Below are positions 1 to 32,000 of a DNA stretch of 32,000 bases, piece after piece. Source of the stretch: Candidatus Kuenenia stuttgartensis (GTDB taxonomy: Bacteria > Planctomycetota > Brocadiia > Brocadiales > Brocadiaceae). A program made the position numbers and the translations under genes. Below the pieces are notes generated by a model that was not told where the DNA came from, searched no databases, and saw only the letters and a program-made list of their open reading frames with translations. The stretch lies in the NCBI RefSeq assembly GCF_900232105.1, contig NZ_LT934425.1:2370001-2402000 (forward strand), in the 5' to 3' direction. How positions within the stretch are numbered: position 1 is the first letter of the stretch; each line of letters opens with the position of its first letter.

Positions 1-623
1 CCTATCACGAAACCCCCGATGTGTGCCCACCACGCTACGCCGCCATCCCGGGTGTTTGCAATGGCCGCCGTACCATTAAAAAATTGTATGAAAAACCAGA
101 ATCCCAATACAATATACGCCGGCAATTCAAAGATAAACAAGAGCGGTAGCAAAACCAGCACACGCGCCCGCGGATAGCTTATCATGTAAGCACCCAATAC
201 ACCCGCAACCGCGCCACTTGCGCCAATACAAGGCACACCTGACTGGCGGTTAAAGGAAATATACACCACCGCTGAACCAATGCCGCAAATTAAGTAAAAA
301 ACCACGAAGCCGAAACGCCCCAATATGTCTTCGATATTATCTCCAAAAATCCACAAATACCACATATTACCTAAAAGATGAATAAGCCCGCCATGGAGGA
401 ACATGTAACTCAGGAAAGGGAAATATGTATTTGCCATATTCACCTCCGGGATATCCGCCGACTGGAAAATTTTGAGGGGAACTATGCCATAGGAGAAAAG
501 GAAATATGTTAAATTCCTTCCTAAAGAGAGTTCAAAAAGAAAGGTCAGTACGTTTATAAGGATAATAATAACCGTGATAAGCGGGAATGTTCCGGATGGA
601 TTTCGGTCTCGGATTGGTATCAT
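1..623 (-). CDS. Rhomboid-family intramembrane serine protease (3' end runs off the window start)
   Basis: Absent from the ORF track because no stop lies in the window. Hand translation of the minus strand from ATG 623-621 gives MIPIRDRNPSGTFPLITVIIILINVLTF...FLHGGLIHLLGNMWYLWIFGDNIED...CIGASGAVAGVLGAYM...WWAHIGGFVI. This shows the rhomboid HxxxN, GxSG (catalytic Ser) and AHxGG (catalytic His) motifs. The frame stays open to base 1. Confidence 0.85.
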   Translation of the reverse strand, partial: MIPIRDRNPSGTFPLITVIIILINVLTFLFELSLGRNLTYFLFSYGIVPLKIFQSADIPEVNMANTYFPFLSYMFLHGGLIHLLGNMWYLWIFGDNIEDILGRFGFVVFYLICGIGSAVVYISFNRQSGVPCIGASGAVAGVLGAYMISYPRARVLVLLPLLFIFELPAYIVLGFWFFIQFFNGTAAIANTRDGGVAWWAHIGGFVI

Positions 624-680
624 TTGTTTTTTGGCCGAAATGGTAAAAATTCATCTCTTAAAAAACTATACTCTTTTGTT

Positions 681-806
681 GTAACTATTCAGCGTAAACA
701 ATACACGTCTCGTTCCAAACCTTGTACTGAGCATAGTGAAGTATCTGTTTGGGAACGAGTTGCGCTCTGATCTCTTGTAGTTTAATAAATTACGCTGAAT
801 AGTTAC
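681..806. mobile_element. MITE-like 126-bp element with perfect 17-bp terminal inverted repeats and an 8-bp flanking direct repeat
   Basis: GTAACTATTCAGCGTAA (681-697) is the exact reverse complement of TTACGCTGAATAGTTAC (790-806). CTTTTGTT abuts both ends (673-680 and 807-814). An inner inverted repeat pairs CTCGTTCCAAAC (709-720) with GTTTGGGAACGAG (747-759), leaving a 1-nt bulge. There is no ORF inside. Confidence 0.6.
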
Positions 807-852
807 CTTTTGTTACTGAAATAACTTCTCAATAAGTTTAGATTTTAGCAAT

Positions 853-919
853 AATTTCTATAGTCCACACTCTGCAATTTGCCGACGGTAGATTGCAGTG
901 TGCTGACTATATAGAAATT
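853..919. repeat. Long imperfect inverted repeat (hairpin) 60 nt downstream of the amidase gene
   Basis: AATTTCTATAGTCCACACTCTGCAAT (853-878) pairs with ATTGCAGTGTGCTGACTATATAGAAATT (892-919). About 24 bases pair in blocks of 10, 3, 5 and 6 with small bulges. The loop is TTGCCGACGGTAG. No U-run follows on either strand. Confidence 0.5.
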
Positions 920-979
920 CCCCATTAAAAAAGGAAGCAAAACAGTGGAGTTGTTTACATAAATTTATTTAGAAGTTAC

Positions 980-1600
980 TTACTGAAAGGTATTGGCAAG
1001 CAGTTTGTAATAGGGGAAATTCCGTCCAGGGCAATCGGTTTGTTTGCAGTGCCTGTGCATAAGAACATTATCAGTAGGGATGTGACAACGTTCCTGTATG
1101 TATTCCACTAATGCGGAAAGTGATTTCATCTGTGCTTGCGTAGGATACGTTTTATTAAAATTCCCTACCAGACATATTCCTACGCCAAATTGGTTATATT
1201 CCTTTATCCCTGCGTGTGCACCATCTATCTGCCTTTTCCATCTATCACCCATTTCAATTTCACCATCGCCGGAACCCTTTCCATTTCCTATAACAAAATG
1301 GTATCCCAACCCGTTTTGCCATCCGCGCGATTGCCGGTGATATTTATCAAATTCTTCAGCGCTTCCGGTATCGGATGCGCTGTGATGGACAACAATGTAC
1401 TTCCAGTCGCGAACAAAACAACGTTCCAATTGGTTTTTAATATCGCTGCTCAGGTAGAAGTCCAATTTTTTTTCAGGTAGTTTCGCGCTTGGTTTCATAA
1501 TAGTCGATGTTGGTGGAATTGTTGGTGGAGAATAACATCCGCTCATGAAATAAAGAAGGGGGAAAAACATGCAAATACTCATTTTTTGCCAAAAAAGCAT
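980..1600 (-). CDS. N-acetylmuramoyl-L-alanine amidase (Amidase_2/AmpD-PGRP type), predicted lipoprotein
   Basis: 206-aa ORF containing WKYIVVHHSASDTG, GYHFVIGNG, DGAHAG, VGICLVGNF and HRHCKQTDCPG, typical of zinc amidase_2 domains. The N-terminus MLFWQKMSICMFFPLLYFMSGC has a lipobox-like cysteine. AGGAG sits 7-8 nt upstream of ATG 1600. Confidence 0.85.
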   Translation of the reverse strand: MLFWQKMSICMFFPLLYFMSGCYSPPTIPPTSTIMKPSAKLPEKKLDFYLSSDIKNQLERCFVRDWKYIVVHHSASDTGSAEEFDKYHRQSRGWQNGLGYHFVIGNGKGSGDGEIEMGDRWKRQIDGAHAGIKEYNQFGVGICLVGNFNKTYPTQAQMKSLSALVEYIQERCHIPTDNVLMHRHCKQTDCPGRNFPYYKLLANTFQ

Positions 1601-1849
1601 TATAATTCTCCTAATAAATGTTTAACACTTGCATGCAACAATGAGTAAATCTTATAATCAGCGGGGATTATAACAAATGAAAGCCTTTTGTCAAATAACA
1701 AATATGGAGGTATTTTGTTATCTCCAGTAGCCCCATGATACGGTATATTGGGGCGTGAAAGACTACCCATGAGGGGATGTAGACCAATCACTACAATATG
1801 TAGTTGGAACTGGAGCCAACAGAGTACCCCTATTTTAAGGAATGAATGG

Positions 1850-2265
1850 ATGCAAATAATTAACCAGGTAGATTTAAAAAGAATGTTAAACATCATAGAA
1901 AAACCCCTTTTCTTTAGCAACTTATCAATGCAGGGAAAAAATAGAATGGTATGTCTGAATTCGCATTTTATCATTTTTCAAAAGTGAGAATACCTTGTTC
2001 GGAGGGAGACATGGATTCCGCATTTTTTATCTTACTCTCCGGCAAAGTGTAGGTGGTTAAAGGAACAAGTTCATATACAATTGCAGGGCGGTCTTCTGGC
2101 GTTTTTTTTGGAGAAATATCAATTCTCATCAAGACCCCAAGAACCGCTACTATTATTGCGGATGATACCGTTCTTGTGGTTAAAGTTAATAAAGAAATGT
2201 TTGATTCATTAGGGACGAGTATCCGCGATAAAATCAAAGATAGTATTATCATGAGGCTGGCATAA
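1850..2265 (+). pseudogene. Cyclic-nucleotide-binding (CAP/Crp-type cNMP) domain protein, disrupted
   Basis: Frame A reads MQIINQVDLKRMLNIIEKPLFFSNLS...HFIIFQK, then TGA (1985-1987), then EYLVR. The frame then shifts by 1 nt at about 2000-2002 to give EGDMDSAFFILLSGKV. TAG (2050-2052) follows, then VVKGTSSYTIAGRSSGVFFGEISILIKTPRTATIIADDTVLVVKVNKEMF. Read through the lesions, this is a canonical cNMP-binding beta-barrel (FxKGE..EGD...ILSGKV..FGE..L...PRTAT). Confidence 0.6.
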
Positions 2266-2487
2266 CGCATTCAACGTTTAAATAATATATTGCTGATTAC
2301 GGAGTTTGATTCCAGAGGAATTCGAAAAGAGGTCAAAATTGCCGGAAGTAAGAACGAAGAATCTTCTCAAACCCAAGCATAAAACAGTTCATAGTGTCTA
2401 CATTTATATATTTTTCTTTCCTCTTAAAGCGGCATTGTTTTAGATAAAAACAGCCAACGGAAGTAGTTTTCACACATTAAATAAAAC

Positions 2488-2516
2488 TTGACAGTATACC
2501 TTGATTAATATAGCAT
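2488..2516 (+). promoter_or_regulatory. Candidate sigma70-type promoter upstream of hpnH
   Basis: Consensus -35 TTGACA at 2488-2493, a 17-nt spacer, then TAGCAT at 2511-2516 (4/6 match to TATAAT). It lies about 70 nt upstream of the hpnH ATG. Confidence 0.25.
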
Positions 2517-2587
2517 TTTTGCTTATGAATTTTCACCTGACTGGCGTACCTTTTTAAAACCTACTATGGAACGGAGCACATGCAACA

Positions 2588-3583
2588 ATGAGGGTTTCAC
2601 TGGCTTTAAGCCTTTCTTTGACAAAATATTTGATTAAAAACAGGTTGTTATTTAAAAAAAGATTTCCTCTCGTATTAATGCTGGAAGTAACCCATCTCTG
2701 CAATCTTGCCTGCGAAGGATGTGGCCGTATTCTGGAATACCATGATACCATGCGTGAAATGTTAAGCGTTGGGGAGTGTATGCAGGCGATTCATGAGTGC
2801 CCGACCCCGGTGGTTACCATAACAGGGGGAGAGCCGCTTATGCATCCGGAAATAGACAAAATTATCTCCGGGATAATAAAGGAGAAACGGCACGTTTATT
2901 TATGCACTAACGGAATATTATTAGTCGATGCTTTAAAAAAACTGAAACCGCACAAATATCTCAATATTAATGTTCATATAGACGGGCTTGCGGAAACGCA
3001 TGACAAAATAGCAGGCAAAGGAATATTCGACCGGGCGACAAACGCCATCAGGGAAGCAAAAAAAGCAGGCTTTAAAGTCTGTACAAATACTACTATATTT
3101 AAAGATACCAGCGAAAAAGAAATTGTGGAATTATTTTCATTTTTGCAGGGACTTGGCGTTGACGGCATGCTGGTTTCTCCTGGTTATGGATTCGAACACA
3201 ATGAAAATGCAATTTTTCTTTGTCAAAAGGAAATAGAAGAACGATTTGGGTTTATTTATGGTATTTCAAAAAAATACAAAATATTAAATTCGCCCCTCTA
3301 TTTGAAATTTTTAAAAGGGGAAAGGACATTGAAATGTACGCCCTGGGGTAATCCTACCCGTAATTATTCAGGATGGAAAAGCCCCTGTTATCTTATCACG
3401 AACACACATTATAAAACCTTTGATGAGTATATGAAACAAACTGATTGGGAAAAATACCAGGAAGGACGAGACCCGCGCTGTGAAAATTGCATGATGCATT
3501 GTGGTTTCGAACCAACGGTCGTGCTGGAAGGGGGAAAACGCTTGTCAGACATTTATGAAATGGCAAAATGGGGGCTTAGTTAA
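2588..3583 (+). CDS. hpnH: Hopanoid-biosynthesis radical SAM protein HpnH (adenosylhopane synthase)
   Basis: 331-aa ORF. FPLVLMLEVTHLCNLACEGCGRILEY carries the CxxxCxxC radical-SAM cluster in the context typical of HpnH. There is a C-terminal Cys-rich tail (RCENCMMHCGFEP). The gene is convergent with shc. Confidence 0.85.
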   Translation: MRVSLALSLSLTKYLIKNRLLFKKRFPLVLMLEVTHLCNLACEGCGRILEYHDTMREMLSVGECMQAIHECPTPVVTITGGEPLMHPEIDKIISGIIKEKRHVYLCTNGILLVDALKKLKPHKYLNINVHIDGLAETHDKIAGKGIFDRATNAIREAKKAGFKVCTNTTIFKDTSEKEIVELFSFLQGLGVDGMLVSPGYGFEHNENAIFLCQKEIEERFGFIYGISKKYKILNSPLYLKFLKGERTLKCTPWGNPTRNYSGWKSPCYLITNTHYKTFDEYMKQTDWEKYQEGRDPRCENCMMHCGFEPTVVLEGGKRLSDIYEMAKWGLS

Positions 3584-3685
3584 GAAAATGGTAATAAAAA
3601 ATTTTGTTAACTGGCCGCAATCTGCAATTTGCCGAGAGCACAGTCTTCCCATTAGTAAAGGGATCAATGGGATGTTTACCTCAAG

Positions 3686-5767
3686 TTATTGAGAAGTTGC
3701 CAATTTATGAGTAAAGTGGCGATATCTTCCCAGCGCCATTAGTGGAAAATAGTTGCGATACATGTGGTATTTCAAATAAAAGACTTTGGGAAAACCTGTT
3801 GCCGTAAATTCTCTCTCATCCCAGCTACCGTCTTCTTTTTGAGTGGACAAAAGAAAATCTATTCCTCTCTCTGTGGAAGACGATTTTATTTCGCCGGCAG
3901 TAATCAGGGTCAGTAATGCCCAGGCTGTTTGAGAAGGAGTGCTTTTGCCTATTCCTTTTAATGCACTGTCCTCATACGATTTTATTGTTTCTCCCCAGCC
4001 GCCATCCGAGTTCTGTACACTCTTCAGCCAGGCAATTGCCTTTTTAATGTATGCCTTATTAATATCTTCACCAACCGCTATCAGCCCGGAAATCACAGAC
4101 CATGTACCATAAATATAATTTGAACCCCAACGCCCAAACCATGAACCGTCTTCATCCTGCTCTTTTTTCAGAAATTCAACAGCTTTTTTGATATTTAAAT
4201 ATGTCTTATTAAATCCGATACGGCCAAAAAATTCTATACATCTGCCTGTTACATCGCTGGTGCTTGGGTCAAGAAGCGCATTAAAATCGGCAAAGGGTAT
4301 ATTATTCAAAATCGTTTTATTATTGTTGCGGTCAAACGCCCCCCATCCTCCGTCATCGCATTGCATAGCCTGCAGCCATCGTAAGGCGCGTAAAAGAGTT
4401 TTTTCTTTATGCATGTCTTCTGGAAGAGAGACCCTCTGCAATGCCATGAGCACCGCGCCGGTATCATCAGTATCGGGATAAAATTCATTCGCATATTGAA
4501 AATACCACCCGCTCGGTTCCTCAACCTTACACTTTAATTTCCAATCACCAAAATCCCTGACTTCCTTGCTCAATAACCATTTACCTGCTTTTTGCAGAAC
4601 AGGGTGAGACCCTGGAATACCAGAATCATTCATTGCAATAATGGACCATGCAGTGTCCCATACCGGAGATACGCACGGTTGCAAATAAAGCATATCGCCT
4701 TCATAGATAACCAGCGCTTCCACCTCTTTCATCTGTGCGGTCAAAGCGGGGTGATCATCCGGATAATCAAGGCACTTCATGGCAAAAATCGAATTAATCA
4801 TTGCCGGCCAGATAGCCCCTAATCCGCCCGATTTTTCCATATGTTCAAGCAACCATTTTTCAGCCATCTTCTTCGCAATTCTCCGGATGAATTTAATGGG
4901 ATGCTGCTCATACCGGCGGAAGATACTATCCGCATCAATAAAAAAGTTGTACCAGCAAAACCCATCCTGATCCCTTTCTATACGATATACGACGTCTTCA
5001 CGCGGGACAAGATACAACTCCTTCAGCAAATCATCGCCTACGGTAACATGTGGTTTCCTGGCGATGGCAATAGAAAGGGGAACGACAATACATCTTGACC
5101 AGTAGGATATTTCATAAATACTAAAATAAAATCCTGCGGGGAACAAAATCATTTCTACCGGAACGGCAGGCACCGCCTGCCAATCAACCTGGCCAAACAT
5201 GGCAAGATAAATTTTGGTAAAGCAATTGGCGTTCATGATTCCACCCATGCCAAGGATGCATTCTTTCGCTTTTTTCATGAATGATTCATTTTCCGAATAT
5301 CCCGCTAATTTTAATGCAAAATATGCTTTTACCGATGCGCTGATCTCACTTGCTCCGCCATAATAAATATTCCAACCCCCGTCGGTCAGTTGCTGTTTCA
5401 GGAGAAATGCGACAGCCTTACCCTGTTTTTCATAATCTACCCTATTAAGAAAATGCATCAGCATAATGTATTCGGACGTCAATGTGGTATCTGCCTCCAA
5501 AATCCCTACCCAGTGACCATCCGTTATATTTTGCTGATTGATGAGATATCTCTGCGCCCTGTCTATCGAATCATCCAAAGGGTTCTCTGTTTTCTGCGTT
5601 GTAGATGCAGTTGTTCTGAAGTAAGTATTTTCCAAACTCAATTCATGCTTAATCAACTCTGGAATAGGATGTTTTCCATTGCCGTTTCCATTTCCATTTC
5701 CATTTCCATTAAATTTGTGTACAGTTGTCTCGAACCGTTCTAATAGATTTAATAGAAAATTTCTCAT
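3686..5767 (-). CDS. shc: Squalene-hopene cyclase
   Basis: 693-aa ORF with the DxDD catalytic motif (YPDTDDTGAVLMAL) and repeated QW motifs (QQLTDGGWNIY, QCDDGGWGAF, QDEDGSWFGRWG, QNSDGGWGE, QKEDGSWDE). GGAGG lies upstream of ATG 5767. The N-terminal extension is unusual and contains a GN repeat. Confidence 0.95.
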   Translation of the reverse strand: MRNFLLNLLERFETTVHKFNGNGNGNGNGNGKHPIPELIKHELSLENTYFRTTASTTQKTENPLDDSIDRAQRYLINQQNITDGHWVGILEADTTLTSEYIMLMHFLNRVDYEKQGKAVAFLLKQQLTDGGWNIYYGGASEISASVKAYFALKLAGYSENESFMKKAKECILGMGGIMNANCFTKIYLAMFGQVDWQAVPAVPVEMILFPAGFYFSIYEISYWSRCIVVPLSIAIARKPHVTVGDDLLKELYLVPREDVVYRIERDQDGFCWYNFFIDADSIFRRYEQHPIKFIRRIAKKMAEKWLLEHMEKSGGLGAIWPAMINSIFAMKCLDYPDDHPALTAQMKEVEALVIYEGDMLYLQPCVSPVWDTAWSIIAMNDSGIPGSHPVLQKAGKWLLSKEVRDFGDWKLKCKVEEPSGWYFQYANEFYPDTDDTGAVLMALQRVSLPEDMHKEKTLLRALRWLQAMQCDDGGWGAFDRNNNKTILNNIPFADFNALLDPSTSDVTGRCIEFFGRIGFNKTYLNIKKAVEFLKKEQDEDGSWFGRWGSNYIYGTWSVISGLIAVGEDINKAYIKKAIAWLKSVQNSDGGWGETIKSYEDSALKGIGKSTPSQTAWALLTLITAGEIKSSSTERGIDFLLSTQKEDGSWDEREFTATGFPKVFYLKYHMYRNYFPLMALGRYRHFTHKLATSQ
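5675..5710 (-). repeat. In-frame hexanucleotide tandem repeat encoding (Asn-Gly)6 inside shc
   Basis: The plus strand reads TCCATT GCCGTT TCCATT TCCATT TCCATT TCCATT. Four units are perfect and tandem and two are related. On the minus strand this translates as NGNGNGNGNGNG (aa 20-31 of SHC). Confidence 0.9.
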
Positions 5768-6105
5768 TCTTTTTGAAAACCTCCAATGTACTATTTCATT
5801 ACGATTAAATTTTCAAGTAAACTATACACTGTCACACAAATAAACAGGTGATAAGTTATATAGTATAAATGAAACATTCCTTTTTTTCTGTTAGTCGGGC
5901 AATTATACCGCACGTTAAAAAACATTAAGCGCGGATTAGGCAGTGGCTATAAATAACAAATTTAAATCGTAATTTCAAGTAAAACTTGCTTTAGATATGT
6001 GCTTTTTATAAGATGGTTTACCAACTTTTTTCATGCCATATTTTATTATTACTTTGCATTAAAGCCTGAAGAGATATTTTTTCCCATTTACAAAACTGAA
6101 AATGT

Positions 6106-7047
6106 ATGACACTGCTGATATATGACAATATATACCTGGAACATGATACCGGTATTGGACACCCTGAAAATGCCAGGCGGATAGAAAATACCATTAAATA
6201 TCTGGAGTCCGATAATTTTTTGGCGCACGTAACGATAGAAAAGCCCCGTGCGGCGTTACCTGAAGAAATAGGCTTTATCCATCCAAAAACGTATATCAGT
6301 ACCATTCAACAAATTGCTGATTCCGGCGGCGGCTGGTTAGATGGTGATACTGCCGTGTCCGGCCATTCATACAATGTCGCATTATATTCCGCAGGAGCAG
6401 CCCTCACCGCGATAGATTTAATTATGAAAGGAGAGGCAAAAAATGCTTTTTGCCTTGTTCGCCCACCCGGACACCATGCGACCCCTGACAGGGGTATGGG
6501 ATTCTGCCTTTTTAACAATGTTGCCATTGCGGCAAGATACCTGCAGAAAAATTACCAACAGAAAAGGATTCTTATAATCGACTGGGATGTTCATCATGGA
6601 AATGGCACGCAGGATGCATTTTATGTTGACCCTACGGTAATGTACTTTTCAATGCACCGCTATCCATTCTATCCCGGGACTGGGGCAGAAGATGAAACAG
6701 GCGAGGGAAATGGAAAAGGGTTCAATATCAATATACCATTGTCTATGGATACTCACCCCCAAAAGTACATTGAATTGTTTTCCGGGGTAATAGAAGGCAG
6801 CGTAAACAGATTTGCGCCGGAATTCATCATTTTATCTTCAGGTTTCGATGCATACAAAAAAGACCCCATTGGCGGTTTAAACCTTGAGACAGAGCATTTT
6901 TATACATTAACTGAAATCGTTGTGGAAGCGGCGGAAAAACATTGCGGCGGTAAGCTTTTATCCTGTTTGGAGGGAGGATATCATTTATCCGGTTTACCCT
7001 TATGTATCGAAGCCCACCTCAAAGGATTGCTGAAGATTAACTCATGA
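6106..7047 (+). CDS. Histone deacetylase-family (arginase-deacetylase fold) protein, AcuC/acetylpolyamine amidohydrolase-like
   Basis: 313-aa ORF with HPENARRI, LVRPPGHHA, DWDVHHGNGTQ, the SSGFDAYKKDP motif and LEGGY, which are the HDAC-family catalytic and zinc-ligand motifs. Confidence 0.85.
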   Translation: MTLLIYDNIYLEHDTGIGHPENARRIENTIKYLESDNFLAHVTIEKPRAALPEEIGFIHPKTYISTIQQIADSGGGWLDGDTAVSGHSYNVALYSAGAALTAIDLIMKGEAKNAFCLVRPPGHHATPDRGMGFCLFNNVAIAARYLQKNYQQKRILIIDWDVHHGNGTQDAFYVDPTVMYFSMHRYPFYPGTGAEDETGEGNGKGFNINIPLSMDTHPQKYIELFSGVIEGSVNRFAPEFIILSSGFDAYKKDPIGGLNLETEHFYTLTEIVVEAAEKHCGGKLLSCLEGGYHLSGLPLCIEAHLKGLLKINS

Positions 7048-7509
7048 TGAAAAATACTTCTTCCCACGCGAATATTGTCAGTCTTCCAAACGGGCCGTTT
7101 GTGTTAACCCATTTGCGTGTGTTACTGGGATTTAAAAGATGCATCCTCTTATATTAACGGAGACGTTCCTACCCGGAAATTTTAAAAAACCGGACTTATC
7201 CCTTTAACCCCGGATATTAACTCATATATCTACGAAGAACTCAAAAAACTCCGGATAACCCTTTTGTTCGGGCATAAGAGTTGTGCCGTACCATGTCCAT
7301 GTCTGCAGTTGATGAAATATCTCTTAAAGATATGGGAAGCATACAGCAAGCAGGCGCAAATACTCATATTGGTAATTAAGGAAAATATTTGCGTTTTAAA
7401 AACTGTTACGCTATCATTGCCAACGCTATTTGTGCAAGGGGTCTGAGAGAGACCATTCTATACAGTCTGTTTTTTTACTAACACACTTACAAAGAAAGCG
7501 AGGCATACC

Positions 7510-8058
7510 ATGGATACAACTGTCTTTAAAAAAGGCGAACCAATAGCACAAGAGGGCCATTTTACCTACTATGTGTACAGAATCCTGGAGGGAGAAGCAC
7601 AGTTACTAAAAAATATAAACGGCAGGGAAGTTCCTATATTGAAACTGGGAAAAGGAGCGGTTATCGGGAAACTCTCTTGTTTAGAGGAAAAAAGAAGGCT
7701 GGCGTCTACAATAGCCATTACCGATGTAAAGGCGGAGGTCATATCAAAAGAAGAGTTCATAAAAACACTTAATGAACTCCCCACGGAGATACATTCATCT
7801 ATGCGTGAACTCGCCTTTTTGCTTTCTGGTCTATCAAGTGTGGTAGGTCAGCTTATTTATTACCGTAACAGCATGGAGGGCAAGGATTTGAGCACATTGA
7901 GCCTGAAAAGTGTTTCGGGGCAACTTGATAAAGCGCCTGAAAGTATAAAGATGGTGTATAAGTCATTAATAGATGATATAATTAATAATTATGCCAAATG
8001 CGGGGAGACATTAAATGAAATACTTCGGAAGCTTGACGGCCTTAAAGAAGGTATTTAG
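7510..8058 (+). CDS. cNMP-binding-like domain protein with a C-terminal helical region
   Basis: 182-aa ORF. The N-terminal part, FKKGEPIAQEGHFTYYVYRILEGEAQLLKNINGREVPILKLGKGAVIGKLS...RRLASTIAITDVKAEVISKEEF, follows the CAP-type beta-barrel pattern, but the cNMP-contacting FGE/RSA positions are degenerate. Confidence 0.55.
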   Translation: MDTTVFKKGEPIAQEGHFTYYVYRILEGEAQLLKNINGREVPILKLGKGAVIGKLSCLEEKRRLASTIAITDVKAEVISKEEFIKTLNELPTEIHSSMRELAFLLSGLSSVVGQLIYYRNSMEGKDLSTLSLKSVSGQLDKAPESIKMVYKSLIDDIINNYAKCGETLNEILRKLDGLKEGI

Positions 8059-8247
8059 CTTTATTACATGTGGAACTAACGTTCCCGGTTACTAAGTCAA
8101 GGCATAGATTCTTAATATCAACACCATTCCTTTCTTTTTATAAAATTCACAAAAACTTCATGGTTTCATCCTGTTTTTGGCTTTGGTTTTCCAAATCCGG
8201 AAGCCCGTTTATCGATGAAAACAGGGACAGCGACTATTTATCATTAA

Positions 8248-8745
8248 CAAGTCTGGGTAAAATGGTTATGTGTTTATTTTATACCACGAATTGCAAGCAC
8301 TGTAGCCTCCGGATATCCACATCATGTAACTCAAAGAGGGAACTATCAACAGCCGGTTTTTGAAGATGAATCAGATTTCAGGCAATATCTTCAATGGCTA
8401 CAGGAATACAGTACAAAATACCCCTTAAAAATTTGGGCATATTGTCTTATGACTAATCATGTTCATTTTGTTTGTGTACCTGAGAAAGAGGATTTACTTG
8501 CACGCACATTTAATACACTGCATATGAGATACTCACAGTATTTCAATCAGAAAAGAAAATTGAAAGTACACCTCTGGCAGGGTAGATTTTACTCTTGTAT
8601 CCTTGATGAAAGACATTTGCGGGCAGTTATGTGAATAAGAGGCAAATCCTATTTTGTCTCAAGATTGTTATCTGGGAAAAGAGATAGACGATTGGTCATA
8701 ATATTTAAAGGAAAAAGAGGAAGAACAAGCCATAGAGAACCTAGC
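8248..8745 (+). pseudogene. RayT/IS200-type Y1 (HUH) transposase, copy 1, 5' portion (decayed)
   Basis: Frame reads ...YFIPRIASTVASGYPHHVTQRGNYQQPVFEDESDFRQYLQWLQEYSTKYPLKIWAYCLMTNHVHFVCVPEKEDLLARTFNTLHMRYSQYFNQKRKLKVHLWQGRFYSCILDERHLRAVM*. This is the COG1943/Y1_Tnp pattern and includes the HUH motif HVH. No start codon is in frame, because of a 2-nt indel relative to copy 2 at about 8271. The expected RYIERNPV segment (catalytic Tyr region) is missing. Homology resumes in another frame as PILSQDCYLGKEIDDWS*YLKEKEEEQAIENL. Confidence 0.75.
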
Positions 8746-8793
8746 GCGGCCTTTGGCCGCAACCAAAAAGGTGATTTTTAGTTTATTATAAAG

Positions 8794-10442
8794 TATAGTA
8801 GTATCCTCGTAAATAGTAATCAGACAATTTGGAGGACACTACTTATGAATAAGTTGATGGAATTATATCGAGACAGGATCGTGGGTGCAATAAGCGGTCT
8901 GGACAGGATTCGTTTTCGCGGGACATTGCGGTGGTTGGCCAGTGAGCGTGGGATGGGAACATTCATGAACCAAGCGAGAATTCTGCTTAAGGATTTTTCC
9001 GGTTGGGTCAATGGGCTTACGGCACAGGTGCGAGACAGTTGTGAATCGCGGGCGAAAGATTTGGGTATCGAGGTGCGGTATTTGATGAGCAGCGGTGTTG
9101 ATAAGGAGAAGTTGGCTCGCCAGATCGCGGCGGATAAGAGGATTACGGAAGGTTCCATCTGCCTGTTGAGTGTGGTAGAGCCTTGTATTGCGCCGATGGT
9201 CAAGGGCAACAAGGCCAGCAAGAAGCTCGAGTTGGTAATGGCGCCCCGCAAGTGTGTCTTTGTGTATCATTATTTTAATGATCCAGTGTTTGGTTTTGGT
9301 CATGTTCGTATCCAGAGTTGGGCGCCGTTTAATATTTTCATTTGTCTCAATGGTCGTCATTGGCTGGAGCGGCAACTTCAGAAGCAAGGTATTGATTATG
9401 TTAAGGACGGCAACTGTTTTGTGCGTATAGAGGATATTGCGGCTGCGCAGGTTCTGCTCCATGAGCAGCTTAAGACTGACTGGGCGAAGCTGCTGAACGG
9501 GCTTGCGTTGGGCAGTTGCCCGGCATTGTCGCAGATTCTTCGTCCGTTGGAACCGGAGTATTACTGGTCTGCGGATGAGACGGAGTGGGCGACGGACATC
9601 ATGTTTAAATCGGTTGAGGCATTGGAGGAGTTGTTTCCATCGTTTGTTCATCATGCGATGCGGGTTTGCGACAGTTCTTCGGTGATGAAGTATTTGGGTA
9701 GGCGTAACCTTGCAGGCGCTGCCCCTGATGAGGTTATCAGCGACTATCGAAGACGCTATGAAGGTATACGGGTCAAGCACAGTGTGAATTATAATTCAGT
9801 GAAGATGTATAACAAGAGCGGTAGTCTCTTGCGTATTGAGACAACGATCAATAATACGCGGGACTTTAAGGTCTTTCGGAGTCCCAATGATGATGAAGGC
9901 AAACCGGCGTCATGGCAGAAGATGCGTAAGGGCGTAAGCGATCTTCATCGACGGTGTGAGGTGAGCCAACAATGCAATGATCGTTATGGGGATGCTTTGG
10001 CGGCGGCTCAGGTAGAGGAGAAACTGAAAGAAGTGGTGAGCAGCGCTTGTAACAAGGTTGTCAAAGAGGGCAAGAGGTATCGAGGTTTGAATCCCTGGCA
10101 GCAGGATGATTACCAGATGCTGATGTTCCTGTCCAAAGGCGAAAACGCGATAAATGGATTCCGCAACCATGATTTGCGTAAGTGGCTTTACCGGGAATCC
10201 GAACAATCCGGCAAGGATCAGCAAAAGAAATATTCCGGACGAACGACCCGACGGATAAAGATGCTGCGGGCACACGGTCTAATCCGCAAAGTTCCGAGGG
10301 CCAACCGCTATGTTTTGACGGAGAAAGGCCAGAAGTTCTCTTGTTCACTGATGACCGCTTCAGCCCTTGATATTAAAGCACTTACGGAAATGGCGGCATG
10401 AAAAACACGCATAAAAAACAAGAAATTGATGGATAGTAGTAT
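8794..10442 (+). mobile_element. G+C-rich single-ORF insertion of about 1.65 kb (candidate IS of unassigned family) inside RayT pseudogene copy 1; ends uncertain by about 50 bp
   Basis: It separates the two halves of one transposase pseudogene. Hand counts give 35/60 and 36/60 G+C inside (8881-8940, 9481-9540) against 25/60 and 17/60 in flanking lines (8161-8220, 10741-10800). ATAGTAGTAT occurs at 8795-8804 and 10433-10442. TATAAAG occurs at 8787-8793 and 10440-10446. Confidence 0.55.
8845..10401 (+). CDS. Hypothetical 518-aa protein of the inserted element, with a C-terminal winged-helix-like region and a possible transposase role (family not recognised)
   Basis: Long ORF with GGAGG 9 nt upstream of the ATG. 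Codon usage is G/C-rich, unlike its neighbours. The C-terminus RTTRRIKMLRAHGLIRKVPRANRYVLTEKGQKF resembles a MarR-type wHTH. I see no DDE, HUH, or serine/tyrosine recombinase signature by eye. Confidence 0.8.
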   Translation: MNKLMELYRDRIVGAISGLDRIRFRGTLRWLASERGMGTFMNQARILLKDFSGWVNGLTAQVRDSCESRAKDLGIEVRYLMSSGVDKEKLARQIAADKRITEGSICLLSVVEPCIAPMVKGNKASKKLELVMAPRKCVFVYHYFNDPVFGFGHVRIQSWAPFNIFICLNGRHWLERQLQKQGIDYVKDGNCFVRIEDIAAAQVLLHEQLKTDWAKLLNGLALGSCPALSQILRPLEPEYYWSADETEWATDIMFKSVEALEELFPSFVHHAMRVCDSSSVMKYLGRRNLAGAAPDEVISDYRRRYEGIRVKHSVNYNSVKMYNKSGSLLRIETTINNTRDFKVFRSPNDDEGKPASWQKMRKGVSDLHRRCEVSQQCNDRYGDALAAAQVEEKLKEVVSSACNKVVKEGKRYRGLNPWQQDDYQMLMFLSKGENAINGFRNHDLRKWLYRESEQSGKDQQKKYSGRTTRRIKMLRAHGLIRKVPRANRYVLTEKGQKFSCSLMTASALDIKALTEMAA

Positions 10443-10455
10443 AAAGAGATGTTAA

Positions 10456-10570
10456 ATGACAGGAAGACCGTATGGTAATGATGGCTTTATGAAAAAACTT
10501 GAAACATTATTTGGAAGAAGGTTAAGGAATCTTCCGTGGGGAAGATCAGGCAAAACCAATAAATATTCGA
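10456..10570 (+). pseudogene. RayT/IS200-type transposase, copy 1, 3' remnant
   Basis: MTGRPYGNDGFMKKLETLFGRRLRNLPWGRSGKTNK matches the conserved C-terminal tail of the same family (tGRPlG..F..klE...gr.l....GRP.K). The rest of track ORF 10456..10653 is read-through. Confidence 0.6.
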
Positions 10571-10609
10571 TGTTCCTGTTTCCTGTGGTAGTTAGGCGGA
10601 ATAATATAA

Positions 10610-10786
10610 ATGAAATACACACAATACTTTCTCTACACACGCCAAAGACCTGACAGGGCATATATAAAAGATGAATGGATTGGTTTCACTATCAAGAATC
10701 CTGTTCAAACTCAAATACAATCCGATGGGCGAATAAGAAAATGGGCAAAAATTAAAGGTGTAAGTTATGAAAATAAAATATTTTAA
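10610..10786 (+). CDS. Small 58-aa ORF, possibly a truncated partner of the DUF2283 gene
   Basis: Below the track's size cut-off. ATG 10610 gives MKYTQYFLYTRQRPDRAYIKDEWIGFTIKNPVQTQIQSDGRIRKWAKIKGVSYENKIF*. The segment I..eWi...i.nP....iQ.DGRirkWa resembles the N-terminal half of small proteins often found next to DUF2283 genes. It overlaps the next gene by 20 nt. Confidence 0.3.
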   Translation: MKYTQYFLYTRQRPDRAYIKDEWIGFTIKNPVQTQIQSDGRIRKWAKIKGVSYENKIF

Positions 10787-10976
10787 TGATACGGACACGG
10801 CTCTGCTGGAATTTACAGAAAAGCAGGTAAAAGAAACACGAGAGATATCAGAGAATATATATATCGACATTGATGAAAATGGCAATCTTGTTAGCATGAC
10901 AATTGAACATGCGAAAACAACAGCGCATCTGCCAGACATATCCTACCAACAAATAGAGAAAAAAGTTGTCGCATAA
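10767..10976 (+). CDS. DUF2283-family small protein
   Basis: 69-aa ORF. MKIKYFNDTDTALLEFTEKQVKETREISENIYIDIDENGNLVSMTIEHAK follows the DUF2283 pattern (YD.e.D.l.i.......s.e....i.D.de.G.lvgieI..A). Confidence 0.65.
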   Translation: MKIKYFNDTDTALLEFTEKQVKETREISENIYIDIDENGNLVSMTIEHAKTTAHLPDISYQQIEKKVVA

Positions 10977-11039
10977 AAAGAAGGGAAAATAGGGACAGCG
11001 GCTATTTATCATTACCAAGTCAAGGCAAAATGGTTATAT

Positions 11040-11315
11040 GTGTATTTTATACCACGAATTGCAAGAACGGTAGCCTCCGGTTATCCACATCATGTAACTC
11101 AAAGAGGAAACTATCAACAGCCAGTTTTTGAAGATGAATCAGATTTCATCCGATATCTTCAATGGCTACAGGAATACAGTACAAAATACCCCTTAAAAAT
11201 CTGGGCATATTGTCTTATGACTAAGCATGTTTGTGTCCCTGAGAAAGAGGATTCATTTGCACGCACATTTAATACGCTTCATATGAGGTACTCACAGTAT
11301 TTCAATCAAATATAA
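11040..11315 (+). pseudogene. RayT/IS200-type Y1 transposase, copy 2, truncated 5' fragment lacking the HUH motif
   Basis: 10991-11308 is a near-identical duplicate of 8223-8549. It keeps the GTG start (MYFIPRIARTVASGYPHHVTQRGN...). A 9-bp deletion (CATTTTGTT) turns MTNHVHFVCVPEKE into MTKHVCVPEKE. Homology stops after YFNQ at 11308. Confidence 0.8.
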
Positions 11316-11319
11316 ATAT

Positions 11320-11376
11320 AGGGACACATCCCATATTTTTCCACAAGATTAAGCAAGAAATATGGGATGTGTTCCT
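11320..11376. repeat. Near-perfect 18-19 bp inverted repeat (hairpin) at the junction of two truncated transposase fragments
   Basis: GGGACACATCCCATATTT (11321-11338) pairs with AAATATGGGATGTGTTCC (11358-11375), with one G:T position. The loop is 19 nt. An extra A:T pair at 11320/11376 extends the stem. Confidence 0.8.
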
Positions 11377-11383
11377 GATTCTC

Positions 11384-11611
11384 CATAATCCATGTATCCA
11401 TGGAAACATTTTTACGCATCTGCGGTGTTTTTTGCCATTTGCCCGCTACCATTTCCCCGGCGGCTGACAACCGCACCTTTTCATCAATCACATCACCAAA
11501 TGTAGTTTCCAGTGCCATTACATTACCAAACAAGAGTTTGGGAATCGGCGGAGAGAATTTGTTTAGCGGCAATTCGTGAATTCCCTCTGCATAGCAGCAG
11601 CACAAAGACAT
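11384..11611 (-). pseudogene. Fragment of a second type of Y1/IS200-like transposase (N-terminal part only)
   Basis: The minus-strand ORF reads ...FGDVIDEKVRLSAAGEMVAGKWQKTPQMRKNVSMDTWIM. This matches the pattern FG.i.dg.m.Ln..G.iv...W..l......v.lDe.viMPNHiH of COG1943-type proteins. The sequence breaks off where the MPNHxH (HUH) motif should be and runs into the 11320-11376 hairpin. Confidence 0.45.
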
Positions 11612-11631
11612 TTTTAACCATTGCTGTTTTG

Positions 11632-13689
11632 CTAAAAATTAAACTGTTGCAGTGCGTCACATACAGAAAGTGGTTTCCCAAAATAATGGCCTTGCGCGTA
11701 ATCTATGCCTATTTCCTTCAGTAATTGAAATGTTTCCTTCGTTTCAACAAATTCGGCGATGGTGAGTTTTTTTAATCCGCGTGCAGCCTCTACCATTCCC
11801 TTGACCAAATGCTGATCTACAGAGTTTTGTGAAAGGTGTTGAATAAAACTGCCGTCTATTTTGAGGTAATCCACTGGCAAATGTTTCAAATAATTAAATG
11901 ATGAAAAACCGCTCCCAAAATCATCCAGGGCAAAACGACATCCTATTGACTTAAGCGTTGCGATAAAATGCTGCGCCTTTGCGATGTTCTCTATGATTGC
12001 CGTCTCTGTTATTTCAAAAATGAGCATTTCGGGACGAAGGATATTTTCCCCGATTTCCCTTTTTATTATGGACAATAGTTCATTGTCGGAAAATGCCTTG
12101 CCTGACAGGTTTATTTCAAGAAATATACCGTTTTCATGCAGTTTCAGTTCTTTTATAATGCGGATTGCGTTGACGACTACCCATCTGTCGATTTCGTGTA
12201 TAATGCCAAATCGTTCGGCGGTGCCGAGGAATTTTAAAGGTGGGACAACCTCCTGATTTTTTTCAGTCAGGCGGAGCAATACCTCATAGGCAGTAATTTT
12301 GCGGGTTTTCACATTTATTATCGGCTGCAAATACAGTGCAAAGCTATTTTGTTCCAGCGCTATTTTGATTCTGCGCTTCCAGTCGTATTGCGTCTCGATG
12401 TGTATTTTATGTTCCAGCGAGAAGATACAGCCGCGGTCTCGCCCTTCATCTTTTGCCTGATACATTGCCATATCAGCGTTGGCGAGCAGTGTTTCCGCAG
12501 TATCGCCGTGTGCGGGAAACATTGCAATGCCGATGCTGACGGTTATATGCAGTGGATTCAGACTGTCAAGCGCAAGGCAGTTTCTTGTCAACTCCACAAG
12601 TTGTTTTGAGATGTGCTGTGCCTGTTCTTCCTCGGTATTAGGCAATATCACGGCAAACTCATCCCCTCCAAGCCTGGCGAGAATGTCTGTCTGCCGCAGC
12701 CTTTCTTTCAGAATACAGGACAATTTTATCAGCAATTCATCCCCGTGCTGATGGCCAAGGGTATCATTGACATATTTGAAATTGTCCAAATCCAGAAATA
12801 AAAGTGCTCCTTTGATATGGTTTCTTTGTGCTTCCAGAAGGCGTAGTTCGAGTTCTTCCTTAAAACGCCTGCGATTAAACAGGCAGGTAAGAGGGTCGTG
12901 ATCTGCTAAAAATACAAGCTGCGATTGAGAGGTTTTTATCTCGGTAATGTCTCTGGCAATGCCTTCTATGGAAATGACGTTTTTACTGCTGTCGAATACG
13001 GGCGCTTCCTGCATCTGCAGTGTTCGTGTTGCACCGTTTTTGTGGTACATTTCAATTTCATAAGGCGGCTGCTTGATCCCCTTTACGCTCCGCGCCAGGC
13101 ATTGGGCGGCATCGTTGTTTACCAGATGATCGGTCAGATATTCGCGGTAGCGGGTGTAAAACTCTTCAGGAGTATAGCCGAGGATGTTTTTGATGGAAGG
13201 GCTGATATATGTAAAAACACCGCTGGCATCACGTGTGAAGAAGAAATAATTATCCTGAAGGCCTTCTATCAGTCTCCGGTATCTTTCTTCAGATTTATGC
13301 AGTTCCGTTTCTGTTTGTATTCTTATTTTTGCCTGCTGGATGGTGAGCAGCATGCGGTCGATATCGAGGGGTTTTACCTCGTAAGAGATCACGTCTTTTT
13401 GCTTAATAGCTTCGATTGTGCTGTCGAGCGTTGCATGGCCGGTTATGTATATGTATTGCGTGGAAGGTGAAATACTCGCTAATTTTCCGACAAGTTCTGT
13501 GCCTTTAATATCGGGAAGTTCAATATCAACAAGTGCTAAATCAAAATGCTTGTTTTGGGCGGAGAGAAGAGCGTCGCTGCCAAGAGAAACTCTTTCGGCG
13601 GCGTAGCCGTTTATCTCCAGGATGTCCCTGATGTTTTCCCCAAGCTCTTTGTTGTCATCAACGAGGAGTATGTTAAATGGTTTTGTCAT
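11632..13689 (-). CDS. Response regulator with REC-PAS-GGDEF-EAL architecture (c-di-GMP synthesis/hydrolysis)
   Basis: REC domain (NILLVDDNKEL...DLALVDIELPD), a PAS region, GGDEF (ARLGGDEFAVIL), and EAL (YEVLLRL, DDFGSGFSSFNYLKHLPVDYLKIDGSFI). I moved the start to ATG 13689 (MTKPFNILLVDD) because the longer track ORF overlaps the upstream gene. Confidence 0.9.
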   Translation of the reverse strand: MTKPFNILLVDDNKELGENIRDILEINGYAAERVSLGSDALLSAQNKHFDLALVDIELPDIKGTELVGKLASISPSTQYIYITGHATLDSTIEAIKQKDVISYEVKPLDIDRMLLTIQQAKIRIQTETELHKSEERYRRLIEGLQDNYFFFTRDASGVFTYISPSIKNILGYTPEEFYTRYREYLTDHLVNNDAAQCLARSVKGIKQPPYEIEMYHKNGATRTLQMQEAPVFDSSKNVISIEGIARDITEIKTSQSQLVFLADHDPLTCLFNRRRFKEELELRLLEAQRNHIKGALLFLDLDNFKYVNDTLGHQHGDELLIKLSCILKERLRQTDILARLGGDEFAVILPNTEEEQAQHISKQLVELTRNCLALDSLNPLHITVSIGIAMFPAHGDTAETLLANADMAMYQAKDEGRDRGCIFSLEHKIHIETQYDWKRRIKIALEQNSFALYLQPIINVKTRKITAYEVLLRLTEKNQEVVPPLKFLGTAERFGIIHEIDRWVVVNAIRIIKELKLHENGIFLEINLSGKAFSDNELLSIIKREIGENILRPEMLIFEITETAIIENIAKAQHFIATLKSIGCRFALDDFGSGFSSFNYLKHLPVDYLKIDGSFIQHLSQNSVDQHLVKGMVEAARGLKKLTIAEFVETKETFQLLKEIGIDYAQGHYFGKPLSVCDALQQFNF

Positions 13690-13720
13690 TATATCGCATT
13701 TTCCTTCTGACTCGCCCGGG

Positions 13721-14464
13721 TCAGGTTTTTTCCTGTATAATATCCAGCAGCCTGTCAATATCCAAAGGTTTATCCAGACAAACACAGGCGTTTCTCTGCA
13801 GCGCCCTATCAACAAGGTTTCTTAATTCGTTCCGGTATCCTGTTATTAAAATCACGACAACAGAAGGGCGGATATCTCTTATGGCAAGGTAGGCGTCCAG
13901 ACCGTTCATGGTGGGTAGTTTCATATCCAGGAGTATGACGTCAAAAAGATTTTCCCGGGACATTTGCACGGCAGTGCTGCCGTCATTTGCCGTTTTTACC
14001 CTGTAGCCTTTTTCATGGAGAAGGTCTGACAGGCTTTCGCAAATATCGTTGTCATCGTCAACGACCATAATGAACGCTCCATTTTTCTGGGTGTGTTCAA
14101 TGGTTGAAAAAAGCTTTCCGAAGTTGAGAGGTTTGTGGAAAATGGCAAAAGCACCTTCCCTTAGAGCATTTACAAGAAGTCCCTCAACGGCATAAGCAGA
14201 TATCATAATTACAGGCAGCAGTGGATTAATCTGTTTGAGCGTTTTGTATGTATCAACGCCGTTCATAACGGGCATTTTTATATCCATTAAAACAAGATCA
14301 AATGGGTTTTCCTTCACTGCCTCTATTGCGTCAAATCCATCATGAACTGCGGTTGCCGAATAGCCTTTTGACTCAAAAATATCAATGCAATTCGTGCAAA
14401 AGTCTGCATTATCGTCCACGATAAGAATATGAAGTTTTTTTTCCACGGTATTTACCTGCAACAT
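13721..14464 (-). CDS. Tandem-receiver (REC-REC) response regulator without an output domain
   Basis: 247-aa ORF with two receiver domains: HILIVDDNADF...DLVLMDIKMPVMNG and FIMVVDDDNDI...DVILLDMKLPTMNG. Confidence 0.85.
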   Translation of the reverse strand: MLQVNTVEKKLHILIVDDNADFCTNCIDIFESKGYSATAVHDGFDAIEAVKENPFDLVLMDIKMPVMNGVDTYKTLKQINPLLPVIMISAYAVEGLLVNALREGAFAIFHKPLNFGKLFSTIEHTQKNGAFIMVVDDDNDICESLSDLLHEKGYRVKTANDGSTAVQMSRENLFDVILLDMKLPTMNGLDAYLAIRDIRPSVVVILITGYRNELRNLVDRALQRNACVCLDKPLDIDRLLDIIQEKT

Positions 14465-14513
14465 TTATTTCTCCCTTATTGAAAAACTGCTGAATGACCC
14501 ATATAGGGAATAG

Positions 14514-15647
14514 CTACGCTGTCTCTTCATATGTCACGGGCAATTGCAGAATAAAAGCCGCACCTTTCCCCTTTTCTGATTCCACTGTAATTGTTCCTCC
14601 ATGGCGTTCAATAATCATCTTGCAAATAGTCAAACCAAAGCCGATGCCTGTAGTTTTTGTGCTAAAAAGCGGTTCAAATATTCTTTCCCTGTCTTCCGGC
14701 ATAATGCCAGGCCCTGTATCCTGAATGCGTATTTCTATAAATCTGTTTTTCTCAAGAGGCTTTTCCAGACATGATATTGATAATATTCCGCATTCTTCCA
14801 TTGACTGGACGGCATTTACAATGATATTTCTGAAGACCATTTCTAATTGTCCTTTGTCTGCCTTGGCAACAAGGGTGTCTTCTATTTTCTTTTTGACGGC
14901 AATAGTTTGTGGCAGGTTCAGTGTTGTAAGCACGTTTTCAATAATAGCGTGTATCCCTGCTGTTTCCGTGTATGGTTCCTTCATTTTTGCCACATCGACT
15001 AGATTCTGTATTATCCCCGTAGCCTTTTTCACCTGCGACTTTATACGGTCGATATGCGTCTTTATTTTTTCATCAGCGTCTTTTAGTTTTAGCCCAAGAT
15101 AATACGCGGAACTGTCGATTACTCCGAGTGGGTTCTTGATTTCGTGGGCAATACTGCCGGAAACTTTGCCCAATACGGCGAGCCGTTCTGAAGAAATAAT
15201 TTCGTTTTCCATCTGTCTGTGCAAGGTAATATCGCGCCAGATACTTACAATGATGCCCTGCTCCTTCATATCCGGATTTTCTACAAGAGAGGCATTGACG
15301 CTGAAATACCTAATGCCGTCTGGGGTTGTTTTCTGAAAGCACACATCCTGGCTGAAGCCGTTCCGGCATACATTATCCGCCAGCGTCGCCCATTGCTCGC
15401 CGGCTTTACCGTCGAGCTGTTCGAGCCATACAAACAGATTTGTTTCTATTACATTTCTTAGTGTATTGCCGAACAAAGCGCAAAACACATCATTGGCTAC
15501 AATAATATTTTTCGTTGCGTCAGTGACTATTATGCCATTGTGCGTGGAACGTAAAATTGCCTCAAAGAACCGGATTGTCCGTTTCGCCGCTTCAAGTTCA
15601 TTTTTAATGAGACGGTCAGGCATTGTATTATGTGCTGTGGTCAACAT
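14514..15647 (-). CDS. Cytoplasmic PAS-domain sensor histidine kinase
   Basis: 377-aa ORF with a PAS region (NGIIVTDATKNIIVANDVF...), H-box SIAHEIKNPLGVI, and an HATPase_c domain (IRIQDTGPGI, FSTKTTGIGFGL). No transmembrane segments are present. Confidence 0.9.
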   Translation of the reverse strand: MLTTAHNTMPDRLIKNELEAAKRTIRFFEAILRSTHNGIIVTDATKNIIVANDVFCALFGNTLRNVIETNLFVWLEQLDGKAGEQWATLADNVCRNGFSQDVCFQKTTPDGIRYFSVNASLVENPDMKEQGIIVSIWRDITLHRQMENEIISSERLAVLGKVSGSIAHEIKNPLGVIDSSAYYLGLKLKDADEKIKTHIDRIKSQVKKATGIIQNLVDVAKMKEPYTETAGIHAIIENVLTTLNLPQTIAVKKKIEDTLVAKADKGQLEMVFRNIIVNAVQSMEECGILSISCLEKPLEKNRFIEIRIQDTGPGIMPEDRERIFEPLFSTKTTGIGFGLTICKMIIERHGGTITVESEKGKGAAFILQLPVTYEETA

Positions 15648-17749
15648 GGCTGAGATTTCTTTAAGTTGACGGCGCTGAATTTATATTCGGGCTGTTTTGA
15701 GTGGATGTCACAGATATTGTTTGTTACAAGATTAGCTAATCTGGCATCTTTATTGTTTATAGCGCCGCCGTAATGTATTGGCATAAAAATATTTCCCTGA
15801 AGCACACGGCCGGAAATCTGAGCGAAGCCTTTTGTCGTGCCGCGTGAAGAGGAAACTTCAACCTCATCTCCGTTTTGTATGCGTAGTTGTGCGGCATCGT
15901 GCGGATGAATCTCGACGAAGTTATCCGGTGCGCGTTGGTGTAAATAGGGAATACGTTTTGTCCGGACACCGGTGTTAAAATGCCATTGCTGGCGCCCGGT
16001 GATAAGAACAAAGGGATATATTTCGTTAATGGTTTCTTTTGGAGGGAGGTATTCGCGAGGCAGCAGGGCGGCGCGCCCATCGGCTCTGGGGAAATATCTG
16101 TCCGTGAACAGGCGAGGCGTTCCCGGATGATTCACATCCGGGCATGGCAGTTGAATACCCGTATTCCCGCGTAATCTTTCATACGTCACTCCGTTCATAT
16201 CGCAAATGCGGCCACTTGTTATTTGTTTAAACTCTCCGAAGACATCTTCCGGAGAAGAGTAGGGAAATTCCTTTTCAAAGCCCATCGCACGCGCAACAAG
16301 CCACAATATTTCGCAGTCCGGCTTCGCTTCTCCCGGCGGGTCGATTATTTTATCCGCCAGTTCGATGCGCCTCTCTGAAGAAATAAACGTGCCTGCCTTT
16401 TCGCACCACTGGGCGGCGGGCAATACTACGTCCGCGAGTTTGGTGGTTTCAGTGGGGTGAAAAATATCCTGAACAACAAGCATCTCCGCCTTTGATAACC
16501 CGTCTAAAATCCACTTTGTATTCGGCAGCGATGCGGCGGGATTTGCGGCAATGACCCAGAGGGCGCGTACGTCGCCCGAATGAAGGCCACTGACTATATC
16601 CATTATGGACCTGCCTGGAACCGGATGGAGTTTTTCTGTGGGAATGCCCCAGAAATCGGCTACTTCCTGCCGATGCTGTGGGTTTGCCACCATCCGCATG
16701 CCGGGCAAAAGATGTGATAATCCGCCAACCCAGCGGCAGCCGAGCGCATTGCATTCCCCGGTGATTGACAACGGCCCTGCGCCCGGTTTGCAAAAATTAT
16801 TTGTCAGAAGCCATAAATTATGCAATGTGTTATTTTTAAATACCGCCTGCGTGGAGTGGTTATATCCCTGGAACCAGAAAATGAGCATTGCCTTAGACCG
16901 GCCAACCATTCGCGCCGCATCAATGATAAGCTGTTCGGGGCATCCGGTGATTTCTGATGCTCTTGAAGGGGGGTATTCCTCTGAAAGTTCCTTAAGGTCC
17001 TTGATTCCTGATGCGTATTCCGCCACCTTTTCTTCGTTGACATACCCTTCTTTCAATAAAACATGGGCTATGGAGTTATTCAGCGCTACGTCCGTTCCGG
17101 GCCTAATCTGAAGATGAATATCCGCTATGCCGGTAGTTTCCGACCTGCGCGGGTCAACGACAATAACCTTTGCGTCGTTCTTTCTTTTCGACCTTGCTAC
17201 CCTTGCGAACAGGGCAGGCACAGAGATGGCCATATTATTGCCGGCAATGAAGAACAAATCTGCCTGTTCTATATCCGCATAGCATGCCGGAGGGGCGTCT
17301 GCGCCGATAGTCGACATAAAGCCCATTGCCGAACTTGCCATACACAGACGGGTGCTGGACTCGATATTGTTGGAGCCAATGCATCCTTTTATCAGTTTAT
17401 TCATGAGATAATACTCTTCCGTCGTACATGTTGCTCCGCTGTGAATGGCAATTGCTCCGGGACCATGTGTTTCTATGATTTCTTGAAAGCGGGAGGCGAC
17501 ATGGGTGATTGCTTCTTCCCAGGAAACAGGGGAGAGCTTTCCGTCCCGCCTGATCATTGGTTTTGTCAGTCTGTCCTCTGCGCAGAAAACGGGTACAGAG
17601 TTGGCGGGAAGGGTGCATATCATTCCATCGTTGGCCGGATGGCCTGGCATACCTTTAATTTCAATGATTTTCCCGTTTTCCACTCCGGCCATCAAACCGC
17701 AGCCGAAGCCGCAATAGGGGCATGTTGTTTTGTGCCATTGAATTGGCAT
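15641..17749 (-). CDS. Molybdopterin (bis-MGD) oxidoreductase, assimilatory nitrate reductase (NasA/NarB)-like catalytic subunit
   Basis: N-terminal 4Fe-4S motif TTCPYCGFGCG...NDGMIC. Mo-ligand context STRLCMASSAMGF, as in Nas/NarB. No Tat signal. I moved the start to ATG 17749 (MPIQWHK..., GGGAGA upstream) because the track ORF's N-terminal 67 aa overlap mnmG. Confidence 0.8.
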   Translation of the reverse strand: MPIQWHKTTCPYCGFGCGLMAGVENGKIIEIKGMPGHPANDGMICTLPANSVPVFCAEDRLTKPMIRRDGKLSPVSWEEAITHVASRFQEIIETHGPGAIAIHSGATCTTEEYYLMNKLIKGCIGSNNIESSTRLCMASSAMGFMSTIGADAPPACYADIEQADLFFIAGNNMAISVPALFARVARSKRKNDAKVIVVDPRRSETTGIADIHLQIRPGTDVALNNSIAHVLLKEGYVNEEKVAEYASGIKDLKELSEEYPPSRASEITGCPEQLIIDAARMVGRSKAMLIFWFQGYNHSTQAVFKNNTLHNLWLLTNNFCKPGAGPLSITGECNALGCRWVGGLSHLLPGMRMVANPQHRQEVADFWGIPTEKLHPVPGRSIMDIVSGLHSGDVRALWVIAANPAASLPNTKWILDGLSKAEMLVVQDIFHPTETTKLADVVLPAAQWCEKAGTFISSERRIELADKIIDPPGEAKPDCEILWLVARAMGFEKEFPYSSPEDVFGEFKQITSGRICDMNGVTYERLRGNTGIQLPCPDVNHPGTPRLFTDRYFPRADGRAALLPREYLPPKETINEIYPFVLITGRQQWHFNTGVRTKRIPYLHQRAPDNFVEIHPHDAAQLRIQNGDEVEVSSSRGTTKGFAQISGRVLQGNIFMPIHYGGAINNKDARLANLVTNNICDIHSKQPEYKFSAVNLKKSQPC

Positions 17750-17787
17750 AGTAATACGGTCTCCCTTGTTTTTATTTATTTCAATGA

Positions 17788-19602
17788 TTACGTTCTTGCT
17801 TTTTTTGCGAGGTAGATCATAAGGATTGAGATATCTGCCGGTGATACCCCCGAAATGCGTGAGGCTTGTCCTAAAGATAGTGGGCGTATCTGTGAAAGTT
17901 TTTGGCGTGCCTCTCTTCTTAATTCTGTAATGTGTGAATAGTCCAGCCAATCCGGAATCTTGTGGTTTTCCATCTTTTTGAATTTCTCTATTTGGCTGTA
18001 TTGGCGCTCTATATATCCCTTATATTTTATTTCAATCTCCACCTGTTCCTGCACATCTCCGGGCACGTTTTTTTCTGCAAGTTCGGAGTCTATTCCGAGA
18101 AGTTGATCAAACGTTTGTTCCGGGCGGCTGAGTATTTTTGCTAACGCGTCTTGCCCCGCCGTTTTATAATTCAGGTATGCAAGGGTTTCTGCAATGAGGC
18201 GTTCTTTTTCCTGTAATGTACTCCATTGCTGATCTGAAATGAGTCCGTATTTGTGCCCATATTTCATCAGTCGTCTGTCTGCGTTGTCCTGACGCAAAAG
18301 CAGGCGGTATTCCGCGCGGGAAGTAAACAGCCGGTATGGCTCCTCGGTGCCTTTTGTAACAAGATCGTCAATGAGTACTCCGATATATGCTTCTGAACGG
18401 TCAAGAATAAACGGCTCCTTTTCATGTATTTTCAGGGCGGCATTAATCCCGGCCATTATTCCCTGCGCAGCAGCTTCTTCGTAACCGGATGTGCCGTTGA
18501 TTTGTCCGGCAAGATAAAGATTCTCTACCGCTTTTGTTTCCAGAGATAGTTTCAACTGTGTAGGCGGCACGAAATCATATTCTATCGCATAGCCATATCG
18601 AACTATTTCCGCCGCTTCCAGCCCTTCAATGGAATGGACTATTCTTTCCTGCACGTCATGAGGCATACTTGTGGAAATGCCGTTACAGTATATTTCCAGT
18701 GTATCGAGTCCCTCCGGTTCCAGAAATATCTGATGCTGCAGTTTGTCTGGAAAACGCACGATTTTATCCTCCAGCGAGGGGCAATACCTTGGGCCGGTCG
18801 TACTAATTTGACCGGTATAAAGCGGGGCGCGATTAAGATTGGACATGACAATTTCATGTGTGGTCTGGTTTGTGTAGGTTATGTAACAGGGTACTTGTGC
18901 ACCGGATAATGTTTTTGTTGAAAATGAAAATGGCCGCGGATTTTCGTCGCCATGTTGTGGTTTAAGGTTTTTGTAGTTTATAGTGCGGCTGTTAAGACGG
19001 GGAGAAGTACCGGTTTTAAGTCTTTGTACTTCAAGCCCAAGGTCACGAAGGGACCCGGATAATCTTTCGGAAGAGAGTTCTCCGATCCTGCCGCCGCTCG
19101 TTATGTAGTTTCCGATGTGGATTACGCCTTTTAGAAATGTGCCCGTGGTAAGGATCACCGCCTTTGATTTGTATTGTAAACCACTCTGGCCGACAACGCC
19201 GGCGACCTTATTGTCTATGACAATAAGGCCGTCTGCAATTTCCTGTTTCATAAAAAGATTATCCTGGTGCTCCAATCTTTTTTTCATGGTTATCTGATAG
19301 GCTTTTTTATCGGCCTGGGCGCGTGGTGAATGTACTGCGGGGCCTTTTTTTGTGTTGAGCATGCGAAACTGAATACCCGTTGCATCAATCACCTGCGCCA
19401 TTTCTCCGCCCAATGCGTCGATTTCTCTCACGAGCTGCCCCTTGGCAATACCCCCGATTGCAGGATTGCAGGACATTTGTGCGACTGTATCGAGGTTTAT
19501 TGAGAGAAGGGCGGTATTCAGTCCCATGCGCGCCGAGGCTAAAGCGGCTTCGCATCCGGCATGTCCCGCGCCAACAACAATAACATCAAACTCCGTATGC
19601 AT
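17788..19602 (-). CDS. mnmG: tRNA uridine 5-carboxymethylaminomethyl modification enzyme MnmG (GidA)
   Basis: 604-aa ORF. FDVIVVGAGHAGCEAALASARMG is the FAD-binding N-terminus. Length and motifs throughout fit MnmG (GPRYCPS, YAIEYD, GQINGTSGYEEAAAQG). Confidence 0.95.
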   Translation of the reverse strand: MHTEFDVIVVGAGHAGCEAALASARMGLNTALLSINLDTVAQMSCNPAIGGIAKGQLVREIDALGGEMAQVIDATGIQFRMLNTKKGPAVHSPRAQADKKAYQITMKKRLEHQDNLFMKQEIADGLIVIDNKVAGVVGQSGLQYKSKAVILTTGTFLKGVIHIGNYITSGGRIGELSSERLSGSLRDLGLEVQRLKTGTSPRLNSRTINYKNLKPQHGDENPRPFSFSTKTLSGAQVPCYITYTNQTTHEIVMSNLNRAPLYTGQISTTGPRYCPSLEDKIVRFPDKLQHQIFLEPEGLDTLEIYCNGISTSMPHDVQERIVHSIEGLEAAEIVRYGYAIEYDFVPPTQLKLSLETKAVENLYLAGQINGTSGYEEAAAQGIMAGINAALKIHEKEPFILDRSEAYIGVLIDDLVTKGTEEPYRLFTSRAEYRLLLRQDNADRRLMKYGHKYGLISDQQWSTLQEKERLIAETLAYLNYKTAGQDALAKILSRPEQTFDQLLGIDSELAEKNVPGDVQEQVEIEIKYKGYIERQYSQIEKFKKMENHKIPDWLDYSHITELRREARQKLSQIRPLSLGQASRISGVSPADISILMIYLAKKART

Positions 19603-19605
19603 ATG

Positions 19606-21162
19606 TTATTTCGCGCGTTCTACAAAGCGTGTTTCCCGAATAACGGTAACAATAACCTCTCCCGGATATTCTAATTGTTTTTCTATTTCGTTTGCAATGT
19701 CGTAACACATCTTTGCCGCGGCCTTGTCGTTTACTTTATCCGGACAAACCATGATGCGGACTTCTCTTCCCGCCTGAATGGCATAAGCGCTTTCTACGCC
19801 GTTGAAAGAGGTTGCAATTCCCTCAAGTTTTTCAAGGCGCTTGATATATTTTTCCAACGTTTCTCTTCTTGCGCCGGGCCTTCCTGCAGAAATCGCATCT
19901 GCTGCGCTTACCAAAACAGTGTAAACAGATTCCACAGGCCTTTCCTCGTGATGTCCGCCAATTGCGTTAATCACTTCATTTCTTTCATCGTAACGCTTTG
20001 CAAGATCAGCGCCTACGAGAGCATGTGTCCCTTCGGATTCAGACCCGGTTGCCTTTCCAATATCGTGCAAAAGTCCACATCTTTTCGCAAGGGCAACATC
20101 TAGTTTCAATTCTCCAGCAAGGATGCCCATGAGATTCGCAACCTCTATTGAGTGTTTTAGTTGATTTTGCCCGTAACTGGTTCTGTATTTCAGCCTTCCG
20201 ACAAGTCTTATTAATTCCGGATGGATGTGGTGTACGCCAAGGTCGAAGCATGTTTGTTTTCCTGTTTCCATGATGACTTGTTCTATTTCCTTTTCCGTTT
20301 CTTTTACGATTTCTTCAATGTGGGCGGGGTGGATTCTTCCATCAACGATCAATTTTTCCATAGATTGCCGGGCAATTTCCCTGCGTACACAATCAAAACC
20401 GGAGAGGACAATTACTCCGGGAGTATCATCTACTATAACGTCGATACCAGTTGCTTTTTCGAAGGCGCGGATGTTTCTGCCTTCTCTTCCGATAATACGT
20501 CCCTTCATTTCGTTGTTGGGCAGTTCAATTGAGCTGACAATATTTTCTGCGGTATGAGAAGAGGCGCACCGTTGAATTGATGTGGTAATTAATGATAATG
20601 CCGTTTGTTCAGCATTTTCCTTTGCCTCTTCTATCTTTTTCGAGATTAATTCGGCGCATTTGATATCAAGTTCTCTTTCCAGCCTGGTCAGCAATAGTTT
20701 TTCCGCTTCATCCCTTGACATATTGGAAATTTTAAGGAGCGTGTTATTCTCTTCTTCTATGATTTTTTCCAGTTCTACGTTCTTTTCATCAACTTTTTTT
20801 TCTTTAATACCCAAATTAGTGGATAGTGTATCAAGGTGTTTTTCCTTTTTTGTTAATAACTCGACTTTTCGTTCAAGGTTGTCTTCTCTTTTGCTTAACC
20901 TTCTTTCCTGTTGTCTCAGCTCGATTTTTGTTTCTTGCATCTCTTTTTCTATTGCTTCTTTGCGTTGAAACAATTCGGCTTTTGCCGAGAGTTCGGCTTC
21001 TTTTTTTATTTTTTCAGCCTCTCTCTTTGAATCTTCAATAAGTTGCTGTACCTTCTTTTCCTTTGCAGCCTGTTTTTTTCTAATTACTGCAATGCAGATA
21101 AAATAGCCTATGGCAATACAAACAGGAAAAAGGAGATAACAAGGAAACTGATAGATTTGCAT
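19606..21162 (-). CDS. rny: Ribonuclease Y
   Basis: 518-aa ORF with an N-terminal transmembrane anchor, a long K/E-rich coiled coil, a KH domain (GRIIGREGRNIRAFEKATGIDVIVDDTPG) and an HD domain (HSIEVANL...LLHDIGKA). Confidence 0.95.
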   Translation of the reverse strand: MQIYQFPCYLLFPVCIAIGYFICIAVIRKKQAAKEKKVQQLIEDSKREAEKIKKEAELSAKAELFQRKEAIEKEMQETKIELRQQERRLSKREDNLERKVELLTKKEKHLDTLSTNLGIKEKKVDEKNVELEKIIEEENNTLLKISNMSRDEAEKLLLTRLERELDIKCAELISKKIEEAKENAEQTALSLITTSIQRCASSHTAENIVSSIELPNNEMKGRIIGREGRNIRAFEKATGIDVIVDDTPGVIVLSGFDCVRREIARQSMEKLIVDGRIHPAHIEEIVKETEKEIEQVIMETGKQTCFDLGVHHIHPELIRLVGRLKYRTSYGQNQLKHSIEVANLMGILAGELKLDVALAKRCGLLHDIGKATGSESEGTHALVGADLAKRYDERNEVINAIGGHHEERPVESVYTVLVSAADAISAGRPGARRETLEKYIKRLEKLEGIATSFNGVESAYAIQAGREVRIMVCPDKVNDKAAAKMCYDIANEIEKQLEYPGEVIVTVIRETRFVERAK

Positions 21163-21953
21163 TATATTTTTATGAGCAGATATATCGCGCCCATCCTCCG
21201 GGGAAAAAATGAAAACGTAATAGTGGTCGTACCAAACTATGGGAAAAACTACTTCTGAAGGTCGAAAAGCCTTTGCCGGAGAACGGCAAGACCTAAGGAT
21301 ATGCTACCGGGACCTAATGAGGAATGAAAAAGCGGGATACTATGTAATGTTATGTGCTATATTTTGATAAAATAATGCAACAGTGACAAACATATGAGAA
21401 AATACTTACCAAGATGCATTTCCGGCAAATTAACGTGAGGGATTAATTTTACCAGATTTTGTTATCTGTATATTTTTTCTTTTGGATCCATAAATATCAT
21501 ATTGGATGCTGACCGTTTTGTTAACAATAACATTAGAGAAATCCCAGTCAAAAATCGGATTAAACTTTCAGATTAATGAGAAGGTTGCTTTTCATATCCC
21601 CTGATTCCAACAATAATACATTGTATGACAAATAAAAATAACCCTTAGTGATTAAGCCTTTCAATCGTTCAACTATTTTTAAATAAGAAATAATAATGAA
21701 AATGCTACTAACTGGAAATGGATATTCTTTTGAGAAAAATTATAAAATTCCTTACGAAAATATAATTATAAGGGCAAGGTGTAACTCAATTTTGCATATT
21801 TCGCATCATTCATTAATAGTCCAAACTGCAATAATAATTTATCTTTTTTGCCAAGTCAAGCTAATTATATATCTAATATTAAAAGGTTTAAGTGTTATTG
21901 GGAAGGTTGTTAAAGATAATATTTTTGTGATTTTCTGATGCGGTCTTTGGCGC

Positions 21954-21982
21954 TTGACAAGCTTTTCGCTGTTCAGTATAAT
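21954..21982 (+). promoter_or_regulatory. Consensus sigma70-type promoter for the lipoyl-domain gene/holB unit
   Basis: TTGACA (21954-21959), an exact 17-nt spacer, then TATAAT (21977-21982). It lies about 70 nt upstream of ATG 22053, which is preceded by AGGAG. Confidence 0.55.
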
Positions 21983-22052
21983 CGCCTTCCTTTTAGGGAT
22001 TAAACTGATTTTTAAAAGCTTTTTTTGTCTCACGATTTTTAGGAGAATAACT

Positions 22053-22343
22053 ATGAAAGTTGATGTGGAATTGCCGGAAATAGAGGGTAATGGGGATGAG
22101 GCAACAGTTTCTTTTTGGTATGTGGATGAAGATGAGGCGGTTGAAGAAGGTGAAGATCTTGTTGAAATGATTACGGATAAGACGACCTTCAACATAAATG
22201 CACCAACTACCGGAAGGTTAGTTGAAATTCATGTACAAGAAGGTGATGTGGTAAAAGTAGGTGATATCTTAGCAACACTTGAGACGGAAGAAGAGGTGGA
22301 CGAAGACGAAGAGGAAAACGAGGATGAAGACGAAGAAGAATAG
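22053..22343 (+). CDS. Stand-alone lipoyl/biotinyl-attachment-domain protein with a poly-acidic C-terminal tail
   Basis: Start taken at ATG 22053 (AGGAGAATAACT upstream) within track ORF 21954..22343. VELPEIEGNGDEATVSFWYVDEDEAVEEGEDLVEMITDKTTFNINAPTTGRLVEIHVQEGDVVKVGDILATLE follows the lipoyl-domain pattern, with the modifiable Lys in a TDK context. The tail is EEEVDEDEEENEDEDEEE. Confidence 0.7.
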   Translation: MKVDVELPEIEGNGDEATVSFWYVDEDEAVEEGEDLVEMITDKTTFNINAPTTGRLVEIHVQEGDVVKVGDILATLETEEEVDEDEEENEDEDEEE

Positions 22344-22403
22344 TTGCGGCGATAAATGGACAATGGATAATTTTCAATTTCTTTGCCTTCATTTAAGGGT
22401 TTT

Positions 22404-23447
22404 ATGTCTTTTGCGAAAATAATTGGCCAGGAGCAGGTTTTATCTTTATTTAAAAATGCCCTTAAAAATGAACGTTTAGCGCATGCTTACATCTTTGCCG
22501 GGCAGGAAGGGATTGGCAAAATGTCGTTTGCAAGGGAGTTGGCAAAGAAGATATTTTGCCAATCGGGCAAAATCGACGGCGCGTGTGACAATTGCAATAT
22601 ATGTAAAAGGATTGATGCCGATAATTTTACGGATATCTTTTTTCTGTTACCAGAGAAAAACCATCGGGTAATTAAATTAGAACAATTAAAATATCTACAG
22701 GAAATTCTTTTTGTAAAACCTTTAGAATCAAAGCACAAAATTGTCATTGTCGAAGATGCGGACAAGATGAATGAGGAAGCCTCTAACTGCTTGCTGAAAA
22801 CATTAGAAGAACCGCCATTATATGCCATTATATTATTAATAGTAACTTCTTTGGAATCTGTCAGTGAAACGATAAAGTCAAGATGCCAGGTAGTGAGGTT
22901 CTCCCCGCTATCACTAAAAGCAATGGAGAATATACTCACTGACCGGTTCCAATTAGATAAACAACTGGCCGCACAACTTGCTTTAATCTCCGGTGGCAGC
23001 CTTAAAAGAGCTGCAATGTTTATGGAGGCAAACGCTCTGGAAAAGAAACATTGGCTTGCAGAAAAACTTTTTGAGGTAAGTTTGAAGGATAATCTGACCT
23101 TTTCCAAAGAGCTATTAAATGAATGGAATATACAGGACATGGAAGTGTTGGAGGAAAAAAGATCGCATGTAAAAGAACTCTTTTTGCTGTTTTTGATGTA
23201 TTACCGGGACATACTTATTTGTAAAGCAGGCGGGGAGCATTTTCTTCTCTATTACGATGACTGGAAGGATGCCTTGATAGCGAAAAGTAAATCTCTGTCA
23301 GAAAAGACCCTGTTTAAGATTTTAGAGAGAATAAAAACTTCTTTAAAGTATCTCGACTGTAATGCCAATATCAATTTATTGATTGAGAATATGATTACCG
23401 AGATACTTTACCTTCAATCTGACCCTAAGGCCTGGTTTGCGCAATAA
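22404..23447 (+). CDS. holB: DNA polymerase III subunit delta prime
   Basis: MSFAKIIGQEQVLSLFKNALKNERLAHAYIFAGQEGIGKMSFARELAKKIFC...CDNCNICKRI...LKTLEEPP matches the HolB AAA+ and zinc-module pattern. I prefer ATG 22404 to the track's TTG start at 22383. Confidence 0.85.
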   Translation: MSFAKIIGQEQVLSLFKNALKNERLAHAYIFAGQEGIGKMSFARELAKKIFCQSGKIDGACDNCNICKRIDADNFTDIFFLLPEKNHRVIKLEQLKYLQEILFVKPLESKHKIVIVEDADKMNEEASNCLLKTLEEPPLYAIILLIVTSLESVSETIKSRCQVVRFSPLSLKAMENILTDRFQLDKQLAAQLALISGGSLKRAAMFMEANALEKKHWLAEKLFEVSLKDNLTFSKELLNEWNIQDMEVLEEKRSHVKELFLLFLMYYRDILICKAGGEHFLLYYDDWKDALIAKSKSLSEKTLFKILERIKTSLKYLDCNANINLLIENMITEILYLQSDPKAWFAQ

Positions 23448-23648
23448 TTACGTTGCTGATAACAAGTTAGCTCACGGGAAAAGAATAATTACGCACCCCA
23501 TTATCCACCCTGCCGATGTTATGCGACAACATACAGACAAGTCTTTTCAGAAGGGAAATAAGCGAACATTCCTTTCTTAAACAAAATGCAAAACGTTGGT
23601 ACTCATTCACAATTACTGAACCGGGACAACATGGGATTGAGGTGAAAA

Positions 23649-25718
23649 GTGGTTAGCCTTCAAGAGATTATTCAACTAGCTCAAAACATCCGCCTGGACA
23701 ATCAGCCGGGAGACTGGAAGACGGTCAGCAAAAAACATTTGATCAACATTTTGAACTATATTCACTTCCAGTCCGGCACCATCCTTATAAATTTCAAGCA
23801 TTTGAAATACAACAATATCATATCCCTTCAAGCCAGGCCGAAACCATGCCTTGACGATAGTTTCGACTGCATTTGGCTTCGACCAAAAGGACTGAAGCTA
23901 AATGCCTATGAATTCCTCGATATTTTTCTTACTGAGGGAGAAAAACTTATTCGTATTAAAACTGATGTGATGGCTATACGCGAGGAAGGAATACGTTTCT
24001 CTCTCCCTGATACCTGCTATGAACTCGGACATCAGCGGGTAAAAAGGTATTCATGTGAAGGCGTTCAGGTTGATTTCATTCAAAACGGTACAGTTTTTTC
24101 CGGACGTCTTTTGGATTTTGGCGCTGTTTCATTCTGCGTAGAAGTATCAACAGTACCGCCTCAATCCTTCTATTGGGTAAATCCTGAATGCCCCGTCTAT
24201 ATAGTTTTTAAAGACGAACAGGATACTTTTTATTCAGGGTCATGCAGAATCACCAGACAAACCGATGGTCAGAAAACGAGGTCATTCATACTAGAATCCA
24301 TTGACAAACAGATGCGCAGGTTTAAACCTAAAAAATACCGTAGTTCAAGGCACAAACTGATACCTTCGCCCAATATCATTTTCCTGCATCCCTTAACCAG
24401 TAAGATGATCAATCTGGAGGTTGAAGACCTGGCAGGTTCGGGTTTATCTGTGAAGGAGTATTACTACAATTCCATACTTCTGCCGGGTATAATCGTGCCT
24501 GAACTTTTTATAGAATTTGCAGATGGTTTTAAGCTCAAGTGCAAGGCACAGGTTGTTTACAGGAATACAGCCAGAACCAAAGACAGCACAATGTTTGTAA
24601 GGTGTGGTATTGCTTTTCTGGATATGGATATTCATGACCAGGGAAGGCTTTCAGGCATTCTGCATCATGTAGCGAACAAAAAAACCTACGCCTGCAACTG
24701 GGTGGACCTGGATGCCCTGTGGAAGTTCTTTTTTGAGACGGGTTTTGTATATCCAGGGAAATATGCCCTTATGCATAACAATAAGGAACGGTTTAAAGAG
24801 ACGTATGAGAAGCTGTACATAAAAAATCCCGGTATAGCAAGGCATTTCATTTATCAGAGTAATGGGATAATTCATGGACATATATCTATACTCCGTTTTT
24901 ATGAGAATACGTGGTTGCTTCACCACCATGCCGCGAGCAGGTCAAGTGACAGCATGGCGGGTCTTGTTGTGTTGGGCCAGGTTGAGCGGTATATAAACGA
25001 TTTCCACCGCCTCTATTCAACACACATGAACTATGTTATTTGCTACTTCAGGCCAGACAACCGTTTTCCTCATAGGGTATTTGGTGGAGTTACGGAATCG
25101 ATACATGACCCTAAAGGGTCTTCCATCGATCCTTTTGCCTATTTTCATCATCATAAAAATGCAAATCAAGTAGAAATGTCAGCTTTGTGGTCGCTTACGA
25201 AAGTGCAACCGGAAGACCTTACGGAGCTTGAAAGCTTTTATGAATATACGTCCGGAGGTCTTATGATACACGCCCTGGATTTGGAGCAAAGTATGCTTGA
25301 TAGTGACGAACTCAGCAGAGAATATCAACGGCTTGGTTTTAAGAGGGAACGGAGACTCTTCTCTCTGAAGAAAGAGGGTATCCTTAAGGCTTTTATCATG
25401 TTAAACATCTCTGACACAGGGCTGAACATGTCAGACCTGACCAATTGCATTCATATTATAGTGCTGGAGTCTGAAGATGTTCCCCGCGATGCCCTTTATT
25501 CCTGCCTGTATAAGCTATCAAACTACTATGAGCAGGAAAAAATCCCGATACTCCTTTACCCTGTCAGCTATGCTGAAGAGCAGTCAATACCTTATGATAA
25601 GGTGTATAATTTGTGGATACTGAATATGCAGTATACGGATCAGTACTTTGAGTTCATGGAGGGTTTATTTAGTCGTGTTCAAAAGGATAGATTTAAGAAT
25701 AGCGCAAATTTTGGGTAA
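23649..25718 (+). CDS. Large PilZ-like domain protein with an uncharacterised C-terminal half of about 330 aa
   Basis: 689-aa ORF with a GTG start preceded by GAGGTG. There are two PilZ-like beta-barrel segments. The first is HQRVKRYSCEGVQVDF...GRLLDFGAVSFCVEV. The second is KKYRSSRHKLIP...INLEVEDLAGSGLSVKE...CKAQVVYRN...RCGIAFLDMD. The RxxxR and DxSxxG motifs are only approximated. I do not recognise the C-terminal half. Confidence 0.6.
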   Translation: MVSLQEIIQLAQNIRLDNQPGDWKTVSKKHLINILNYIHFQSGTILINFKHLKYNNIISLQARPKPCLDDSFDCIWLRPKGLKLNAYEFLDIFLTEGEKLIRIKTDVMAIREEGIRFSLPDTCYELGHQRVKRYSCEGVQVDFIQNGTVFSGRLLDFGAVSFCVEVSTVPPQSFYWVNPECPVYIVFKDEQDTFYSGSCRITRQTDGQKTRSFILESIDKQMRRFKPKKYRSSRHKLIPSPNIIFLHPLTSKMINLEVEDLAGSGLSVKEYYYNSILLPGIIVPELFIEFADGFKLKCKAQVVYRNTARTKDSTMFVRCGIAFLDMDIHDQGRLSGILHHVANKKTYACNWVDLDALWKFFFETGFVYPGKYALMHNNKERFKETYEKLYIKNPGIARHFIYQSNGIIHGHISILRFYENTWLLHHHAASRSSDSMAGLVVLGQVERYINDFHRLYSTHMNYVICYFRPDNRFPHRVFGGVTESIHDPKGSSIDPFAYFHHHKNANQVEMSALWSLTKVQPEDLTELESFYEYTSGGLMIHALDLEQSMLDSDELSREYQRLGFKRERRLFSLKKEGILKAFIMLNISDTGLNMSDLTNCIHIIVLESEDVPRDALYSCLYKLSNYYEQEKIPILLYPVSYAEEQSIPYDKVYNLWILNMQYTDQYFEFMEGLFSRVQKDRFKNSANFG

Positions 25719-25901
25719 ATCCCTTTTTTGATAATTTATTTAAAAACTTTGATTATAACTCGGGATGAATGCAAATCGCTTCATTAAACAAGGTTGTAGG
25801 TAGCGCACATTTTTTCTTTTGATATTCCTGATAAACGTAAAAACGCAATTTTCACTCCACTTCTATTTACGCAAAGCATACTGTCTGCAATCTAAATATC
25901 T

Positions 25902-27821
25902 ATGAAAACGCCAAAGATAGACAATAGGCCTTTATATAACAGCCGTATAATAGATACTTATATTAAGCTTATTAAAAGAAACTATAGTTATATAAATGTA
26001 GGTGAACTTTTAAACTATGCCGGAATGGAATCTTACCAGGTTACTGACGAAGGTCACTGGTTTACCCAGGAGCAGGTAGACCTCTTTTACGAAAGGCTGG
26101 TAAAACTAACGGGAAATAAAAATATTGCCCGTGAAGCAGGCAGGTATGCGGCATCACCGGAAGCTATAGGAATAATGAGACAGTATGTCCTTGGCCTTGT
26201 TGGTCCGGCAAAAGCCTATGAGATAGCAGGGAAGTACGCTCATAATTTCACTAAATCGGCAATCTATAAATCAACAAAAAGAGGAACCAATAAAGTAGAA
26301 ATTACGGTTGTTCCGAATGAGGGTGTCAGCGAAAAACCATTCCAATGTGAAAACAGAATTGGTTTTTTTGAGGCTATTGCCATGGTATTTAATTATAGAT
26401 TGCCAGGGGTAGAACATCCAGAATGCCTTTTTAAAGGGGGAAGGGTTTGCCGTTATATAGTTTCATGGAAAGAATCACCATCATCTTTTTGGAAAAAAAT
26501 AAGAAATTACGCAATCATATTTTTTGCAGCAGCGTGCCTTAGTTCTTATTTCATGCATCCATGGATAACGCCGATAACGGTTTTTCCAATTTCCGTTTTT
26601 GCTGTTTTGTTATTAACCCTCTATGCTGGAATCATCGAAAAAAGGGAATTAAATGCAGCTATAAACAGCCTGAGAGATTCGTCCGATAAGCTTTTGGAAC
26701 AGGTTGATGTGAATTATAACAACGCCCTTATGATAAACGAAATGGGCATGGCCGTTAGCAAGCAGATGGAGATTGATGGTATTCTGTCAAACGTCATACA
26801 AGTTTTTGAGAAAAGACTTGATTATGATCGTGGTTTGATTCTTTTGGCAAATCAGGATAAAACGAGACTGGTCTTTCGCACAGGTTTCGGATATACAGAT
26901 GAATTGTTAAGCGTGCTGAAGAATACCTGTTTCCGTTTAAACAGACCCCCATCAAAAGGGGTGTTTGTCGTTTCCTTTCGTGAACAAAAACCCTTTTTGA
27001 TAAATGATATTACTGAAATAGAGACTACCCTTTCCCCGCACAGTTTGGATTTGGCTAAAAAAATGGGGACCAAGTCCTTTATCTGTTGCCCCATAGTTTA
27101 CGAGAAAAATTCGTTAGGGGTCCTCGTTGTAGATAATATAAAGACAAAAAAACCATTCCGCCAGAGTGATATAAGTTTGTTAATGGGTATTGCTTCAGAA
27201 ATCGGGATAAGCATTCATAATGCCACTCTTATCGAGGCGAAGGAACGACAATTCAAGTCCATACTCCTGGTTCTGGCCGCCAGTATCGATGCCCGCGATT
27301 CCCTGACGGCCGGACATTCTGAAAAGGTTACAGAATATGCCCTGGGCATCTGCAATGAATTAAATATGCCAAAGGATTATTGCGAAATGATCAGAGTGGC
27401 CGCGCTACTGCATGATTATGGCAAGATAGGCATCAAAGACTCTGTCTTAAAGAAAGAGGGGAAACTGGACATCGAAGAGCGTAATGAGATAGAAACGCAT
27501 ACGACAAAAACCAGGAAAATATTAGAACAGATAAACTTTGAGGGCATTTATACGGAGGTTCCCTACATTGCAGAGTGCCATCATGAAAAGATCGATGGAA
27601 GCGGCTATCCAAAAGGTATTAAGGGAGAAGATATTCCCCTGGGAGCCAAAATAATCGCGGTGGCTGACTTTTTTGAAGCTATCACATCAAAACGTCATTA
27701 CCGGGACCCGATGCCCATTGATATAGCGTTTCAGCTTTTAAAAGAGGAAGGTAAAATACATTTTGACAAAAATGTTATAGAGGCATTTATTAGTTATTAT
27801 AACAGGGGAAATAACGACTAA
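25902..27821 (+). CDS. Membrane-associated sensor protein with GAF and HD-GYP (c-di-GMP phosphodiesterase-type) domains
   Basis: 639-aa ORF. The N-terminal 190 aa end in CENRIGFFEAIAMVF...VEHPECLFKGGRVCRYIVSW, which is V4R-like (tentative). Next come two hydrophobic segments and a GAF domain (LDYDRGLILLAN...CCPIVYEKNSLGVLVVDN). The HD-GYP domain follows (GHSEKV, LLHDYGKIG, HHEKIDGSGYPKG). Confidence 0.85.
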   Translation: MKTPKIDNRPLYNSRIIDTYIKLIKRNYSYINVGELLNYAGMESYQVTDEGHWFTQEQVDLFYERLVKLTGNKNIAREAGRYAASPEAIGIMRQYVLGLVGPAKAYEIAGKYAHNFTKSAIYKSTKRGTNKVEITVVPNEGVSEKPFQCENRIGFFEAIAMVFNYRLPGVEHPECLFKGGRVCRYIVSWKESPSSFWKKIRNYAIIFFAAACLSSYFMHPWITPITVFPISVFAVLLLTLYAGIIEKRELNAAINSLRDSSDKLLEQVDVNYNNALMINEMGMAVSKQMEIDGILSNVIQVFEKRLDYDRGLILLANQDKTRLVFRTGFGYTDELLSVLKNTCFRLNRPPSKGVFVVSFREQKPFLINDITEIETTLSPHSLDLAKKMGTKSFICCPIVYEKNSLGVLVVDNIKTKKPFRQSDISLLMGIASEIGISIHNATLIEAKERQFKSILLVLAASIDARDSLTAGHSEKVTEYALGICNELNMPKDYCEMIRVAALLHDYGKIGIKDSVLKKEGKLDIEERNEIETHTTKTRKILEQINFEGIYTEVPYIAECHHEKIDGSGYPKGIKGEDIPLGAKIIAVADFFEAITSKRHYRDPMPIDIAFQLLKEEGKIHFDKNVIEAFISYYNRGNND

Positions 27822-27912
27822 AGTGAGGTGGCCGTACAGGCGTAGAAAACTATGAAAAAAAATAACACAAACAAAGAATCCAGAAACTCAGAAACCGTGC
27901 GTGATAAAGGCG

Positions 27913-28179
27913 TCACCTCGACTGATTTGTTATGTGTTGAGTTTCTACTTTAATACTTTTTTCATACAATACTTCTGGATCAATATCCAAATGATTTGCC
28001 CATTCTATCGTATCAAACTTGACAGTTACAGTGTTAAACATGGAAATATCTTTTAATTCTGCAAATTTACCTATGTTAAAATACGGTGAGACGTCAAAAA
28101 TTCTTTCTTCCTCATTTTCAAATTTAATCAAAAGCTTACACCCATCTAATGGCTTTACGCTTATTACCGACAAATACAT
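27913..28179 (-). CDS. DUF2442-family small protein
   Basis: Start moved to ATG 28179 (GGAGG 6 nt upstream). MYLSVISVKPLDGCKLLIKFENEEERIFDVSPYFNIGKFAELKDISMFNTVTVKFDTIEWANHLDIDPEVLY follows the DUF2442 pattern. Confidence 0.75.
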   Translation of the reverse strand: MYLSVISVKPLDGCKLLIKFENEEERIFDVSPYFNIGKFAELKDISMFNTVTVKFDTIEWANHLDIDPEVLYEKSIKVETQHITNQSR

Positions 28180-28190
28180 AGATTTCCTCC

Positions 28191-28460
28191 TTATTTTAAA
28201 GGTTCGATTGGGAAAGGAAGTTCGCCTTTTGATGCTAATTCCCAATCAGCTAAAAGTTCTTCCTTATGAATTTCAGCCCATGCCAAAACAAGTTTCGTTT
28301 GTTTTGGTGGCAACTTACCTTCTGATACCTCACATGCACAAATATCAATAATGGCCTTGTAGTCTTGATAATATGCGTGGACGTGCGGAGGGTTATGTTC
28401 TCTCGGAGAACAATACATCCTGATAATGATTCCGTAAAACATAGAGATAGTTGGCATCAC
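28191..28460 (-). CDS. DUF4160-family small protein
   Basis: MMPTISMFYGIIIRMYCSPREHNPPHVHAYYQDYKAIIDI matches the DUF4160 N-terminal signature (MPtis.FyGi.I.my...H.PPHfHa.Y). It lies 11 nt upstream of the DUF2442 gene. Confidence 0.75.
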   Translation of the reverse strand: MMPTISMFYGIIIRMYCSPREHNPPHVHAYYQDYKAIIDICACEVSEGKLPPKQTKLVLAWAEIHKEELLADWELASKGELPFPIEPLK

Positions 28461-28903
28461 GTCTCCATTAGTTTAGTTGTACCTACAAATTATTAATGAT
28501 CTTGTTTGATTTTCCGCTATTACAGTCTGAACAAGCAGTAACTAAATTTCCAAATTTCCAAAAAACGCAGATTAACAATTCGTGTGCAATTGCATTGTTA
28601 GCTGACTTTTGGGTGCAGAATTAGACCCTTTGCTCCATTGATTACTTTGGCGATGAACCTCGTCGCACTACAAAGACAATTTCCAGTTGTCATTAGAATT
28701 TGTTTCGTATTCCGTGCTTGTTTGGTTCTGGCTATGCCATCTTAGGTTTTAAAAGAGAAACGCCCAAAGACTCTCCTCCCTTAATCCACTCCCAAGGTGG
28801 CTCTTCTCAAATTCCCCTGCTGGGAAGGCCAGGGGTAGGTTAACGGCATAATGAAAAACCTTGTAACACTTTAGTCTTTCAAAAAACATGATTGGCTATT
28901 TAA

Positions 28904-29713
28904 CTAAGCCATAGGTTTACGTCCACGGCAACAAATTACCGGCGTGTAGGTAAATCTTCTGGGATTAGTAAAAAATTCATTAAATTCATCCAAAAACTCT
29001 CTATATCCCCCCTCATATTCTTTAAAATGGAAATTTATCTTTCCTGAGACAACTTCAAATTTTTTCATCCAGTTGAAGGCATCGGCATCCTTTAATTCCC
29101 CAAATATCAGGTGATGTGAGGCAACATCTATGTTTATATCCTGATAACCAAGATCATACAGGAAAGAATAAAGCTTTCTCCCCATGTAAGGGTCAAAATC
29201 TGCTTTTTCTTCTAAATATTTCATTATAGCGAAGAGGGTCGTTTCCAGCCTTGGAGAAAGACCAAAATGGTTTAAGCAATTATGGTCAAGATCAATCAGA
29301 CATAAAATACCCCCGGGTTTTACAATTTCGGATATATTCTTAACGATATTGAAACTATTCAAACGATAGTATTCCAGAAGAAAGCGGACCCATACAAAGT
29401 CAAACACCCCCAGGTCGTTGAGGGGTTCCGGTATATCTTTACATATAAATTCTATTCTTTTGACACCGTAACGTTCTTTAGCAAATTCAATTCTTTTTTC
29501 CGCGCCATCCACACCTATTGCCACACCATCAGGTTGAACCAATTTATGAAGTATAGAGGTTGTTTTTCCTGAACCACAGCCAATATCAGCTACACGCATT
29601 CCTGTCTCTATACCTGCCCAGAGGGCCTGTTTCTCAACAACGCTTGTATCTGTTTTTATGTCCAAACGCAAAGCCTCTTCATCATTTTCCATTAAGTATT
29701 CTTTGCCCTGCAT
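28904..29713 (-). CDS. Class I SAM-dependent methyltransferase
   Basis: 269-aa ORF with SAM-binding motif I, VADIGCGSGKTTSIL, and post-I and motif II regions (FDFVWVRFLLEY, GGILCLIDLD). AGGAG lies 9 nt upstream. The gene starts 20 nt downstream of the radical SAM gene. Confidence 0.8.
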   Translation of the reverse strand: MQGKEYLMENDEEALRLDIKTDTSVVEKQALWAGIETGMRVADIGCGSGKTTSILHKLVQPDGVAIGVDGAEKRIEFAKERYGVKRIEFICKDIPEPLNDLGVFDFVWVRFLLEYYRLNSFNIVKNISEIVKPGGILCLIDLDHNCLNHFGLSPRLETTLFAIMKYLEEKADFDPYMGRKLYSFLYDLGYQDINIDVASHHLIFGELKDADAFNWMKKFEVVSGKINFHFKEYEGGYREFLDEFNEFFTNPRRFTYTPVICCRGRKPMA

Positions 29714-29733
29714 GTATTTAAACTCCTGTGTTA

Positions 29734-31101
29734 TTAGAATTCAGAATCAGATTTAAAAACGGATGGATATTTTTGGTGATAGTGTGAATTTAGCCAGCTC
29801 TTTTTACCTGCCTTATTAGACTTGTAAATGGCGTAGAAATTTCTCATGCTCTTTAATTTAAGAAATGATTTCATAAGGCGAAACTGGAATGTAGGAAAAG
29901 AATATATTCGATTCTTGATATAATTGTTGCCTATATATACGGTATCTATCTCCACACCTTGTGGCGGATGTACCAGATAAGAGAAGCGGTATTTATCCCA
30001 ATCTTGTGGGAAGTTTTGATAAAGTAATCTGCCCTCTCCTCGCAGTTGATCCATCAACTGGGTGCCGGGGAGGGGAGTAAGCAATGTGATCTGAACAATA
30101 TCAATTCCCGATTGGACTAAAAAATCAGCTAATTTTTTATAATATAGAGAAGATTCATTATCATTGCCAATTATAAATGCCCCTAATACCCCTATTCCGT
30201 ACTTGTGAAAACGATCAACTACTTTTTTATAATTTTCCACGCCAATCTTCAGATTAATCCCTTTTTTCATGTCCTTTAGCATTCCCTGGCTGATGGTCTC
30301 AAAACCGATAAACACATACAAGCATCCGGATTGGGCTGCCAGTTCAATTACTCTCTCATCATCTGCTGCATTAATAGAGGTCTGCATCCACCACCTCTTA
30401 TGTAATTTCCGCTGGATCATGCCCTTAAACAATTCCATAGCCCGGGCTTTACTCTCCGTGGTATAACCAATCAGATTATCGTCCACAAAGGTTATATATT
30501 TTCCCTTTATCTCCTCAAGTTCATTCAGTATCTCCTGGGGCTTACGTTGGCGATATGCTTTACCAAGATGCTTAGATACCGAGCAGAAGTAACAATTAAA
30601 CGGGCATCCGCGTGAAGTCTGCACAGAATGCCAGAAATAGTCAGGGTGCAGGAGATCATGACGGGGAGTGGTTTTAAACGTGGTTAAGTCCATTTGAACG
30701 CCTACATATTTTGAGGACAGACGATTATTTTCAAAATCGTTAATCACCCTTTCCCATATACCTTCCGCCTCACCAATTAATACCGCATCAGCATACTGTA
30801 GCGCCTCGTCCGGAAGCATCGAGACGTGTATTCCCCCCATAACCACCTTTGTTTTTCGTTCACGATACATACGTGCAATTTCGTAAGCACGGCTAATCGT
30901 AGTAGTAAAGGCAGTGATAGCCACCAGGTCCGCTTCTTCAAACACAAACTTATCAAAATTTTCATCTACAATTTTAACATTCCAATTTGAGGGAGTCACT
31001 GCGGCTACATAGGCCAGACCTAATGGAGGAAAGGTGGAAAATTTACTCAGGAGATAACCACTTCTGCGACCTACTGGATTTATTAATAAAAGTTTTTTCA
31101 T
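29734..31101 (-). CDS. B12-binding-domain radical SAM protein (COG1032-type)
   Basis: 455-aa ORF. The N-terminal cobalamin-binding-like domain reads KKLLLINPV...PPLGLAYVAAV...DLVAITAFTT...VVMGGIHVS. The radical SAM cluster is SRGCPFNCYFCS. Confidence 0.85.
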   Translation of the reverse strand: MKKLLLINPVGRRSGYLLSKFSTFPPLGLAYVAAVTPSNWNVKIVDENFDKFVFEEADLVAITAFTTTISRAYEIARMYRERKTKVVMGGIHVSMLPDEALQYADAVLIGEAEGIWERVINDFENNRLSSKYVGVQMDLTTFKTTPRHDLLHPDYFWHSVQTSRGCPFNCYFCSVSKHLGKAYRQRKPQEILNELEEIKGKYITFVDDNLIGYTTESKARAMELFKGMIQRKLHKRWWMQTSINAADDERVIELAAQSGCLYVFIGFETISQGMLKDMKKGINLKIGVENYKKVVDRFHKYGIGVLGAFIIGNDNESSLYYKKLADFLVQSGIDIVQITLLTPLPGTQLMDQLRGEGRLLYQNFPQDWDKYRFSYLVHPPQGVEIDTVYIGNNYIKNRIYSFPTFQFRLMKSFLKLKSMRNFYAIYKSNKAGKKSWLNSHYHQKYPSVFKSDSEF

Positions 31102-31164
31102 GCGTTATTTGTACTCTAAATACCACTTAATTTGAATAATAATTTTATATAGACGCATTTAACA

Positions 31165-31198
31165 GGTTATTGCAGAGTATTAATACTCTGCAATAACC
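31165..31198. promoter_or_regulatory. Perfect 34-bp palindrome (36 bp with flanking A/T) in the divergent rSAM/FadL intergenic region; candidate operator
   Basis: GGTTATTGCAGAGTATT|AATACTCTGCAATAACC is exactly self-complementary. It is bracketed by TTTAACA at 31158-31164 and 31199-31205. It lies 63 nt from the rSAM ATG and about 130 nt from the FadL ATG. Confidence 0.55.
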
Positions 31199-31330
31199 TT
31201 TAACAAAAGGGCAGTTTTCGTGTTAATTTTTTTTTGATTGATAATGATATTTAGATTTGATTATATAGGCACGTTATCACACTTGAACCTTTGCATTTCA
31301 TTTCTTATCTCAAACAGGAGGATGTTTACT

Positions 31331-32000
31331 ATGAGTCGAAAAGGATTATTGAAAGGAATAGCTGTTCCTCTCTGTGTATTGTTTGTCATTTGTATCATTC
31401 CAAACGCGTATGGTTCCGGCTTCGCGATCTTTACCCAAGGGGCTACCGCACTCGGACAGGCAAATGCCGTAATTGCCAACTCTGATAGCCCGTCGGCTAT
31501 CTTTTTTAATCCTGCATTGATTAATAAACTCGACGGGACACAGATAGAAGCTGGGACGACCGTGCTTTTGCCTTCTAATGAATTTAGAAGTGATTTATCC
31601 GGAAAGACTTTTAAAACAGAAGAAGACGTGTTTTTCCCCTCCACGGTTTTTATCACCCATAAGTTCAATGATAAGGTTAGTGCCGGACTGGGCGTCTTTA
31701 ACTCTTTTGGATTGGGAATTGACTGGGGTGATGATTGGGAAGGAAGGTATATAGCTACCAATTCAGAATTACAAACCTTTAATATAAACCCCGTGGTTTC
31801 ATATCAGATAATGCCAAATATCGCATTCGCGGCAGGAGTTAACTACGTTCTGCTCGATACTACTTTAGAGAAACAGATAAATCTGTCTCCCTACGGGCTA
31901 TCCGACGCCGGACAACAATTTGACGGAGATGGTGATGGCATTGGATATAATCTTGGCTTTATCTACGACATTAACGAAGATATTTCCATCGGTACATCGT
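31331..32000 (+). CDS. Outer-membrane FadL/TodX (OMPP1) family hydrophobic-compound transporter (3' end runs off the window)
   Basis: Absent from the ORF track because there is no stop. AGGAGG lies 9 nt upstream of ATG 31331. The signal peptide is MSRKGLLKGIAVPLCVLFVICIIPNAYG. The mature protein continues SGFAIFTQGATALGQANAVIA...GLGVFNSFGLGIDW...GIGYNLGFIYD, typical of the FadL-family beta-barrel N-terminus. Confidence 0.8.
   Translation, partial: MSRKGLLKGIAVPLCVLFVICIIPNAYGSGFAIFTQGATALGQANAVIANSDSPSAIFFNPALINKLDGTQIEAGTTVLLPSNEFRSDLSGKTFKTEEDVFFPSTVFITHKFNDKVSAGLGVFNSFGLGIDWGDDWEGRYIATNSELQTFNINPVVSYQIMPNIAFAAGVNYVLLDTTLEKQINLSPYGLSDAGQQFDGDGDGIGYNLGFIYDINEDISIGTS

Follow-up and report, generated by a model that had tools for sequence, protein, structure and literature searches.

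Positions 8741-10440 (+ strand) of the 32,000-nucleotide stretch of Candidatus Kuenenia stuttgartensis DNA analysed here (the window) are very probably a mobile insertion sequence whose family is unclassified. The element is exactly 1,700 bp long, as defined by an empty site and by comparison with other copies, and a single ORF with a putative transposase role occupies 1,557 of the 1,700 bp. We lean towards an account in which this element, whose mobility is recorded by its copies, moves by the single-strand chemistry of a Rep_trans-type tyrosine enzyme, as the predicted fold and conserved residues of its protein suggest.

Boundaries and empty site

The element interrupts a RayT pseudogene, the 5' part of which lies at 8281..8740 (+; alignment and Pfam) and the 3' part, encoding IKRC-stop-MTGRPYGNDGFMKKLETLFGRRLRNLPWGRSGKTNK, at 10441..10564 (+; alignment and L137, below). 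The 5' part has ATA as its start codon, is disrupted by in-frame stops and a frameshift and has lost ~29 aa internally; its N-terminal portion matches Pfam Y1_Tnp (PF01797, E 1.4e-11). Laid end to end, the two parts align with intact 222-aa homologues (...EEEQAIEN-IKRCSMTGRP...). In the closest intact RayT homologue (L137, 90% identical to the split gene) the RayT DNA is uninterrupted: GAGAAC is followed directly by ATAAAGAG at the empty site, and the DNA across the insertion point reads GCCATAGAGAAC joined to ATAAAGAGATG. This joint alignment and the L137 DNA identify the flanking RayT/IS200-type fragments as one gene, as a sequence-only reading of the window had proposed. That reading also placed an insert between the two halves correctly, although its bounds (8746-10446) were 5-6 nt off. 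The similarity of other copies to the window element ends at bases 8741 and 10440.

Several further features of the insert had been anticipated and were recovered. Its G+C content is 48.5%, versus 41.0% in the remainder of the window (0.45-0.56 in sliding windows within the element, 0.34-0.40 in the flanks). The single ORF (8845-10401, +) encodes 518 aa and is preceded by a good Shine-Dalgarno sequence (GGAGGA at 8832-8837), and antisense ORFs of 305, 143, 121 and 95 aa are present. Terminal inverted repeats were not detected in the 1,700-bp element. An Rfam search of 8000-11500 identified no known RNA, and a promoter and terminator scan returned nothing exceeding chance expectation.

A target duplication of 7-10 bp had been suggested from two direct repeats, ATAGTAGTAT (8795-8804 and 10433-10442) and TATAAAG (8787-8793 and 10440-10446). 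The repeats are at these positions, but their interpretation as a target duplication is ruled out by the L137 empty site and by 52 insertion junctions. The left copies of both repeats are ~50 nt within the element, in the 5' arm of a stem-loop that is predicted to mask the ribosome binding site (RBS). At the right junction, ATAGTAGT is the conserved 3' terminus of the element and ATAAAG is pre-existing RayT coding sequence. The two flanking units are imperfect matches to each other even beside copies that are 99.9% identical, and both are present in uninterrupted RayT. Their likeness arises because the target is a pre-existing tandem repeat.

Target site

The left target half (8732..8740, +; unit ATAGAGAAC) and the right target half (10441..10449, +; unit ATAAAGAGA) are both RayT coding sequence, as recognised from L137 and a logo of the flanks. 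The logo rests on 52 independent junctions (42 + 10) and gives a strand-specific target, C^A(C/T)RRA, used in one orientation. Position -1 is C in 42/42 junctions; 3' of the cut, +1 is A (98%), +2 is C (90%) or T, +3 is a purine and +5 is A (95%). The insertion point is the boundary between two tandem units of ~10 nt, for example ...ACAGATTAC^ACAGATTGC... The element landed by chance in such a target-like sequence within the RayT pseudogene.

Identical Kuenenia copies occupy ACGGA, ACAGA, ACAAA, ATAAA and ATATA sites. This use of degenerate targets by identical copies argues for read-out of the target by protein rather than by RNA. The junction tables revealed neither guide-like complementarity between the element ends and the target nor any sign that the 5' trinucleotide or the variants of the right end change together with the flanks.

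Element ends and a predicted stem-loop

The non-coding ends of the element are 104 nt and 39 nt long. The left end begins with a trinucleotide (CTA, 8741..8743, +) defined by the 52 insertion junctions; it is lineage-specific (CTA, CTG, TTG, CCA or ACA) and common to near-identical copies. It is followed by the signature GCGCGGCC-TTT-GGCCGC-AACCAAA (8744..8767, +), in which 8746-8751 is predicted to pair with 8755-8760 in folded DNA. The general layout is NYR, then a GCGGCC/GGCCGC hairpin, then AACCAAA. Relatives with as little as 38-45% protein identity carry this signature, which we identified in 65 left ends, with the stem kept and the length and sequence of the loop varying; a hairpin followed by AACCAAA is also found upstream of a 29%-identical homologue. 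The signature is unique in the window (0 expected by chance). The hairpin/AACCAAA region is probably the recognition site of the transposase.

The right end (10402..10440, +) is A-rich and finishes in GGATAGTAGT, with TAGTAGT as the terminus of the window element. Conservation of the terminal (A/T)(A/T)GTA(G/T)T extends over 67 right ends and into distant subfamilies. No stable hairpin was predicted at the right end, where the fold is no better than those of shuffled sequences.

Between the left end and the gene, RNA folding predicts a stem-loop (8797..8843, +; UAGUAGUAUCCUC paired with GGAGGACACUACU) that includes the internal ATAGTAGTAT and would sequester the Shine-Dalgarno sequence beside the start codon. 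Its predicted energy is -16.5 kcal/mol (z -3.6), and 0/200 shuffles fold as well. Four other subfamilies show the same architecture, built from sequences that differ (z -3.4 to -6.2).

Copies, mobility and distribution

The Ca. Kuenenia sequence CP049055.1 carries at least 10 further copies, each of 1,700 bp with 1-2 mismatches and all at different sites, so that Ca. Kuenenia has at least 11 copies, with lengths of exactly 1,700 bp, identities of at least 99.9% and differing flanks. Three full copies (L001, L002 and L009) occur in a Brocadiaceae MAG and hundreds in metagenomes, and other genomes contain multi-copy subfamilies with the same end motifs at 38-45% protein identity. The element is therefore multi-copy with identical ends. 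Every observed copy is chromosomally integrated with precise ends. Tandem copies were found 0 and 11 nt apart, and a derivative of ~160 nt comprising only the two ends adjoins one full copy. The same ends at several unrelated loci, an empty site and a single ORF only are what is generally found for an insertion sequence; together with the lack of any family match they bear out the sequence-only reading of an insertion sequence with an uncharacterised transposase family, and none of the refuting conditions set with that reading applied. The 1,700-bp element is recently active and probably autonomous.

Related elements occur in many bacterial phyla, and the protein family comprises 5,502 clusters at 50% identity, with members labelled "hypothetical protein" or "ArsR regulator". 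Homologues are almost exclusively on metagenome contigs of ~1.7-2.5 kb, as is typical of a repeat that interrupts assembly. No homologue was identified on viral contigs, in phage records or on small plasmids; plasmid matches are on replicons of 0.2-1.3 Mb. As to replication-strand bias, orientation is 7/9 in one replichore among the CP049055.1 matches listed, which is not significant, and the GC skew of the flanks is positive for 12 and negative for 8.

The 518-aa protein

The sole gene of the element (8845..10401, +) was modelled at full length with AlphaFold2 (pLDDT 93.3, pTM 0.83). From the model, conserved columns and Foldseek we propose a catalytic core of residues 1-362 (8845..9930, +), for which the core model has pLDDT 94.7 and pTM 0.91. 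The predicted topology (DSSP) consists of two S1-H1-S2-S3-S4-S5-H2 modules forming a double saddle similar to that of TBP. Residues D20, R21, E112, Y141, Y143, R155, E247, D251, G307, K320, Y322, K324, R330 and E332 are in the saddle. Among these, Y143, E247, Y322, R330 and E332 are invariant in 86 diverse members of the family, and the near-invariant residues include D20, D251 and K324. Y322, in a KMYNK motif (codon at 9808..9810, +), is in a beta strand of the AlphaFold2 model and is our candidate nucleophilic tyrosine, based on conservation, the model and hhalign.

At the C-terminus, profile matches indicate a winged helix-turn-helix (wHTH) at about residues 455-507 (10207..10365, +). It matches HTH_45 (E 0.0056) and MarR 3bj6 (residues 462-510, E 0.041), and HVO_A0261_N wHTH matches 37/86 members (best E 2.8e-5). 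A MarR-like winged helix had been noticed from the letters alone, and these sub-threshold matches agree with a weak one. The PGAP label "ArsR family transcriptional regulator" is carried by a 504-aa homologue. ArsR/MarR regulators are small (~100-150 aa) dimeric wHTH proteins, and we rejected this identity, with matches sub-threshold and confined to ~455-507 of the 518 aa.

Only the winged helix was recovered in Pfam, NCBIfam, PHROGs, PADLOC and PDB sequence searches. The catalytic domain has no Pfam or NCBIfam match, and no NCBIfam transposase model of any IS family was matched. The protein had been described as one of no recognisable family and without DDE, HUH, serine or tyrosine recombinase motifs; no characterised family was matched in the databases searched and no such domain was found in Pfam or NCBIfam. 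An accompanying guess that the element is of ISNCY type is unsupported, since no NCBIfam ISNCY model matches.

TBP-fold proteins are the only recurring Foldseek matches (probability 0.6-0.98), including 1tbp (probability 0.63) and giant-virus TBPs (E 5e-4, probability 0.98); the best BFVD match is A0A6M6DIF8. Against the PDB, neither the full-length nor the core model returned anything at E<1e-3. RNase-H-like (DDE), DEDD, resolvase, integrase, and serine- or tyrosine-recombinase folds, some of which had been suggested as things to look for, were not identified among the Foldseek matches or in the domain searches.

Proposed similarity to Rep_trans and Rep-Arvir initiators

Rep_trans (PF02486) includes pT181 RepC/RepD, CTXphi RstA, Tn916 Orf20 and ICEBs1 NicK, and the archaeal Rep-Arvir family (DUF7845) includes RepSNJ2. 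The Rep_trans motifs N' (D), I (RxD), II (xYxG), III (YxK) and IV (xRxE) are on strands 1, 6, 9, 10 and 11. TBP is the sole structural neighbour reported for Rep_trans (PMC4797284). The same TBP-fold search pattern is reported for an experimentally validated Rep-Arvir initiator, in which the catalytic domain is followed by a MarR-like winged helix (PMC13107129).

In the element protein, the order of motifs is D20 (S1), E247xATD251 (S1'), YEG307 (S3'), Y322xK324 (S4') and R330xE332 (S5'), on strands that in the model correspond to those carrying the Rep_trans motifs. A statistically marginal hhalign alignment pairs D20/E247/Y322/E332 with D46/D142/Y191/E214, and further pairs D251 with D146, G307 with G, K324 with K193 and R330 with R212 (RepC numbering). 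The full-length alignment has P 0.074 (3/100 shuffles score as well), and module 2 alone, a region picked after the first alignment, has P 0.003 (4/200 shuffles). No match was obtained by hhalign against a single RepC sequence. The PF02486, PF05144 (Phage_CRI) and DUF7845 HMMs match neither the window protein nor the 86 members at E<=10, and Rep_trans crystal structures are absent from the Foldseek matches.

The predicted core would be like Rep_trans and Rep-Arvir in its two-module, TBP-like beta saddle, in an invariant Tyr that belongs to a YxK on a beta strand ahead of xRxE, and in acidic residues on the first strand of each module; also shared would be a winged helix C-terminal to the core and a hairpin in the DNA substrate. 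It differs in lacking HMM-level or significant profile similarity, in its much larger helical insertions and in a motif III-IV loop of 5 residues versus ~18. The second invariant tyrosine, Y143, is without a Rep_trans counterpart. The element is an insertion sequence, whereas theirs are plasmids, phages or conjugative elements; no Rep_trans or Rep-Arvir member is known to be a transposase, and literature searches turned up none.

Proposed mechanism and alternatives

We infer that the 518-aa protein is the transposase of the element. Its N-terminal saddle would be a metal-dependent tyrosine endonuclease of Rep_trans/Rep-Arvir type, with metal bound by D20, E247 (with D251) and E332 and with Y322 as the nucleophile. 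DNA binding, at the hairpin/AACCAAA region of the left end, would fall to the C-terminal winged helix. The nicks would be made on one strand, at C^CTAG where flank meets left end and at AGT^A(C/T)RRA where right end meets flank, and would yield 5'-phosphotyrosine links. The donor would then be resealed by strand exchange, which would also free a single-stranded circle with the junction ...TAGTAGT joined to CTAGCGCGG...; alternatively, the nick may act as a primer for rolling-circle copying. Run in reverse at a C^A(C/T)RRA site, the reaction would insert the element. Such a route would be analogous to that of the HUH-enzyme IS200/IS605 ("peel and paste") or IS91 elements.

We consider the chances about even that this is the first example of a new mechanistic class of prokaryotic transposase, in which a TBP-fold, Rep_trans-related tyrosine endonuclease derived from rolling-circle initiators drives insertion sequences that are scarless and specific for sequence and strand, in a very large family overlooked by annotation. 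On the same reading, and with the same balance of belief and doubt, the family spans Planctomycetota, Desulfobacterota, Acidobacteriota, Bacteroidota and Pseudomonadota and homes to tandem ACRGA-type arrays. Arrays of this type are found beside PDDEXK_3 genes.

The ORF could instead be a transposase with a chemistry other than that of Rep_trans, such as a nuclease of hydrolytic, metal-dependent type or a strand transferase, on a new fold and with site-specific, IS110-like action on dsDNA. The evidence for mobility fits this equally, Rep_trans is not matched significantly in either sequence or structure, and IS110/IS1111 elements are likewise site-specific without duplication or inverted repeats; the conserved acidic residues D20, E112, E247, D251 and E332 could make up an active site that depends on metal alone. 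We regard it as unlikely given the invariant Tyr of YxK...RxE, placed on adjacent TBP-like strands as in Rep_trans, and given that the domain searches and Foldseek brought up nothing of RNase-H-like, DEDD, serine-recombinase or tyrosine-recombinase type.

An integrated rolling-circle mini-replicon (plasmid- or satellite-like), in which a Rep replicates the excised circle from a left hairpin origin and then re-integrates it, differs from our preferred explanation solely in replication of the circle. The closest functional relatives of the proposed fold are initiators that nick hairpin origins, and a single Rep-like gene with a conserved hairpin at one end would be in keeping with such a replicon. 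However, the copies are all chromosomal with precise ends, viral, phage and small-plasmid homologues were not found, and 1.7 kb leaves no space for other functions, which makes this quite improbable.

That the ORF is a DNA-binding passenger or, in line with the PGAP label, a regulator, in an element moved in trans by a host enzyme (for example RayT/TnpA-REP acting on a REP-like left hairpin), appears very improbable. The winged helix is the only database-recognisable part of the protein, this genome contains RayT genes, and the left end has a short hairpin rich in G+C. Yet the ends co-vary with the ORF across phyla, down to 29-45% identity, and RayT was not found beside other copies (1 weak match in 137 loci). 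Conservation is strong over ~360 residues beyond the winged helix, among them invariant Tyr, Glu and Arg, and the ORF is the sole cargo ever seen. The RBS-sequestering stem-loop would also throttle its translation, as in other transposase genes. Finally, a single, non-mobile, horizontally acquired G+C-rich gene that happened to split a pseudogene would explain a composition unlike the flanks, but is refuted by the empty site, by the at least 11 near-identical copies with identical ends at different loci of one genome and by the occurrence of these end motifs around thousands of relatives.

Significance

The known prokaryotic transposase classes are DDE/DEDD, HUH, serine, tyrosine-recombinase and Cas1. 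If the 518-aa protein is the transposase, an abundant IS family has an enzyme outside all of them. If the Rep_trans link is true, the replicon-to-transposon route would extend to a new fold and to the second great family of rolling-circle initiators, much as IS200/IS605, IS91 and Helitrons arose from HUH Reps. The labels "hypothetical protein" and "ArsR regulator" would need correction in thousands of cases, and a class of short (~1.7-2-kb) contigs that break metagenome assemblies would be accounted for. The family may add to genome plasticity in anammox bacteria in a way that has so far gone unrecognised. It is also a candidate DNA-insertion tool, being a compact system (single protein, 1.7 kb) whose insertions are scarless, of one orientation and directed to a short, defined sequence.

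Comparison with known IS families

In IS200/IS605 elements, hairpins are subterminal at both ends and insertion occurs 3' of a fixed tetra- or pentanucleotide. The element resembles them in lacking inverted repeats and target duplication, in strand-specific insertion beside a short conserved sequence with tandem head-to-tail insertions, and in a subterminal hairpin that is apparently a recognition element; as in IS200, the transposase RBS would be masked by a stem-loop. It differs in having a hairpin at the left end only and a conserved target that reaches across the cut and gives its strongest signal on the 3' side. The protein also differs, with a predicted 518-aa TBP-like saddle plus winged helix in place of the ~150-aa HUH/RRM-fold Y1_Tnp, and no match to PF01797 was found.

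IS110/IS1111 elements encode a DEDD recombinase that works with a bridge/seek RNA. They share with the element site-specific insertion into short repeats, without duplication or terminal inverted repeats. Lacking in the element protein are the DEDD and Transposase_20 domains, and the non-coding element ends, at 104 and 39 nt, leave no room for a bridge RNA, with none identified by Rfam.

With IS91/ISCR and Helitrons the element would share ancestry in a replication-initiator-type nuclease, if the proposed origin holds. It is also like them in the lack of target duplication, in dissimilar ends and in a short specific sequence beside one end. Two invariant tyrosines (Y143 and Y322) recall the Y2 enzymes of this group, but are on different strands. 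The element enzyme would come from another superfamily, and, unlike these elements, its copies are of precisely identical length, with no one-ended read-through seen.

Boundaries of the insertion and the interrupted gene

The insert is flanked by a decayed RayT/IS200-type gene (8281-8740 and 10441-10564), the N-terminal part of which matches Pfam Y1_Tnp (E 1.4e-11). The joined pseudo-protein retrieved thousands of intact homologues of ~221 aa, among them a fragment with 99% identity that is called "transposase [Candidatus Kuenenia sp.]" and lies on a contig of 4.4 Mb. Aligned with the intact homologues, the pseudogene runs unbroken across the insert (...EEEQAIEN-IKRCSMTGRP...), confirming the sequence-only reading that the two fragments are halves of one RayT gene. 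The DNA of the closest intact homologue (P0271, encoded at locus L137) provides the empty site, GCCATAGAGAAC|ATAAAGAGATGTTCAATGACAGG, and the filled site in the window is ...GAGAAC(8740) [CTAGCGCGGCC...GGATAGTAGT(10440)] ATAAAGAGATG.... Thus, the insert occupies 8741-10440, is exactly 1,700 bp long and lacks a target duplication. The sequence-only reading recognized the insertion, but its boundaries (8746-10446) require correction, and the 7-10 bp duplication that it suggested is absent from the junctions. The junction repeats behind that suggestion do occur at the positions reported, but each is otherwise explained. The left ATAGTAGTAT (8795-8804) is internal to the element, where it is the 5' arm of a stem-loop and pairs with the Shine-Dalgarno/start region. 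The right ATAGTAGTAT is the 3' terminus of the element, and the right TATAAAG is RayT coding sequence.

Relative to P0271, the pseudogene has an ATA start codon, two in-frame stops, a frameshift and an internal deletion of ~29 aa. The gene is dead even without the insertion, or decayed afterwards. A further RayT (Y1_Tnp) pseudogene fragment, truncated and equally oriented, is found 2.77 kb downstream (10985-11319) and matches 8217-8560 at 93% and 88% identity. Between both fragments are two small overlapping ORFs (10610-10976; 58 aa without a Pfam match, and 69 aa with DUF2283, E 3.4e-18) in an arrangement that looks like a toxin-antitoxin pair.

The only ORF of the element (8845-10401, + strand) codes for 518 aa, and upstream of it lies GGAGGA, the good Shine-Dalgarno sequence noted earlier. 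The compositional contrast and long antisense ORFs reported for the insert were also recovered: G+C is 0.45-0.56 within the insert region versus 0.34-0.40 in the flanks (sliding windows), and 48.5% for the element versus 41.0% for the remaining window. The top strand of 8741-10440 has a G-over-C skew of +0.24; that of the rest of the window is ~0.

Copies and distribution

The exact window protein is encoded on 153 contigs. Ca. Kuenenia stuttgartiensis CSTR1's complete genome (CP049055.1) has at least 10 further 1,700-bp copies in unrelated contexts, each with 1-2 mismatches to the window copy, so the expectation that the element is multi-copy holds. One Brocadiaceae MAG carries three complete copies plus a partial one, and other anammox MAGs carry fragments. 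Genomes of Pirellulales, Desulfobacterales and Chitinophagaceae contain copies alignable at the nucleotide level (70-78% identity). Subfamilies with 38-45% protein identity are also multi-copy, with copies 99.5-99.9% identical inside single genomes. Homologues are overwhelmingly on 1.7-2.5 kb contigs, the expected product of an assembly-breaking repeat. The family comprises 5,502 clusters at 50% identity (E<=1e-3), and wherever members carry a name it is "hypothetical protein", except for one plasmid homologue ("ArsR family transcriptional regulator").

The identical Kuenenia protein has also been deposited as "Staphylococcus aureus GC240_14050" and in a UniRef entry tagged ECOLX, most likely from contaminated assemblies. 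A 29%-identical homologue annotated as an ArsR family regulator is encoded in a cultured bacterium, Paraburkholderia phytofirmans (pOLGA1, 252808-254322), and could offer a tractable experimental system. The subfamily at L021 and L035 (2546-4602) is 2,057 bp long, owing to ~310 extra nt in the stretch from left-end hairpin to ORF.

Element ends and target site

The ends are not inverted repeats, in agreement with the failure to find convincing ones from sequence alone. The left end opens with three lineage-specific bases (CTA, CTG, TTG, CCA or ACA) followed by GCGCGGC(C)-loop-(G)GCCGC-AACCAAA, with a conserved stem of 5-6 bp and a variable loop of 3 to 5 nt (65 left ends). Subfamilies with proteins only ~45% identical are among these, and the Paraburkholderia homologue has a different hairpin, of 4 bp, upstream, then the identical AACCAAA. 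The right end is A-rich, terminates in (A/T)(A/T)GTA(G/T)T and lacks a stable hairpin. In every subfamily tested, the ribosome-binding site and start codon are hidden in a strong stem-loop located between the hairpin and the ORF (z -3.4 to -6.2), the structure being kept while sequences differ between subfamilies. Other insertion sequences, such as IS200, use this device against read-through expression.

A non-autonomous derivative of ~160 nt, consisting of both ends only (left-end hairpin and AACCAAA ... TTAGTAGT), abuts a full copy at its right end without a spacer (L028, 4589-4748), and at L024 two full copies are separated by 11 nt. These arrangements suggest mobilisation in trans and that a right-end/flank junction can in turn serve as target. 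At L086 a degenerate left end stands alone. The right terminus is shortly duplicated at L008 near 4343 (...TAGTAGTA TAGTAGTA CAAAG) and L060 near 3097 (...TAGTAGTG TAGTA CGGAT), which may reflect slippage or aberrant end-joining.

At 42 independent junctions and 10 Kuenenia copies, the base preceding the element is C and the following bases are A, C (or T), purine, G/A and A. The target unit is repeated one period upstream in the left flank (e.g., AACC-ACAGATTAC^ACAGATTGC-ACAGATTAA); therefore insertion occurs at the boundary of tandem ~10-nt units, relative to which the orientation of the element is always identical. Identical Kuenenia copies use ACGGA, ACAGA, ACAAA, ATAAA and ATATA, so target recognition is degenerate; the target is probably read out by the protein. 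The window has only a weak target site (8732-8749), and its sequence, ATAGAGAAC^ATAAAGAGA, is a chance approximation within coding sequence.

The element's targets are arrays of 2-3 tandem ~9-11-nt units (flanks of L145-L154, L058-L067, L109, L111, L124 and others; e.g., TTAGCC-ACAGATTTC-ACAGATTTC-ACAGAAAA and AACC-ACGAAGGAC-ACGAAGAA). Arrays of this type recur in intergenic DNA of several phyla, and often adjoin or sit just upstream of PDDEXK_3 (PF13366, "GxxExxY") genes.

Protein fold and predicted active site

Searches of Pfam, NCBIfam, PHROG, PADLOC and PDB sequences returned only a weak C-terminal winged helix, as anticipated for a protein of no recognisable family ending in such a domain. 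Across 86 members (30-69% identity), Y143, G150, P161, N169, L174, E247, Y322, R330 and E332 are invariant, and near-invariant residues include D20, R21, E112, Y141, R155, D251, K320 and K324. The AlphaFold2 and Foldseek analysis proposed earlier yielded confident models (full length: pLDDT 93.3, pTM 0.83; core: pLDDT 94.7, pTM 0.91) but no significant match in the PDB. The core consists of two successive S1-H1-S2-S3-S4-S5-H2 modules, the TBP topology, and TBP is the only fold that recurs (against viral models, E 5e-4, probability 0.98). For the protein as a whole, the top structural hit (BFVD) is A0A6M6DIF8, a viral protein of 483 aa that carries no name and aligns along its entire length (E 6e-5, probability 0.98); it may be related to the present family or to the archaeal Rep-Arvir initiators.

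The TBP-fold result is informative because TBP is the sole structural neighbour of the catalytic domain of Rep_trans rolling-circle initiators, in which strands 1, 6, 9, 10 and 11 of the TBP-like sheet carry the catalytic motifs (PMC4797284), and because structure searches with RepSNJ2, a Rep-Arvir initiator validated by mutagenesis, gave marginal hits in the PDB, followed by TBP-fold matches in a viral library (PMC13107129). Conserved residues of the window-protein family lie, in identical order, on strands corresponding to the Rep_trans motifs (listed in PMC5714925): D20 on S1 (motif N', RepC D46), E247-x-A-T-D251 on S1' (motif I RxD, RLD142LAFD146), Y305-E-G307-I-R309 on S3' (motif II, YFGVR), K-M-Y322-N-K324 on S4' (motif III, RIY191NK193) and L-R330-I-E332 on S5' (motif IV, WR212VE214). 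Precisely these pairs are aligned by hhalign against a small Rep_trans alignment assembled from plasmid records. The full-length score is marginal (P 0.074; 3/100 shuffles equally good); the second module alone gives P 0.003 (4/200 shuffles as good), for a region picked after the first alignment. A Rep_trans-like active site is the best-supported reading and moderately probable, though not established. The statistical weakness of the Rep_trans link leaves some room for an insertion sequence that behaves as described but uses other chemistry, which we consider rather unlikely.

Proposed mechanism and comparison with known systems

Insertion is scarless, oriented and sequence-specific, and the element has asymmetric ends with one conserved hairpin and a single conserved protein. 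We predict that Y322 nicks one strand at two junctions, flank/left-end (C^CTAG) and right-end/flank (AGT^A(C/T)RRA), forming 5'-phosphotyrosine links, with metal held by D20, E247 and E332. Exchange of 3'-OH ends would reseal the donor and circularise the element strand; alternatively, the nick may prime rolling-circle copying. Run backwards at C^A(C/T)RRA, the reaction would integrate the element. The hairpin/AACCAAA region is the probable docking site of the winged helix, and the invariant Y143 of the first module could serve as a second nucleophile or DNA-stacking residue. A single-stranded intermediate is suggested only by analogy. In strand-bias tests, 7 of the 9 CP049055.1 copies listed lie in one replichore, which is not significant, and flank GC skew gave 12 positive and 8 negative values.

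An integrated rolling-circle mini-replicon, a variant of this model, is improbable; extrachromosomal, viral or small-plasmid copies were sought and none were found. A passenger regulator, carried on an element that RayT or some other host enzyme moves, is a still less probable role for the ORF, because across phyla the ends co-vary with it, other copies have no linked RayT, and the protein has ~360 conserved residues outside the winged helix with catalytic-looking invariants. A non-mobile acquired gene is refuted.

The transposase count in a comparative-genomics study of Kuenenia covers annotated transposases only (PMC7709395). No Rep_trans- or TBP-fold transposase or matching IS family was found in the literature searched. 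The window protein resembles RepSNJ2 both in its search pattern and in combining a catalytic domain (predicted in the window protein) with a MarR-like winged helix (PMC13107129). Judged against the literature and protein-family databases searched, the behaviour of the element is a new variant among hairpin-ended, duplication-free insertion sequences, and its enzyme lies outside all known transposase classes.
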